Source: an uncultured delta proteobacterium
Lineage (GTDB): Bacteria; Desulfobacterota; Syntrophorhabdia; Syntrophorhabdales; WCHB1-27
Assembly: GCA_963810935.1 (NCBI GenBank)
Contig: CAWEPK010000009.1
Coordinates: 32,001 to 96,000 of the forward strand
Direction: 5' to 3'
Length of the DNA: 64,000 nt
Every line of letters begins with the position of its first letter. Position 1 is the first letter of the stretch. Under the pieces are notes generated by a model. The model was given only the letters and a program-made list of their open reading frames with translations. It did no database searches and was not told the DNA's origin. Both the position numbers and the translations under genes were made by a program. Below, in pieces: positions 1-64,000 of this stretch.

Positions 1-87
1 CTTAAGCCCCCTGGCTTTGCGCTCCGTTGCCAGACAGGCGGCTGTATAGATAAGCAGCTTCTCCTTCTCCCTCTCGGATAACCTCAT
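1..87 (-). CDS. ureA: Urease gamma subunit, N-terminal part (runs off the window start)
   Basis: Minus strand reads MRLSEREKEKLLIYTAACLATERKARGLK, matching the UreA N-terminus; GGAGG RBS; lies downstream of the urt genes. Confidence 0.9.
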   Translation of the reverse strand, partial: MRLSEREKEKLLIYTAACLATERKARGLK

Positions 88-114
88 GGCGCTCCTCCCT
101 TATCCCTCTATTCC

Positions 115-441
115 TCACAGGGTAGCGTCTCCGCGCTCGCCCGTACGTATCCGCATCACCTCTTCGAGGTCGAGGACGAAGATCTTCCCATCCCCTATAT
201 TGCCGGTCTTTCCCGCCTCCCGGACGATCGCCATGACGGCTTCCGCGTCTGCGTCTCTCGTCGCGATAAGCAGGCAGGATTTCGGCAGCTTTTCGTAATG
301 CATGTCGCCTATGGTTATGCCTTTCTGTTTTCCCCTGCCCCGCACGCTGAACTCCGTGAGCGAGGAAAAACCGGACTCCTTAAGGCTGTCCTCTACGACT
401 TTGAGCCTGTCGGGCCTCAGGATCGCAACGATCATTTTCAT
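115..441 (-). CDS. P-II family nitrogen regulatory protein (short T-loop, NifI1-like)
   Basis: GRGKQKG, TGNIGDGKIFV and RIRTGE P-II motifs; 108 aa. Confidence 0.93.
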   Translation of the reverse strand: MKMIVAILRPDRLKVVEDSLKESGFSSLTEFSVRGRGKQKGITIGDMHYEKLPKSCLLIATRDADAEAVMAIVREAGKTGNIGDGKIFVLDLEEVMRIRTGERGDATL

Positions 442-453
442 CGGTCAACCTCC

Positions 454-1143
454 CTATATGGCCAGATGGGTCTTGATATCGTCCTTCGTAAGCTGGCTGA
501 CGTCGCCCCGGAAGGCTATCGTCCCTTTTTCCATGATGTAGCAGAAGTCGGCCAGCCTCAGCGCAAAATCGACATACTGCTCCACAAGGAGGATGGAAAG
601 CTTTCCCTGCTCCTTGATGAAGCGTATGGCGTTCTCGATATCGAAGACGATGGACGGCTGGATGCCTTCGGTCGGCTCGTCGAGAAGCAGGAGCCTGGGG
701 CCGGTAATAAGGACGCGGGCAATGGCGAGCTGCTGCTGCTCTCCGCCGCTCAAGTCCCCGCCCTTCCTGTTCTGGAGCTTCTTGATGCCGGGGAACAGCT
801 CGAAAATACCGTCGGGGACGACGGCCTTCTCTCCCCTGGCCTCAAGGCCGACCACGAGGTTCTCGCGCACCGTCAGGTAAGGGAATATCTCTCTCCCTTG
901 CGGCACGTAAGCTATGCCGGCCCTCGACCTCTCTTCCGGCTTCCATGCAGTTATATCCTTGCCGTCGTGCTCTATGGCGCCGGACGTGGGCCGGACCAGG
1001 CCCATCACCGTCTTGAGCAGGGTCGTTTTCCCAACCCCGTTCCTGCCCATAAGGGCGACGACCTTCCCTTCCGGGATATCCATCTCCACGTCTCTTAAAA
1101 TCACCGTCTCGCCGTAAGCGCTGGTGATGCCGTTAATGACCAT
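454..1143 (-). CDS. urtE: Urea ABC transporter ATP-binding subunit
   Basis: GRNGVGKTT Walker A, YVPQGREIFP, LSGGEQQQLAIAR, LLLLDEPTEGIQPSI; start at MVING overlapping the urtD end. Confidence 0.92.
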   Translation of the reverse strand: MVINGITSAYGETVILRDVEMDIPEGKVVALMGRNGVGKTTLLKTVMGLVRPTSGAIEHDGKDITAWKPEERSRAGIAYVPQGREIFPYLTVRENLVVGLEARGEKAVVPDGIFELFPGIKKLQNRKGGDLSGGEQQQLAIARVLITGPRLLLLDEPTEGIQPSIVFDIENAIRFIKEQGKLSILLVEQYVDFALRLADFCYIMEKGTIAFRGDVSQLTKDDIKTHLAI

Positions 1144-1897
1144 TTTCCTGCGCCTCTCCGCCTCTTCCAAGGTACACGTCTATGACCGTCGGGTCGTTGC
1201 CGACCTCTTCGAAAGTACCTTCGCAGAGCAGCCTCCCTTCATGGAGCACGGTCACCTTGCGGGCAAACTTTTTGACGAAGTTCATGTCATGCTCAACAAC
1301 GAGGACGGACGTCTTCCTGGCGGTCTCCATCAGGATCTCGCCGGTCCGTGTCCTCTCGCTGCCGGTCATGCCTGCGACAGGCTCGTCGACGAGGAGGAGG
1401 TCCGGCTTCTGTGCGATGGTCATGGCGATCTCCAGCCATTGTTTCTCTCCGTGAGAAAGGTCGCCCGCCTTGTCCGACTCCCTTTTGTCGAGGTCCACCG
1501 TGCGCAGTATATTATTGATGCTTTCCAGGTCGCTGCCGGACCGCTTCCGAAACGTCGCCATAAGGCCCCGCTCGCCTTGCAGGGAAAGCTCCATGTTCTC
1601 GAAGACGGTAAGGTTCTCGAAAACGGAAGGCGTCTGGAACTTCCTGCTGACGCCGCAACGCGCTATCTTGTAGTCGCACAGGTCCGCAAGCTCGATGCCT
1701 CCGTTGAAGACCACTTTCCCCGTCGAAGGCTTCACCTTGCCGCATATGACGTCGAGGAGCGTCGTCTTGCCCGCGCCGTTCGGGCCGATAAGGAACCGCA
1801 GCTCTCCGGCCTCCATCGAGAAATCGACGTTGTTCAGGGCCTTGAAGCCGCTGAAATCGACCGTCACGCCTTCCGTCTTTATGATCGTCTTTCCCAT
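1133..1897 (-). CDS. urtD: Urea ABC transporter ATP-binding subunit
   Basis: IGPNGAGKTT, RKFQTPSVFE, LSHGEKQWLEI, DEPVAGMT; true start MGKTII lies inside ORF 1133..2707. Confidence 0.92.
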   Translation of the reverse strand: MGKTIIKTEGVTVDFSGFKALNNVDFSMEAGELRFLIGPNGAGKTTLLDVICGKVKPSTGKVVFNGGIELADLCDYKIARCGVSRKFQTPSVFENLTVFENMELSLQGERGLMATFRKRSGSDLESINNILRTVDLDKRESDKAGDLSHGEKQWLEIAMTIAQKPDLLLVDEPVAGMTGSERTRTGEILMETARKTSVLVVEHDMNFVKKFARKVTVLHEGRLLCEGTFEEVGNDPTVIDVYLGRGGEAQENGH

Positions 1898-1899
1898 CT

Positions 1900-2994
1900 C
1901 TATCCCCTCGCAGCCGATTCTTTCATCCGCTCCTCGGCCACCGGGCCCCGGTTTTTGCGCATCAGGGGCAGCTTGCCGATAAGCCCTACGACCCCCTGCG
2001 GGAAGAGCAGCACCACGCCGATAAAGAGAGCGCCCTGGAAATAAAGCCAGATGCTCGGAAAGGTTTCGCTGAGGTACGTCTTGGCAAAGTTGACAACGAG
2101 GGCGCCGACGATTGCGCCTATCAGCGTGCCCCTGCCTCCTATCGCCACCCATATCGCCATCTCGACCGACGGCAGTATACCCATCGAGGACGGTGAGATG
2201 ATGCCTACCTGGGGCACGTAAAGGATGCCCGCGAGTCCGGCGAGACCGGCGGAGAGTGCGAAGACTGCGACCTTGAAGAGCGTCGAGTTGTAGCCTAAGA
2301 ACCTGAAGCGGTTCTCGCCGTCCCGGATCGCCACGAGCACCCTGCCCGACCTCGTCGATACGAGCCACCTGGCGAAGAGAAAGACGAGGACGAGGACGAC
2401 GGCCGTCACGAGGTAGAGGCCCCTCATCGTGGACGGCTCCGACAGGGAGTAGCCGAAGATGTCCTGGAGGTTCGTTACTCCGTTGGTGCCGCCCGTGTAA
2501 GGCTGCTGGCCGATGAAGAGGATCGAAAAGACCAGGGCCAGCGCCTGGGTCAGGATGGCGAAGTAAGGCCCTTTTATCCTCGCCCTGAAGGTGGGGATTC
2601 CGATGACGACGGCCACTGCAATGGGCACGAGTATCGCCATAGGTATTGCGAACCAGGCATGGGCGAAGGGTTTCCAGAACCAGGGCACTTCGGTGAGCCC
2701 GCTCCACATCATGAAATCCGGGAGGCTCTCTGCCTGAAGCTTTATATACATGCCCATCGAGTAAGCGCCGAGGCTGAAAAAGACGGCGTGCCCCAGCGTA
2801 AGGATGCCCGTATACCCCCAGACGAGGTCGATGCCGATCGCCACGATGGCGTAAGAGAGGAACTTGCCCAGCAGGTTAAGCCTGAAGTCGGACAAAAAGA
2901 ACGGCAGTACAAACAGGACGACGCAGCCCAGAAAGATAACCCAGCGACCGTTCGCCATCGGCTGAAAATGACCCTTTTTGTCCATTGCCGTCAC
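1900..2994 (-). CDS. urtC: Urea ABC transporter permease
   Basis: DLVWGYTGILTLGH, LPDFMMWSG, GPYFAILTQA, WVAIGGRGTL. Confidence 0.93.
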   Translation of the reverse strand: MTAMDKKGHFQPMANGRWVIFLGCVVLFVLPFFLSDFRLNLLGKFLSYAIVAIGIDLVWGYTGILTLGHAVFFSLGAYSMGMYIKLQAESLPDFMMWSGLTEVPWFWKPFAHAWFAIPMAILVPIAVAVVIGIPTFRARIKGPYFAILTQALALVFSILFIGQQPYTGGTNGVTNLQDIFGYSLSEPSTMRGLYLVTAVVLVLVFLFARWLVSTRSGRVLVAIRDGENRFRFLGYNSTLFKVAVFALSAGLAGLAGILYVPQVGIISPSSMGILPSVEMAIWVAIGGRGTLIGAIVGALVVNFAKTYLSETFPSIWLYFQGALFIGVVLLFPQGVVGLIGKLPLMRKNRGPVAEERMKESAARG

Positions 2995-2995
2995 C

Positions 2996-3889
2996 TTAGT
3001 CCAATGCCCTCGTCTTCAGCGCGAAGAAACCGGACGGCTTCCATTGGAGGAAGACGATAACGAGCGTGAAGACGATCACCTTTCCCATGCTCGACGTGGT
3101 CACGTATTCGAAGAGCGGGTTGGTAAGCCCGATCATCAGGGCGCCCGCGACCGTCCCTGCCAGGTTGCCGACTCCGCCCAGGACCACGACCATGAATGCA
3201 TCCACTATATAGTTCTGGCCCGTAGAGGGGCCGATGGAGCCGAGCAGGCTGACCGCGCAGCCCGCGATGCCCGCGATGCCGGAGCCGATGGCGAAGGTGA
3301 GGGAATCGACCTTTCTGGTACTCACCCCCATGCAGGCGGCCATGCCCCGGTTCTGCATAACGGCTCTCATCCTCCTTCCGCTCACGGAATAATTGACGTA
3401 GAAATACATGCCCGCTATTGCCGCGACGGCGAGGGAGAGGATGAAGATCCTGCTGTAAGGCAACTGGAAGCCCGCAAGCAGCCGGACGCCGCCTTGCAGC
3501 CAGTGGGGCGCGCTAACGTCCACGTTGTTCGCGCCGAAAGCATTACGTGCCCCCTGCTGCATGACTAGGCTCAGGCCCCACGTCGCGAGGATGCTCTCGT
3601 ACGGCCTCCCGTACAGGAACCTGATGAGCACCTTCTCCACGACCAGCCCGGTTATGCTCGCCGCAATGAAGGCGGCAGGCAGCGCAACGAGGAACGAGAT
3701 GCCCGCATGGCCTTCGAAGACGAACCGCTGCATGACGTAGGCGACGTAAGCCCCGATCATCATGAACTCGCCGTGGGCGAAGTTAATGACGCCCATGATG
3801 CCGAAGGTGATGCTCAGGCCCAGGGCGACCAGAAGGAGGATCGAGCTTAGGCTCAGGCCGTTGAATAATTGTGAGAGTACCGCTTCCAT
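2996..3889 (-). CDS. urtB: Urea ABC transporter permease
   Basis: TFGIMGVINFAHGEF, LATWGLSL, YIVDAFMVVVLGG. Confidence 0.93.
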   Translation of the reverse strand: MEAVLSQLFNGLSLSSILLLVALGLSITFGIMGVINFAHGEFMMIGAYVAYVMQRFVFEGHAGISFLVALPAAFIAASITGLVVEKVLIRFLYGRPYESILATWGLSLVMQQGARNAFGANNVDVSAPHWLQGGVRLLAGFQLPYSRIFILSLAVAAIAGMYFYVNYSVSGRRMRAVMQNRGMAACMGVSTRKVDSLTFAIGSGIAGIAGCAVSLLGSIGPSTGQNYIVDAFMVVVLGGVGNLAGTVAGALMIGLTNPLFEYVTTSSMGKVIVFTLVIVFLQWKPSGFFALKTRALD

Positions 3890-3902
3890 AAGAGTCCTTG
3901 GG

Positions 3903-3956
3903 GCGCCGGGGGCCGGCCGAAGGGGATGGGGGGGTTAGTTGGCCGCCCCCCGGCGC
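3903..3956 (-). other. Strong hairpin between urtA and urtB with a C-rich loop
   Basis: GCGCCGGGGG...CCCCCGGCGC arms; minus-strand loop AACTAACCCCCCCATCCCCTTC. Confidence 0.6.
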
Positions 3957-3962
3957 ATGTTG

Positions 3963-5195
3963 CTACTTATCTACGATTTTACCCGGAGCAAGGACCTTTT
4001 TCTTCGAGACCAGTGTAGGGAACGGGTCCGGAACAACGGGCTTCCCGGTCGTCCAGACGATCTCGAACTGGCCGTCGCTCTTCACCTTGCCTACCTGGAC
4101 GATTTTCGACGTGTGGTTGTTAATCGGGCTGATCGTCACGAGGCCTTCAGGCGCCTTGTAAGCGATGCCTCTGACCGCTTCTCTTACCTTCGCCGTGTCC
4201 GCGCTATGCGCCTTTTTCACGGCTTCAGCCCACAGGTAGACGCCGAAATAGGCCGCCTCGATCGGGTCGTCCGTCACGCGGTCGGCGCCGTATTTCGCCT
4301 TATAGCTCTTCACGAAGGCGTCGTTCTCCGGCGTCTTCATGCTCATGAAGTAGTTCCATGCCGCGTAGTGCCCGACGAGGTTGTCCGCGCCGATGCCCCT
4401 GATCTCGTCTTCCGCGATGCTGACCGACATGGTCGGGATGTCTTTGGCGGTGATGCCGGCAGCCCGGAGCTGCTTGAAGAAAGCCACGTTGCTGTCGCCG
4501 TTAAGGGTGTTGTAAACTACGTCGGGCTTTGCGGCCTTGATCTTGTTTATAACGGTGCTGTACTCGGTGTGGCCGAGGGGCGTATACTCCTCGCCGACGA
4601 GCGTGCCGCCTTCAGCCTTGAGCTGGGCCTTTATAATGAGGTTCGCCGTCCTCGGGAAAACGTAATCCGAGCCGAGGAGGAAGAACTTCTTCTTGCCGTC
4701 TTTGAGGAGCCACGTTACGGAAGGCATGATCTGCTGGTTAGGTGCGGCGCCCGTATAGACGATATTCTTCGAGGCCTCCAGCCCTTCGTACTGGACAGGG
4801 TAGAAGAGAAGGTGATCCGCCTTCTCGAAAACCGGCAGGACCGCCTTGCGGCTTGCGGAAGTCCAGCAACCGAAGACGACGACTACCTTGTCTTTCGAAA
4901 TCAGCTTCTTCGCCTTTTCAGCGAAGGTCGGCCAGTCGGAAGCGCCGTCCTCGATTATAGGCACTATCTGTCTGCCGAGAAGCCCTCCCTTCGCGTTGAT
5001 CTCCGCTATCGCCATCAACGTGCCGTCCTTGACGGCCACCTCGCTGATCGACATCGTCCCGCTCAGGGAGTGAAGCACGCCGACCTTGATCGGTTCCGCA
5101 GCCCGGGCCTGACCGCCCGGGACGGCGATGAAAAACAGCAACAGCAGCACTGCAAATACCGGTGTAATCCCTCTCCATCGATGTGTCTTGTTCAT
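3963..5195 (-). CDS. urtA: Urea ABC transporter substrate-binding protein
   Basis: Signal peptide; [43 protein letters not shown]. Confidence 0.95.
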
Positions 5196-5382
5196 TTCCA
5201 GACCTCCTTTAATATGTTCGCCTCCGGGATACTGTTTGAATCTCCTTTCAGCGTATTTCTCTTGTGAGTTGCCTGGGCAATCAGGCGATGCAGCGGTGCA
5301 TTAGGGGGCCGGACGGCGTCGTCCGGCCCGGGAGGAGAGCGCCTTCGCGGGTGATAATCAAAGACGCCCCACTTCCGCTTAA

Positions 5383-5398
5383 TCCAATAACCGTGCCA
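5383..5398 (-). promoter_or_regulatory. Sigma-54-like promoter for the urt operon
   Basis: TGGCAC-GGTTA-TTGGA; perfect -24 box, one mismatch at the conserved -12 C. Confidence 0.45.
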
Positions 5399-5611
5399 TG
5401 GCGGGAAAGCTTTATCGCCGAGGTCCGGAAACGGCCTGATTCCAGCCTATTGTAAGCATCAGGCTGCGCCGCCGGAAAGAACAAACACGTTCTCCGGGCA
5501 GCGAAGGGATACGAAAAGGTAAGAAACCATCATCGCATATTACGCAAACGTAGGCTTCGATGAAGACAAGGCAAAATTATGATAAGCTGGAAAATGAAAG
5601 ATCGGGAAGGC

Positions 5612-5918
5612 AATTAATACCCTGCTGCTTGCAGCAGAGCATTAAAGCAAGCGTAGCGCCGCGCCGAGCGGGGAGCGGGGCACCCGCCCGACGTAAGGAG
5701 GGAAGGGTCGAGGCTTTGCCCGGCGAGGGGTGCCGCACATCTTGACCGGGTATTGAATACCTGCTGCTTGCAGCAGGTATAAAGCGAGCGTATGCGAAGC
5801 GCCGAGCGGGGAGGCTCGACTAGGGGGGGGCTTTGCCTGGCGAGGGGGTGCTGAACCCCAATAATTGTTACGGAGCGAAGCGGAAAAAGGTCTCCCTGCA
5901 GCAAGCTGCAGGGAATCC
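5612..5918. repeat. Modular hairpin repeat, locus A (2 units plus a partial)
   Basis: Two copies of CTGCTGCTTGCAGCAG...AAAGCRAGCG...GCGCCGAGCGGGGAG...GCTTTGCCYGGCGAGGGG; 45-bp and 35-bp blocks identical to locus B. Confidence 0.85.
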
Positions 5919-5954
5919 ACAAGTTGAAAATAAATCGAACGAATGAGGTGATCG

Positions 5955-6782
5955 ATGGGACTTATAAAGATCGACGAAACAAAGTGCAAGAAGGACGGCG
6001 CCTGCACGCGTGATTGCTCGCCGGGCATCATCAGGCTTTCCGAACAGACCGGGTTCCCTGAAGTAGTGCCGGGCGGGGACACGGCCTGCATCTTCTGCGG
6101 CCACTGCGTGGCGGTCTGCCCGGAGGGCGCGCTCAGCCATGAATGCCTGCCCGCGGGTGATGCTCCGGTCATCGACGAAAATCTCGCGATCGACGAGGCG
6201 CGGGCGGTCCAGTTTTTGCGGTCGCGCCGCTCCGTGAGGCTCTTTAAGGAAAAGCCGGTTGAAAAGGAAAAGGTGACGAGGCTTATCGAGCTCGCCCGTT
6301 ACGCGCCGACTGCGGGCAACAGCCAGTCAGTGCAGTGGCTGGTCCATACGGACCGGGAAAAAATCAACGCGATCGCCGCCGGCGCCGCCGAATGGCTGCA
6401 GGGTGTCCTGAAAGCCAACCCTTCCATTGCGGTTGCCAAGCCTTACATGGCGAGGGTGATTACTACCTGGGACTCGGGCCGCGATTCGGTACTGAGGAAG
6501 GCGCCCGTGCTCATCGTGGCTTCGGCGCCGAAAGAGTCTGCCTTCGGTATGGTCGACCTTACCATAGCCCTCACTTACCTGGACCTCGTTGCCCCGACCC
6601 TGGGTCTGGGCACCTGCTGGGCAGGGCTGCTCCAGGGGGCGCTCCTCTCATCGCCGCAACTCAAGGAACTGGCCGGCATACCGAAGGATCATCCAAGCCA
6701 TTATCCCATGATGGTCGGGTATCCGGGCCACAAGCACTACCGGCTGCCGGAGCGTAAAACCCCCAAGATCGTTTTTGCGTAA
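5955..6782 (+). CDS. Nitroreductase family protein with N-terminal ferredoxin domain
   Basis: CKKDGACTRDC and CIFCGHCVAVCP motifs; RRSVR, APTAGN, LGTCWAG. Confidence 0.9.
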   Translation: MGLIKIDETKCKKDGACTRDCSPGIIRLSEQTGFPEVVPGGDTACIFCGHCVAVCPEGALSHECLPAGDAPVIDENLAIDEARAVQFLRSRRSVRLFKEKPVEKEKVTRLIELARYAPTAGNSQSVQWLVHTDREKINAIAAGAAEWLQGVLKANPSIAVAKPYMARVITTWDSGRDSVLRKAPVLIVASAPKESAFGMVDLTIALTYLDLVAPTLGLGTCWAGLLQGALLSSPQLKELAGIPKDHPSHYPMMVGYPGHKHYRLPERKTPKIVFA

Positions 6783-6870
6783 GCCGCCTTTCAAAAAGAT
6801 GCGGCCGCAGCATAGGCCCCTTGAACAAGGCAATGCTGCGGCCGCTTTTTGTTCGGCTCGTTCTTCTTGC

Positions 6871-8101
6871 TTACTTGCCCGCTTTTGCCCTCGCGGCTGC
6901 GATCTCTTCGCATGTGCGCGCGCCGTCCTTCGGCGCGACGGTCAGGATGTCCGTCCCGATAAGGAAGTTCTTATACTCGGGCACCTTCTTTGTTACGCCG
7001 TAGAAGGTGGGCAGCAGGAGCTGATGGTCACACTTGCGCACCTCCAGGGTGCCTATGGCTGTCTTGTCTATGGTCATGCCTTCCAGGGCGTCGATGAACT
7101 TCTCCGTGTCTACGTGGCCCGCCTTCTGGTAAGCCTTCGCGATGAAGTGGGCGACGTTATAGCCGTAGAAAGCCGGCTGCGCGGGATACCTGTTGTAGAC
7201 CTTCCTGAAGGAATCGACAAACGCCTTGTTGTCGGCCGTCTTAGGATAATAGAATAGGTAGTTCGCGGTCCCTATTGCTCCTTCCGGGCATTCGAGGCCC
7301 AGGCTGGAAAGCACCGTGAACTCAATAGCCGTGTGCTGATAGAAGGGGATCTTGGAGCTCATGCCCGTCGCCTTCGCCGCCTTCTGGAAAGCGATTACGG
7401 ACGCGCCGGCGGAGCCCATGATGATGAAATCGGGCTTCGCAGCCATCATCTGGGTTATGTACGGTACGAAGTCTGATTCGCCCACCTTCCACCAGCTCTG
7501 TCCGATGAGCTGAACGCCGGGTTTAAGCTGTTTCAGGCGGTTCCACGTGGCGTCGACAGATGGCGTGGCCGTACTCGAAATCATCGCCCGCTATCCAGTA
7601 CTTGACGTAGGGCTTCTTCGCAAGTACTGCGGCTGCCGCTCTACCCGCCATTGCCGTGTTCTCTGCCATGTGGAAGACGTACCTGTGGCCGAGCTCGCCT
7701 ACGATCTTGTCGCTTTTCGAATAGGTGCAGAGGAAGGGGATCTTCTCCGTCTTCGCAAACTGAGATATGGCGAGCGCGGAGGCGCTGCTGATGGTGCCCA
7801 TCAGAAGGTCCACATGCTCCTTCATGACCAGCTCTTTGGCCATCGAGAGGGCGACGGCAGGCTGGAATTTCTCATCCCTGGTGACGAATTCGATCTTCTT
7901 GCCGAGGACGCCGCCTTGCCCGTTGATCTCCGCTACCGCCATTTTGAAGCCGTCGAGAAGGTCGAGGCCGAACGCGGCCGCCCCTCCCGAGTAGCTGTCC
8001 ACAATGCCTATCTTGATCGTATTGGCCGCACCCGCCTCCGGTGCGAAGAGCAGGGGGCAAAGCCCGGCTGCCAGCACTAGAACGACAAACAGTTTCTTCA
8101 T
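6871..8101 (-). CDS. ABC transporter substrate-binding protein (LivJ-like), split by a +1 frameshift near 7558
   Basis: Signal peptide, EINGQGGVLGKKIE, GTISS; removing one base joins EYGHAI to VDATWNRLK; probably a sequencing error. Confidence 0.85.
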
Positions 8102-8181
8102 ATGAACTCCTTTGATCTTTGTTGTCCTAAAAACGCTCTCCTCCGAAATGTTCCAACCAAAACCGTTATCCTGAAAGCGAC

Positions 8182-9846
8182 CTACTCCAGGTAGGCGCCC
8201 TTGTCAGCGCTTGTCGCATGGCGCGCAAAGTGGGCAAGATACCCCTTCGTCACCCTGGGGGGCGGCGGGGTCCACTGCGCGAGGCGCTCCTTGATCTCGT
8301 CCGCGCTCAGCTCCACGCCGAGCGACCTTGCGGCTATATCTATAGTGATGACGTCTCCGTCGCGGATTACGGCTATCGGCCCGCCGTCTACCGCCTCGGG
8401 CACGAGGTGGCCTATGCACGGCCCTCCAGACGTGCCGGAGAACCTCCCGTCCGTAACGATGGCGACGGAGCGGTCGAGCCCCAGGTCAACAAGCAGCCAG
8501 GTGGCCATGACCATCTCCCTCATGCCTGGACCGCCTCTCGGCCCCTCGCAGCGGATAACCATAACCTCCCCTTCGTGCACCTTGCCGGAGAGCAGCGCCT
8601 CGATGCAGTCCTCTTCCTGTTCGAAGACCCTCGCCGGGCCCCGGTGCTTCTGCATCTCGGGCCGCACTGCCGTCTGCTTCACCACTGCCGTGCCCATGTT
8701 GCCTTTGAGGATGGCGATCCCGCCGTTCTTCCCTTTAGGGTTCGAAAGAGGGCGTATGACCTCCGTGTCCTTTATCTGCGCTACCTCCAGGTTCTCGGCA
8801 AGCGTCTTCCCGCTCGCGGTCATTACACCGGTGTCGAGGAGGTCCGCCATCGATTTCATGACTGCCTGGAGTCCGCCCGCCCGCTCGTAGTCTTCCATCA
8901 GGTATCTGGGGTCGGAAGGCTTTATCTCCATGATGGAGGGCGTTGCCCGGCTGATGGCCTCGAAATCGTCGAGCGTGAAGGGGTAGTCGAGCTCGTGTGC
9001 TATGGCGGGGAAGTGGAGGGTGAGGTTCGTCGAGCCGCTGGTTGCACAGCAGACCTTTACCGCGTTCCCGAACGCGCCGGGCGTCATTATGTCCTTTGCT
9101 TTTATCTCTCTCTCGACGAGCTCCATCACCTTACGGCCCGCATCGTAGGCTAGTGCCTCAAGGGCGGGGTCGCTTGCGCACAGTGCCGAGTTGCCCGGCA
9201 GCGAAAGACCGAATGCCTCCGCTGCAATGCACATGCTGTTCGCCGTCCCCATGAGGCAGCAGGCGCCGGGACCGGGGCAGACGGCGCGCTCGACATCGAG
9301 CAACTCGTCCCTGCCGATCTTGCCCTGCCTGTAGGCGACGAAATACTTGCCCATCGAAGAGCAGTCGAGCCTCTCCCCTTTATAGCTGCCCGAGGCCATA
9401 TAGCCCCCCGTAACGATGACGGTGGGCAGGTTGCACCTCGCTGCGGCCATTATAAGGCCCGGCACGATCTTGTCGCACGTGCCGATCATCACCGCCGCGT
9501 CGTAGCTCGCGTGCTCTATCATCATCTCGACTGAGGCTGCGATCAGGTCGCGGCTCGGCAGGATGTACTTGAACCCCACGTTGCCGCTGCCCTGGCCGTC
9601 GCACGGGGCGAGCACGTTGAAGGTCGTCGCCATGCCGCCGGCGTCCCTGATGCCGCGCTTGACTGCGGCTCCTATCCGGTCCAGGTGATACGAGCCGGGG
9701 AGTATCTCATTCCAGGTGTTGGCAATGGCTACTAAGGGCTTTTCCAGGTCCGCGTCGGTTGCTCCGACGGATCTCAAAAACGCCCTGCGCATGTAATATT
9801 GCGGTACGTCGGGACTGATATCCTTGCTTCGCAGCTTCGCGCTCAT
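8182..9846 (-). CDS. ilvD: Dihydroxy-acid dehydratase family protein
   Basis: PCDG, CDKIVPG, GTANSM, GSTN, GPGMREM, TDGRFSG motifs. Confidence 0.88.
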   Translation of the reverse strand: MSAKLRSKDISPDVPQYYMRRAFLRSVGATDADLEKPLVAIANTWNEILPGSYHLDRIGAAVKRGIRDAGGMATTFNVLAPCDGQGSGNVGFKYILPSRDLIAASVEMMIEHASYDAAVMIGTCDKIVPGLIMAAARCNLPTVIVTGGYMASGSYKGERLDCSSMGKYFVAYRQGKIGRDELLDVERAVCPGPGACCLMGTANSMCIAAEAFGLSLPGNSALCASDPALEALAYDAGRKVMELVEREIKAKDIMTPGAFGNAVKVCCATSGSTNLTLHFPAIAHELDYPFTLDDFEAISRATPSIMEIKPSDPRYLMEDYERAGGLQAVMKSMADLLDTGVMTASGKTLAENLEVAQIKDTEVIRPLSNPKGKNGGIAILKGNMGTAVVKQTAVRPEMQKHRGPARVFEQEEDCIEALLSGKVHEGEVMVIRCEGPRGGPGMREMVMATWLLVDLGLDRSVAIVTDGRFSGTSGGPCIGHLVPEAVDGGPIAVIRDGDVITIDIAARSLGVELSADEIKERLAQWTPPPPRVTKGYLAHFARHATSADKGAYLE

Positions 9847-10019
9847 CTCCTCCCTCCCATACGGTCCGCCTCAGGCGGATTGAAACCTGTATCAGATAAA
9901 GCTACCACTTCCTGAAGGTGCAAACAACAGGAAAAAGGGGGCAGGCCGATGTTCATAATCGGCTTGACGGCATGTGCGCCTCGAAGTCAAGAGGGGCGTC
10001 CGATTGTACGTATGTCCGC

Positions 10020-10048
10020 TTGACAGCAAACTCCCGGTGGGCGATACT
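10020..10048 (+). promoter_or_regulatory. Sigma-70 promoter, likely giving a leaderless uvrD transcript
   Basis: TTGACA-17 nt-GATACT, 6 nt before GTG at 10055. Confidence 0.6.
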
Positions 10049-10054
10049 CTTTTG

Positions 10055-12037
10055 GTGAAAAAGTATACACTGCATCGCGACCTTTCGCCCCGCAAGCTGC
10101 TTCTCGATTATGAAAATGAGCTGAACCCGGAGCAGCTCGCCATAGTCACGGCAGCCGACGGCCCCATCCTCGTCATAGCGGGAGCCGGCAGCGGGAAGAC
10201 CAGGGTCGTCACCTACAGGGTCGCCCGGCTGCTCGAACAAGGCGTTGCGCCGAATTCCATCCTTCTGCTTACCTTCACCAACAAGGCCGCCAGGGAGATG
10301 CTGCACCGCGTGGAGCATCTCATCAAGATGGATACACGCTACATATGGGGCGGCACGTTCCACCACGTGGGCAACCTGATCCTGCGCCAGAACAGCCGCA
10401 AAATCGACTTCAAGCCGAACTTCGCCATCCTCGACAACGAGGACGCGAAGGACATAATAGACCTGGCCGTGAAGGAGGCGGGGATCGACACGAAAGAGAG
10501 GCGGTTCCCCAAGGGCAACGTGCTGAAGGAGATATTCAGCTACGGCATCAACACGATGGAGGGCCTCGAACACTCCATCAATACGCGGTTCCCCTACTTC
10601 ATCGATATTCTGGACGAGATCGATGCGGTAAGGAGGAAGTACGCGGAGAAGAAGAAAGCATCGAACGCCATGGATTTCGACGACCTTCTCCTTTACTGGC
10701 ACGCCTTGCTCGCCCAGGACGAGGCCCTTCGGAAATACTACGCCTCGGTCTTTACCCACATCCTGGTCGACGAGTACCAGGACACGAACAGGGTACAGGC
10801 GGAGATCGTCGATTTCATGGGACTGGTAAACAGGAACGTCACGGTCGTGGGCGACGACGCCCAGTCGATCTATTCCTTCAGGGGAGCGAACTTCCGCAAC
10901 ATCCTGGAATTCCCCAAGCGTTACCCGGAGGCGAAGGTCTTCAGGCTGGAGACGAACTACAGGAGCACGCCTGAAATCCTCGACCTGGCGAACCACTCCA
11001 TCTCGCACAACAGCGAGCAGTTCGAGAAGAACCTCAAGGCGGTAAAGAACAGCGGGATAACGCCGGTCGTCACGTCCCTCAGAGACGTCATCCAGCAGGC
11101 GGAATTCGTCGCCCAGAGGATACTCGAGCTGCGCGACGACGGTGTCCCCCTGAACGAGATCGCCGTCCTCTATCGCGCCCACTACCATTCGATGGAATTG
11201 CAGATGGAGCTGACCCGGCGGGACATCCCGTTCGAGATCAGGAGCGGGCTGCGGTTCTTCGAGCAGGCACACATCAAGGACGTGGTGGCCTACCTCCGGG
11301 TGATGGTCAACCCCGGCGACGAGATCTCCTGGAAAAGGATCCTCAGGATGTCCCCCCGCATAGGCAAGAAGACGGCCGACAATATTTATGAATATTTAAA
11401 GGGTAACGACAACCCCGTAGAGCTCTTTATCAATAAAGAGATAGGCAAGCATTTCAAGTCGATGCAGCAGGAAACGGTGGATAAGCTGTCGAAGCTCTTC
11501 GGCGAGCTGGAGGGCCTTGCCAAGTACGATGCCCTTTCGGATATGCTTTCCGCCGTCCTGAGCAACGGATATATGGAATACCTGCGGTACACGTACCCCA
11601 ACCATGAGAACCGCCTGGAGGACATAAACCAGCTCATCAATTTTTCGAGTGACTACGATTCGCTGGTCAACTTCCTCTCCGAGCTAAGCCTCATGAGCGG
11701 TATCAGCGGAGAAGAGGTCGTGTCAGGCGCCACGGACGACGAACGGGTCGTCCTCTCCACCATCCACCAGGCGAAAGGCCTCGAATGGAAGGCGGTTTTT
11801 GTGATCTGGTGCGCGGAGGGGCGCTTCCCAAACCCGAAAGCCGTCGAAGAAGGCGGGACCGAGGAGGAAAGGCGGCTCTTCTACGTGGCCGTCACGCGCG
11901 CCATGGACGAGTTGTACCTCTGCTACCCCCTGATGGTTTTCGACAGGCAGGTCGGCTCGGTGATCCTGCGGCCTTCCCGTTTTGTCGCGGAGCTTGAGTC
12001 TGCGCACTACGAAGAATGGCAGATAGGTGAGGTCTGA
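10055..12037 (+). CDS. UvrD/PcrA/Rep family ATP-dependent DNA helicase
   Basis: AGAGSGKT, TFTNKAA, VDEYQDTN, NYRS, STIHQAKGLE, EERRLFYVAVTRA; start taken as GTG 10055. Confidence 0.93.
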   Translation: MKKYTLHRDLSPRKLLLDYENELNPEQLAIVTAADGPILVIAGAGSGKTRVVTYRVARLLEQGVAPNSILLLTFTNKAAREMLHRVEHLIKMDTRYIWGGTFHHVGNLILRQNSRKIDFKPNFAILDNEDAKDIIDLAVKEAGIDTKERRFPKGNVLKEIFSYGINTMEGLEHSINTRFPYFIDILDEIDAVRRKYAEKKKASNAMDFDDLLLYWHALLAQDEALRKYYASVFTHILVDEYQDTNRVQAEIVDFMGLVNRNVTVVGDDAQSIYSFRGANFRNILEFPKRYPEAKVFRLETNYRSTPEILDLANHSISHNSEQFEKNLKAVKNSGITPVVTSLRDVIQQAEFVAQRILELRDDGVPLNEIAVLYRAHYHSMELQMELTRRDIPFEIRSGLRFFEQAHIKDVVAYLRVMVNPGDEISWKRILRMSPRIGKKTADNIYEYLKGNDNPVELFINKEIGKHFKSMQQETVDKLSKLFGELEGLAKYDALSDMLSAVLSNGYMEYLRYTYPNHENRLEDINQLINFSSDYDSLVNFLSELSLMSGISGEEVVSGATDDERVVLSTIHQAKGLEWKAVFVIWCAEGRFPNPKAVEEGGTEEERRLFYVAVTRAMDELYLCYPLMVFDRQVGSVILRPSRFVAELESAHYEEWQIGEV

Positions 12038-12441
12038 TGTCTACACTCCTTCGGACATGGCAACTGGCGAACGGCCTCAAAATAGAGATATTCGACGACT
12101 CGGTCGGCTACTACGGCGATTACTCCAGCGTCAAGCTCGTGATACGATGCAAGGTCGGCGTCAAAAAAGCATACCTGTGCTCCTTCGAGTCGCACCCCCG
12201 CTACAGTGAGGTCGTGGAGGTCTTAGCCAGCGAGGCGGAATACCTGCGGGAGATCACAAAGCCGGGCGTGCCGGGCAAAAGCCTCGCAGGGGTCAAAGCC
12301 TTTCTGGTGGACAAGTTCGAGGAGAACGCCCTCGGTTATATGGAGCGCGCGAATTTTCCCGAACGGTTCATACAAAAGAAATTCGAGGAAATAGCGAAAC
12401 AATTGTCAAAAGAGGACCACGCGGCCGATGGAGACCGATAG
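12037..12441 (+). CDS. Hypothetical protein
   Basis: 134-aa ORF translationally coupled to the helicase (TGATG) and overlapping rsmE. Confidence 0.75.
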   Translation: MSTLLRTWQLANGLKIEIFDDSVGYYGDYSSVKLVIRCKVGVKKAYLCSFESHPRYSEVVEVLASEAEYLREITKPGVPGKSLAGVKAFLVDKFEENALGYMERANFPERFIQKKFEEIAKQLSKEDHAADGDR

Positions 12442-13117
12442 GCGGGTGCCCCTTTCGCTCCTGTCGGAGACGAGGAGGGGCGCCATCGTTACGGTCGAGG
12501 GTGAAGGCGGCGAATACAGGGGCCGCATTGTCCGCATCGACGGGGAGGAAGCCGAGATACGCGTTTTCGAGGAACTTCCTTTCGGGAGTGAATCGCCCCT
12601 CCATATAATCCTTATCCAGGCGGTCCCGAAAAAGGAGCGTATGGAGCTTATCATCCAAAAGGCGACCGAGCTGGGCGCAGCGGCTGTTTTCCCATGCACA
12701 TCGGAGCGGAGCGTCGCCCGGGAGGCCGGCGGCGGGCAGGATAAATCACACCGATGGCAGGCGGTGGCGCGTCGGGCCGTCGAGCAGTGCAGAAGGCGCA
12801 TCGTGCCGCATGTTGCGCCGTGGCGGACCTTCGAAGAGGTTGTCTCTGATGCGGCCGCGTGCGGCGGCCTCAAGCTCATCCTCTACGAAAAAGAGCGGGG
12901 CACTCGCCTTACGGACTTCCTCAAACAAGCGGAAGGAGAAAGGCCCGAAAGGGTAGTCATAGCGTGCGGACCCGAAGGCGGCTTCACCGAAAACGAGGTC
13001 CTGACAGCAATCACAAATGGTTTTATCCCGGTAAGCCTGGGCGGACGAGTGTTGCGCTGCGAGACGGCCGGCCCGGCGGTGCTTTCGATCCTTCAGCATG
13101 AATGGGGGGATATTTAG
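12428..13117 (+). CDS. rsmE: 16S rRNA m3U1498 methyltransferase
   Basis: IIQKATELG, AVEQCRR, GPEGGFT, LGGRVLRCETA; N-terminus is short. Confidence 0.9.
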   Translation: METDRRVPLSLLSETRRGAIVTVEGEGGEYRGRIVRIDGEEAEIRVFEELPFGSESPLHIILIQAVPKKERMELIIQKATELGAAAVFPCTSERSVAREAGGGQDKSHRWQAVARRAVEQCRRRIVPHVAPWRTFEEVVSDAAACGGLKLILYEKERGTRLTDFLKQAEGERPERVVIACGPEGGFTENEVLTAITNGFIPVSLGGRVLRCETAGPAVLSILQHEWGDI

Positions 13118-13138
13118 CGAAACGGACCGGGCAACGCG

Positions 13139-13375
13139 CTACTCCCACTCCTCATTTATCTTTCGTATACCCGCGTAGTAGCAGCATTGCTGGCTCCTGA
13201 AGTTGTTGTCGAAAACGCGGACATTCCCGTCCCCGAAACTTATGCGGACATAGCAGAAGCCGCCGGGCACTTCTGACGTCCTTTCCTCCACCACGACGCC
13301 CCTGCCCCAGCGTCTGTAGTGCTTGTGAAAAACATGGTCTCCCACCCTCAAATACAGGCGGTGCTCCCTTTCCAT
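13139..13375 (-). CDS. Small SH3-like protein (DUF3553-like)
   Basis: VGDHVFH...WGRGVVVEE...VRISFGDG; preceded by TTGAAA-17 nt-TATTCT, 6 nt before the ATG. Confidence 0.7.
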   Translation of the reverse strand: MEREHRLYLRVGDHVFHKHYRRWGRGVVVEERTSEVPGGFCYVRISFGDGNVRVFDNNFRSQQCCYYAGIRKINEEWE

Positions 13376-13513
13376 GGAAAAAGAATATATCATCAAATAG
13401 CCTATTTCAAGGGTGTCCGGCCCCGGCCGGTCTCCGGCCGGCAGATTGCATTGCGGCCTCCTTTGTAGCATAATCACTCAAGGGGCAAACACCCACAGGA
13501 GGGAGGCGATCGG

Positions 13514-14500
13514 ATGGACAGGGAGACCATACTACTCACCGGCGCCGCCGGGTTCATCGGATGGGAAACAGGCAAGAAACTCCTCGCGGAAGGCAGGCGC
13601 GTGGTCGGCGTCGACAACCTCAACGACTATTATGACGTGCGGCTGAAGGAGCACAGGCTCGCGGACCTGAAAGGCCGTGAAGGTTTCTCTTTCTACAGGG
13701 CCGATATAGAGGACATCCGGGCGTTAAGCGAGGTATTCGCTGAAAACCGTATAGACGCGGTCATCAACCTCGCGGCAAGGGCCGGCGTGCGTTACAGCAT
13801 GGAGAACCCGTTCGTCTATATGAACACGAACGCAAACGGCACCCTCAACCTGCTGGAGCTGATGCGAAAATACCGAGTAAAGAAGATGGTGCTCGCCTCA
13901 ACGTCTTCACTCTACGCGGGCCAGAAGATACCCTTCTCCGAGGAACTTCCCGTCAATACGCCGATCTCTCCATATGCGGCATCGAAAAAAGCGGCCGAGG
14001 CGATGCTCTACACGTACCACTACCTTTTCGGCATCGACGCCTCCGTCGTGCGGTATTTCACCGTCTACGGCCCCGCCGGAAGGCCGGACATGAGCATCTT
14101 CAGGTTCATCAAATGGGTCGATGAGGGCAGCGAGCTGGTCCTTTACGGCGATGGGTCGCAGAGCCGCGATTTTACCTTCGTCTCCGATATAGCGGAGGGC
14201 ACTGTAAGGGCGCTCAAACCCGTCGGCTTCGAGGTCATCAACCTGGGTAACAGCACGCCCCACGAGCTGAATGAGGTAATCTCGCTTATCGAGCAATACC
14301 TGGGCAAGAAGGCCGTTGTACGAAGGGAGCCGTTCCAGAAAACGGACATGGCTGCGACATGGGCGGATATCGGGAAGGCAAAGCGCCTCCTCAACTGGTC
14401 GCCGCAGGTGCCCCTCGCCGAAGGGCTCAAGGCCACGGTCGACTGGCACGTACAAAACAAGAAGTGGGCCGGCGACCTCGTAATCGACATGACTAAATGA
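13514..14500 (+). CDS. NAD-dependent epimerase (UDP-glucuronate 4-epimerase-like)
   Basis: TGAAGFIG, LAARAGVRYS, YAASKK, FTVYGPAGRPDM. Confidence 0.92.
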   Translation: MDRETILLTGAAGFIGWETGKKLLAEGRRVVGVDNLNDYYDVRLKEHRLADLKGREGFSFYRADIEDIRALSEVFAENRIDAVINLAARAGVRYSMENPFVYMNTNANGTLNLLELMRKYRVKKMVLASTSSLYAGQKIPFSEELPVNTPISPYAASKKAAEAMLYTYHYLFGIDASVVRYFTVYGPAGRPDMSIFRFIKWVDEGSELVLYGDGSQSRDFTFVSDIAEGTVRALKPVGFEVINLGNSTPHELNEVISLIEQYLGKKAVVRREPFQKTDMAATWADIGKAKRLLNWSPQVPLAEGLKATVDWHVQNKKWAGDLVIDMTK

Positions 14501-14573
14501 GCGTGCTGCGCATAAGGTGGGCGACGGGCCGGGTGGATGGAACGGCGCGTTGCACTGTGTGGTATAATCCGGA

Positions 14574-15203
14574 ATGAAAAAGATTATTTCCTTCGACCTC
14601 GACGGCACCCTCGTTGACGGGCTGTACGGCAACATGGTCTGGCTGGACGGCATTCCCGGGGTCTACGCCGAAAGGCGCGGGATGTCCAGGACTGAAGCCG
14701 CGTCCGAGGTCAAGAAGGCATACGATTCGATCGGTGAATCGCATCTCTTGTGGTACGACATCGGCTACTGGCTCCGCCGCTTCGACCTTGCCGTTTCTGT
14801 CCCCGACCTCCTCGACCGCTATGCCGACTACATACGCCCGCTTCCGCACGTGACCGAGGTATTAGAGGCGCTCAGCGCGAAGTACCGCCTTGTCATCGCC
14901 TCTAACGCGGCCCGACTTTTTGTCGATAAGGAGCTGGACCATACCGGCCTCGGCAGGTATTTCACCCGCACCATCTCGGCTACGAGCGATTTCGCGATGG
15001 TCAAGAAGGAAGAAGGCTTTTACCGCCGCATGTGCGCAGACCTCGACGTGTCTCCCTCGGAAGTCGCCCACGTGGGCGACCATCGCGTCTTCGATTTCGA
15101 GGTCCCCCGCCTGGCCGGCATAGATTCCTACCATTACGACCCTGCGGCCGCCGCAAACGACGGCGCGATACGAGACATGCGAGACCTTCTGGAGAGGCTA
15201 TGA
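14574..15203 (+). CDS. HAD-superfamily hydrolase
   Basis: FDLDGTL motif I, ASN, HVGD; extended -10 TGgTATAAT 5 nt upstream. Confidence 0.9.
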   Translation: MKKIISFDLDGTLVDGLYGNMVWLDGIPGVYAERRGMSRTEAASEVKKAYDSIGESHLLWYDIGYWLRRFDLAVSVPDLLDRYADYIRPLPHVTEVLEALSAKYRLVIASNAARLFVDKELDHTGLGRYFTRTISATSDFAMVKKEEGFYRRMCADLDVSPSEVAHVGDHRVFDFEVPRLAGIDSYHYDPAAAANDGAIRDMRDLLERL

Positions 15204-15472
15204 AAAAGTGCCACAAGTGCGGCGCAGCCGTGAACGTGGAAAAGGTATCGAGGCATGACGAATGCGAGAAGTGCGGGGCCGACCTGCGCGTCTGCCTGAA
15301 CTGCACATTCTATGATAAGAACAGGGCGAACGAGTGCTTCGAGCCCCAGGTGGAAAGGGTCAAAGAGAAGGACAGGTCGAATTACTGCGACTATTTCCGC
15401 TTCAAAGACGACGCCGGGCAGAAGGACCCACGCACGGATGCACAAAAGGCATGGAAGGATTTGTTCAAATAG
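15200..15472 (+). CDS. Small cysteine-rich (zinc-binding) hypothetical protein
   Basis: MKKCHKC...CEKC...CLNC...C...CDYF; ATGA overlap with the HAD gene; GGAG RBS. Confidence 0.8.
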   Translation: MKKCHKCGAAVNVEKVSRHDECEKCGADLRVCLNCTFYDKNRANECFEPQVERVKEKDRSNYCDYFRFKDDAGQKDPRTDAQKAWKDLFK

Positions 15473-15490
15473 GCAACACGCAAGGCGCCT

Positions 15491-15730
15491 CTACGAATCT
15501 TCCCGCCGCCGCGTGTAAATAATTCTGTACCTCTCCGGGTCGAGCTCGAGGCAGGCAGTGCAGCCGCCTTCCACGCATGCGGCAAGCTCTTCCTTCGGCG
15601 GAAGCGGCTCAAGGAGCACGTCGAAGCCTATCGACTCGTACATTTCCCTCATCTCCAAAAAGCGCGGCTCTTCCGCTATGAAACGCTTCTCCCACCCCTT
15701 TTGAGCCAGCTCTTCCTCGCGTCTCGTCAT
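15491..15730 (-). CDS. Small hypothetical protein with CxxC
   Basis: 79-aa ORF with GWEKRF and CTAC; TATAAT 7 nt upstream of the ATG. Confidence 0.7.
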   Translation of the reverse strand: MTRREEELAQKGWEKRFIAEEPRFLEMREMYESIGFDVLLEPLPPKEELAACVEGGCTACLELDPERYRIIYTRRREDS

Positions 15731-15738
15731 ATTAAATA

Positions 15739-16764
15739 TTATACCGGATCGCAGCCGTCCGAAGGAACGTTTTTGAAATAATCGATGGTTTGTTGCAGCC
15801 CTTCCCGTAGTTTCACTTTAGGCGTCCACTTAAGGCGGCTTTTCGCCTTGGAGATATCGGGGCATCTCCTTTTAGGGTCGTCTTCGGGCAGTTTCTTATA
15901 TACGACGGGTGATGAAGAGCCGGTCATACGGACGATCTTCTCCGCCAGCGCGCCAATCGGCGTCTCTTCCGGGTTGCCGAGGTTCAGTGGGCCGGGGAAC
16001 CCTGAGAGGTGGGGGACGGTGTAGTCCTTTTCTCTCGGGATCTCTCCCGTCTCGTAGTCCATCATCCGTATCATTCCCTCTACCATGTCGTCGATGTAGC
16101 AGAACGATCTCGTCTGCTTCCCGCTGCCGTAAATCGTGATCTCTTCGCCTGCCAGGGCCGATACGATGAAGTTGCTTATCACACGACCGTCATCGGGCCT
16201 CATCCTGGGCCCGTAAGTATTGAATATGCGGATCACCTTTATGTCAACGTTGTTCTGGCGCAGGTAATCGAAAAAGAAGGTCTCCGCCACCCTCTTGCCC
16301 TCGTCGTAGCAGCTCCTCCTGCCTACGGGGTTGACGTTCCCCCAGTACTCCTCCGTCTGAGGATGGACTTCCGGGTCGCCGTAGACTTCGCTGGTGGAAG
16401 CCTGTAATATCCTCGCCCTCACCCTCTTCGCCATACCGAGCATATTCAGGGCGCCGAGGACGTTGACTTTTATCGTCTTGACCGGATTGTACTGATAATG
16501 GATGGGGCTGGCCGGACAGGCCAGGTTGAAGATCCAATCGACTTCGAGGAGGATCGGCTGCGTGACGTCGTGCCTTACAAGCTCGAAGCCCTTGTGGTCT
16601 AGGAGCTGGGTGATATTCCGCCGCATGCCGGTAAAAAAGTTGTCCAGGCAGACGACTTCGTGCCCGTCGCGAATGAGGCGGTCGCAAAGGTGGGAGCCGA
16701 TGAACCCGGCGCCGCCCGTGACCAGAATGCGCTTAGGCTTCAGGTATGTCTTATAGGCATACAA
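15739..16764 (-). CDS. UDP-glucuronate decarboxylase (UDP-xylose synthase)
   Basis: [52 protein letters not shown] start after GGGGG. Confidence 0.92.
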
Positions 16765-16775
16765 ATATTGTCCCC

Positions 16776-18119
16776 CTATTCCGTGCCGGCCCGCTTCGAG
16801 TCCGGCCTGCCGATGCAGATATAGGCGAAGTCGAGCCTTGCCAGCGTCTTCGGGTTGTACTGGTTCCTGCCGTCGAATATGACGGGCGCCTTCATCAGCG
16901 ATTTCATCCGCTCGAAGTCCGGCTCCCTGAAAGAGAGCCACTCTGTAAGGAGGATGAGGGCGTCGGCCCCTTCAAGCACGTCGTACTGGTTCCTGCCTAA
17001 GGTAAGGACGCCGCTCTTGAAAATGTGGGAGGCCGACTCCATCGCCTTGGGGTCGTATGCGTGCACCTGCGCGCCCGCTTCCACCAGGCCGTTGATGATG
17101 TGGATAGCCGGCGCCTCTCTCATGTCGTCGGTGTTCGGCTTGAAGGCAAGCCCCCACACCGCGAATTTCTTACCCTTTAGATCTTTTCCGTAGAACGACT
17201 TTATCCTTTCCAGGAAGTAGAAGCGCTGGGCCTCGTTTACGTCCATTACCCGCTTCAGTATCGAGAAATCATAGTCGAACTCACTGCTCGTCTTTATCAG
17301 CGCCCTTACGTCTTTCGGGAAGCAGGAGCCACCGAAGCCTACGCCCGGAAAGAGGAACTTCGGCCCGATCCGCGAATCGGTCCCTATGCCCCTCATGACC
17401 TTCATAACGTCCGCCCCTACCCGCTCGCAGACGTTCGCTATCTCGTTCATGAAGGAGATGCGCGTCGCGAGCATTGCGTTGGCCGTATACTTGGTCATCT
17501 CCGACGACCGCAGGTCCATAGAAATGAGAGGAGCGCCCGTTCTTACAAAGGGGGCGTAAAGCTCGCCGAGGATCTCCTCGACCCTGCTGTTCGGGGAGCC
17601 CACGACAATCCTCTCGGGCTTCATGCAGTCATCGACGGCCATGCCTTCCTTGAGGAATTCCGGGTTGGAGGCGATGTCGAAGGGGATATCGAGGCCGCGC
17701 TTTTCGATCTCGGCCACGATCGCGTCCCTGACCTTCTCGCAGGTACCTACCGGCACCGTCGACTTCACGACGACCACGCGGTACTTCTCGATGCACCTGC
17801 CTATGTCGCGGGCCACGCTCAGCACGTAGCGCAGGTCCGCGGACCCGTCCTCGTCCTGGGGCGTGTTCACCGCAATAAATATGATCAGGCCGTGGGCGAC
17901 GGCCTCTTCTATGCTGGTAGTGAACCGGAGACGTCCTTCGGCCAGGTTGTTCTTGACGATCTCTTCCAATTGAGGCTCGTATATGGGTATCTCGCCGTTT
18001 TGCAGGCGCTCTACCTTCATATTATCGATGTCCATGCAGACAACGGTATTTCCCGTCTCCGCGAAACACGCCCCACTCACAAGCCCTACATAGCCTACAC
18101 CGACCACCGAAATGCGCAT
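16776..18119 (-). CDS. ugd: UDP-glucose 6-dehydrogenase
   Basis: [43 protein letters not shown]. Confidence 0.95.
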
Positions 18120-18455
18120 GAGGACTCTCCTTTCGCAGAAATGGTAACGTGTATAGGCCGCTCAAGTCAACCGAAAAGGCGTAGCTCGCCCGATCCGGCC
18201 CGGCCGCCGTTTCTTAAGTTTTTTCAGTATAAGCCGATCAATTGATTAAAACGGCGTACCCACTCCTTAGCCCCGGCGGGCAAGGAGTCTGACCAAATAG
18301 ATTCACCCCGATGTTTCCCTCCAGGCGAAGCCCTGACGATTACACTCTCGCAGGGCTTCGTCCCCCTCCTTACATAATGGATCGACAAAAGGGTCGACTC
18401 AGGCGGCATGTTTCGACAAGATTGTTCGCAGCGCGCCGCCTGGCCTGCACTTCTT

Positions 18456-18878
18456 TTACTCGGCGTCGGGTACCCATGCCTTGTGGTCGGGCACCCAGCG
18501 GCCGTTCACGGTTTGGCCCGGCACATCGACCCATTGCCCCCTGCTCGGTACAGGAGGTCCGGGGGCCGTTGCCTGTGGAGGCGGGGGAGCCGTATAGGCC
18601 GGCGCAGGGGGCGGCGCATATGCCGGGGCGGGGGCCGCGTAAACGGCAGGCGGGGCGCTGTAGACAACCGCAGGCGGCGGGTAGGCGTAAACGGGCGGGG
18701 GGGCGGCGTACCACGGCCGCGCCAGTGCGGCGCCGAGCACTACTCCGCCGGCGAAAAGGCCGGGTCCGTACCAGCCGCGGCCATGCCAGCCGCGCCACGC
18801 ATGGCTTTCCACCGGAATAAGAAGAAGAGAGATACCGACGAGCACCGCCACTGCCAAAACAAGGTTTTTCCTTCCCAT
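18456..18878 (-). CDS. Secreted proline-rich hypothetical protein
   Basis: GGAGGTG RBS, signal peptide, P/A/Y-rich repeats, C-terminal WVxVPG...WVPxH. Confidence 0.75.
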   Translation of the reverse strand: MGRKNLVLAVAVLVGISLLLIPVESHAWRGWHGRGWYGPGLFAGGVVLGAALARPWYAAPPPVYAYPPPAVVYSAPPAVYAAPAPAYAPPPAPAYTAPPPPQATAPGPPVPSRGQWVDVPGQTVNGRWVPDHKAWVPDAE

Positions 18879-18917
18879 AGCCACACCTCCTGGTGCAAAT
18901 GTATACACAATCGGCAA

Positions 18918-18933
18918 AGCAAGTTGTGTGCCA
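18918..18933 (-). promoter_or_regulatory. Sigma-54 promoter
   Basis: TGGCAC-ACAAC-TTGCT, perfect -24/-12 consensus, about 40 nt upstream of the proline-rich gene. Confidence 0.75.
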
Positions 18934-18963
18934 CCGGCGCAGCAGACCGTCGCCGCCCTGCCG

Positions 18964-18990
18964 TGTAACCTTTAGTCGGAAACAGGCGAC
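18964..18990 (+). promoter_or_regulatory. Putative autoregulatory ECF-sigma promoter
   Basis: TGTAAC-17 nt-CGAC (AAC/CGw-type ECF consensus) directly upstream of the ECF sigma gene. Confidence 0.6.
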
Positions 18991-19035
18991 TATATGGTTA
19001 AGGATTACCTTGAGTTGGGTTATAATACAGTAGTT

Positions 19036-19632
19036 ATGGAAGATGCTCCCCACCAGGACGACGCAGAGGTCGTCCGCCGAGTTATAGACGGCGATGTCAA
19101 TGCTTTTCGCTACCTGGTCGAGAGATACGAAAACGTCGTGGCCGGGGTCGTAAGAAAACACGTGCCTTACGACTACCTGGACGACACGGTGCAGGACGCC
19201 TTCTTCAGGGCTTACCGGTCGCTGCCCACTTTTAAGAACGGCAGCTTCCCGGTCTGGCTCTCCGTAATATCGGTACGGGCGTGCTACGACTTTTGGAGGG
19301 CACGGTACAAGTGCCCGGAGCTTCCCGTAAGCGCCTTTACCGAGCGGCATCAGGCATGGCTCGAGGAAGCGCTTTCGGATATGTCGAGCGAGTCATACCG
19401 CGAGAAAGGCCTCCAGAAAGAGGCCGGGGAGGTGCTCGATTACGCCCTCGGAAACCTCTCGCCCGGTGACAGGATGGCGCTCGAGCTTGTCTACCTGGAA
19501 GGCAGGTCGATCAAGGAGGCGGCGGCGCTCCTCGGCTGGTCTTCCACAAACGTGAAGGTGCGGCTCTTTCGCTCCCGGAGAAAGCTCCGGGAGCTGCTAA
19601 CCAAACAAAACGGAGAAAGGAGCGATCGATGA
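19036..19632 (+). CDS. ECF RNA polymerase sigma factor
   Basis: AFRYLVERY, DTVQDAFFRAY, WLSVI, EAAALLG, NVKVRLFRSR; start ATG 19036 (alternative 18994). Confidence 0.92.
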   Translation: MEDAPHQDDAEVVRRVIDGDVNAFRYLVERYENVVAGVVRKHVPYDYLDDTVQDAFFRAYRSLPTFKNGSFPVWLSVISVRACYDFWRARYKCPELPVSAFTERHQAWLEEALSDMSSESYREKGLQKEAGEVLDYALGNLSPGDRMALELVYLEGRSIKEAAALLGWSSTNVKVRLFRSRRKLRELLTKQNGERSDR

Positions 19633-19949
19633 ATATTTTCGATCCCGACCGGAACAAACTTGACGCTATACTCAAGCAGGCTTACCGCGCGAGGGACAAC
19701 GCGCGGACAAGCGCACGCCTGTGCGACAGGGTTATGATGCGCGTACGGCAGGCCGGCCCATCCGGGTCCGGGGAGCGAGACGCGGCCGGGCTTGAAGAGC
19801 TGGCTTGGCGGCTCGCCCCTGTTTCCTGCGTCCTTACGGTCGCGCTGATCTTCCTGTTGGTCACTTTCGGCTCGGTCTCCGCCGACCCTCTCCAGTCGTT
19901 CTTCAGCAGCACGGAAGAGGCAGCGATGACACAGGTATTAGGGGTATAG
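19629..19949 (+). CDS. Putative membrane anti-sigma factor
   Basis: Coupled to the sigma gene; DRVMMRV motif plus a single TM helix. Confidence 0.7.
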   Translation: MNIFDPDRNKLDAILKQAYRARDNARTSARLCDRVMMRVRQAGPSGSGERDAAGLEELAWRLAPVSCVLTVALIFLLVTFGSVSADPLQSFFSSTEEAAMTQVLGV

Positions 19950-19959
19950 GAGGGGCACT

Positions 19960-20337
19960 ATGACGAAGTGGAGATCCTTTGCCGGTGTAGCGCTCGTGCT
20001 CCTTTTGGGCATCGTTATCGGGTCGGTGGGCACCCATTTTTACATGCAGCACAGGTTTCACCACTTCCCCGACCACGAAGCAAGGACAGAGCGCCTCATG
20101 GAGAGGCTAACAAAAAAGCTGGCCCTTTCGGAGCAACAGGAGCAGGCAATAAGGCCGATAGTCAACCGCATGGCCGAAAGGCTACGTGCGCATTTTCTCG
20201 AGACAAGGCCGGAAGCGGAAAAAATCGTGGAGGAGAGTTTCGCCGATGTACGGAAGCTGCTCAACGAAGACCAGAACAAGAAACTCGACAAGCTCAGGGA
20301 AAACTTTCACAGGCGAAGACCGGGATGGAATAGATGA
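19960..20337 (+). CDS. Periplasmic helical protein (Spy/CpxP/heavy-metal sensor-like)
   Basis: N-terminal TM anchor; LxLSEQQ and LLNEDQ repeats. Confidence 0.7.
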   Translation: MTKWRSFAGVALVLLLGIVIGSVGTHFYMQHRFHHFPDHEARTERLMERLTKKLALSEQQEQAIRPIVNRMAERLRAHFLETRPEAEKIVEESFADVRKLLNEDQNKKLDKLRENFHRRRPGWNR

Positions 20338-20915
20338 GGCCGCATGCCGCACAAACGGTGCGGGCCGGAGGAGCGCTTCTCATTTTCTGCGTCCTCACGT
20401 TACCCTCTTTCGGGTTCAACGATGCCGATTTGGAGAAGGTCAGGCAGACGAACAGGTGCGGGGATTGCGACCTCGCCGGCGCGGATATGGCAGGCAGCGT
20501 CATGAACGACGTGCAGATGCCCAATGCCAGGATAGCAGGCGCCAAAATGGCGGGGGCTGACCTATCCAGCGGCAACCTCTCGGGTGCTGACCTGTCCGGC
20601 GCGGACCTCTCGCGCGCGGACCTCTCTTATACGAACCTGTGGCACGTCAATCTATCGAAGGCGAACCTTTCGGGCGGGCGGCTGGTCGGCGCAAGGCTAC
20701 AGGGCGCAAACCTTACCGGCGCCAATCTATCGGGCGCGGACCTGGCTGCCGTCGACCTTGCGGGGGCCGACTTGAGCGGCGCGACCTGGACGGACGGGAA
20801 GAAATGCCTTGAAGGCTCGAAAGGCGCCTGCAAGACGGGCGATCAGGAGTCCCAAAAAACATCGGCGAAACAGAAGAGCCGCAGCAGGCTTCCGCTTCTC
20901 CCCCTCCCCCAATAA
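20334..20915 (+). CDS. Secreted pentapeptide-repeat protein
   Basis: Signal peptide, CGDCDL, many A(D/N)LSG repeats, ATWTDGKKC. Confidence 0.88.
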   Translation: MRPHAAQTVRAGGALLIFCVLTLPSFGFNDADLEKVRQTNRCGDCDLAGADMAGSVMNDVQMPNARIAGAKMAGADLSSGNLSGADLSGADLSRADLSYTNLWHVNLSKANLSGGRLVGARLQGANLTGANLSGADLAAVDLAGADLSGATWTDGKKCLEGSKGACKTGDQESQKTSAKQKSRSRLPLLPLPQ

Positions 20916-21035
20916 GGACTGCCGGTCCTTCCGGCGACGGTCAGCCCGACAACCGGGCGGCTTTTTTTATTGACTTTGTCAGCCGGCGATACCATCATGT
21001 TTTCGTTGCAAAATCTTTAGCGGGAGGCTCGACCG

Positions 21036-21434
21036 ATGTTGACAAGACGGGGCTGCATTATGCACCTTCACCTCTGGCTTGAGACGGAGGAAGGGGTGTT
21101 TTTCGGGCCGGGCCGCGCCGAGCTGCTTGAGCGCATCGAACACCACGGCTCTCTGCTCAAGGCCGCGGACGAGCTCGGCATGTCGTATCGGGCCGCATGG
21201 GGTAAGATCAAAAAAACGGAAGCCGTGCTGGGCAGCAAGCTGATAGAGAGGACGGGCAGTTACAGGAAAGGCTACCGTCTGACCGATTACGGCAGGTCGC
21301 TGACCGAGAAATTCAGGCTCTGGTACGACGAGGTCGAGGAAGACGCGCTGCAGAAGGCGCGGCGCCTCTTCGGGACACCGGTCGAAAAGCAAAAAGAGAA
21401 GGGCCTGAGGCTGGACAACGACCCGCGCCCCTGA
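21036..21434 (+). CDS. ModE-like winged-helix regulator (DNA-binding domain only)
   Basis: FGPGRAELLERI...GSLLKAADELGMSYRAAWGKI. Confidence 0.85.
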   Translation: MLTRRGCIMHLHLWLETEEGVFFGPGRAELLERIEHHGSLLKAADELGMSYRAAWGKIKKTEAVLGSKLIERTGSYRKGYRLTDYGRSLTEKFRLWYDEVEEDALQKARRLFGTPVEKQKEKGLRLDNDPRP

Positions 21435-21440
21435 AAACAA

Positions 21441-21745
21441 ATGACCCGGCAATAGGGTCATAAAGCAAGCGCATGCGAAGCCTGAGCCCCAATAACAAAT
21501 CTGGACCCGGGTATTGAATACCTGCTGCTTGCAGCAGGTATAAAGCGAGCGAAGCGAAGCGCCGAGCGGGGAGGCCGGGGCACCCGCCCGACGTAAGGAG
21601 GGAAGGGTCGCAGCTTTGCCCGGCGAGGGGGCGCTGAGCCCCAATAATTGCCGCTGCCCCCAGCGGCAATAAAGCGAGCGAAGCGAAGCGCCGAGCGGGG
21701 AGGCTCCATGAGCTTTGCTCATGGAGGGGGCGCTGAGCCCCAATC
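21441..21745. repeat. Modular hairpin repeat, locus B (3 tandem units)
   Basis: Each unit is hairpin + TAAAGCRAGCG...GCGAAGC + (variable arm) + CTGAGCCCCAAT; lies between the convergent modE-like gene and tctA. Confidence 0.88.
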
Positions 21746-23252
21746 ATGATTCGTCCTCCAAAGCAATCTCCGGAGCGCGCGTCTTTATCTGCACCCACAG
21801 TCCCCTCGCAATCGAAAGGAAGGCAAGGATCATGAAAACGAGGGCGATGGGACGGGTGAAGAAGATCAGCGGGGAGCCCTGGGAGATGAGCAGGGACTGC
21901 TGTAGGGACGTCTCCAGCATCTGAGCGAGGACGGTGGCCAGCACCATCGGCGCGATAGGGAAGCCCAATTTACGCATCGCGTATCCAACCACGCCGAATA
22001 TGAGCGCCACCCAGACGTCGAAGAGCATGAACCTGATGCTGTAGGCTCCGATCACCGAGAAGAGGATAATCAGAGGACCGAGCACCGGAAACGGGATAAG
22101 GGCTATGCGCGCCCACATGCCGACAAGGGGCAGGTTCAGCACGAGGAGTATCACGTTGCCTATGTACATGCTGGCGATGACAGCCCATACGAACTGCGGG
22201 TTTTGCTTGAAAAGCATCGGCCCCGGCTGAAGGCCGTACATCATGAGGCCGCCCAGCAGCACCGCCAGCGCCGGCCCTGTAGGAAGCCCGAAGGCAAACA
22301 GCGGCACGAACCCCCCGCTCGTCGTCGCGTTGTTGGCCCCCTCGGGCGCTGCAACGCCTTCGATTGCGCCCTTTCCAAACTGCTCCGGGTGCTTCGAGAG
22401 GCGCTTTTCGACGTCATAGGCCACGAAGGTCGTCACCGCCGGGGCGCATCCCGGCAGAAGGCCCAGGAAGAAACCGATGCCCGTCGACCGGAGCATCGCG
22501 CCGAAGCACTGCTTGATGTCCCGCCATTTGGGCATCCAGTCGAGCGTTTTCGTATCGTACATCAGGTTTACCGAATGCTCCACGTTGACCATGATCTCGC
22601 TGATGGCGAAAAGCCCTATTATGACGCTGATGAAATTGATCCCCGCCATCATGTCGACTGAACCGAAGGTGAGGCGCGCCGCTCCCGTAAGCGGGTTCTG
22701 CCCGATGAGGGAGGCGGTGAGTCCCAGGGACATCGAGATGATTCCCTTGAGCAGGGCGCGCCCGGAAAGGCTTATGATGAGGCTCAGGCCCATGAACATT
22801 AGGGCGAAATATTCTGCCGGGCCAAAGGCGAGGGCGAAGTTTGCCAGTACCGGCGCAAAAAAGGTGAGCCCAACGAGGCTAAGCGTGCCCGCGAAGAAAG
22901 ACGATATCGCGGAGATGGCCAGCGCCGGGCCGGCCCGTCCCTGTTTGGCCATTGCGTATCCGTCGAGAGCGGTCGGCACGGAAGACGCCTCGCCGGGTAT
23001 GTTGACGACGATGGCGGTCGTTGAGCCTCCGTACATAGCTCCGTAGTAGATAGCGGCCATCATGATAATGGCCGACGTGGGCGGGAGGATCGTCGTCAGG
23101 GGCAGCAGGATGGCTATACCGGAGGAGGGGCCGATCCCCGGCAAAACACCGATGAGCGTGCCTACCAGGCAGCCGATGGTCGCCCACATCAGGTTCTGCC
23201 ACGTCAACGCCGTCATGAATCCTTGCAGCAAATAATCCCAGGAAAAAAGCAA
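21744..23252 (-). CDS. tctA: Tripartite tricarboxylate transporter large membrane subunit
   Basis: GTLIGVLPGIG, IYYGAMYGGS, NIPGEASS, APEGANNA; TTG start after GGAGG. Confidence 0.92.
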   Translation of the reverse strand: MLFSWDYLLQGFMTALTWQNLMWATIGCLVGTLIGVLPGIGPSSGIAILLPLTTILPPTSAIIMMAAIYYGAMYGGSTTAIVVNIPGEASSVPTALDGYAMAKQGRAGPALAISAISSFFAGTLSLVGLTFFAPVLANFALAFGPAEYFALMFMGLSLIISLSGRALLKGIISMSLGLTASLIGQNPLTGAARLTFGSVDMMAGINFISVIIGLFAISEIMVNVEHSVNLMYDTKTLDWMPKWRDIKQCFGAMLRSTGIGFFLGLLPGCAPAVTTFVAYDVEKRLSKHPEQFGKGAIEGVAAPEGANNATTSGGFVPLFAFGLPTGPALAVLLGGLMMYGLQPGPMLFKQNPQFVWAVIASMYIGNVILLVLNLPLVGMWARIALIPFPVLGPLIILFSVIGAYSIRFMLFDVWVALIFGVVGYAMRKLGFPIAPMVLATVLAQMLETSLQQSLLISQGSPLIFFTRPIALVFMILAFLSIARGLWVQIKTRAPEIALEDES

Positions 23253-23260
23253 AACGCCTC

Positions 23261-23731
23261 CTATGGTTGCAAGATACCGGCGGGGAACGAAAGCTCCAGG
23301 AATTGCATGAACAGGAAAAAGACGACGGCCCCGGATATAAGGCCAGTCGCGGCAGCCCAAAAGACCCTTCGACGACCTTTGCGCAGGTACCAGACCGAAA
23401 ACGCAATGTAGATCGTAGTCGCTATAGGCATGCCGATGGGCTCGATCAGGGCCAGATAGACGGCGAGGCTGACGAGTGTCACGAGGACGTGCCTGGTCCC
23501 CGTCTTATCCGGCCAGGAGATCGGCGGGTCCTCGCCTTTAAAACGCCAGGATTTGACAGCCAGGAGAAGCCCCCCGAAGAAGACGAACAAGCCCATCGTA
23601 TAAGGGAGCGTCCTTGGCGGCAGCCTCTCCTCCAGGCCGCCCGTGATCTGCGTGGCTGCGCCCAGTATGACGAGTCCCAACACCGCCAGGAATATGCCGC
23701 TTTGGATATCCGCCGTGCGCTGAGTCTTCAT
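23261..23731 (-). CDS. tctB: Tripartite tricarboxylate transporter small membrane subunit
   Basis: 4-5 TM helices, PRTLP, C-terminal FPAG; lies between tctC and tctA. Confidence 0.85.
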   Translation of the reverse strand: MKTQRTADIQSGIFLAVLGLVILGAATQITGGLEERLPPRTLPYTMGLFVFFGGLLLAVKSWRFKGEDPPISWPDKTGTRHVLVTLVSLAVYLALIEPIGMPIATTIYIAFSVWYLRKGRRRVFWAAATGLISGAVVFFLFMQFLELSFPAGILQP

Positions 23732-23742
23732 AAGTTATAACG

Positions 23743-24705
23743 TTACTTCTTCAGCCCTGCTACGAGCTCCTTGTAGACCTGCGTCATTCTAGAGATATAT
23801 GCCTTGCTTTCATCGTGGCCCATTGAGATGGGGATAAACCCGTCCGCTTTCATCTGCGACTGTATCTCCGGAAGCTTCGATGCTTCGAGGTAGCCGGCCT
23901 CCAGTTTCTTTATGATGTATTCGGGCGTTTTCGGCGGGCAGGCAACGCCCCGGTCTACCACTTCGATGAAATCGTATTTCAGCTCCTTGAAAGTGGGCAC
24001 GTCCGGGAACCCGCTGAACCGCTTATCCGTAGCAAAAGCGAAGACGCGCACCTTGTCCTTGTAGCGCGTAAGGTCGTCGGAAGTGCCGAAGATGGAGTCG
24101 ATATGGCCCCCGAGAAAGGCGGTCATCTGGGGCGCGGTGCCGGTAAACGGCACGTAAGTCACTTTCGTACCGGTCATCTTCTCGAAGCGAAGGGCCGCCA
24201 TGTGGTAGCCGGAGAATGTGCCGGAGCCGCCTACCGTCATCTTTCCGGGGCTTTTCTTCGCCTGGTCGATGAACTCCTGAAGCGTCTTTATATTGCTCGT
24301 CTTCAGTACCGCCAGGGCCAGAGGGGTCCTCTGGAAAAGGACCACAGGGACGATCTGCTCCGTCTTGTAGCCCACCTCCTGCTGCATTGGCTGGAGGATA
24401 ATGTGCGGCACGTTGAACCCGGCCACGCCGTAGCCGTCAGGCTTCATCCTGGCCAGCTCTTTCCAGCCGAGCGCGCCTCCGCCGCCCACCTTGTAGTCGA
24501 TTATCACCTTCTGCTTGAAGATCCTGCTCAAATGGGGCTGCTGCATCCGCGCCACCCTGTCCGACTGTCCTCCCGGATCGAAACAGATAGTGTAGTTGAT
24601 CTGCCTCGTAGGGAAAGGCTTCTCCTGCTGGGCACAGCAGATGCTGCAAAAAACCCCGGCAACCAGGAGGATGGCTATTCCGGCCGACAGCGCCGTTTTT
24701 TTCAT
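23743..24705 (-). CDS. tctC: Tripartite tricarboxylate transporter substrate-binding protein (Bug family)
   Basis: FPTRQI, PGGQSD, GGGGALG, PDGY, YVPF, PDVPTFKE. Confidence 0.9.
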   Translation of the reverse strand: MKKTALSAGIAILLVAGVFCSICCAQQEKPFPTRQINYTICFDPGGQSDRVARMQQPHLSRIFKQKVIIDYKVGGGGALGWKELARMKPDGYGVAGFNVPHIILQPMQQEVGYKTEQIVPVVLFQRTPLALAVLKTSNIKTLQEFIDQAKKSPGKMTVGGSGTFSGYHMAALRFEKMTGTKVTYVPFTGTAPQMTAFLGGHIDSIFGTSDDLTRYKDKVRVFAFATDKRFSGFPDVPTFKELKYDFIEVVDRGVACPPKTPEYIIKKLEAGYLEASKLPEIQSQMKADGFIPISMGHDESKAYISRMTQVYKELVAGLKK

Positions 24706-24911
24706 GCTCCACCCCGTTTTGATGGTTAATTGGGACTTTGGCCCCTTCGTTTTTACAATACATTTAATATTGGGAAAACGTCAACAGTTTTGATGCGGTG
24801 CCGGAAGCCGGGGAATTAACCGATTCTTCGCCTTTTCATTGCGGTTTTTTAACTTTGAGCCGGTATGTTATAATGACAGTCCGGAAGTTTCCGGCTGAAA
24901 GGGAGATGTTC

Positions 24912-25394
24912 ATGGACACAATCAAAACGATAGCGCTCGTCGCGCACGACAACCGCAAAAAAGACCTGATCGAATGGTTCGAATACAATTACAAATCGCT
25001 GGTGAGGCACAAGCTCGTCTGCACGGGGGCGACCGGGAAGCTGGTCGAGGATGTCATCCGCGAGAAGCTGGAAAAAGAGCAGTTCGATTATCACCTCGAT
25101 CTGCTGAAATCGGGGCCTCTCGGCGGCGACCAGCAACTGGGCGCCATGATCGTCGAAGGCAGGATAGACGCCGTCATATTCCTCTGGGACCCGATGCAGC
25201 CCCACCCGCACGACGTAGACGTAAAGGCCCTCCTGCGGATTGCCGTCCTCTACAATGTCCCGATAGGCTGCAACAGGGCGACCGCCGATTTCATCATGTC
25301 CTCCCCGCTGCTGAACGAAACGTACAAGCCCCAGCCCCCCGACTTAGGCGGTGGGGCCGTAGAGCCGCAGGCGCCCGCGAAAGTCCAAGGTTGA
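24912..25394 (+). CDS. mgsA: Methylglyoxal synthase
   Basis: IALVAHD, SGPLGGDQQLGA, PHPHDVDVKALLR; extended -10 TGtTATAAT at 24866-24874. Confidence 0.95.
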   Translation: MDTIKTIALVAHDNRKKDLIEWFEYNYKSLVRHKLVCTGATGKLVEDVIREKLEKEQFDYHLDLLKSGPLGGDQQLGAMIVEGRIDAVIFLWDPMQPHPHDVDVKALLRIAVLYNVPIGCNRATADFIMSSPLLNETYKPQPPDLGGGAVEPQAPAKVQG

Positions 25395-25558
25395 AACGCG
25401 CCCGTGCGGTATGTGCTAAAGCCTATACAATAGTGCTTTACTATCGAATACATACGTGCTATATTCGGACAGCATGGTTGCGGAAAGCGCACCCATCCAG
25501 CCAGGACCTTGCAAGGATCGGAACGGTATCATCAGCCCCAAAATAAGAGGGTGCAGCC

Positions 25559-25990
25559 GTGAGTCCGGAAAAGGGTCTCCACATACTCCTGGTCGATGAT
25601 GAAGAGGCTGTCCTTTCGGTAACCGCGTCTTGCCTGGAGCAACGCGGCTTTGTCGTCACGTCCAAATCCGACGGGCTCTCCGCGCTTAAAACCTTTACCG
25701 AAAACCCGGACGGGTTCGATGTTTGCGTCCTCGACGAGGTAATGCCCGGCCTCTCCGGCTGCGAGCTTGCGGCCATGTTAAGGCGCCTGCGCCCCGATCT
25801 CCCCGTGCTCTTATATCCCGGTTATATAGACGCTGCGACAACCCGCAGGATGCGCGCCGACAAGATACGCGTCTTTTTCAAGCCCCTGAGCGGCCAGGAG
25901 CTGGAGTTGGCAATAAGGAAGACCGTCAAGCGCCCCCGCAAAAGTCGGGATCCTGAAAAGGGAGCCCGAAGGTCACCTCCACTCGGTTGA
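25559..25990 (+). CDS. Single-domain response regulator (receiver)
   Basis: ILLVDDE, VLDEVMPGLSG, KP. Confidence 0.85.
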   Translation: MSPEKGLHILLVDDEEAVLSVTASCLEQRGFVVTSKSDGLSALKTFTENPDGFDVCVLDEVMPGLSGCELAAMLRRLRPDLPVLLYPGYIDAATTRRMRADKIRVFFKPLSGQELELAIRKTVKRPRKSRDPEKGARRSPPLG

Positions 25991-26345
25991 ATTAATTGCC
26001 TTCCGGGCCCATATTAAGAAAGGATGGCCTGAAAGAAACTACTTTCCGAAGCTGATGGGCAGTATCTCCGCCATTTTCCGAAAAACTGCGGGATAGAACC
26101 GAACGCATCGGCTTTGGGGAAAGCGGTCCTTCCGGGGCCGGCTGACGTTATATTGATTGAAACCGGGCATGCATTTGGTTTAAAATAGTGTGTGCGCCCG
26201 GTACTACTGCCACGGGCCCGGTTAAGGGTATGAGGTTTGAAATCTAGGGGTAGGATCGCGGCGCTTTTCGCCAACTGTCTCCCATCAAGCATTTACGGGG
26301 ACGGGCGCTGAAGCCTATCGCTTTTTCGAAAATTACGTCGAAGAA

Positions 26346-27239
26346 ATGGAGGTATTCAGATTGCTCGTGCTGGGTATCTACAGGGAAGAAGTCTTCTCTC
26401 CCGGAAGGGTTGAAGACGACAGGCAAATCATGGATGCGGCGCTCCTCGAGCTGCGCGGGTTGGGCTGCAACACCCGTGCGGTCAGCTTAGACGAGATAGA
26501 TGCGTCCATGCCCGCGGCCGGCTGCGTGCTGACGATGGCCCAGTCGCGCCGGGCCCTTTCGCTCCTTGAGGCATTGAGCGCAGGCGGCGCCCGTGTGATC
26601 AACTCGCCTTCCGCGATATACGCATGCAGGCGGATTCATCTCGTACGGGCGCTTGAGACGGCGGGCCTTCCGCTGCCCTCCGGCGAGATCATCTCCCTTG
26701 ATGACGGCTATGCAAATAAAGAGGTGCCGCCCCCTTCTTTTCGCCATTACTGGCTAAAGCGGGGCGATGTCCACAGGATAAGCCCCGGCGACGTCGTAAA
26801 GGTGACTTCCGGACCCGAATTTACGGCAGCCATCGGCTACTTCAGGAGCCACCAGATATCGAAGGTCGTCATCCAGGACCACCTGGAGGGAGAGGTCATC
26901 AAGTTCTACGGCATACGCAACGGCTACTTCGCGGGGTTCGGCACCTCCGGAAACGGGGATGGGGCCGACCGGCTGGCCGACCTGCGTTCTATCGCAAGGC
27001 GGGCGGCGGAGGCTATAGGGCTTGAGATATACGGCGGCGACGCGGTAATCACCCCCGACGGCCGCACCTTCCTGATCGACCTTAACGCCTGGCCCAGCTT
27101 TTCCCGCTGCCGCACTGAGGCATCCCGGAGCATCGCATCGTACGCTGCAGAGGTTATAGCAGGGGCGGTCCCGGCCGCAAATCGCACAAAAGCACCCGGC
27201 GAGCGCCTCTCGGCGACAACACACCGCGTAACGCATTAA
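26346..27239 (+). CDS. ATP-grasp fold protein
   Basis: VINSP, WLKRGDVH, IQDHLEG, IKFY, GGDAV, IDLNAWPSF. Confidence 0.8.
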   Translation: MEVFRLLVLGIYREEVFSPGRVEDDRQIMDAALLELRGLGCNTRAVSLDEIDASMPAAGCVLTMAQSRRALSLLEALSAGGARVINSPSAIYACRRIHLVRALETAGLPLPSGEIISLDDGYANKEVPPPSFRHYWLKRGDVHRISPGDVVKVTSGPEFTAAIGYFRSHQISKVVIQDHLEGEVIKFYGIRNGYFAGFGTSGNGDGADRLADLRSIARRAAEAIGLEIYGGDAVITPDGRTFLIDLNAWPSFSRCRTEASRSIASYAAEVIAGAVPAANRTKAPGERLSATTHRVTH

Positions 27240-27259
27240 GACCCAAGGAGAATTTGCCC

Positions 27260-28114
27260 CTACCTCGAGGCGCTCGCAAGCTCGCCCGTCCTGGTCGCGC
27301 GCCATTGCTTCGTGCTGCCGTCTTTGCTTGCCGTCCCCTCCATGCTGCTGCCGTCTACCCTGGCCGCATATTGCGTTTCGCCCGCCGTGAACGTTAGCCG
27401 GTCGCCGCGCAGGGTGGCCTTCGAGATGCGCACCTGCCCTGAAGCCGAGCGGAGGACCCCCGACACCGCCTGATAGTCCTGGCCGAGCATCAACTCGCCC
27501 TCCGGGAGCTTCCAGGCGCCTTCCACGCGGGCAGGGACCACCCACAGGTAGGCCGTGCAGTAAAGCGGGCAGTCGTCGTCTGCGTCCGCATACGCGTCCG
27601 GCCTCCAGTCCCCCATGTCGAAGCTGTTCGTGACGATGCGGGTACCGGGCCTGAGCGAAAGGATGATCGGCCGGAGCCGCATGTTGATGTCGGGCAACAG
27701 GAACATTGTGATTACCGTTGCCCGCGATAAATCGACATTAAACAGGTCCGCCTGTACGAATTTGGCCCTGTCGGCCACACCCTCCCGCGAGGCGTTCCGC
27801 TGCGCCAGAGACACCAGCTCCGGGTTATACTCGACACCGAGGGCATTCGCCCCGCGCTTGGCCGCCGCAATGACCGTCCTGCCGTCGCCCGATCCGAGGT
27901 CTATCAGGTAGTCCCGGCTGGTGACGCCTGCCAGGTCGAGCATTTTCCCAACAACGGCCTGCTCGGTTGGCAGCCATATCACGTCCTTGCCCGCCTGTCC
28001 GGGTCTCGGCTTATACCCGGACTCGTCCGGCTGCGCGCTTCCGGCCAAAAAGAGAACCATTGCGAGAACGCAAAAAGCGGATACCGCGCGACGAAGAAGC
28101 GATGATGGTGTCAT
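27260..28114 (-). CDS. Class I SAM-dependent methyltransferase with signal peptide
   Basis: DLGSGDGR, GVEYN, ADLF, LRPGTRIV. Confidence 0.85.
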   Translation of the reverse strand: MTPSSLLRRAVSAFCVLAMVLFLAGSAQPDESGYKPRPGQAGKDVIWLPTEQAVVGKMLDLAGVTSRDYLIDLGSGDGRTVIAAAKRGANALGVEYNPELVSLAQRNASREGVADRAKFVQADLFNVDLSRATVITMFLLPDINMRLRPIILSLRPGTRIVTNSFDMGDWRPDAYADADDDCPLYCTAYLWVVPARVEGAWKLPEGELMLGQDYQAVSGVLRSASGQVRISKATLRGDRLTFTAGETQYAARVDGSSMEGTASKDGSTKQWRATRTGELASASR

Positions 28115-28152
28115 GTTGTCTCCTCCTGCTTCTGTGCTGCAAAACCGCTGGA

Positions 28153-28860
28153 TCATGTCGTATCGATGGGTGTTACCTTGGGGGTCATGAGGCTGACGAG
28201 AAGGACGGAGAGGATGCCTGTTAGAAATATGCCGTCGAATGTGCCGGCACCGCCGATCGACGCCACCGGGGCCTCCAGTCCCCGGACTTTCCCGAGGTTC
28301 AGCAGGTCCGCGCCGATGAGGGTGCCGAGGCTCCCGGAGATATAGGCCAGAGGAGGCGCGTAACGCCTCGAAAATAAAAGGGCGACCATTGTCGAGATGA
28401 TCGGCGGGACAAAAACAGGCTCGGCTATGCCGACGCCTTTAACCGGGTACGCCAATGCATGGACAACGAACACCACTATGCCTATGGCCAGAAGGCCGCG
28501 CAGATAGAGCCGGTTCTTACGCATGAGATAGAGGGAAAGCAAAGTCGGGATGACGGCGCCCCCCACGTTGATCGCCACCACCGTGCCCTGCCAGCCGCTC
28601 ACTTCCGGAACAACGTAAGTCATGCCCCCGAACGAGACCGCCGCGTCGGACTGAGTGGCGGGGGGGGCCAGCTCGTATATAGGGATGTTCACGTAGCTGC
28701 CGAGGAACGAGAGGACCAGCAGTGCGAACATGTGACGCCGCCCGATGCCGATCCGCTGATAGGCATACCTGAGGATGCCGACCTCGATCAGAACAACGAG
28801 AAAAACGAGAAAGAGGGCGAACAGGAGCAGAAACGGCAGCGCTATCGGGAAGTAATGCAC
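28153..28860 (-). CDS. DUF1614-family membrane protein
   Basis: GSYVNIP, AINVGGAVIP, GTLIGADLLNL, SIGGAGTFDGIF. Confidence 0.85.
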   Translation of the reverse strand: MHYFPIALPFLLLFALFLVFLVVLIEVGILRYAYQRIGIGRRHMFALLVLSFLGSYVNIPIYELAPPATQSDAAVSFGGMTYVVPEVSGWQGTVVAINVGGAVIPTLLSLYLMRKNRLYLRGLLAIGIVVFVVHALAYPVKGVGIAEPVFVPPIISTMVALLFSRRYAPPLAYISGSLGTLIGADLLNLGKVRGLEAPVASIGGAGTFDGIFLTGILSVLLVSLMTPKVTPIDTT

Positions 28861-28961
28861 GGGCGATTCCTTGACGAGCCTTAATATGTACTCATTCTAT
28901 ATTTTGGTCGGTGCAAGGCCGCAGGGCAAGCCATTTTTTCTCCGGCGTGGCGGCGAGGAAT

Positions 28962-29019
28962 AAAAAAGGGAGATGGCCACCCGGGGCATAGGGGTTTAAG
29001 GGGTGTAGGTGGCCATCTC
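28962..29019 (-). terminator. Intrinsic terminator with a large C-rich loop after the DUF4142 gene
   Basis: 12-bp stem GAGATGGCCACC/GGTGGCCATCTC, 26-nt loop, then CC and T6 on the minus strand. Confidence 0.7.
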
Positions 29020-29041
29020 TGTTAGGGAGGAGTGATACGCC

Positions 29042-29570
29042 TTATTTACTCGTTTTACCGCCCATCTTGGCCTGCATGTCCTGGGCCATCTTCAGGTGGT
29101 CCCGAAGGGTGGGCAGCGTCTTCGCCGCGAATGCCTTCACGTCGTCATCTTTCCCCTTCTTTGACTCGTTTACGAAGGCCTTTATGTCCTCTTTGTGGTC
29201 CTTGACCATCATATCTACATACATACGGTCGAAATCGGCCGCGCTCGCCTTGTTCAGCTTATCCAGGCTGCTCTTGCTCTTCCTGTCGAGCGCCGCGGGC
29301 AGCTTGACGCCTTTGCTGTCTGCGAGCTGCATCAGACTCCGCGTTTCCCTTGCCGTGGTCATCGACCATGCGCTGGCCGAACGCCTTCACCTCGTCGCTC
29401 GTGCCTTTCTGCGCCGCGACTTTGCCTGCCTCGACTTCGAACATACCGCCTACAGCGGCCTCTTTCATGAACTTGGCGTCTTTCGACGGCTCCTTGTCCG
29501 CAGCGTACAAGGCCGATGCAAACACCGCCAGGAACAACGCCGCTACAGTAAGCGCCAACACCCTCTTCAT
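29042..29570 (-). CDS. DUF4142 ferritin-like exported protein, +1 frameshift at 29336
   Basis: DAKFMKEAA, FGQRMVDDH; removing one base gives KGNAELMQLA...FDRMYVDMMVKDH...LPTLRDHL. Confidence 0.85.
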
Positions 29571-29658
29571 TCCCGACCTCCTTGTAATCGTGACCCGGCG
29601 GCGCCGTTTTCGTTATTTTTCCCGGCCCCGCCTTGTGAAACCGGTACGTCCTAACTCC

Positions 29659-29686
29659 ATTATAAGACCGCCCTCCGGGCTGTCAA
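29659..29686 (-). promoter_or_regulatory. Consensus sigma-70 promoter for the DUF4142 gene
   Basis: TTGACA-16 nt-TATAAT. Confidence 0.7.
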
Positions 29687-29749
29687 GGGAAGTTCAATCG
29701 ATTTTGAGGAATTCTTCCTAAAGCCGGGATTTACAAGCGGCGCACGTCC

Positions 29750-29779
29750 TTGACAGGGGGTCGCAGAAGCGAATAGAAT
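29750..29779 (+). promoter_or_regulatory. Sigma-70 promoter for the tRNA thiolase-like gene
   Basis: TTGACA-18 nt-TAGAAT. Confidence 0.6.
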
Positions 29780-29805
29780 GATGAAAAGCAACAACCCGAG
29801 GCATA

Positions 29806-30807
29806 ATGAATAGAAAAGCCGTCTCTTTGCTATCCGGCGGACTCGACAGCGTCCTTGCCACCAGGCTCGTCAAGGACCAGGGGATCGAAGTAATCGCCCT
29901 CCATTTTACGTCTCCTTTCTGCAACTGCACGGCAAAAGCGGACAAAGGCTGCGGCTTTCAGGCCGTGCGCAGCGCGAGTGAGCTGGGCGTGCAGGTCGCG
30001 GTTAAGGCAAAAGGGCTGGATTACCTGCGTCTCGTCCAATCACCGCCCCACGGTTACGGGCGCAACATGAACCCTTGCATTGACTGCCGCATCTTCATGC
30101 TGAAGGCAGCGCGCACTTTCATGGATGAGATAGGCGCGAGCTTCCTGATCACAGGGGAAGTGCTAGGCCAGAGGCCGATGTCCCAGCGCAGGGACGCAAT
30201 GGCCCTCATCGAAAGAGAGAGCGGCCTCGCAGGTCTCATCCTGCGGCCGCTGTCCGCCCAGCATTTCTCCCCGACGCTGCCCGAGCAGGAAGGGATCGTC
30301 GACAGGCAGAAGCTCCTCGACTTTACGGGCAGGTCGCGGAAAGGTCAGTACAAGCTGGCCAAAGAGTACGACCTGAAGGAGTTCGGCTGCCCCGCCGGTG
30401 GATGCCTGCTGACCGACTCCATCTTCGCCGGCAGGCTCCGCGACCTTTTTCAGTTCAACCCTGACTGCACGATGTACGACGCAGCCCTGCTCAAGACCGG
30501 GCGCCATTTCCGCCTCTCGGAAGAAACCAAGCTGATAGTGGGCCGGGACAAGGCCGAGAATGACCAGATACGGAGCCTTTCGCTCGCGGGCCATATCCTT
30601 ATTACGCCCGTCTCGTTCAAAGGCCCATCTGCGCTCGTGGTCGGACCGGCAAACGACGAGGCAATCCGCACGTCCGCAAACGTCATCGCCTCTTATTCGA
30701 AGGAATGCGCCTTTCCCGTTACCGTGACCGTCACGCCCGGCCGGGGCGAGGCCGAGACGCGCACAGTCGAGCAGGTTTCCTTCGACATCGATAAGCTGAG
30801 GATCTGA
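29806..30807 (+). CDS. PP-loop tRNA sulfurtransferase (ThiI/MnmA-like) with C-terminal NFACT-R-like domain
   Basis: SGGLDS, NPCIDCR, TGEVLGQRPMSQ, PAGGCLLTD, GRHFR. Confidence 0.82.
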   Translation: MNRKAVSLLSGGLDSVLATRLVKDQGIEVIALHFTSPFCNCTAKADKGCGFQAVRSASELGVQVAVKAKGLDYLRLVQSPPHGYGRNMNPCIDCRIFMLKAARTFMDEIGASFLITGEVLGQRPMSQRRDAMALIERESGLAGLILRPLSAQHFSPTLPEQEGIVDRQKLLDFTGRSRKGQYKLAKEYDLKEFGCPAGGCLLTDSIFAGRLRDLFQFNPDCTMYDAALLKTGRHFRLSEETKLIVGRDKAENDQIRSLSLAGHILITPVSFKGPSALVVGPANDEAIRTSANVIASYSKECAFPVTVTVTPGRGEAETRTVEQVSFDIDKLRI

Positions 30808-30885
30808 GGAAAGGCCCCGCAAGGGCAACGCGCTTCACTTTCGCTTCTTGAAAACGCCATAAGCAGAAGGTAAAATAGGGAAGAC

Positions 30886-30975
30886 GGAGGGATGGCTGAG
30901 CGGCCGAAAGCGGCGGTCTTGAAAACCGTTGGGGGTTTACGCCTCCCGTGGGTTCGAATCCTACTCCCTCCGCCA
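30886..30975 (+). tRNA. tRNA-Ser (anticodon TGA)
   Basis: GGAGGGA/TCCCTCC acceptor stem, GCGGT-CTTGAAA-ACCGT anticodon arm, long variable arm, GGTTCGAATCC, encoded CCA. Confidence 0.96.
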
Positions 30976-31040
30976 TACTTTGCCTTAATTTGATTAGGTT
31001 TTTGACCTCTGATGAATCACCTTCCCCCGTGCTCTCATGT

Positions 31041-31130
31041 TCACTGCTTCCCACAAGCGTCATAACTAGGATGCACGTACCTTTGAGTTGTCCTGACGTT
31101 CTTTCCATGATACTTTTTCGATGTCATGTC
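31041..31130 (-). pseudogene. Tyrosine recombinase C-terminal remnant
   Basis: HGKNVRTTQRYVH resembles the GHxxIxTTQRYxH catalytic-tyrosine box. Confidence 0.5.
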
Positions 31131-31218
31131 CGTCAGTCGATACCTCAGATAAGCGACCGTCCGTTCTGTCGCCTTTTGCTGGTTGACAATAGGGTTTAAG
31201 TGCTTATTGTAGTTTTTA

Positions 31219-31932
31219 TTGGCAGGTTCGCTCACAAAGATACAAGGCGCCTTGTTGCTTTTAGTCCACGGACACCTCGCTGCCCTTGGTAAAGAGGTAG
31301 GAAGGCAGATCGCTTCGAAAGAGACAGGCTATGGTTTTCGGAGGGATTTGACCGTTGCCTTCAAGACGCCCCCAGCCTTTACACCGCTGACGATAAGGGA
31401 GTTCAAGAAGACGGATATCAACCTTCTTACCCTTGAAAAAACCGGGCGTGGCGATATGACGGCAGTGATAGACCGCATAACCCGAATGAAAACGATAGAG
31501 GCAAGTGTCCCGACCCATATTTACGTAGCGGTCGCAGAGGACGACTCTCCGTGCTTCATTCAGTTTATGATCTCACCCGCCGACAATGATAAGCTGAGGG
31601 CATACTATAAGGGGTATTTCCTCCCTCTTCAGGGAGATGAGTTGCTCCTTGAAGGTGCTTTTGTTCCTGGCTCGTACAGGGGAAAGGGCATAATGGGCTC
31701 CGCCATGTCCCAGATCGCGCAACGGGGCAGGACAATAGGGGCGCGATGGGCGATCACCTATGTCAAGGCATCGAACCTTCCCTCGGTTCGCGGCCGTCTG
31801 GCGTCGGGCTTTCACCCCTATGTCAGAAGGGAGACCACATGGAGGGCGCTCAGTCGGGAAGTTTCCTTTTCTCCATTGAGCGGGGAGGAGATCGGGGAGT
31901 TGGAGGCTTCGTGGAAGACAGGGAAGGCCTAA
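31219..31932 (+). CDS. GNAT-fold acetyltransferase-like protein (island cargo)
   Basis: FVPGSYRGKGIMG acetyl-CoA motif A; NLPS...GF motif B; start uncertain. Confidence 0.7.
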   Translation: MAGSLTKIQGALLLLVHGHLAALGKEVGRQIASKETGYGFRRDLTVAFKTPPAFTPLTIREFKKTDINLLTLEKTGRGDMTAVIDRITRMKTIEASVPTHIYVAVAEDDSPCFIQFMISPADNDKLRAYYKGYFLPLQGDELLLEGAFVPGSYRGKGIMGSAMSQIAQRGRTIGARWAITYVKASNLPSVRGRLASGFHPYVRRETTWRALSREVSFSPLSGEEIGELEASWKTGKA

Positions 31933-32594
31933 GGCTTCGACCACCTTATTGAATAAGTTATTGATAACAGGAAATATGTTATAAGACGGTAGGGGTCGAT
32001 TCCCGCCGTCGGCTACCCCCATAGAACTCGTTTCGCTTTCGTTATGCTCCTGACGGGAAACCGAGCAGGGAGAACGCCTCCCGTGGGTTCGAATCCTACT
32101 CCCTTCCGCCATTAATCTTCGCATCCGTGAACCGGCTTCCGCGAAACAAAGTCTCCCATTACAGGTGGCAACCGCGCCGCAAGGCGCCTTTTTGTATCCT
32201 CTGAGCCCTTTGACAAAGTGTATGCAGTATTCCCAACGGGCATGGACATAATTAGTTGAAATTACATATAAAACTGTTTGCATAGAAAATAGTTGTTGAC
32301 TTAAGTAGGTGAAATTGAGTACATCTTATGTGCGTCTGGATGACCTTCTTTACTGTATGCAATGACGCCGTGATCGGGGTCCAAAGGGCGTGAACGGATC
32401 GGGGGAGAGGAGTACGGCAGAAAGTTAGGCAATGGGTAGTAATGTAATCTTCGGCTCTCCACCCGCATGTCTCAATGGTCCAGGCTTTTACGGCATGTCG
32501 CACCACTTCGGATTTCACAACTCGTTATCGAAACCATCGCGGCCCTTGCGTCAGCATTGGGCGTGTGAAGGAACAAAAGCAAGGGGGTATTGCA

Positions 32595-33626
32595 ATGAAG
32601 GTTTGTAACAGCAGGTTTTTTATTTTCGTCTGCATGGTCGCGCTCGCCGCTTTCGTCCTGCCTGCGCGTGCTTTCTCTGCTGAATCAGTCGTAAGGATGA
32701 AGTATGTGAGCTTCATGCCGCCTACCCACCCCATCTCAGTGCTCTCCGATCAATGGTGCAAGGAGTTGGAGAAGAGGACGAACGGGCGGGTCAAGGTGAC
32801 CTTCTTCCCGGCCGGCACCCTCGTCTCTGCAATTCAGATTTACGACAGCGTCGTAAAGGGCGTCGCCGACATCGGCTTCGGCATCATGTCTTATACGCCC
32901 GGCCGGATGCCCCTTTCTGAATTCATCGTCCTTCCGAACGGGTACAAGAGCGGGGCGCAGGCTTCCCGCATGTCGAACGCCTTCTATAAGAAATTTAAGC
33001 CAAAGGAATTCGATGACGTGAAGGTCTTCTACCTGAGCGCCCATGGTCCCGCGTTCTTCCACACAAAGAAACTGGTGCAAAAGATCGAAGACCTGAAGGG
33101 CCTCCGGATAAAGGGCGACGGCAATACCTCGAAGGTGATCGCCGCGTCAGGCGCCACGCCTACCACGATGCCCATGCTTGAGACGTACGACGGCATTAAG
33201 AGGGGTCTTGCCGACGGCGTCCTCAACCCCATGGAGACCCTGAAGGGTTGGAAGTTCAGCGAGGTCTGCAAGTATACGTACGTGAACCACGGGTCCTCGT
33301 ACGCCAACGGCTTTTTCGTAGTCATGAACAAGGAGTTGTGGAACTCCTTACCGAAAGACATCCAACAGACTATAGACAAGCTCAACGAGGAGTGGTTCGA
33401 GAAGCAGGCGAAACTTTGGAGCTGGGTGGACGACGACGCAGTCGCGTTCGTCAAAAAGGCGGGGCACAATTTCTATAATGCCAGTCCGGCCGACGAGGCA
33501 AAGATGCAGGTCATGATGAAGCCCCTCTACGACAACTACATAAAGAGCATGAAGGAAAAGGGCCTGCCCGGGGAAGAAGTCCTCAAGTGGTCTCGGGCCT
33601 GGCTTAAGGGCGCATCGGTGGACTAA
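32595..33626 (+). CDS. dctP: TRAP transporter substrate-binding protein (copy 1)
   Basis: Signal peptide; EKRTNGRVKV, YTPGRMP, DLKGLRI, MNKELWNSLP. Confidence 0.92.
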   Translation: MKVCNSRFFIFVCMVALAAFVLPARAFSAESVVRMKYVSFMPPTHPISVLSDQWCKELEKRTNGRVKVTFFPAGTLVSAIQIYDSVVKGVADIGFGIMSYTPGRMPLSEFIVLPNGYKSGAQASRMSNAFYKKFKPKEFDDVKVFYLSAHGPAFFHTKKLVQKIEDLKGLRIKGDGNTSKVIAASGATPTTMPMLETYDGIKRGLADGVLNPMETLKGWKFSEVCKYTYVNHGSSYANGFFVVMNKELWNSLPKDIQQTIDKLNEEWFEKQAKLWSWVDDDAVAFVKKAGHNFYNASPADEAKMQVMMKPLYDNYIKSMKEKGLPGEEVLKWSRAWLKGASVD

Positions 33627-33699
33627 AGCCGGTCCGGCTTGCGGGGCGGTCCTCTGAAAGCTAAGCCGCCCTTTTTTTTAGCCGGTGGGAGGAATAACC

Positions 33700-34179
33700 A
33701 TGTGGTCCGTTTTTGAGAAGAAGATGTCGGGTTGGCTGCTCGTCGTCGCCGAAGTCACCCTTGCCTTCATGTTCGTCTTCACCCTTGCCGACGTGCTCCT
33801 ACGGACCTTCACGGGAAGGCCCCTGGTCGGCGACTACGAAATCATCTCCTTCCTCGGGGCGGTGGTAATCGGTTTCTCCCTTCCCTACACGACGTCCCTG
33901 AAGGGACACGTCTACGTGGACTTCCTGATAGAGAAGCTTACCCCGAGGGCCAAGGGGATAGTGGAGATCGCCACCCGGCTCGCCTCAATTATTCTCTTTT
34001 TATGGATAGCGTGGAACTTCGTCGTCATGAGCCTCGACCTCATGAAGTCACGGGAGGTCACCCCAGTCTTCCGCCTGCCCTTTTACCCGATCTCTTTGGG
34101 GCTCGCCCTCTGCTGCATAGTGGAGTGCGTCGTCTTCGCAGGACAGATCGCACGGATCGTCGGAGAGAAGCATGAATGA
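33700..34179 (+). CDS. dctQ: TRAP transporter small permease (copy 1)
   Basis: 4 TM helices, DVLLR, GHVYVD. Confidence 0.88.
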   Translation: MWSVFEKKMSGWLLVVAEVTLAFMFVFTLADVLLRTFTGRPLVGDYEIISFLGAVVIGFSLPYTTSLKGHVYVDFLIEKLTPRAKGIVEIATRLASIILFLWIAWNFVVMSLDLMKSREVTPVFRLPFYPISLGLALCCIVECVVFAGQIARIVGEKHE

Positions 34180-35470
34180 GATAACTACCGGTATAGTCGG
34201 AATCTGTATACTCCTCGCGATGTTCCTGACGGGCATAGAGCTGGCTTTCGGCATGACCATCGTAGGCTTCATCGGCATCGCCTACCTGGGCAAGTTCGCG
34301 GCAGCATCGAACCACCTCGTCAAGGACTTCTTCGATACCTTCACGTCTTATGGTTTCACCGTCATCCCCATCTTCGTGCTCATGGGGCAGATCGCCTCGA
34401 ATTCCGATATAGCAAAGAAACTCTACAATGCCGCGGAGAAGTTCGTGGGCCACATCCCCGGCGGCGTGGCCATGACCACCGTAGTGGGGGCGACCCTCTT
34501 CAAGGCCATGTGCGGTTCCACCATGGCTACCTGCGCAACATTTGCCGGCATAGCGATACCCGAAATGACGCGCCTCGGGTACAATAAAAAGCTCTCTCTG
34601 GGCGTAGTCGCCTCAGTCGGCACCCTCGGTATGCTCATCCCTCCTTCCGTTTCACTCATTATATACGGGATAGTGACGGAGCAGTCGATAGGCAAGCTCT
34701 TTTTGGCGGGCATCATCCCCGGCCTCCTTATATCCCTCTTTTTCATATTCGTCATCTACGGATGGGTCAAGATCGACCCCTCCATCGCGCAGCGGGCCCC
34801 GAGGTCGAGCTGGGCGGAGAGAATGAAGTCTTCCCCCGATTTCATCTGGGTCGCCGTCATCTTCTTCGTCGTCATCGGAGGCCTCATGTTAGGGTGGTTC
34901 TCGCCTACCGAGGCCGGGAGCATAGGGACCGGGGCCGTCCTGGTGCTGGCCCTGACGAAGCGGAGCTTATCTTTCAAGATGCTCAGAAAATCCTTCGATG
35001 AGTCCTTGAGGACCGCATGCATGGTCCTCCTTCTGATAGCCGGCTCCCAGGTCTTCGGCCACTTCCTGGCCGTCACCACGATCCCCTTCGTCGCCGCAGA
35101 CTGGATAGGCGGCCTTCCCCTGAACAGGCACATCGTCATGATCTTCATTATCTTTATCTACCTGCTCGGGGGCTCATTTATCGACGACCTCGCTTTCATG
35201 ATCCTGGCGACGCCCATCTTCTTCCCGGCAGTCGTCAAGCTGGGCTTCGACCCCATATGGTTCGGGATCATGGTAGGCATCACGATAATGATAGGGGTGG
35301 TCATACCCCCTGTCGCCATCGCCGTCTTCATCGTCAAGAACATCACCGGGGAGCCTTTCAACGTGATTTACGCGGGCGTCTATCCTTTTCTTCTCGCCCT
35401 CGTGGGTTGTGCTGCGCTCCTCTTCCTCTTCCCCCAGATAGCCACGTGGCTTCCCAGTGTTCTGGGGTGA
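34172..35470 (+). CDS. dctM: TRAP transporter large permease (copy 1)
   Basis: IPIFVLMG, GTLGMLIPPS, LFLAGIIPG, SPTEAG, DPIWFG, PPV. Confidence 0.92.
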   Translation: MNEITTGIVGICILLAMFLTGIELAFGMTIVGFIGIAYLGKFAAASNHLVKDFFDTFTSYGFTVIPIFVLMGQIASNSDIAKKLYNAAEKFVGHIPGGVAMTTVVGATLFKAMCGSTMATCATFAGIAIPEMTRLGYNKKLSLGVVASVGTLGMLIPPSVSLIIYGIVTEQSIGKLFLAGIIPGLLISLFFIFVIYGWVKIDPSIAQRAPRSSWAERMKSSPDFIWVAVIFFVVIGGLMLGWFSPTEAGSIGTGAVLVLALTKRSLSFKMLRKSFDESLRTACMVLLLIAGSQVFGHFLAVTTIPFVAADWIGGLPLNRHIVMIFIIFIYLLGGSFIDDLAFMILATPIFFPAVVKLGFDPIWFGIMVGITIMIGVVIPPVAIAVFIVKNITGEPFNVIYAGVYPFLLALVGCAALLFLFPQIATWLPSVLG

Positions 35471-35526
35471 TTAAAGGCTGCAAAAAAATCTGTTGACAGA
35501 AGCGATGGGAATATCGTAAAAGTAAT

Positions 35527-35565
35527 TGTTCGGCAAGGCCGACCAGTGTTCGATAATCTCGAACA
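35527..35565. promoter_or_regulatory. Tandem IclR-family operator sites
   Basis: TGTTCG-N7-CGACCA and TGTTCG-N7-CGAACA downstream of TTGACA (35493-35498) and upstream of the IclR gene. Confidence 0.7.
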
Positions 35566-35633
35566 TATGGCATTGGTAAGGATCAACCGGCTTGACGCGC
35601 ACCGTCTAACCGTACCTTTCACGCGAGGCTGTC

Positions 35634-36452
35634 ATGGAGAGAGAGGATGGGATTCAGTCTGTTAACCGGGCATTGAACCTTCTCTGCCTCTTCACCCACA
35701 ATACGCCCAGCCTGGGCATTACCGAGATAGCGAGTGCCATCGGCCTGCCCAAGCCCACGGTCCACGGCCTCGTGCGCACCCTCGTCAGCAAGGGGTTCCT
35801 GCAACAGGATCCGCAGACCCGCAAGTACAACCTGGGGATGCGCATCTACGAGCTGGGCATCGTACTGGCCGGCACGCTGGCCGTCAACCGGAACGGCGCG
35901 GGCCCTGCATACCAGCTTTCCCGGCAGACGGGTCTCGTTTCCCGCATAGCGATCTGGGACCTTGACGCGGCCCTGTTGACAGTAAGCATAGAGCCCCGCT
36001 CCCACATCTTCTTCGTGCACCAGATCGGGCCGCGTATTCCCGCGTACTGCACGGGGGTCGGTAAAGCGCTGCTCTCCCGCCTCGAACGGAACGAGGTCGA
36101 GGCCTACCTCGACCGGGCACACCTGGAAGCCTATACGGAGAATACGCTCATTCAGAAAGAGCAGTGCCTGGAGGACATAGAGGCCACCCGCCGCCGGGGT
36201 TATTCGATCGACCGGGAGGAGAACGTGCTCGGTCTCGCCTGCATAGGCACGCCGATCCTCGGGCATGGAGGCCGTCTGGAGGCGGCACTGAGCGTGTCGG
36301 GAGACGCAAAGCGCATTTACGCAGAAATTGACGTGCTGGTCCATGATCTGCTCGAGACCGCGCAAGAAATATCCCGCGCTCTGGGCTATTTCCCGGAATA
36401 CCCCGGCAGGCCCGTTCCTGCTCCGACCACGGATACTAAAGATTCCACGTAG
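35634..36452 (+). CDS. IclR-family transcriptional regulator
   Basis: IQSVNRALNLL, GLPKPTVHGLV, PAYCTGVGKALL, RRGYSIDREE. Confidence 0.93.
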   Translation: MEREDGIQSVNRALNLLCLFTHNTPSLGITEIASAIGLPKPTVHGLVRTLVSKGFLQQDPQTRKYNLGMRIYELGIVLAGTLAVNRNGAGPAYQLSRQTGLVSRIAIWDLDAALLTVSIEPRSHIFFVHQIGPRIPAYCTGVGKALLSRLERNEVEAYLDRAHLEAYTENTLIQKEQCLEDIEATRRRGYSIDREENVLGLACIGTPILGHGGRLEAALSVSGDAKRIYAEIDVLVHDLLETAQEISRALGYFPEYPGRPVPAPTTDTKDST

Positions 36453-36463
36453 GGAGGTAAGAT

Positions 36464-37484
36464 ATGGCATTTTCGTTTAGGTCTTTCTCGATAATAGCGG
36501 GCATGCTCTTGTTTCTGCTCTGCCAGACAACGACGGGCTCGGCAGCCGAATCGGTGATAAAGTTGAAGTACGCCAGCTTCATGCCGCCTACCCACCCCAT
36601 AAGCGTGTTATCCGACCAGTGGTGCAAGGAGCTCGAAAAGAGGACGAACGGGCGGGTCAAGGTCTCCTACTTCCCGGGCGGCACGCTGGTGACGGCCAAC
36701 CAGATGTACGACGGGGTCGTCAAGGGGATCGTGGACGTCGGCTTCAGCATCAACGCCTATACGCCGGCCAGGATGCCTCTCACCGAGGCCTTCCTTCTGC
36801 CCCTCGGCTTCAAGAGCGGCGAGCAGGCTACGCAGGCGGTCAGCGCCTTCTATAAGAAATTCAGGCCGAAGGAGTACGACGACGTGAAGGTGCTCTACCT
36901 CCATTCCCACGGACCAACACCCATCCATACTAAGACGCCCGTCAAGAAGATCGCGGACCTGAAAGGGATGCGCATCAAATGCAACGGCGACAACGCGCGG
37001 ATCGTCGCGGCCCTCGGGGGCACTCCGACCACGATGCCGATGCTCGAGCTCTACGATTCCCTCAAAAGAGGCGTGGCCGACGGGACCATTCTTCCCATGG
37101 AGACGCTGAAAGGGTGGAAGCTGGGCGAGATCTGCCACTACACATATGATATTACGTCGATCAGGATATGCGAACCCCTTCTTCGTGGCCATGAACAAGG
37201 CGAAGTGGAACTCGCTCCCCAAAGACATCCAGGACACGATCGATAAGATGAGCGAGGAATGGGTCGTAAAGCAGGCAAAGCTGTGGAACAACCTCGACGC
37301 CGAAGCTCTGGAGATGTTCAAGGCCACCCAGCACATTACGCGGGCGACGCCTGAGGATGAGGCCCTGGCGAAGCAAAAAGTGGCTCCCCTCCTCGATGCC
37401 TACGTGAAGCGCGCGAAAGATAAAGGCGTGCGCGGCGACGAGGCGTTGGCCTGGATCCAGAATTATCTCAAGAACGCAAAATAG
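36464..37484 (+). CDS. dctP: TRAP transporter substrate-binding protein (copy 2), +1 frameshift near 37163
   Basis: Close paralog of copy 1; removing one base joins YTYDITS to GYANPFFVAMNK. Confidence 0.88.
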
Positions 37485-37506
37485 GGAGCGGGACGCGGAG
37501 AAAGCA

Positions 37507-37986
37507 ATGAAAGGACTGCTCGCACTCGAAAAAAGGTTTTGTCTCACCCTGCTCGTCATAGCAGGGGTGACCCTTGCCTTTATGCTTGTTTTTACCGTTT
37601 TTAATGTCGTCATGAGGGCCTTCGGCAAGCCGATCGTGGGCGACTTCGAGATCATCTCATTCCTGGGAGCGATCGTCGTCGGCTTCTCGCTGCCCCACAC
37701 GTCCATGCTCAAATCGCACGTCGCAGTGGACCTCGTGCTTGAGAGACTCCCCAGACGTGCCTCGGCCGCGCTGCAGGTCTTCACGCGCATCGCCTCCGTT
37801 GCTCTCTTCGCATGGATGGGCTGGAACTTTATAGTAATGAGCATGGACCTTATCAAATCGGGAGAGGTAACGCCTGTCTTCAGGCTCCCGTTCTATCCGA
37901 TCTCACTTGGCCTTGCCTTCAGTTGCCTGGTCCAGTGCTTCGTTCTCCTAGTCGACGCGGGAAAGGCCGCCGGAGGTTCCCAATGA
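37507..37986 (+). CDS. dctQ: TRAP transporter small permease (copy 2)
   Basis: Paralog of copy 1 (EIISFLGA, EVTPVFRLPFYPISLGLA). Confidence 0.88.
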   Translation: MKGLLALEKRFCLTLLVIAGVTLAFMLVFTVFNVVMRAFGKPIVGDFEIISFLGAIVVGFSLPHTSMLKSHVAVDLVLERLPRRASAALQVFTRIASVALFAWMGWNFIVMSMDLIKSGEVTPVFRLPFYPISLGLAFSCLVQCFVLLVDAGKAAGGSQ

Positions 37987-39282
37987 GTGAGGTCACTGTA
38001 GGCATCATCGGCATACTGTTGCTCATAGGGTCGTTCTTCACAGGGATCGAGGCTCGGTTACGGCATGAGCATAATCGGCTTTCTGGGCCTCGTTTACCTC
38101 GGGACCTGGCAAGCGGCCTCGAACCAGGTGGTCAAGGATTTCTTCGACACGTTCACTTCCTACGGCTTCACTGTTATACCCCTGTTCGTTCTCATGGGCC
38201 AGGTGGCGTCGAACTCCGACATCGCCAAGAAGCTATACGGCGGGGCGTCAAAGTTCGTGGGCCATATTCCGGGCGGGCTGGCGATGACGACGGTCGTGGG
38301 CGCCACGCTTTTCAAGGCCATGTGCGGCTCCACGCTCGCCACCTGCGCCACCTTCGCGGGCATCGCCATCCCTGAGATGTCGCGCCTCGGTTACAGCAAG
38401 AAGCTCTCCACGGGCGTCGTGGCGTCGGTGGGGACGCTGGGCATGCTCATTCCGCCGAGCGTGCCGCTCATGATCTACGGCCTCATAACCGAACAGTCGA
38501 TCGGAAAGCTCTTTCTCGCCGGGATCATTCCCGGTATCCTGATCTCCTTTCTTTTTCTCGTCGTCATTTACGGATGGGTCAGGATAAACCCGGCTATAGC
38601 ACAGCTCGCGCCGAAGTCCTCGTGGCACGACAGGATGAAGGCGGCACCCGAATTCCTATGGGTCGGCGTGATCTTCCTCGTAGTCATCGGCGGCCTCATG
38701 CTGGGGTGGTTCTCGCCGACGGAGGCCGGAAGCATAGGCACGGCGGCCGTGTTGATACTCGCCGTCGCGAAAAGCCGTTTCACCATGCGCCAGCTCTTCA
38801 AATCCTTCGAGGAGTCGCTCCGGACGGCATGCATGGTCCTTGTCCTGATCGGGGGCTCGGTCGTATTCGGCCACTTCCTGGCCGTGACGAATATCCCATT
38901 CATCACTGCGGATTGGGTCGGCGGCCTGCACATAAACAGGAACCTCGTCATGGTCCTGATCATCTTCATCTACCTCCTCGGCGGCTCGATAATGGACGAC
39001 CTGGCATTCATGATACTTGCGACGCCGATCTTCTACCCGGCGGTCATCAAGCTCGGGTTCGATCCGATATGGTTCGGGATCATGATAGGCGTCACCCTTA
39101 TGATCGGCGTGATAGTCCCCCCGGTGGCAATATCGGTCTTCGTGGTCAAAAACATCACGGGCGAGCCGTTCAACATTATTTACGCAGGTGTTTATCCGTT
39201 TCTGCTGAGCCTTGCGGCCTGCGCCGCGCTCCTGTTCTTCTTCCCCCAGATAGCCATGTGGCTTCCGGTAATTTTGGGATGA
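37983..39282 (+). CDS. dctM: TRAP transporter large permease (copy 2), +1 frameshift at 38051/38052
   Basis: MSEVTVGIIG...TGIE joins LGYGMSII after removing one G; paralog of copy 1. Confidence 0.9.
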
Positions 39283-39307
39283 TAAAGCAACGAGATAAGG
39301 AGGGACA

Positions 39308-40336
39308 ATGGCATTGAAGGTAGTCAATATATTCGGCGTACCGGGCATCGATTTCGGCTACGAGCTAATTGACGGCTCCGGCGTCGCGCTGGAAAAGGGC
39401 ATGTATAAGACCGAGGAGGACATAATCAGAGTGGCCGCAGACGCGGACGCCGTTATCGGTGTAGTCTCCGTCCATCCTTTCAACCGCCGGCTGCTTTCGG
39501 CCCTTCCGAAATGCCGCATTATAGCGGGCATAGGCATAGGCTACGACACGGTCGACCTGGAGGCCGCATCCGAGCTGGGCATAGCGGTCACGAACGTCCC
39601 CGACTACTGCCTGGACGAGGTGTCGGGGCTCGCCATGGCCTTTGTGCTGGCGCTTGGCCACAAGCTTTTCCCCATAGACAAGGCCGTAAGGACGCACCGC
39701 ACCGTTTTCACCCAGGACAGAAAAGGATTGAACGAGTTCGCCGCCCCGATGTTCAGGATGCGCGACCAGACGGTCGGCATCGTAGGCATCGGAAAGATAG
39801 GCACGGTCGTCGCCCTGAAGGCCAGGGGCCTCGGCATGCGCGTGATCGGCTATGACCCTTACGTGCTGAAGCCGGTCCTGGAAAGCAGGGGGGTGTTGCC
39901 TGTAGACATGGCAACCCTGCTTCGCGAGGCCGACTTCGTGACTACGCACACCCCGCTCAACGCGGAGACGAACGGCCTGTTCGGCTACGACGAGTTCAAG
40001 CAGATGAAGCGGACTGCTTACTTCATCAATACGTCGCGCGGAGGGGTCGTGGAGCAGGCAGGACTGATACGCGCCTTGCAGGAGGGGCTCATCGCCGGGG
40101 CGGGGATAGACGTGACCGTCGAAGAGCCTATCGCGCCCGACAACCCGCTGCTCGGAATGTCGAACGTCATACTAACCGGCCACAGCGCCTGGTATTCGGT
40201 TGTCTCCGATTATGACCTGCACAGAAGGCCCATGACGCAGGTACTCCAGGCGCTCAAGGGCGAGTGGCCGACCTACGCAGTCAACCCGGAAGGAAAGGCC
40301 AGGTGGACGGCCAGGTGGACAGACCGGGGGATCTAA
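39308..40336 (+). CDS. D-2-hydroxyacid dehydrogenase (CtBP-like)
   Basis: TNVPDYCLDEV, GIGKIG, HTPLN, INTSRG, DV...EP, GHSAWYS. Confidence 0.9.
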   Translation: MALKVVNIFGVPGIDFGYELIDGSGVALEKGMYKTEEDIIRVAADADAVIGVVSVHPFNRRLLSALPKCRIIAGIGIGYDTVDLEAASELGIAVTNVPDYCLDEVSGLAMAFVLALGHKLFPIDKAVRTHRTVFTQDRKGLNEFAAPMFRMRDQTVGIVGIGKIGTVVALKARGLGMRVIGYDPYVLKPVLESRGVLPVDMATLLREADFVTTHTPLNAETNGLFGYDEFKQMKRTAYFINTSRGGVVEQAGLIRALQEGLIAGAGIDVTVEEPIAPDNPLLGMSNVILTGHSAWYSVVSDYDLHRRPMTQVLQALKGEWPTYAVNPEGKARWTARWTDRGI

Positions 40337-40367
40337 AGACCCGCGAAAGCGACGACGAGGGGACAAT

Positions 40368-41588
40368 ATGAATAACCCGATACGTTTGAATCATCGCCTG
40401 TGGGAAGGCGGGGGAACGATAGAGCTGGAGCTTCCGGAGCGCTGGAACGTGCAGGTCCTCGGCATGAACGGGGACAGCAAGCGGGTGCTCGGCGAAGCCG
40501 ATTACGACGCCTGCCTCTCGCGCCTCGCGCCGCTCGTCTCGGGGCACAAGGAAATCTGCGTTGCCTTCGACGATATCTCCAGGCCCACCAAGGCGTTCCG
40601 CCTCATCCCTTCCCTGCTCCGCCTCTTCGCGAAATGCGGGATCGCGGACGGGCAGGTCCGCTTTCTCTGCGCCCTCGGGGCGCACGGGGCCCTCGACAAC
40701 GCGTCTTTCCGGAAGAAGCTCGGACCGGAGGTGATGGAGCGATTCCCGGTGTATAACCACAACTGCCATGGACCGGCGCACGACTTCGGCAAAACGGCCC
40801 TCGGCACGCCCGTTCTGGTCAATAAAGAGTACAGCGGCTGCGACCTCACCATCGGCATAGGCTCCTTCGTCCCCCACGCCTTCTGCGGCTACGGCGGTGG
40901 TTACAAGATCGTCATGCCCGGCGTCGCCCATATCGATGCCATCACCCACCATCATGGGATGCTTTCATGGGAGGGCATGAAGTTCGAGCTCGGGAACGTG
41001 ACGGGAAATGCGTTTCACGACGACATGAGGGAATTCGGGAAGATAGCGGGCCTCGATATAAAGATCGACCTCCTTGTCAACTCGAACGCGGAAGGGACGG
41101 ATATTTTCGCCGGGGAGCCGGACCGCCTCTACGACTATATGCTCAAGCTGGCGCCCGCCCATTACGCTTCAGCGGTCCCGGGCAAGGCGGACATCGTTTT
41201 TGCGAACGTCTACGCCAAGGGCAACGAGGCGGCAATCGCTGTGGCCCAGTCCGAGAAACTCCTTAAGGACGAAGGCGGCGACATCGTCTGCCTCTGCGAC
41301 AGCGAGATGGGACAGGTGGTGCACTATGTTTTCGGGCGGTTCGGCAAGGAGACGTGGGGCAGGCTGGCTGGAGGGCCGAGGCGGAAGGGCCCGAACGTGC
41401 GCAGGATATTCCTGTACTCCCGCTATAAGGACATTGCAGGCGGCTACTGCTTCGGCAAGGACGACGAGATATTCTGGTATAGCGACATAAAGGAGATCGT
41501 GAAGGTGTTGGACGAGGATTATAGAGGCAAGGCGGTGGACGCCTATGTCTTGCCGGACGCGACCATACAGACTTTCCCGGGCGCTTGA
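40368..41588 (+). CDS. LarA-family nickel-pincer 2-hydroxyacid racemase/epimerase
   Basis: DDISRPT, ALGAH, HN, PHAFCGYGGGYK...PG, conserved His in ITHHHG. Confidence 0.85.
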   Translation: MNNPIRLNHRLWEGGGTIELELPERWNVQVLGMNGDSKRVLGEADYDACLSRLAPLVSGHKEICVAFDDISRPTKAFRLIPSLLRLFAKCGIADGQVRFLCALGAHGALDNASFRKKLGPEVMERFPVYNHNCHGPAHDFGKTALGTPVLVNKEYSGCDLTIGIGSFVPHAFCGYGGGYKIVMPGVAHIDAITHHHGMLSWEGMKFELGNVTGNAFHDDMREFGKIAGLDIKIDLLVNSNAEGTDIFAGEPDRLYDYMLKLAPAHYASAVPGKADIVFANVYAKGNEAAIAVAQSEKLLKDEGGDIVCLCDSEMGQVVHYVFGRFGKETWGRLAGGPRRKGPNVRRIFLYSRYKDIAGGYCFGKDDEIFWYSDIKEIVKVLDEDYRGKAVDAYVLPDATIQTFPGA

Positions 41589-41652
41589 TCTTAGCCGCTT
41601 GCGGGCGCATGGCAGGACCCTAGGGAAAGTCAAATCGAACTGTGAGGTATTC

Positions 41653-42792
41653 ATGAGAATTTTCGGCGCAGGTGAGTTAGCAAGCGACGTTCAGGACCGG
41701 GGCCTTTGCATCGGCTGCGGGGCCTGCGTTGACTTGTGTCCATATTTCCGCAACCACCGGGGCAGGACCGTCCGGCTGTTTGCCTGTGGCCTTCCTCAGG
41801 GGCGCTGCTACGCGGCGTGCCCGAAGGCCGAGGTGGACCTTGACGAGCTGGCCGGCACATACTGGCACGCATCCTACAGGGGCGATCCCATTGGCCCCTT
41901 TGAGGCGGCGTACGCCGCAAAGGCGGGCAAGGCGATGGTGCAAGGGACCTTCCAGGGGGGCGGCGCAGTCTCGGCTCTCCTCATCGCCGCTATGAAACAA
42001 GGACTGATCGAGGCGGCAGTCCTGACGGCAAGCGACGAGAAAGGCCCCGTACCCGTCCTCGCGACGACGCCCGGCGAAATCGTCGCCTGCGCTTCTTCCA
42101 AGTTCCAGGCGGCGCCTACGCTGGCGGCCCTGAACCGCGCGGCAGCTTCGGGCATGCGGCGCCTGGCATTCGTGGGCACGCCCTGCCAGGTCACGGGACT
42201 CGCCAAAATGAGGACCAACCCACTCCACCGGGAAGACTTCGCGGACCCCGTCTCCCTCGTGATCGGGCTTTTCTGCAACTGGTCCCTGGACCAAAGGGCC
42301 ATTTCCGCGTACCTCGCCGGCAGGCTCGACCTTTCGCGGGTCAAGGGCATGGACATCCCTCCGCCTCCGGCCGGCATGCTCCGGGTAGACCTTGGCGACG
42401 AGGTAATGGAAATACCCCTCGACGAGATAAGGCCTTTTATCCCCGACACGTGCAGCCTCTGCCCGGACATGACGTCGGAATGGGCCGACATATCAGTGGG
42501 GATGCATGAAGGGGCTCCGGGCTGGAATACGCTCCTGGTGCGCACCGCCGTAGGCCGTACCCTAGTGGAAGGCGCTGTAGCAGCCGGCCTGCTGGTCGCG
42601 GAGCCGATACCGTCCGCGACTATCGAGCACCTTATGGAAGCATCCGGCGCGAAGAAACGGCGGGCCTTCAAGGCTCTCAAGGACCGGGGGCTCGTGAATT
42701 GCGCGGGGGAGACGGAGAGGGCCCTTCTGCGGGTGCCGGCGGACGTCCTCGACGCTGTTATTTCGGGAACCGATGGAGGAAGCCATGCCTAG
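41653..42792 (+). CDS. FrhB/FdhB-like (F420 hydrogenase beta family) iron-sulfur flavoprotein
   Basis: LCIGCGACVDLCP, CYAACP, QGGGAVS, VGTPCQ, IGLFC, CSLCPD, ADISVG, GWN. Confidence 0.88.
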   Translation: MRIFGAGELASDVQDRGLCIGCGACVDLCPYFRNHRGRTVRLFACGLPQGRCYAACPKAEVDLDELAGTYWHASYRGDPIGPFEAAYAAKAGKAMVQGTFQGGGAVSALLIAAMKQGLIEAAVLTASDEKGPVPVLATTPGEIVACASSKFQAAPTLAALNRAAASGMRRLAFVGTPCQVTGLAKMRTNPLHREDFADPVSLVIGLFCNWSLDQRAISAYLAGRLDLSRVKGMDIPPPPAGMLRVDLGDEVMEIPLDEIRPFIPDTCSLCPDMTSEWADISVGMHEGAPGWNTLLVRTAVGRTLVEGAVAAGLLVAEPIPSATIEHLMEASGAKKRRAFKALKDRGLVNCAGETERALLRVPADVLDAVISGTDGGSHA

Positions 42793-44746
42793 CATCCTAG
42801 AAGGTAAAGCAGGAGAGATTCGCCTTCTCCAGGGTAACGACGCCATCGCAAGAGGCGCCCTGGAGGCCGGCGTGAACGTCGTAAGCTCTTATCCGGGGAC
42901 GCCGTCATCCGAAATACCGGAGCGCCTCGCGGACGTGGCTGCCGAGCGCGGGCTCTACGTGGAATGGTCGACCAATGAAAAAGTAGCCCTCGAGGTGGCC
43001 GCGGCGGCGAGCTTCAGCGGCCTGCGCTCGATGTGCGTCATGAAACAGGTGGGGGTCAACGTAGCCTCCGACTTCCTCCTCCCTCTTGCCCAATACGGCA
43101 CCCGCGGCGCCATGGTCCTTGTCTCATGCGAAGACCCCGGTGCGCTCTCCAGCACGAATGAAGTCGATTCCCGACAGTACGCGCGCATGATGGAGCTGCC
43201 CATGGTCGAGCCGGGCGATATTGAAGAGGCCCGGACGATAACGAAGTGGGCCTTCGACCTGTCCGAAGAGTTGAAGACCGTCGTGATGGTCAGGAGCGTC
43301 ACCCGCATGTCGCACGCAAGCGGCGTCGTCGCGCTCGGGGAGCTGCCGCCCGTTTCTCACGAGTCTGCCCTTTTTAACTTCCACGGTCCTTTTCTCGGCC
43401 AGATGGAAGGACCCGTGGCGAATGAGCCGCCCACGGCAATCCCATTGCGCCGCAGGAACCAGGGAAAGCTGAAGAAGGCGGCGGAGCTGTTCGAGACGTC
43501 GCCTTTCAACACATACACGGGGCCTGCCAACCCTGAGCTTCTCATAATAACCAGTTCGGCGTGTAATCTATACTGCCGGGAGGCCGTCAACCTCCTGGGG
43601 CTCACCGGAAGAGTCGGCATTCTGAAGCTTGGCACAACATGGCCTTTACCCGCAGGTCTTCTGACCAGGCACCTCAAGATGTGCCGCCGGATATTCGTAG
43701 TGGAAGACCTGCTCCCCTTCATCGAGGAGAACGTCAAGGTCCTGGCGGCCGAGCTTGCTGCCGAGCTGGGGGTCCTTGAATTCCACGGAAAGCGCGACGG
43801 CACCCTGCCGTCCGTCGGCGAAATAGACACCGACCTGGTTATGGAAGCCCTGAACCGCCTCCTGGGCATAGAGGTTCACTCACCCGACGCCGAATTCCAG
43901 CGGGAGCTGGGAGAGGTTGTGGCCAAATACGTCCCAAGGCGAATGATGACGTTCTGCCCCGGCTGTCCCCACCGCGCCTCTTACTGGTCCATGCATACGG
44001 TCCTCACTCTCGACGACCGCGACGGCTTTGTCTGCGGAGACATCGGCTGCTATGCCCTGGGTACCATGCAGGCGGGCCTCAATGTAGTCAAGACCGTGCA
44101 CGCCATGGGCTCCGGGAGCGGTCTTGCCTCCGGCTTCGGAAAGCTGGGTACTTTCGGCATGGAGCAGCCTGTCCTCGCCGTGTGCGGCGACTCCACCTTC
44201 TTTCATTCGGCTCTGCCCGCTTTCGTTAATGCCGTCCACAACCGGTCAAACGCGGTCTTCATCGTCATGGATAACAGGGGCACGGCCATGACAGGCTTCC
44301 AGCCCCACCCGGGCAGTCCCCTGAATGCAATCGGCCAGACGGTCCACGCCGTGGATATAGAGGAAGCCTGCCGCGGCCTCGGCGCCCCCGTAGTGACCGC
44401 CGATCCCTTCGACATCAAGGACACCCAGGCGAAGCTCCTATCCATAATGGAGGCGCCGCCGGGCGTGAAGGTGCTTGTGCTGCGCCAGGCCTGTGCGCTG
44501 AGCCCGGAGAAAAAGGGCAAGAAACAATTCGAGGTGGAGGTGGATGAAACACTCTGCCTCGGGGAATCATGCGGCTGCAACAGGCTTTGCAGCAAGGCCT
44601 TCCGCTGCCCGGCACTCATCTGGGACAAAGAGGTCGGAAAGGCACGGGTGGACAGCGTGCTGTGCGCCGGATGCGGTGTATGCGCCTCGGTCTGCCCGAA
44701 AGGGGCAATTCAGAAAAGGGAGATGAACCAGAATGGAAGAGCATAA
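42785..44746 (+). CDS. iorA: Indolepyruvate (arylpyruvate):ferredoxin oxidoreductase alpha subunit
   Basis: GNDAIARG, YPGTPSSEI, NEKVALE, CPGCPHR, GDIGCY, GDSTFFHS, C-terminal ferredoxin. Confidence 0.92.
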   Translation: MPSILEGKAGEIRLLQGNDAIARGALEAGVNVVSSYPGTPSSEIPERLADVAAERGLYVEWSTNEKVALEVAAAASFSGLRSMCVMKQVGVNVASDFLLPLAQYGTRGAMVLVSCEDPGALSSTNEVDSRQYARMMELPMVEPGDIEEARTITKWAFDLSEELKTVVMVRSVTRMSHASGVVALGELPPVSHESALFNFHGPFLGQMEGPVANEPPTAIPLRRRNQGKLKKAAELFETSPFNTYTGPANPELLIITSSACNLYCREAVNLLGLTGRVGILKLGTTWPLPAGLLTRHLKMCRRIFVVEDLLPFIEENVKVLAAELAAELGVLEFHGKRDGTLPSVGEIDTDLVMEALNRLLGIEVHSPDAEFQRELGEVVAKYVPRRMMTFCPGCPHRASYWSMHTVLTLDDRDGFVCGDIGCYALGTMQAGLNVVKTVHAMGSGSGLASGFGKLGTFGMEQPVLAVCGDSTFFHSALPAFVNAVHNRSNAVFIVMDNRGTAMTGFQPHPGSPLNAIGQTVHAVDIEEACRGLGAPVVTADPFDIKDTQAKLLSIMEAPPGVKVLVLRQACALSPEKKGKKQFEVEVDETLCLGESCGCNRLCSKAFRCPALIWDKEVGKARVDSVLCAGCGVCASVCPKGAIQKREMNQNGRA

Positions 44747-45347
44747 ATTGACCCACGACCCTTACAACGTTGTCATCGCCGGCGTCGGAGGGCAGGGGAA
44801 TGTCCTGGCTTCCAAAATCCTCGCGAACGTGCTCGTGCATGAGGGCCTCGATGTGACCATCGGCGAGACCTTCGGTGCGACCCAGCGCGGCGGGTCCGTG
44901 ATGAGCCATCTCCGCATATCCCGCACGGGCTCCTGGTCGCCACTGATGCCGAGGGGCAGGGCCGATGTGATAGTCAGCCTCGAACCTATCGAGGCCATGC
45001 GGGTGCTCGCGCAGTACGGGAACCCGGACGTGATGGTGATCTCCAACAACAGGCCGGTCCATCCGGTAGGTGTAATCTGCGGCGAGGACGAATACCCTTC
45101 CCCCGAGCAGATAGAAGCCTGGCTCGGCAAGTTCAGCCGCCGCCACTGGCTCCTGCCTGCGACGGATGAGGCGACGAAGCTCGGCTCCGCCATACTTGCA
45201 AACATAATCCTGATCGGCGCCCTGGCCGCGACAGGCGTCCTGCCCCTCCCAAGGGAGGCATTCGCCGGCGTCATCGCTTCTACAATGCCCGGCAAAGAGG
45301 AGATGAACCTTAAGGCCTTCGACGTCGGCCGCCTGATGATCGGCTAA
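44733..45347 (+). CDS. iorB: Indolepyruvate:ferredoxin oxidoreductase beta subunit
   Basis: GVGGQGN, GATQRGGSVMSHLR, NIILIGAL, NLKAF. Confidence 0.92.
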   Translation: MEEHKLTHDPYNVVIAGVGGQGNVLASKILANVLVHEGLDVTIGETFGATQRGGSVMSHLRISRTGSWSPLMPRGRADVIVSLEPIEAMRVLAQYGNPDVMVISNNRPVHPVGVICGEDEYPSPEQIEAWLGKFSRRHWLLPATDEATKLGSAILANIILIGALAATGVLPLPREAFAGVIASTMPGKEEMNLKAFDVGRLMIG

Positions 45348-45540
45348 AGCCTGATTGATTCCGAAATGCTTGTGCAACCGCGGCAGGTGCCGGCCCTGGA
45401 CCTGTCGCCGCGTCCGATATCACGGTTGCGAAATAACGCCCTATCTTTTCCCTACACTTCTTGCAACTAAAGCCATATAGTTTAGAATAATAGTAAGCGC
45501 TTTCATGAGACGGGCCGCTCAATACAAAGGGAGGGTCGAT

Positions 45541-46413
45541 ATGGAGAAGAAGCCGGTAAGGAAGGCGATGGACTTGTTCGATAAGTACAGCAGCGGGTTG
45601 CTGGACCGCCGGGAATTCTTAAGGCGGCTGGCCGTCCTCGCCGGAGGGGCGGTGGCGGCAGGCGCGCTTCTGACCTCGTTGGAAAGGAGGCAAGCCATGG
45701 CAGACATTGTTCCGAAGGACGACCCCCGCCTCATTACGGAAGACGTCAAGTTCAAGGGCGCAACAGGCGAGATCAGCGCAAAGCTGGCAAGGCTGAAGGG
45801 GGACGCTAAATTGCCGGGTGTCCTTGTAATCAGCGAGAACCGGGGCCTCAACGCGCACATCGCCGACGTGGGCAGGCGGATTGCCCTGGAGGGTTTTCTG
45901 ACGCTTGCGCCCGACGCCCTCTCGCCTTTCGGCGGCACCCCGCCCGACGAGAACAAGGCCATCTCCATGATCGGCCGGCTCGACCAGGCATCGACGGTAA
46001 AAAATTTCATCGCAGCCGTCAAATACCTGAAGACAAACCCCATGTCCACGGGCAAGGTCGGCGTTGTCGGTTTTTGCTGGGGAGGGGGCATGGCAAACCA
46101 GCTTGCCGTCAATTCGCCCGACGTGACTGCCGTGGTCCCCTACTACGGAAGGCAGCCCGCTTCCGAGGACGTGCCGAAGATCAAGGCGTCCCTGCTCCTG
46201 CAATACGCAGGCAACGACGAAGGGATAGACAAGGGCATCCCGGCCTACGTGGAGGCGCTCAATAAGGCGCACGTCGATTACAAGCTCTATATGTACGAAG
46301 GGGCGCAGCACGCCTTCAACAACGATACGAACCGGGACCGGTACGACAAGGTGGCCGCCGACCTTGCCTGGAAGCGCACGATAGCTTTCCTGAAGGAGAA
46401 ATTAAAGACGTAG
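45541..46413 (+). CDS. Dienelactone hydrolase family protein with Tat-like signal
   Basis: DRREFL, ENRGLN, GFCWGG, YYG, HAFNND. Confidence 0.9.
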   Translation: MEKKPVRKAMDLFDKYSSGLLDRREFLRRLAVLAGGAVAAGALLTSLERRQAMADIVPKDDPRLITEDVKFKGATGEISAKLARLKGDAKLPGVLVISENRGLNAHIADVGRRIALEGFLTLAPDALSPFGGTPPDENKAISMIGRLDQASTVKNFIAAVKYLKTNPMSTGKVGVVGFCWGGGMANQLAVNSPDVTAVVPYYGRQPASEDVPKIKASLLLQYAGNDEGIDKGIPAYVEALNKAHVDYKLYMYEGAQHAFNNDTNRDRYDKVAADLAWKRTIAFLKEKLKT

Positions 46414-46440
46414 GGATAAGGCGGCCCCTTACCGGGGGCG

Positions 46441-47700
46441 TCACTTTCCTATGCAGCATTTCTTATATTTCCTGCCGCTGCCGCAGGGACAGGGGTCGTT
46501 GCGGCCCGGTTTTGCTGCTCCTCGCACGGGCGGCCTTGCCGCCGGCGGCATCCCTTCTCCATCGGCATGCCCCGTTTCCGATAACGCCGCGACCTGCGCG
46601 ATGAAAGGGCCGCAATGCGTGAAAAAATGCTTGTAGCCGGCGCAAAGGTAATTGAGCCCGTATTCGCCGTCCGGCGCAGTCAGGATGCGGTCCTTCGGGC
46701 ACCCGCCGTTGCACATCGCAAGCACCTCGCAGGATTTGCAGTAGCGGGGCAGGCTATGGAGCTTCGCCTGCCCGAAAGACCTCTGGCCTGGGCTTTCCAG
46801 CAGGTCGGCCAGCGGGGTTTTCATTATATTTCCCACGCGATGCGAAACGTCCGCGAAGTGGTCACAACAAAAGAAGTCGCCGTTTGCCTCGACCACGGGG
46901 ATATCGCCGCACGTCTTCCGGAAGACGCATAAGGCGTGCTCCCTGCCGAGGCCGGCCGCAATCGCCTCCTCGAAAATCTGCACCCTCAACCGCCCCACGT
47001 CATTATCCAGCCATTCGTCGAAGACGGCGCACAGGAAATCGCCGAAGGCATCAGGCGATGGGGCAAGCTCGCCCAGGCCGTCGCCGCCGGTTGCAGACTC
47101 GACGATCGGCAGAAACCCGATGTACCCGGCCCCTATCTCCTTGAAGAACCTGTAGACCTCGACCGGACGCCCGACGTTTCCCGCGTGGACCACGCAGAGG
47201 ATATCGCAGGGGACCGCATGCTGCCGCAAAAGGCGGTAGCCCCGCATCGCCCGCACGTGGCTGGGGCCGCCGCTTCCCGTGAGGCGATACCGGTCGTGCA
47301 ATTCCGCCGGGCCGTCCAGGCTGACGCCTGCGGTAAAACCTTCCGCTGCAAAGAAACGGCACCAATCCTCGTCGAGGAGCGTGGCGTTAGTCTGAATGCC
47401 GTTCATGATTTTCTTGCCGCTTTGTCTGTGCTTAGCTTGCAGGGCCACGATTTTCCGGAAGTAATCCAACCCTAGGAGGGTCGGCTCCCCTCCGTGCCAG
47501 GAGAACCTGACTTCCGGGCCGGCAGAGGCGTCGATATGCTGCCGTATATACTCCTCGAGGATATCATCCGCCATGCCGGGCGGGCCGCCTTTTAGCTGGA
47601 GGGTTTCCCTGCCGGTGTAATAGCAATAGCTGCACGCCAGGTTGCAGGCGGAGCCGGCCGGTTTGGCGAAAATTTGAAATTCCCTTTGTGTCCCTGCCAT
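46441..47700 (-). CDS. Anaerobic sulfatase maturase-like radical SAM/SPASM protein with SEC-C motif
   Basis: CNLACSYCYY, WHGGEP, SLDG, CDHF, CNGGCPKDR, GRNDPCPCGSGRKYKKCC. Confidence 0.9.
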   Translation of the reverse strand: MAGTQREFQIFAKPAGSACNLACSYCYYTGRETLQLKGGPPGMADDILEEYIRQHIDASAGPEVRFSWHGGEPTLLGLDYFRKIVALQAKHRQSGKKIMNGIQTNATLLDEDWCRFFAAEGFTAGVSLDGPAELHDRYRLTGSGGPSHVRAMRGYRLLRQHAVPCDILCVVHAGNVGRPVEVYRFFKEIGAGYIGFLPIVESATGGDGLGELAPSPDAFGDFLCAVFDEWLDNDVGRLRVQIFEEAIAAGLGREHALCVFRKTCGDIPVVEANGDFFCCDHFADVSHRVGNIMKTPLADLLESPGQRSFGQAKLHSLPRYCKSCEVLAMCNGGCPKDRILTAPDGEYGLNYLCAGYKHFFTHCGPFIAQVAALSETGHADGEGMPPAARPPVRGAAKPGRNDPCPCGSGRKYKKCCIGK

Positions 47701-47969
47701 TCGTCAACCCTCTTGCGACAACGTTTTAATCGATGATCTCACGATAAAAATCGCCTGTCCATGACAACAACGAGTATAGGGGGATTAACGTTTCCGGTCA
47801 AGAAGCATCTTTTTGTTTGCTTACGCCTCGCGCGTATACTGTTTGCGATTTTCTTGACATAGCAGGCCAAAAAGAATAAACAGTTAAAGTGACCGTGTGC
47901 CGCGATACGGGGGGACATGGGAGCGCGTCTTTGGAAGCCGCGCATCGAAGGGGTAGGGGGGAACGAACA

Positions 47970-48803
47970 ATGGCATTCGAAGCGATTCTGTACACTGTAG
48001 CCGACCGCATCGCCACGATAACGCTCAACAGGCCCGACAGGCTCAACGCATGGACGCCCCGCATGTCCGGGGAGGTGCGCGACGCAATGTTTCGGGCGGC
48101 GCGGGACGAGGCGGTGCGCGTGATAATCCTGACGGGGGCGGGACGCGCGTTTTGTGCGGGAGCGGACATGTCCGAGCTGAAGACCGCGACGGAACAGGGC
48201 GCATCCGCGCTGGACAACATGGATGAAGAAAGCCGGATGAACATCCACGAACTCGGAGACGTGCGGGCCGATTTTTCGAAGCGCTATTCTTATTTTCCCG
48301 CCATCCCCAAGCCGGTTATCGGGGCCCTCAACGGGACCGCGGTAGGGATCGGGTTCGCCATCGCGCTATATTGCGACATGCGCATCGCGTCGCAAAGCGC
48401 CCGGTTTTCAACGCTTTTTGCGCAGCGCGGGTTAATAGCCGAGCACGGCATGAGCTGGATGCTGCCCAGGATCGTCGGCATGGCGAACGCCCTCGACATG
48501 CTTTTCTCGGCGCGCATGGTCGGCGCGGAAGAGGCGCTCCGCATAGGGCTCGTCTCCGCGGTCGTCCCGGACGAGCAGCTCCTCGAAGAGGCGCTCTCGG
48601 TCGGCGCGAGGCTATCCACGGCTGTATCGCCCCGCTCGCTGAAAATAATGAAGCGGCAAATTTACGACGCGCAATTTCAAACCCTCGCGGAGGCAATCGA
48701 CCTGGCCGACGAGGAGATGCGTCTTAGCCTTGAGTCGGACGATTTCAAGGAAGGCGTCGCCCATTTCATCGAAAAGCGGGCGCCTGCTTTTACAGGTAAG
48801 TAA
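47970..48803 (+). CDS. Enoyl-CoA hydratase/isomerase family protein
   Basis: ITLNRPDRLNA, AFCAGADM, KPVIGALNG, DFKEGVAHFIEKR. Confidence 0.92.
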   Translation: MAFEAILYTVADRIATITLNRPDRLNAWTPRMSGEVRDAMFRAARDEAVRVIILTGAGRAFCAGADMSELKTATEQGASALDNMDEESRMNIHELGDVRADFSKRYSYFPAIPKPVIGALNGTAVGIGFAIALYCDMRIASQSARFSTLFAQRGLIAEHGMSWMLPRIVGMANALDMLFSARMVGAEEALRIGLVSAVVPDEQLLEEALSVGARLSTAVSPRSLKIMKRQIYDAQFQTLAEAIDLADEEMRLSLESDDFKEGVAHFIEKRAPAFTGK

Positions 48804-48860
48804 GGCGCAAACGGGGCTTCCATGAAGGGCAGACGGGCTTTCACCGAACCCGCATGGTGC

Positions 48861-50393
48861 TCACATCCCCGATTGGGTGACGGCGAACGTCTGTCCGGCG
48901 ATAGTGAGAGCGGCGGTCCTCGAGCTGCGGCCGGTATTCATCGATACCGAATACCTTACGGTCCCGCTGCCTGCGCCCGTGTTCCCCGACGTGACCTTGA
49001 TCCACGACGGCGCCCCCGATACCCCCCACGAACAACTGCTGCCGCTTGCGGTCACGGATACCGTCCCGCTTCCGCCGGCGGCAGGAAACGATTTATTCGT
49101 GGGTGATATCGTATAGGTGCAGGCTGCTTTCGGCGTCCACAGTACCTCATTCGAATAACCGCTCTCGTTCTTCGACACGTCGTAGTCGGTGACCGCAAAA
49201 TAGAGAGGGCCGGACAGTCCCGTAAGTGTATACTGCGTCACGTTGCCGGCGTCCGTGCTCTGCGTGTAGCTCCCGCTCGATGCGCCGCAATATATCTTGT
49301 ACCCGGCAGGCGTGAAGCCCGCCGGCTGGGTCCAGCCGAGGGTGACCTGGCTGGTAGTGCTCGACACTATCGACAGGCCCGTAGGCGCAGGTATCTGGAC
49401 CGCAGCCTGGCTCAAGGTGAAATAGAACTGAAGGTCGTACGCGATGTTGCCCGTATAACGGCCGTCCGGGAACGCCGTATACATCCCGTAATTGTTGCCC
49501 TTCTGCACGGCCCTGTAGACCGACCCGCTTATGACCAGGTTGTACGCCTGCCCGTTCTTCAGGGTTATCGGCGCCGGGAATAAATACGTCTGCCATCCGG
49601 GGTATGTGCTTGCGCTGCCCGTGCCTGTTGCAACGGTGGTCCCGCCTGAAGTCTGAAGGGTAAACATGAGGCCGCTGCCCGCCGCCGAGACGCTTGTCGC
49701 TATCTTGTCCCCGCCGGAGACGGTAAATGTCTCCGTGGCGGGACTACTCACTGTCGTCGAGTCGATATAGCCCGTCCCCTGAGTATATCCGTCCGCATAG
49801 TGGACGTTGAAGCTGGGCGTTATATGCAGGTTCGTCTGCCAGCTCGGACCGTTCCAGAGGGTCATAAGGTTTGTATCCGTGTAACACGGCTGGACCGGGG
49901 AGCTGTTCTTTGCGGTATATATTCCGTCATAAGATACGTAGTTGGTTTCCGGGAAAGGATCGACGTTGGTATAAACAACATGGTAAAGCGTGCCCGCAAC
50001 GACCGATACGGATGGACTCACGTTAAACCATTGGATAACGGTCCCACTCGCGGCTTTTGTCGGGTTCGTGTCGATCGTGGTCCACAACACGCTGCTCGAC
50101 GGCAGGTGGCTCGCCGTCCCGTCATCCGTTCGGAGCTCCCATTTGATACGGCCGCCCGTACCGCCCATATAGCCGGGGCTCGTGTTCTCGTACTGCTGGA
50201 CGATCCTGTCTATGGCGCCGGTATGCTCGCACAGAAACCGCGCGGATATCTGGCCGTTCGGGCCTATGGTAAGGTTCGCCAGGCCGTCCATGGCGACGCA
50301 CGGGCCGTAATAGCCGGGTGGGGCCGCATAGGCGGCTGCCGCAAGATAGGACAAAAGCATTAAAGCGAGAAGCAAAACTTTTTTATGCCCCAC
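48861..50393 (-). CDS. Secreted Ser/Thr-rich protein with fibronectin type III and BACON-like domains
   Basis: Signal peptide; PTGL...W...GYKIY...YFAVT.YD..NES.YSNEV (FN3); CTYTISP...CSW...SWI...G.GTVRYSV..N...R (BACON-like). Confidence 0.8.
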   Translation of the reverse strand: MGHKKVLLLALMLLSYLAAAAYAAPPGYYGPCVAMDGLANLTIGPNGQISARFLCEHTGAIDRIVQQYENTSPGYMGGTGGRIKWELRTDDGTASHLPSSSVLWTTIDTNPTKAASGTVIQWFNVSPSVSVVAGTLYHVVYTNVDPFPETNYVSYDGIYTAKNSSPVQPCYTDTNLMTLWNGPSWQTNLHITPSFNVHYADGYTQGTGYIDSTTVSSPATETFTVSGGDKIATSVSAAGSGLMFTLQTSGGTTVATGTGSASTYPGWQTYLFPAPITLKNGQAYNLVISGSVYRAVQKGNNYGMYTAFPDGRYTGNIAYDLQFYFTLSQAAVQIPAPTGLSIVSSTTSQVTLGWTQPAGFTPAGYKIYCGASSGSYTQSTDAGNVTQYTLTGLSGPLYFAVTDYDVSKNESGYSNEVLWTPKAACTYTISPTNKSFPAAGGSGTVSVTASGSSCSWGVSGAPSWIKVTSGNTGAGSGTVRYSVSMNTGRSSRTAALTIAGQTFAVTQSGM

Positions 50394-50675
50394 AAAGCAC
50401 CTCCCCCACCACTTTATGGTCTCAATCTTTAAAGACGACAGCGAACGTGACGGGTCCGGCGCAGCCGGTTGAGCGAGGCACGCTTCCCGGCGTGCTTTCC
50501 CGAGGCAGATTGTCCGATTTGGACCCCTACAAATTTATAATAATCATCGCGCGCCGGGGATGCGAGAGGGTCCGTCGCCTATAAATATCGATAGGCGGTG
50601 AATCGCCTGAAGAAGAGATAAGGGGAATGCCGGATGGCGGACGGTCGACCCCCGCTTATCGTGGGCAGTCAATAG

Positions 50676-50713
50676 AAAAAGGCCCTTTCCCCCACCGGGG
50701 AAAGGGCCTTTTT
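50676..50713. terminator. Bidirectional intrinsic terminator downstream of hppA
   Basis: AAAAAGGCCCTTTCCCC-cacc-GGGGAAAGGGCCTTTTT. Confidence 0.85.
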
Positions 50714-50731
50714 GTTCGCTTGAAAGGCTCT

Positions 50732-53218
50732 TTAGGACGTCGCCAGCTTCTTTTCCGTCTTTGCCGGCTCGCTTATCGCATCGTTGCCTATCCTCATTCC
50801 GTAGAAGGAACGGTAAATGAAGACTAGCGCCACGACGAAGAAGATACAGGCTATCGTAGTCTTGAGCACCTGCGAATGCATCGTAACTGCGATCTCCGTC
50901 GCCAGCAAGCCGAAGAGCGTCGTGAACTTGATTACGGGGTTCATGGAGACCGAAGAGGTGTCCTTGAAGGGGTCGCCCACCGTGTCGCCCACGACCGTCG
51001 CCTCGTGGAGCGGCGTATTCTTTTCTTTAAGGTCTACCTCGACGATCTTCTTGGCGTTGTCCCATGCCCCGCCGGCGTTCGCCATGAAGATGGCCTGGAA
51101 CAGGCCGAAGAAGGCGATGCCGATGAGATAGCCGATGAAGAAGTACGGGTTGAAGAACGCAAGGGACAGGGCCATGAAGAAGATAACGATGAAGATGTTT
51201 ATCATGCCCTTCTGGGCGTACTGCGTGCAGATTTTGACGACTTCCTTGCTGTCTTTGATCGATGCCGTCTTGCTGTCGAGCTTTATGTTCTCTTTGATGT
51301 AGACTACGGCCCTGTAGGCGCCCGTCACAACGGCCTGCGTCGCTGCGCCCGTAAACCAGTAGATAACCGCGCCGCCCATGAGCAGGCCGAGGACGATCTC
51401 AGGCTGCACCAGCGAGAGCTTGGCCACGGCCCCGCCGAAGATCCTCTCCAGCAGGATAATGATGCCGAAGACCATTGTCGTCGCGCCGACGACCGCCGTG
51501 CCGATCAGCACCGGCTTCGCCGTCGCCTTGAAGGTGTTGCCCGCACCGTCTGCCTCTTCCAGGTAGTCCTTGCCGTTCTCGAAATCCGGCTCGAAGCCGA
51601 ACTGTGCCTTTATCTCTGCTTTGATGTTGGGGACGCTCTCAATCTGTGAGAGCTCATAGACGGACTGGGCGTTGTCGGATACCGGCCCGAAGCTGTCTAC
51701 CGCGATAGTGACAGGACCCATCCCGAGGAAGCCGAAGGCCACGAGGCCGAAGGCGAAGACGGGGGCCGCAAAGGCGAATTCTTTCGGCATAAGCGCCTGT
51801 ATCGACGGGTTCATCGAGACGAGATAGCCGATGAGCATGAGCACGATGATGGTCAGGCCTTCCCAGAAGGCGGACATGTTGCCCGCGACAAAACCTGACA
51901 GGATGTCGAGCGATGCGCCGCCCTGGCGTGCACTTGCCACGACTTCCTGGACGTGGCGCGAGCTAGTGCTCGTGAAGGCCTTCGTAAATTCCGGGATCAG
52001 GGCGCCGGCAACGGTACCGCAACTGATGATGATGGCAAGGGCCCACCAGAGAGACGCGTATTTAGGATCGGGCAGGCTGCCGAGCAAAACGTAGCTCGCC
52101 ACGAAAGTCACTATTATCGAGATGGCCGAGGTTATCCAGACCAGGTTGGTGAGCGGCTGCTCGAAGCTGAACTTTTTCTTGTCACCGTACACCGCATTTG
52201 TGATGACTACATTGATGAAGTACGAGACGAGGGAGGTGAGGATCATCAGGATACGCATGGCGAATATCCAGATGATGAGCGTCCCGGCCATAATCGGGTT
52301 GAGCGCCAGGGCCAGGGCGAGGAAGGCAATAAGGGCGACGCCCGTAACGCCGTAAGTCTCGAAGCCATCGGCGGTCGGCCCGACGCTGTCGCCCGCGTTG
52401 TCGCCCGTGCAGTCGGCGATGACGCCCGGGTTCTTCGGGTCGTCCTCAGGCAGGTGGAAGACTATTTTCATTAGGTCGGAGCCGATGTCTGCGATTTTCG
52501 TGAAGATGCCGCCGCAGATACGCAGTGCGCTTGCACCGAGGGACTCACCTATCGCGAACCCTATGAAAGACGGGCCGACAAGGTCCTTCGGGAGAAAAAT
52601 AAGAATGCAAATCATAAAGAAAAGCTCAACGCTCACTAGGAGCAAGCCTACGCTCATGCCGGAGCGCAGCGGGATCGCGACGACGTTGATGGGCTTACCG
52701 TAAAGCGAAGCGAAGGCCGTACGGGAATTTGCGCGCGTGTTGATCCTCATGCCGAACCAGGCCACGCCGTACGAGCCGAGGATGCCCAGGACCGAGCAAA
52801 AGAGGATGATGACGATGTTCCCGAAGGACGCGCCCTGGAGCCCACCGAAATAGTAGGTCATGCAGATGGCTATTAGCAACCACAGGATAACGAGGAACTT
52901 GCCCTGTTGGGCGAGGTAGGATTTGCACGTCTCCCATATGATGTCCGATACGTTGAGCATCGAGCTGTGGGCGGGCAGGTTCTTCGTCTGGTTCGACTGG
53001 ACGAGAGCGAAGATAAGGCCCAGGACACAGACGATCAGACCGAAGTACATGATATGTATGCCGTTCAACGCGGCGCCAGCCACATTGAAGCTGACGTTGG
53101 ACAGGTTGGGCAATACGATGTCTGCCTCGCCGGCAAGTGCGGGTGCCGCACAGAGAAGAACCGGAAAACAGAAGGCAAGCAATGCGGGTAGTGCTCTAAA
53201 TGCTTTTCCGAACCCCAT
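50732..53218 (-). CDS. hppA: Membrane-bound pyrophosphatase, K+-independent H+-pumping type
   Basis: GGIFTKIADIGSDL, EDDPKNP, DCTGDNAGD, GDTVGDPFKD; GNTFKA has the Lys that marks K+-independent enzymes. Confidence 0.93.
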   Translation of the reverse strand: MGFGKAFRALPALLAFCFPVLLCAAPALAGEADIVLPNLSNVSFNVAGAALNGIHIMYFGLIVCVLGLIFALVQSNQTKNLPAHSSMLNVSDIIWETCKSYLAQQGKFLVILWLLIAICMTYYFGGLQGASFGNIVIILFCSVLGILGSYGVAWFGMRINTRANSRTAFASLYGKPINVVAIPLRSGMSVGLLLVSVELFFMICILIFLPKDLVGPSFIGFAIGESLGASALRICGGIFTKIADIGSDLMKIVFHLPEDDPKNPGVIADCTGDNAGDSVGPTADGFETYGVTGVALIAFLALALALNPIMAGTLIIWIFAMRILMILTSLVSYFINVVITNAVYGDKKKFSFEQPLTNLVWITSAISIIVTFVASYVLLGSLPDPKYASLWWALAIIISCGTVAGALIPEFTKAFTSTSSRHVQEVVASARQGGASLDILSGFVAGNMSAFWEGLTIIVLMLIGYLVSMNPSIQALMPKEFAFAAPVFAFGLVAFGFLGMGPVTIAVDSFGPVSDNAQSVYELSQIESVPNIKAEIKAQFGFEPDFENGKDYLEEADGAGNTFKATAKPVLIGTAVVGATTMVFGIIILLERIFGGAVAKLSLVQPEIVLGLLMGGAVIYWFTGAATQAVVTGAYRAVVYIKENIKLDSKTASIKDSKEVVKICTQYAQKGMINIFIVIFFMALSLAFFNPYFFIGYLIGIAFFGLFQAIFMANAGGAWDNAKKIVEVDLKEKNTPLHEATVVGDTVGDPFKDTSSVSMNPVIKFTTLFGLLATEIAVTMHSQVLKTTIACIFFVVALVFIYRSFYGMRIGNDAISEPAKTEKKLATS

Positions 53219-53484
53219 CTCACTCCTCCTCACAAAAATTTTAGATGCAGGAAAGCCCATGATAAGGGCGATCCATAATATAACTACCGGAAAGCGGCCT
53301 TACGTAAATCCTTGTTGATCTCTTCGGGCGCTCGGGCATTTACGGTCCCGACCGTCGCTGCCCGGGTCAGGTGCGAACCACGCGGGCCTGACGCCGCGAA
53401 TGCGTCACGCCGCGCCCTGATGCGGGGGTGATCCTTCGGCTTCTGGTAGCCGAAACGCCGAAAAGCGGTCGTCTATCTAATACG

Positions 53485-53895
53485 TCACGCCTGTGTTTTC
53501 GACGCCGTGGTTATCCTTGCCATGGCGCGCCGCAGATCTTTCTGGAGGGTCTCATACTCCTCCTGCTCGAAGGTGAGTCCCTTCAAAGCGGTCTCTGCCC
53601 TTTCTCTCGCCCTGTGCGCCCGCGCCAGGTCTATCTCTTCCCCGAACTCAGCGGTATCCAGGAGTAGAAGCACCTTGTCGTCCCTGACTTCCGCAAAACC
53701 GCCGCTCGTAGCAACAAAACGGGTCCTGCCCCCGATCGAGAAGCGCACTTCGCCGTGGTCGAGCGTCGAAAGAAAGGGGACGTGGCCGGGAAGCACACCG
53801 AACTCGCCCGCCGCACCCGGCGCCTCTACGATATCCGCATCCTCACGCACCAGCAGTTTCTCAGGTGTGATGATCTCCAGATGGAGCTTCTCCAT
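53485..53895 (-). CDS. atpC: F1 ATP synthase epsilon subunit
   Basis: LEIITPE, GEFGVLPGH, SGGFAEV. Confidence 0.95.
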   Translation of the reverse strand: MEKLHLEIITPEKLLVREDADIVEAPGAAGEFGVLPGHVPFLSTLDHGEVRFSIGGRTRFVATSGGFAEVRDDKVLLLLDTAEFGEEIDLARAHRARERAETALKGLTFEQEEYETLQKDLRRAMARITTASKTQA

Positions 53896-53898
53896 TGA

Positions 53899-55312
<1,414 letters not shown>

Positions 55313-55322
55313 GTTGCCTCCT

Positions 55323-56186
55323 TTAGCTGCTCTGCAGCGCCTCGGCGCCGCCTACGATATCCATCATCTCACTGGTGATGCTCTGCTGCCGCGTCTTGTT
55401 GTAGACGAGCGTCAGATGGTCGATCATGTCACGGCTGTTGTTCGTCGCGTTCTCCATAGCCGCCATTCGGGACGCGTGCTCCGACGTCTGCGACTCGATG
55501 AGGGCGTAAAAGATTTTAGTGAGTACGTAATGCGGGATGAAGCGGACGAGTATCGACTCCATGTCCGGCTCGTAGAGGTATTCCATCTCGTCGCCGGTTG
55601 TTTCCGCCGGTTTCAGGGGCAGGAATTCCTCGAACCTCACTTCCTGCTTTATGGCGGATTGGAAGTGCGTATAGATGAGGTAGACCTTGTCGTACTCCCC
55701 TCTCAAATAGAGGTCCGTGAGGTCGTCAGCCATCATGCCCGCTATCTCGGACCCGGCGGTCTTCACTTCGAGCCATTCTTTCTCCGTCTCGATCTTCCGC
55801 CGCCTGAGATAGTCCCTGATCTTCCTCCCAACGAGATAGACGCCTATCTTCTCGTAGTGCGACTTTTCCGAAACGACAAAGCGCTCGACGGCCGACGCCA
55901 CATTAATGTTGAAGGCGCCGGACAGGCCGCGGTCGGAAGCTATGGGGAAGAGAAGGACTCTCTTGACCTCGTCACGCTCGCCGATCAGGGGATGCGCCCC
56001 TTCCGGGATGCGGCCCGCGAGCCTCGAAAGAAGCCCTTCGGCCGCGACGGCATACGCGGTCACTTTCTCAAGCTCTTCCTGGGCGCGCCGGAGCTTTGAG
56101 GCGGAGATCATCCGCATCGTCCGCGTGATCGTCTGCGTGCTCGTTATACTATTGATCTTCCTCTTTACGTCGCGAAGGGTCGCCAT
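55323..56186 (-). CDS. atpG: F1 ATP synthase gamma subunit
   Basis: ITRTMRMIS, SDRGLSGAFN, SEHASRMAAMENAT, RQQSITSE. Confidence 0.95.
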   Translation of the reverse strand: MATLRDVKRKINSITSTQTITRTMRMISASKLRRAQEELEKVTAYAVAAEGLLSRLAGRIPEGAHPLIGERDEVKRVLLFPIASDRGLSGAFNINVASAVERFVVSEKSHYEKIGVYLVGRKIRDYLRRRKIETEKEWLEVKTAGSEIAGMMADDLTDLYLRGEYDKVYLIYTHFQSAIKQEVRFEEFLPLKPAETTGDEMEYLYEPDMESILVRFIPHYVLTKIFYALIESQTSEHASRMAAMENATNNSRDMIDHLTLVYNKTRQQSITSEMMDIVGGAEALQSS

Positions 56187-56187
56187 G

Positions 56188-57697
56188 TTACGCCTTAAAA
56201 CGCTCCTTGAATGCGTCGAGGGCCTTGTTCAGGGCGCCCTCTATGCTTTCGTCGATCGCTTTCTTCTCACGCACGGCGGTGAATATCTCCGCGTGCTCCT
56301 TTTCCATATAGGCAAGCATCTCTTGTTCGTAGCGCGGTATGGCCGCCTCCGTGTAGATGTCCGTGAAGCCGTTCGTACCCGCATACAGGAGCACTACCTG
56401 CTTCTCCACGGGGTACGGCGAATAGAGGCCCTGCTTCAGCAACACCTGCAGGCGCGCGCCCCTTGAGAGAAGAGCCTGCGTGGATTTGTCCAGGTCGCTG
56501 CCGAATTTCGCAAAGGCCGCCATCTCCCTGTACTGGGCCAGGTCGATCCGGAGGCGTCCCGCCACCTGCTTCATTGCTTTTGTCTGCGCGTTGCCGCCGA
56601 CGCGGGAAACGGAAAGGCCCACGTTGATGGCCGGCCTGTTGCCTGAGTAGAAAAGCTCGGGCTCGAGGTAAATCTGGCCGTCGGTGATGGAGATAACGTT
56701 GGTGGGGATATAGGCGGAGACGTCGCCCGCCTGGGTCTCGATGATCGGCAGGGCGGTCAGAGAGCCGCCGCCGTGCGCGTCGTCCCACTTAGCCGCCCGC
56801 TCCAGGAGCCTTGAATGCAGGTAGAAAATGTCGCCGGGATACGCCTCCCTGGCCGGCGGCCTCCTGAGAAGCAATGAGAGCCTGCCTGTAAGCGACAGCA
56901 TGCTTTGACAGGTCGTCGTAAGCGATCATGGCGTGGCGCCCGGTGTCCCTGAAATACTCGCCCATCGACGTCCCTGCGAAGGGGGCCAGGTACTGAAGGG
57001 GTGCGGTGTCGCTTGCGGTCGCCGCGACGACGGTCGTATATTCCATTGCGCCGTTAGCCGTGAGCACGTCCACGATCCTTGCAACAGACGACCTCTTCTG
57101 GCCGATAGCAACGTAGATGCAAAAGACGTCCTTCCCTTTCTGGTTGAGAATCGTATCGATGACGATGGCCGTTTTGCCCGTGCCCCTGTCGCCGATTATC
57201 AGCTCGCGCTGTCCCCTGCCGATAGGGATCATTGCATCGATGGCTTTGATGCCCGTCTGGAGCGGCTCCTTCACCGGCTGCCTTACCACGACGCCCGGCG
57301 CCCTCTGCTCGACGTTTCTGTACTCCGTGGCCTCGATGGGGCCTTTGCCGTCAAGGGGGACCCCAAGGGCATCGACTACGCGCCCGACGAGACCCTCGCC
57401 GACCGGGACCTGGGCTATTCTGTTCGTCCGCTTGACGAGGTCGCCTTCCTTGATCTCCGTGTAGTCGCCGAAGATGACGGCGCCTATGTTGTCTTCCTCA
57501 AGGTTGAGAACCATGCCGGTGACGTTGTGAGGGAATTCGACCAACTCGCCGGAAACGGCGTTTTCCAGGCCATATATCCTTGCGATGCCGTCGCCGACTG
57601 AGATAACGGCGCCCGTCTCCTGGAGATCGATCTCGCGCTCGAAGCCCGATATCTTCTGCTCTATAATCCTGCTTATCTCATCTGCCTTGACTGCCAT
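56188..57697 (-). CDS. atpA: F1 ATP synthase alpha subunit, +1 frameshift at 56881/56882
   Basis: [21 protein letters not shown]; removing one base restores [25 protein letters not shown]. Confidence 0.95.
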
Positions 57698-57700
57698 CGT

Positions 57701-58243
57701 TTACTCCTCCATCATCCGTTCGCTCAGAAGCTCGAGCTGTCTTTTGACGCTGCCGTCGATCCTCAGCCCGCCCACGACCACCTTGACGCCTCCGATGAGG
57801 CCCGGGTCCTCCTCGATCTTCGACTCCACCGTTTTACCCAGCCGGTCCGCAAGGGCCGATTCGATCTTTTGCTTCACACCGTCAGGGACCGGATAGGCCG
57901 AATAGCATGTTCCCTTTGCCTTCCCTTCCTTCTCGTCGACCATGTCATCGAAGGCATTGCATATGAGAGGCAGATAATTCATCCGGTGCCTTTCGAGAAG
58001 GAGGGCCAGGAGCGCTGCAACCGGGGACGCGACCCCGACTGCGGCGACAAGCGAGGTGAGAAGCTCCTTTCGCTTGGCCATCTCTATCAATGGGAGCATC
58101 AGCGCCTTCTCAATCCTGGGGTCGGAAGAGACGACCTTCAAAACCTGCCCCATCTGCTCCATGTATTCCCTGTATTTCCCGTCCTTTTCACCAACGGCAA
58201 AAAGGGCCTTGGCGTAGCGCCTGGCTATCGACTGGCGTATCAA
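57701..58243 (-). CDS. atpH: F1 ATP synthase delta subunit
   Basis: IARRYAKALF, LIGG, DGSVKRQL. Confidence 0.93.
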   Translation of the reverse strand: MIRQSIARRYAKALFAVGEKDGKYREYMEQMGQVLKVVSSDPRIEKALMLPLIEMAKRKELLTSLVAAVGVASPVAALLALLLERHRMNYLPLICNAFDDMVDEKEGKAKGTCYSAYPVPDGVKQKIESALADRLGKTVESKIEEDPGLIGGVKVVVGGLRIDGSVKRQLELLSERMMEE

Positions 58244-58740
58244 TTCGAGCTCCTGACCTTATCGATGAATTCTTCGACCATCCGGTCGTGGTCGGCCTTT
58301 CCGAACGACGCGCGCACCTTATCTTCGGCCGCTTTCACGGTCCTTTGAGCGATTTCCGCCCGGACGCGCGTCATTGTCTCTCTTATCTCCTGCTCGTAGG
58401 CAAGGCGCGCCTGGTCCCTTATGCGGGCGGCCAGAGCGGATGCCTCATCGAGCACCTTCTTCTTCTCTCTTTCCATCTCTTCCAAAACGGACTTGTGAAA
58501 GGAATCGATCTCAGCGCCGAGGCCCGCGAGGCGCCCTTCGTAGAGCTTTTTGGCTTCCTCTGCCTCGCTTATGAGCTTTTCCGCCTCATCGATCTTCTCC
58601 CTGACCGCCAGGCTCCGCTTTTGCAGGAAGTCGGCCAGCGGTTTCTTCAGGAAGTAGACCAGCGCGAAGACAAGGGCCCCGAAGTTTATAAACTGAATAA
58701 CAAGCGTCAGCCACAGAGGAAGGTCTTTGCCGAGTCCCAT
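58240..58740 (-). CDS. atpF: Fo subunit b
   Basis: INF...KKPL..FL..R, TM plus coiled coil; position in the operon. Confidence 0.88.
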   Translation of the reverse strand: MGLGKDLPLWLTLVIQFINFGALVFALVYFLKKPLADFLQKRSLAVREKIDEAEKLISEAEEAKKLYEGRLAGLGAEIDSFHKSVLEEMEREKKKVLDEASALAARIRDQARLAYEQEIRETMTRVRAEIAQRTVKAAEDKVRASFGKADHDRMVEEFIDKVRSSN

Positions 58741-59165
58741 CAGGCGCTCCTTCCGGTGATCTTTGTTGCGATCTCCAGCGCAAGGCGGTCGGATTCGCCG
58801 ATGAGGGCGTCAAGCGTCTTCCTGCCTTCCGTCTTCACCGATTCCCTGACCTTGGCCAGCTCCTCGGCAAGCTCTTTCCTGGCCTCTTCTATAATTTTCA
58901 TCGAAGCTGCGTGCGCCCCCTTTAGCTCTGCCTCTTTCTCCGCCAGTATGGGGAGCCTTTTCTCTTCGAGCTTCCCTGTATATGCGCCGGAGAGGCTTTC
59001 TGCCTCGCTTTTCTTCCCTTCGGCCTTATCGGCAAGCTCCGTTATCGCGGAGCGCCTTTTGGCAAGATGGTTGAGGATGGGTTTAAAAAGGAATACCTTG
59101 AGGAGAATCAAAAGTACAAGTAGTTGAAAAAATTGAACAAAAAGCGTGTAGTCCGGACTTATCAT
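58740..59165 (-). CDS. Fo subunit b'
   Basis: DYTLFVQ...LFKPIL...R, TM plus coiled coil; first gene of the operon. Confidence 0.88.
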   Translation of the reverse strand: MISPDYTLFVQFFQLLVLLILLKVFLFKPILNHLAKRRSAITELADKAEGKKSEAESLSGAYTGKLEEKRLPILAEKEAELKGAHAASMKIIEEARKELAEELAKVRESVKTEGRKTLDALIGESDRLALEIATKITGRSA

Positions 59166-59262
59166 CTTAGGCTATCCCCCTGTACTCCGTCCCCCGATGG
59201 TCTGGTTGTGAAATTCTTAACACGGATCGCGGAGCATTTTCAACTTATTTTCGAATTATTTA

Positions 59263-60078
59263 TTATTGCGTCTCGACAGCCAGACACTCCAGCAGCCGAT
59301 CGAGGTCTTCCCTCGAAAAAAATTCTATTATAATCCGACCCTTATTTCTCTTGAAGGTAACCTGCACCTTCGTCTTGAGCGCCTCCCGCAGAATTTCCTC
59401 CGCATGGAGGAAGGGCGACGGCTTGGCGGTCGGGGCCGCTTTTCTCACCTGTTCCAGCTCCCGCACCGAGAGACGTTCGTCGAGCGCCTTCGCCACGTAT
59501 CTCTTCTGTTCCTGCTCGCTGGAGAGGGTTATCAGCGTCCTGCCGTGCCCCTGGGTCAGCTTGCCGGCCGCAAGCAGGTCCTGTATCCATTGCGGCAGCT
59601 TGAGGAGCCTGATGTAGTTTGTAACCGAGCTCCTCTCGATCCCAACCTTCTTCGCAAGCTCTTCGTGGGTGTAGCCGAACTCCTCGACGAACCTGTGGTA
59701 AACGTTCGCTATCTCCACAGCGTTCAGGTCCTCCCTCTGCACGTTCTCGATCATTGCAAGCTCCAGGGCCTCCCGGTCGTCCACTTCCCTGACGATTGCA
59801 GGGACCTCTTTCAGCCCCGCCATTTTCGCCGCGCGGAAGCGGCGCTCGCCTGCGATGATCTCATATGCGCCCTCTTTCCTCCTGACGAGGATAGGCTGCA
59901 AGAGGCCTTTTTCCTGGATGGAGGCTGCCAGCTCCTGGAGCGATTCCTGCTTCATCTCCACCCTGGGCTGGTTCGGGTTCACCAATATCTGCTGTACGGA
60001 GATAGCGTGAGCGTTGCCTTCATCCACGTCTCTCAGTATCGCAGAGAGCCCCCTGCCCAGCGGGTCTTTCTTATGCAT
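59263..60078 (-). CDS. parB: Chromosome partitioning protein ParB
   Basis: LGRGLSA, NPNQPR, GLLQPI, IAGERRFRAA, IENVQREDL. Confidence 0.95.
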   Translation of the reverse strand: MHKKDPLGRGLSAILRDVDEGNAHAISVQQILVNPNQPRVEMKQESLQELAASIQEKGLLQPILVRRKEGAYEIIAGERRFRAAKMAGLKEVPAIVREVDDREALELAMIENVQREDLNAVEIANVYHRFVEEFGYTHEELAKKVGIERSSVTNYIRLLKLPQWIQDLLAAGKLTQGHGRTLITLSSEQEQKRYVAKALDERLSVRELEQVRKAAPTAKPSPFLHAEEILREALKTKVQVTFKRNKGRIIIEFFSREDLDRLLECLAVETQ

Positions 60079-60843
60079 TTATCCTCCGTCGCCCGATATT
60101 TCAGCAGCCAGCTCCAGATAGCTTTCGGCGCCTTTCGATGCCGCGTCGTACAGGACCACGGGCTTGCCGTAGCTCGGCGCCTCGCTCAGGCGCACGTTCC
60201 TCGGTATCACGGTCTGAAAGACCTTGCTCCCCAGGTGCCTGCGCGCCTCTTCCATGACCCGGAAGGATAGATTGTTCCGCTTGTCGAACATGGTAAGGAG
60301 CACCCCGAGGATCTCCAAGTCCGGGTTAAGCCTCTTCTTAATGACCGAGATCGTTTTCAACAGAAGGACGAGCCCTTCCAGGGCATAATATTCGCACTGA
60401 AGAGGTACCAGGACGAAGTCGGAGGCGGCAAGCGCGTTCACCGTAAGGAGGCCGAGCGACGGGGGACAGTCTATGAACGTATAATCGTAATTTTCACGGA
60501 TGCCGGCCGCGGCCTTCTTGAGCACCATCTCCCGCTCGTCCATTTCGAGCAGTTCTATCTCCGCCCCGATCATGTCGGGATGGCCGGGCGCAAGGTCGAG
60601 CATGGGGAGGGCCGTTTTCACTATGACCCGGTCCATGGGGCATTCGCCTATCATGGCGCGATAAAGGTTCTCCTTCAGCTTCCCGTAAGAGATGCCTACC
60701 CCGCTCGTCGCATTGCACTGCGGGTCCATGTCCACAAGGAGCGTCCGGTGCTCGGCGACGGCCACCGAGGCCGCGAGGTTTATCGCGGTGGTCGTCTTCC
60801 CAACGCCGCCTTTTTGGTTGGCGATCGCTACAATTTTACCCAT
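60079..60843 (-). CDS. parA: Chromosome partitioning ATPase ParA/Soj
   Basis: NQKGGVGKTTT, DCPPSLG, QCEYYALEG, IPRNVRLSEAPS. Confidence 0.95.
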   Translation of the reverse strand: MGKIVAIANQKGGVGKTTTAINLAASVAVAEHRTLLVDMDPQCNATSGVGISYGKLKENLYRAMIGECPMDRVIVKTALPMLDLAPGHPDMIGAEIELLEMDEREMVLKKAAAGIRENYDYTFIDCPPSLGLLTVNALAASDFVLVPLQCEYYALEGLVLLLKTISVIKKRLNPDLEILGVLLTMFDKRNNLSFRVMEEARRHLGSKVFQTVIPRNVRLSEAPSYGKPVVLYDAASKGAESYLELAAEISGDGG

Positions 60844-60873
60844 AGACGAGATAGATTAGCACAAACGATCTTG

Positions 60874-61509
60874 CTATGGAACTTTTTTGTAAACGAAAAG
60901 CCGGTACGCCGGGCTATGGCCCGGTAAGCTGTATATCTCGTCCTTCTCCAACGTAAAACCCGCGTGATCGGTAGGTTTTTCGTCCTTGCCCCGGACGAGG
61001 AAGGCCCTGCCGCCCCCGGCAAGGTGCCTCCCCCCTTTATCGAGCACCTCGGCTGCAGGGCCGAACGCCTTGGCGACGAGGAGATCGGTGGAGAGTGGGC
61101 TTATATCTTCTGCCCTGCCGTGGACGACCTGAAGGCCTTTGAGGCCGAGAAGGCGTTTAATATGGCGCTGGAAGAGGACCTTCTTGAATGTTTTATCGAC
61201 TGAATAAATGTCTCTCCCGGGGTCCAGTACGGCCAGGGGGATGGCGACTACGCCGGAGCCCGAGCCCAGGTCGAGGAGGGAGCCGGCCCCCGGCAGGCGG
61301 GACCGGATAAAAAAAGCGTCGTAGAGGAGGCCCTCTACGATCCGGCCGCCCCCTTTAAGACCGACCAGGTTCATCGTCCGGCCCCACCGCTCCAGCTCGT
61401 CGATATAGTACGCGAGGAGCGACACGGTCTCTTCGCTGCCTTCGATGCCGAAGGCGGCAAGGCCTTTTGCGATCAAATCACGCGGTCTTTGGGCGGCCTG
61501 TCCGGTCAA
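60874..61509 (-). CDS. rsmG: 16S rRNA m7G527 methyltransferase (GidB)
   Basis: W...MNL, DLGSGSG, KK..F, GRAE; TTG start after GGAGG; upstream of parA. Confidence 0.85.
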   Translation of the reverse strand: MTGQAAQRPRDLIAKGLAAFGIEGSEETVSLLAYYIDELERWGRTMNLVGLKGGGRIVEGLLYDAFFIRSRLPGAGSLLDLGSGSGVVAIPLAVLDPGRDIYSVDKTFKKVLFQRHIKRLLGLKGLQVVHGRAEDISPLSTDLLVAKAFGPAAEVLDKGGRHLAGGGRAFLVRGKDEKPTDHAGFTLEKDEIYSLPGHSPAYRLFVYKKVP

Positions 61510-61608
61510 GATACCTCCCGTAATGATTAACCTTAAGGAGGGGTGGACCTTGCCCCCTCGCGATATTAAAGTTAGCATAAATCTATTGTTTCTGTTATAG
61601 TAAACCCG

Positions 61609-63081
61609 ATGCGTATCAGGCTTGCGATTTTGGTAATCCTTTGCTTCGCCCTCGTCGCGTGCGGCAGCAGGAAGCAGGAAATAAAGAAGGTGGACAGCCC
61701 GGGGGCGCTCTACGTCCAGGGCATTGCCCACATGAAGAAAAAAGAGTGGGACAAGGCCATACAGGCATTCGGCAAGGTCCGGGAAAATTATCCCTTCGAT
61801 CCGATAGCTCTCGTAGCGCAGATAAAGCAGGCGGACTCCAATTTCGAAAAAAAGGCATACCCCTCGGCAGCCATAGCGTATGAGGATTTCGTCAACAGCT
61901 ACCCGGAAGACGAGAACGCAGCGTACGCCCTCAGACGCCTTGCGGAGTGCTACGAAAAGACGTCTCCGATTGCAGAGCGGGACCAGTCAAATACGTTCAA
62001 GGCAATCGAGCGATTCACCTTCCTGAAGAACCGTTATCCCGCCAGCCCTTACGCCAAAGACGCGGACGCGCACGTCAATAAGCTTACGGAGAAGCTGGCC
62101 GCAAGGGAAGTCTTCGTAGGCGAGTTCTACCACAGGTGGAAGAGATACAACGCCTCCATCATCCGCTTCGAATACTTTCTGCAAAAGTATCCGGACGCCA
62201 AAGACAGGGACAAAGCGCTCTATTACATCGCCCTCGATTACCAGGAGCTTCAGGATTCCGACAAGTCCCAGGCTTACCTCGACAGGCTGAAAAAGGAATA
62301 TCCGAAGAGCCGCTATCTCGGCGGGTCCATAAAGCGGGAGCGAAGGAGCCTCCAGGTAGCGAGCGTGAAGCCCGCTGCTGCTGTTGCAGCACCTGCTGTT
62401 GTGGGCGCGCAGCCGGCAGGCGCAGCTCCGGGGGCGCAGACTGCCATTGCCCAGCCTGCAGCGCCCATTGTGGCGTCTTACGAGGAGAAGAAGCCGAGGC
62501 AGATCGATTTGGAGCCTGTCGATCCACCAAAGAGTGGTGAAGCACAGCCCGCGCTAAAAGAAGGCGCGCAGGGCGCCCCCGACAAGGCCGCTAAAGACGC
62601 CGCCGCAACGGTTAAGAAAACGGACGACGGGAAAAGACTAGAGGCGAAGAAAACGGACGACGGGAAAACCTCTCTGGGCTTCTTCTCCGAGAAGAAACCC
62701 GTCGACGTCGTGGCGGATTCGATGGAGGGGCTCGAAAAGGGCAAGATCATACTTTTCAAGGGCAATGTAATCGCCAAACAGGTTGACCTTTATCTATTCT
62801 CGGACATGCTTACCGCCTATGTGAATGAAGAGACAAACGAGATCGACAGGGCCAAGGCCGAAGGCAACGTTAAGATAGTCAAGCTCGACAGGACAGCGAC
62901 CTGCAAAGAGGCGTTCTTTTATAACGACAAGGGAGAGATCATCCTGAAAGGGGACGTAATAGTCTTCTCGGGCAAAGACAAGGTCTCCGGCGACGTCGTA
63001 ACGTATTATATCAACGAGGACCGCGTTCACGTCATGGGCCAAAAGGACAAACGGGCCAAGGCGCTGATCAGCCCCAAATGA
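61609..63081 (+). CDS. bamD: BamD lipoprotein fused through a ~125-aa Ala/Pro/Lys linker to an LptA/OstA-like beta-jellyroll domain
   Basis: Lipobox LVAC; TPR motifs (ENYPF, FVNSYP, RDQS, RYPASPYA, LAAREVFVGEFY); C-terminus PVDVVADSM...FKGNVIAKQ...AEGNVKI...IILKGDV...GDVVTY. Confidence 0.88.
   Translation: MRIRLAILVILCFALVACGSRKQEIKKVDSPGALYVQGIAHMKKKEWDKAIQAFGKVRENYPFDPIALVAQIKQADSNFEKKAYPSAAIAYEDFVNSYPEDENAAYALRRLAECYEKTSPIAERDQSNTFKAIERFTFLKNRYPASPYAKDADAHVNKLTEKLAAREVFVGEFYHRWKRYNASIIRFEYFLQKYPDAKDRDKALYYIALDYQELQDSDKSQAYLDRLKKEYPKSRYLGGSIKRERRSLQVASVKPAAAVAAPAVVGAQPAGAAPGAQTAIAQPAAPIVASYEEKKPRQIDLEPVDPPKSGEAQPALKEGAQGAPDKAAKDAAATVKKTDDGKRLEAKKTDDGKTSLGFFSEKKPVDVVADSMEGLEKGKIILFKGNVIAKQVDLYLFSDMLTAYVNEETNEIDRAKAEGNVKIVKLDRTATCKEAFFYNDKGEIILKGDVIVFSGKDKVSGDVVTYYINEDRVHVMGQKDKRAKALISPK
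62614..62668 (+). repeat. 22-bp direct repeat (33-nt period) in the bamD-lptA linker
   Basis: AAGAAAACGGACGACGGGAAAA at 62614 and 62647, encoding KKTDDGK twice. Confidence 0.85.
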
Positions 63082-63163
63082 GAAACAGGGCGCTTGTCGC
63101 GCCCTGCCTCGATCGTTTATCTTATTTTTCTGTCTGTCTGTTGTCCGGTGTCTAACCGGCTGC

Positions 63164-63490
63164 CTATCCGAGCACCTTCTTGATGAGATTATCGACTGTA
63201 CCCTTCGGGACGGCCCCGGTAACCCGTTCGACCGCCTCGCCTTTATTGAACAATATCAGCGTAGGTATCCCCCGGACGCCGAACTTCGACGTCGTTACGG
63301 GGTTCGAGTCAACGTTGAGTTTCATGACCTTCACGCGGCCGTCGTATTCGTCCGCCACGGTATCGAGAATCGGCCCCATCATCTGGCACGGTCCGCACCA
63401 GGTCGCCCAGAAATCGACCAGGACCGGAACGTTCGAATCTTCAACTTCATTTTTGAAATCGCCGTCGCTCAAGGGCGCTGCCTTGCTCAT
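63164..63490 (-). CDS. trxA: Thioredoxin
   Basis: VDFWATWCGPC, GIPTL. Confidence 0.95.
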   Translation of the reverse strand: MSKAAPLSDGDFKNEVEDSNVPVLVDFWATWCGPCQMMGPILDTVADEYDGRVKVMKLNVDSNPVTTSKFGVRGIPTLILFNKGEAVERVTGAVPKGTVDNLIKKVLG

Positions 63491-63519
63491 ACGTCCTCCT
63501 TATCGACTTTTTGAATAAG

Positions 63520-63538
63520 GGAATGGCGCCGCCATTCC
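63520..63538 (-). promoter_or_regulatory. Candidate bacterial SECIS hairpin
   Basis: GGAAUGGC-GGC-GCCAUUCC beginning 11 nt after the UGA at 63550-63552. Confidence 0.55.
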
Positions 63539-63543
63539 TTCTT

Positions 63544-63714
63544 TCATTTTCAGGTGAAGCGGCCGCGGGGCTCGCAGCATGTCGGCGCATCCACTTTCTT
63601 CGCAGCAGGCTTGACGTCCTTGCTCCCGCAGTGGACGCATTCGGGTGCCTTATCGTCCGCATTCATCTCAAAAGATTTGCCGCATTTTTTACAATCGTAC
63701 TTCTTGCCTTCCAT
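63544..63714 (-). CDS. FmdB-like zinc-ribbon protein, probable C-terminal selenocysteine (ends at 63550 if the UGA is a stop)
   Basis: AAGGAGG RBS; YDCKKCG...CVHCGS...CCEPRGRFT-UGA-AAA-UGA. Confidence 0.8.
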
Positions 63715-63893
63715 AGGCTGGTTATCCTCCTTTGCGTGCACGTGAATCGTGTTTTGTCTAAATAGTATAATGTGCCGGAACGCCAATTACAACCCGGTGC
63801 AAGGCCGGGTGCTTGCGCCGCTGAAACGCAGACGACCACAGGAGTGATCTAAAGAACGGGGGAGACGCCCAAAAAGGCGCCCGTGCATCCTAT

Positions 63894-64000
63894 CTATAGA
63901 AGAAAGCTGGCCTTTTCCTTGCCCTTGAGAATGCCTACGTAGACGTCCTCATCCGACAGCTCATTGCTGCCCATTTCCTTTCTTACCTGACTGCTTCCGC
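63894..64000 (-). CDS. Possible 3' end of a gene entering from beyond the window
   Basis: Open frame ...SQVRKEMGSNELSDEDVYVGILKGKEKASFLL*; product not recognised. Confidence 0.4.
   Translation of the reverse strand, partial: GSSQVRKEMGSNELSDEDVYVGILKGKEKASFLL

Follow-up and report, generated by a model that had tools for sequence, protein, structure and literature searches.

Does a single lipoprotein of an uncultured delta proteobacterium of the order Syntrophorhabdales join the machine that inserts outer-membrane proteins (OMPs) to the one that delivers lipopolysaccharide (LPS), and what would such a junction do? The question is raised by one gene in the window analysed here (a stretch of 64,000 nucleotides, positions 32,001 to 96,000 of contig CAWEPK010000009.1), for which a model that read the sequence without database searches had predicted a fusion of BamD, a subunit of the BAM complex, with LptA, a part of the Lpt bridge (the original prediction).

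Results

Anatomy of the fusion protein

In the ORF reading of the window the gene starts with ATG and encodes 490 aa with no internal stop, the uninterrupted frame that had been predicted (Table 1). The predicted lipobox is present as L-V-A-C at aa 15-18, with Cys18 invariant in 29/29 aligned proteins of the order. An AlphaFold2 model built from 29 homologues consists of confidently modelled TPR helices (31-238), a stretch with pLDDT <50 (240-354) and an all-beta domain (366-486). The signal peptide is the most hydrophobic stretch of the fusion protein: its most hydrophobic 13-residue window reaches 3.33 as compared to 1.66 in the linker, and this low linker hydrophobicity argues that there is no second signal peptide in the linker, again as claimed.

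The N-terminal part scores far above the cut-off of the BamD model TIGR03302 (aa 4-236; 198.3 bits, cut-off 81.4) and also matches PF13525 (117.4 bits, cut-off 25). The top Foldseek rows for this half are all BamD (3qky, E 4e-14; chain D of the BAM complex 5d0o was matched too), with an rmsd of about 2 to E. coli BamD chains, in agreement with the complete TPR domain of the original prediction. The genome (G000, 93% complete) holds one full-length PF13525 match among five and one TIGR03302 match, and it encodes a BamA with five POTRAs (contig C12). The fusion thus resembles BamD (YfiO) in lipobox, TPR fold, profile score and single copy beside a five-POTRA BamA; it differs in that BamD is a single-domain protein of ~245 aa, whereas the fusion is about twice as long, with a disordered tether and a jellyroll past the last TPR. 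Matched BamD chains of known structure have 193-251 residues, except for the engineered BamA-BamD fusion 5efr. By sequence and model, the N-terminal part reads as BamD by every criterion examined except length, and in the explanation that we favour the fusion, present in single copy, would be the working BamD of the cell. BamB gave no match above cut-off in 5/5 genomes, and BamE-like proteins gave weak matches in 3/5.

The C-terminal part matches PF03968 (aa 367-471; 58.8 bits, cut-off 20.4), so that PF13525 and PF03968 both lie above cut-off in one frame. It also matches the LptA model TIGR03002 (aa 361-490; E 1.3e-17) with 64 bits, below the equivalog cut-off of 71.7, which two of the seven fusions scanned from other families exceed (77.5 and 82.6). 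Foldseek pairs the jellyroll half with E. coli LptA (2r1a/2r19, E 4e-8), and a second AlphaFold2 model, of a relative with a short linker (81 sequences), matches LptH (Z 17.1) and LptA (Z 16.6) with an rmsd of 2.5-2.6 over 129 residues. The domain aligns with E. coli LptA 2r19 over its full length, first and last edge strands included. Profiles and models thus point to the LptA/OstA-type beta-jellyroll that had been predicted at the C-terminus, rather than to another fold. Compared with LptA (YhbN; LptH in P. aeruginosa; 2r19, 4uu4), the fused domain shares the fold, both edge strands and the hydrophobic alternation, but it has no signal peptide of its own, is membrane-tethered, lies outside an lptCAB operon, is an additional paralog and scores under the TIGR03002 cut-off. 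The domain is an LptA fold, though a non-canonical one by position, solubility and equivalog score.

Table 1. Features of the fusion gene, its neighbours and the LptC-LptA gene (positions in the window unless a contig or locus is named)
Feature	Position	Strand	Evidence
bamD-lptA fusion gene, 490 aa	61609..63081	+	single ATG-started ORF, profile matches, frame conserved across order
Lipoprotein signal peptide and lipobox, aa 1-18, Cys18	61609..61662	+	sequence, Cys18 conservation, hydrophobicity
BamD (YfiO) TPR domain, aa 19-238	61663..62322	+	TIGR03302, PF13525, AlphaFold2, Foldseek
Disordered Ala/Lys/Pro-rich linker, aa 239-354	62323..62670	+	low pLDDT, low identity
Basic motif directly after last TPR helix, aa 243-250, R-E-R-K-x-L type	62335..62358	+	conservation
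Mid-linker motif, aa 291-303, R/K-D/E/Q-I-x-L-x-P core	62479..62517	+	conservation
LptA-type beta-jellyroll, aa 355-490, both edge strands (first, last) kept	62671..63078	+	profiles, AlphaFold2, Foldseek, alignment
rsmG/gidB, divergent neighbour	60874..61731	-	PF02527; beside fusion in 49/50 order loci tested
Thioredoxin, convergent neighbour	63164..63490	-	PF00085; beside fusion in 45/50 order loci tested
Weak sigma-70-like site upstream of fusion	61572..61601	+	9/12 matches; 2 found vs 0.8 expected, chance possible
LptC-LptA fusion, membrane-anchored, between kdsD and lptB	G000:C8:565712-566629 (L002:1444-2361)	-	

The neighbours of the gene are rsmG and a thioredoxin gene, and neither lptC nor lptB adjoins it, as had been noted from the sequence. 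The listed start of the rsmG ORF is probably too far upstream. Promoter and terminator scans stayed near chance level. A small zinc-ribbon ORF, below the Pfam cut-off, lies upstream of the thioredoxin gene (63550-63786, minus strand).

The fusion frame is conserved across genomes

The window's assembly is error-prone: atpD (~54955) and atpA (~56885) are each split by one frameshift, probably through assembly errors, and the fusion frame was for this reason checked separately. A sequencing error could likewise have joined two genes into one reading, and in 7/61 genomes of the order the two domains do lie in different frames; five of these are interrupted within a domain and the other two (L075, L086) solely in the linker. 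The sites of interruption, however, are scattered and mostly mid-domain, and the downstream frames inspected have no signal peptide. BamD and jellyroll share one frame in 52/61 genomes (this genome and 60 relatives from four families of Syntrophorhabdales; 29 + 16 were read by locus and 7 taken from a summary table only); the locus is cut at a contig edge in one further genome (G041) and was not found in another (G053).

The original prediction had itself named a stop or indel in accurate reads as a way in which the gene might fall apart. In run X4 one contig covers 62203-62889, comprising the end of BamD, the entire linker and the start of the jellyroll, and its only gap is of 3 bases; all 4 indels listed across 4 sequencing runs, which come from a single study, possibly with the source sample among them, are of 3 or 6 bases, i.e. 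in frame. The same architecture is matched, with scores of 0.98-0.99, by three clusters of the ESM Atlas (55, 108 and 92 members), commonest in Thermodesulfobacteriota. Because the frame is conserved across genomes, the artefact explanation is refuted and retains a negligible probability. The BamD-LptA fusion is a real single-protein architecture, although databases label such proteins plain BamD or LptA.

A 119-aa protein of the collection (P0080) is identical to the window from Met372 on (62722-63078); another assembly with a frameshift ahead of this point probably gave rise to the gene call, although an internal start may also account for it.

A variable linker with two conserved motifs

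The predicted Ala/Pro/Lys-rich linker was recovered as a stretch of 116 aa with 27 Ala, 14 Lys and 12 Pro, disordered in AlphaFold2. Its length ranges from 59 to 199 aa among relatives in the order and is greater in other families, and outside two motifs its mean identity in 29 order proteins is ~17%. The basic motif (49% mean identity) is helical in the AlphaFold2 model of the short-linker relative. The mid-linker motif (55% mean identity, Leu301 invariant) is separated from BamD by at least 30 residues and from the jellyroll by at least 28, and its pattern, which was picked after inspection of the data, occurs in 27/29 linkers as compared to 0.34 expected from shuffles. Since both AlphaFold2 models (29 and 81 sequences) leave this motif disordered, a role like that of the BamC lasso, or in self-capping, stays a guess.

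The variable length of the linker, and the fact that AlphaFold2 orders no part of it between the domains, would suit an explanation in which BamD is simply a convenient, abundant outer-membrane lipoprotein, which holds a second LptA close to the outer membrane and lengthens the bridge, with nearness to active BAM being irrelevant. A lipobox alone would nevertheless suffice as an anchor, and the conserved motifs suggest further contacts of the linker. In addition, BamD has been kept as the fusion partner in 12 families (four in the order and eight others), with a single origin not rejected (see below). We consider the anchor-only explanation improbable. At 3.5 angstrom per residue, a linker of the minimum length (59 aa) spans about 200 angstrom and should still have sufficient reach.

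The jellyroll as an additional LptA paralog

Five residues of the jellyroll (Pro364, Asp366, Asp370, Ala483 and Pro489) are invariant in 29/29 order proteins, and alternating hydrophobic positions, as read along the sequence of the predicted strands, are conserved, which is what a lipid groove needs. Mean identity to the query in these 29 proteins is 69% for the jellyroll and 60% for BamD, and synonymous/non-synonymous codon differences in the jellyroll number 10/0 (against the relative G002), 50/13 and 59/12. The domain is thus under purifying selection.

The conserved groove pattern could also serve a lipid cup for BAM, into which LptC-LptA or some other donor would load LPS, phospholipid or the acyl chains of lipoproteins, and from which BAM or its substrates would receive them, independently of LptD; Lpt-type parts are reported to handle lipoproteins in Borrelia and Bacteroides. 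The last strand, which would face LptD, is however conserved too, with invariant residues. We know of no acceptor on BamA for such lipid cargo, which also counts against this possibility, and we hold it to be distinctly doubtful.

Mean identity of the jellyroll is highest to free LptA (32%), as compared to 22% for LptD N-domains and 21% for the LptC-fused copy, and its profile match to the LptD N-domain (E 2e-5) is weaker than that to LptC-fused LptA (E 6e-13). The fusion protein ends after the jellyroll, and no LptD barrel follows.

The genome also encodes lptF/G and lptE, and its kdsD-lptC/A-lptB-rpoN operon specifies LptC and LptA as a single protein of 305 aa. The same LptC-LptA fusion is found in 20/20 further loci of the order (21/21 with this genome; kdsD falls outside one of the stretches examined). 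PF03968 matches number one to four per order genome among the matches listed, with 16 weak rows besides, and eight odd short ones that were checked are copies or fragments of LptC-LptA or an LptD fragment. The 21 lptB operons and the short PF03968 frames checked in the order yielded no free LptA. Outside the order, each of the 22 fusion genomes carries a second, short, free LptA frame too, located directly before lptB in 11/11 loci examined, so that the bridge there needs no BamD-borne copy. The stand-alone lptA that the original prediction had suggested looking for thus exists in the other families, but in the order an LptC-fused copy was found instead.

Several proteins depart from these patterns. 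The LptC-LptA of G025 (L185:1834-2682) stops at 283 aa with its last strands absent, which may reflect either a genuine truncation or a mistake in the sequence; the operon LptA of G076 (L159:2763-4514) has 584 aa, with an N-terminal extension of ~450 residues that matches no NCBIfam model; and a 350-aa protein (P0218) has two tandem LptA domains.

It had further been proposed that the jellyroll stands in for LptD's N-terminal domain, and lptD was indeed not found in this genome's own assembly by PF04453, PF19838 or tblastn. However, the entire 13-kb lptD region of G002, whose fusion protein is 95% identical, has no match in the 93% complete G000, accD and folC included, which looks like an assembly gap. 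A 710-aa barrel (G000:C8:504336-506468) considered as LptD was rejected; it belongs to the YjbH family of outer-membrane barrels and lies in a capsule-like locus. The search for a full-length lptD succeeded in 57/60 order relatives; in the 20/20 order loci examined, LptD starts with a signal peptide followed by a jellyroll, and 20/20 other-family fusion genomes tested match the LptD N-domain profile (one of them split over two contig ends). As the LptD of relatives retains its own jellyroll, the stand-in idea fails, and we give replacement in this organism very little credence.

Since operon LptA and the LptD N-domain both exist separately in relatives and fusion genomes, the fused jellyroll is, by these comparisons, an additional LptA paralog, neither a relocated lptA nor a substitute for the LptD N-domain. 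The original prediction, which held for the anatomy and for the conservation of the fusion, had missed this extra-paralog status as well as the LptC-fused operon copy. A complex prediction that combined the fused jellyroll with the LptC-LptA of G000 and the G002 LptD N-domain scored 0.53, as compared to 0.47 for a control in which chain 1 was replaced, and this score speaks neither for nor against an interaction; jellyroll pairs resemble solved structures anyway.

Distribution, gain and loss

An even sample of the phylum gave a BamD match in 146/151 genomes. Outside the order, 22/140 genomes carry the fusion, in eight further families, and 118/140 do not; all 32 loci with frames of at least 398 aa and 8 others were examined, and the remaining 100 frames, of at most 332 aa, were counted as fusion-free because they are too short for both domains. 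In a profile search of 1.84 billion representatives, 15 of the 32 long or fragmentary matches scanned (from the best 150) show both domains among the best five Pfam families per protein; besides these 15, a jellyroll was detected by profile in P0110. One protein (P0058), considered as an LptC-LptA relative by its PF03968+PF06835 annotation, was rejected as a truncated BamD fusion.

In family f24 (L106:1080-3719, L107, L108) and the related P0102, P0106, P0109 and P0110 the fusion extends past LptA into another linker. At the C-terminus of four such extended fusions the scan showed one or two Cds6_C NTF2-like domains, which we take to be a cell-wall-enzyme-type module added to BamD.

Families f13 and f47 (L115, L116, L121, L122, L139) have a short tether and a strongly diverged jellyroll, with 17-18% identity to the query. 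In G109, of family f47, BamD is unfused and nested within a well-supported fused clade of the BamD tree, a position which indicates that the jellyroll was lost once, in this genome. A fused clade without G109 is rejected (p 0.0004) and one with G109 allowed (p 0.31), the latter grouping having been chosen after inspection of the tree. The jellyroll trees (135 columns, the first a quick tree) are poorly resolved; in a reduced tree of 46 rows, with LptD rows, LptC-fused rows and 14 near-copies removed, a single fused clade has a p-AU of 0.88, so that this test does not reject one origin for the fused domains.

Such a patchy spread, with one loss and degeneration in two families, is as for an accessory factor, and it bears on the main rival to the explanation preferred below. 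According to this rival the jellyroll would be an assembly cap or chaperone that holds the exposed edge of the LptD N-domain only during the stay of LptD on BAM, aids folding or blocks a premature bridge, then gives way to the true LptA and does not itself carry LPS. Operon LptA coexists with the fusion in every genome checked. According to 10.1101/2025.01.03.631273, LptD maturation in E. coli involves LptM (YifL) and BepA, which act on LptD at or near BAM, the very role that a cap would play; their folds are, however, unrelated to the jellyroll, they contact the LptD barrel, and they are not fused to BamD. PMC3944529 adds that LptA binds LptD only after a native disulfide has formed. A cap would need one edge and no groove, yet in the order conservation of the C-terminal edge is matched by that of the N-terminal edge and of the hydrophobic pattern. 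We take the cap as a serious contender that is nonetheless somewhat unlikely.

Discussion

We tentatively prefer, with a probability of roughly 40%, an explanation in which the BamD-tethered LptA docks on the LptD N-domain and serves as the outer-membrane-side link of the bridge. Every mechanistic step is here carried over from E. coli biology. The lipid anchor would put the fusion in the outer membrane, where BamD would bind BamA, and the free C-terminal edge of the jellyroll would pair with the N-terminal jellyroll of LptD as the latter folds slowly on BAM; LptD assembly is stated to take about 20 minutes (PMC13067283). A newly matured LptDE would in this way gain its first bridge link at BAM, and the N-terminal jellyroll edge would accept the incoming bridge, in the form of free LptA (other families) or LptC-LptA (the order). 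LPS would thereby be delivered beside the sites of OMP insertion.

Several observations favour this docking. Both edge strands are kept in an end-to-end alignment with E. coli LptA, the hydrophobic alternation is conserved, conservation within the order is higher for the jellyroll than for BamD, the jellyroll is under purifying selection and, of the groups compared, is closest to free LptA, and the lptB operons and short PF03968 frames checked in the order gave no free LptA. The tether also enters at the appropriate end: section 3.2 of PMC3944529 has the N-terminal end of the jellyroll facing LptC and the C-terminal end facing LptD, and in the fusion it is the LptD-facing end that is free. As background, LptDE remains partly with BAM via BamB and BamD (10.1101/2025.01.03.631273), and BAM beyond Proteobacteria consists of a BamAD core with lineage-specific additions (PMC13067283).

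Other observations weigh against the docking. All 22 fusion genomes of other families have free LptA as well, most of the phylum genomes sampled outside the order do without the fusion, the jellyroll was lost in G109 and has strongly diverged in f13 and f47, the fusion gene lies outside the lpt operon, and in the order LptC-LptA alone could reach LptD. In addition, according to PMC11912417, LPS insertion in E. coli is widespread and OMP insertion cell-cycle dependent, the two being apparently deposited by separate clusters; these differing patterns imply that coupling is not a general need.

For the order, the proposal can be taken further. The Syntrophorhabdales bridge might consist wholly of membrane-anchored parts, an inner LptC-LptA and an outer BamD-LptA that meets LptD, with LPS flowing only via those LptDE complexes that lie within tether reach of BAM. 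We regard this extension as unlikely, if worth stating: if true, it would amount to a hard-wired BAM-Lpt supercomplex, with LPS delivery matched to OMP insertion.

A search of the open literature, at the level of titles and the starts of abstracts, found no published description of a BamD-LptA fusion, in keeping with the original claim that none was known; subscription reviews on BAM/Lpt distribution, and supplements, may mention it. BamD is not mentioned in the accessible part of 10.64898/2026.10.02.756314. Multi-OstA fusions, in which jellyrolls are joined in longer chains, have been noted in genomes (PMC3944529, section 3.2). These predicted bridge fusions join Lpt parts to Lpt parts, as the LptC-LptA of the order does, whereas BamD-LptA joins an Lpt part to a BAM subunit.

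The fusion is a conserved architecture that unites two known machines. Its significance is limited by the familiarity of both domains, by the patchy spread and single loss of the fusion, and by a function that is a matter of inference; the joint architecture is, apparently, undescribed. The bridge of the order, for which no free LptA was found, bears on the number of jellyrolls per bridge. More broadly, the fusion touches the open question of how OMP insertion is coordinated with LPS delivery. As a natural and conserved covalent link, BamD-LptA is a Rosetta-stone hint that parts of the Lpt bridge engage LptD at BAM, and it suggests that in these anaerobes the BAM and Lpt machines are physically tied together.
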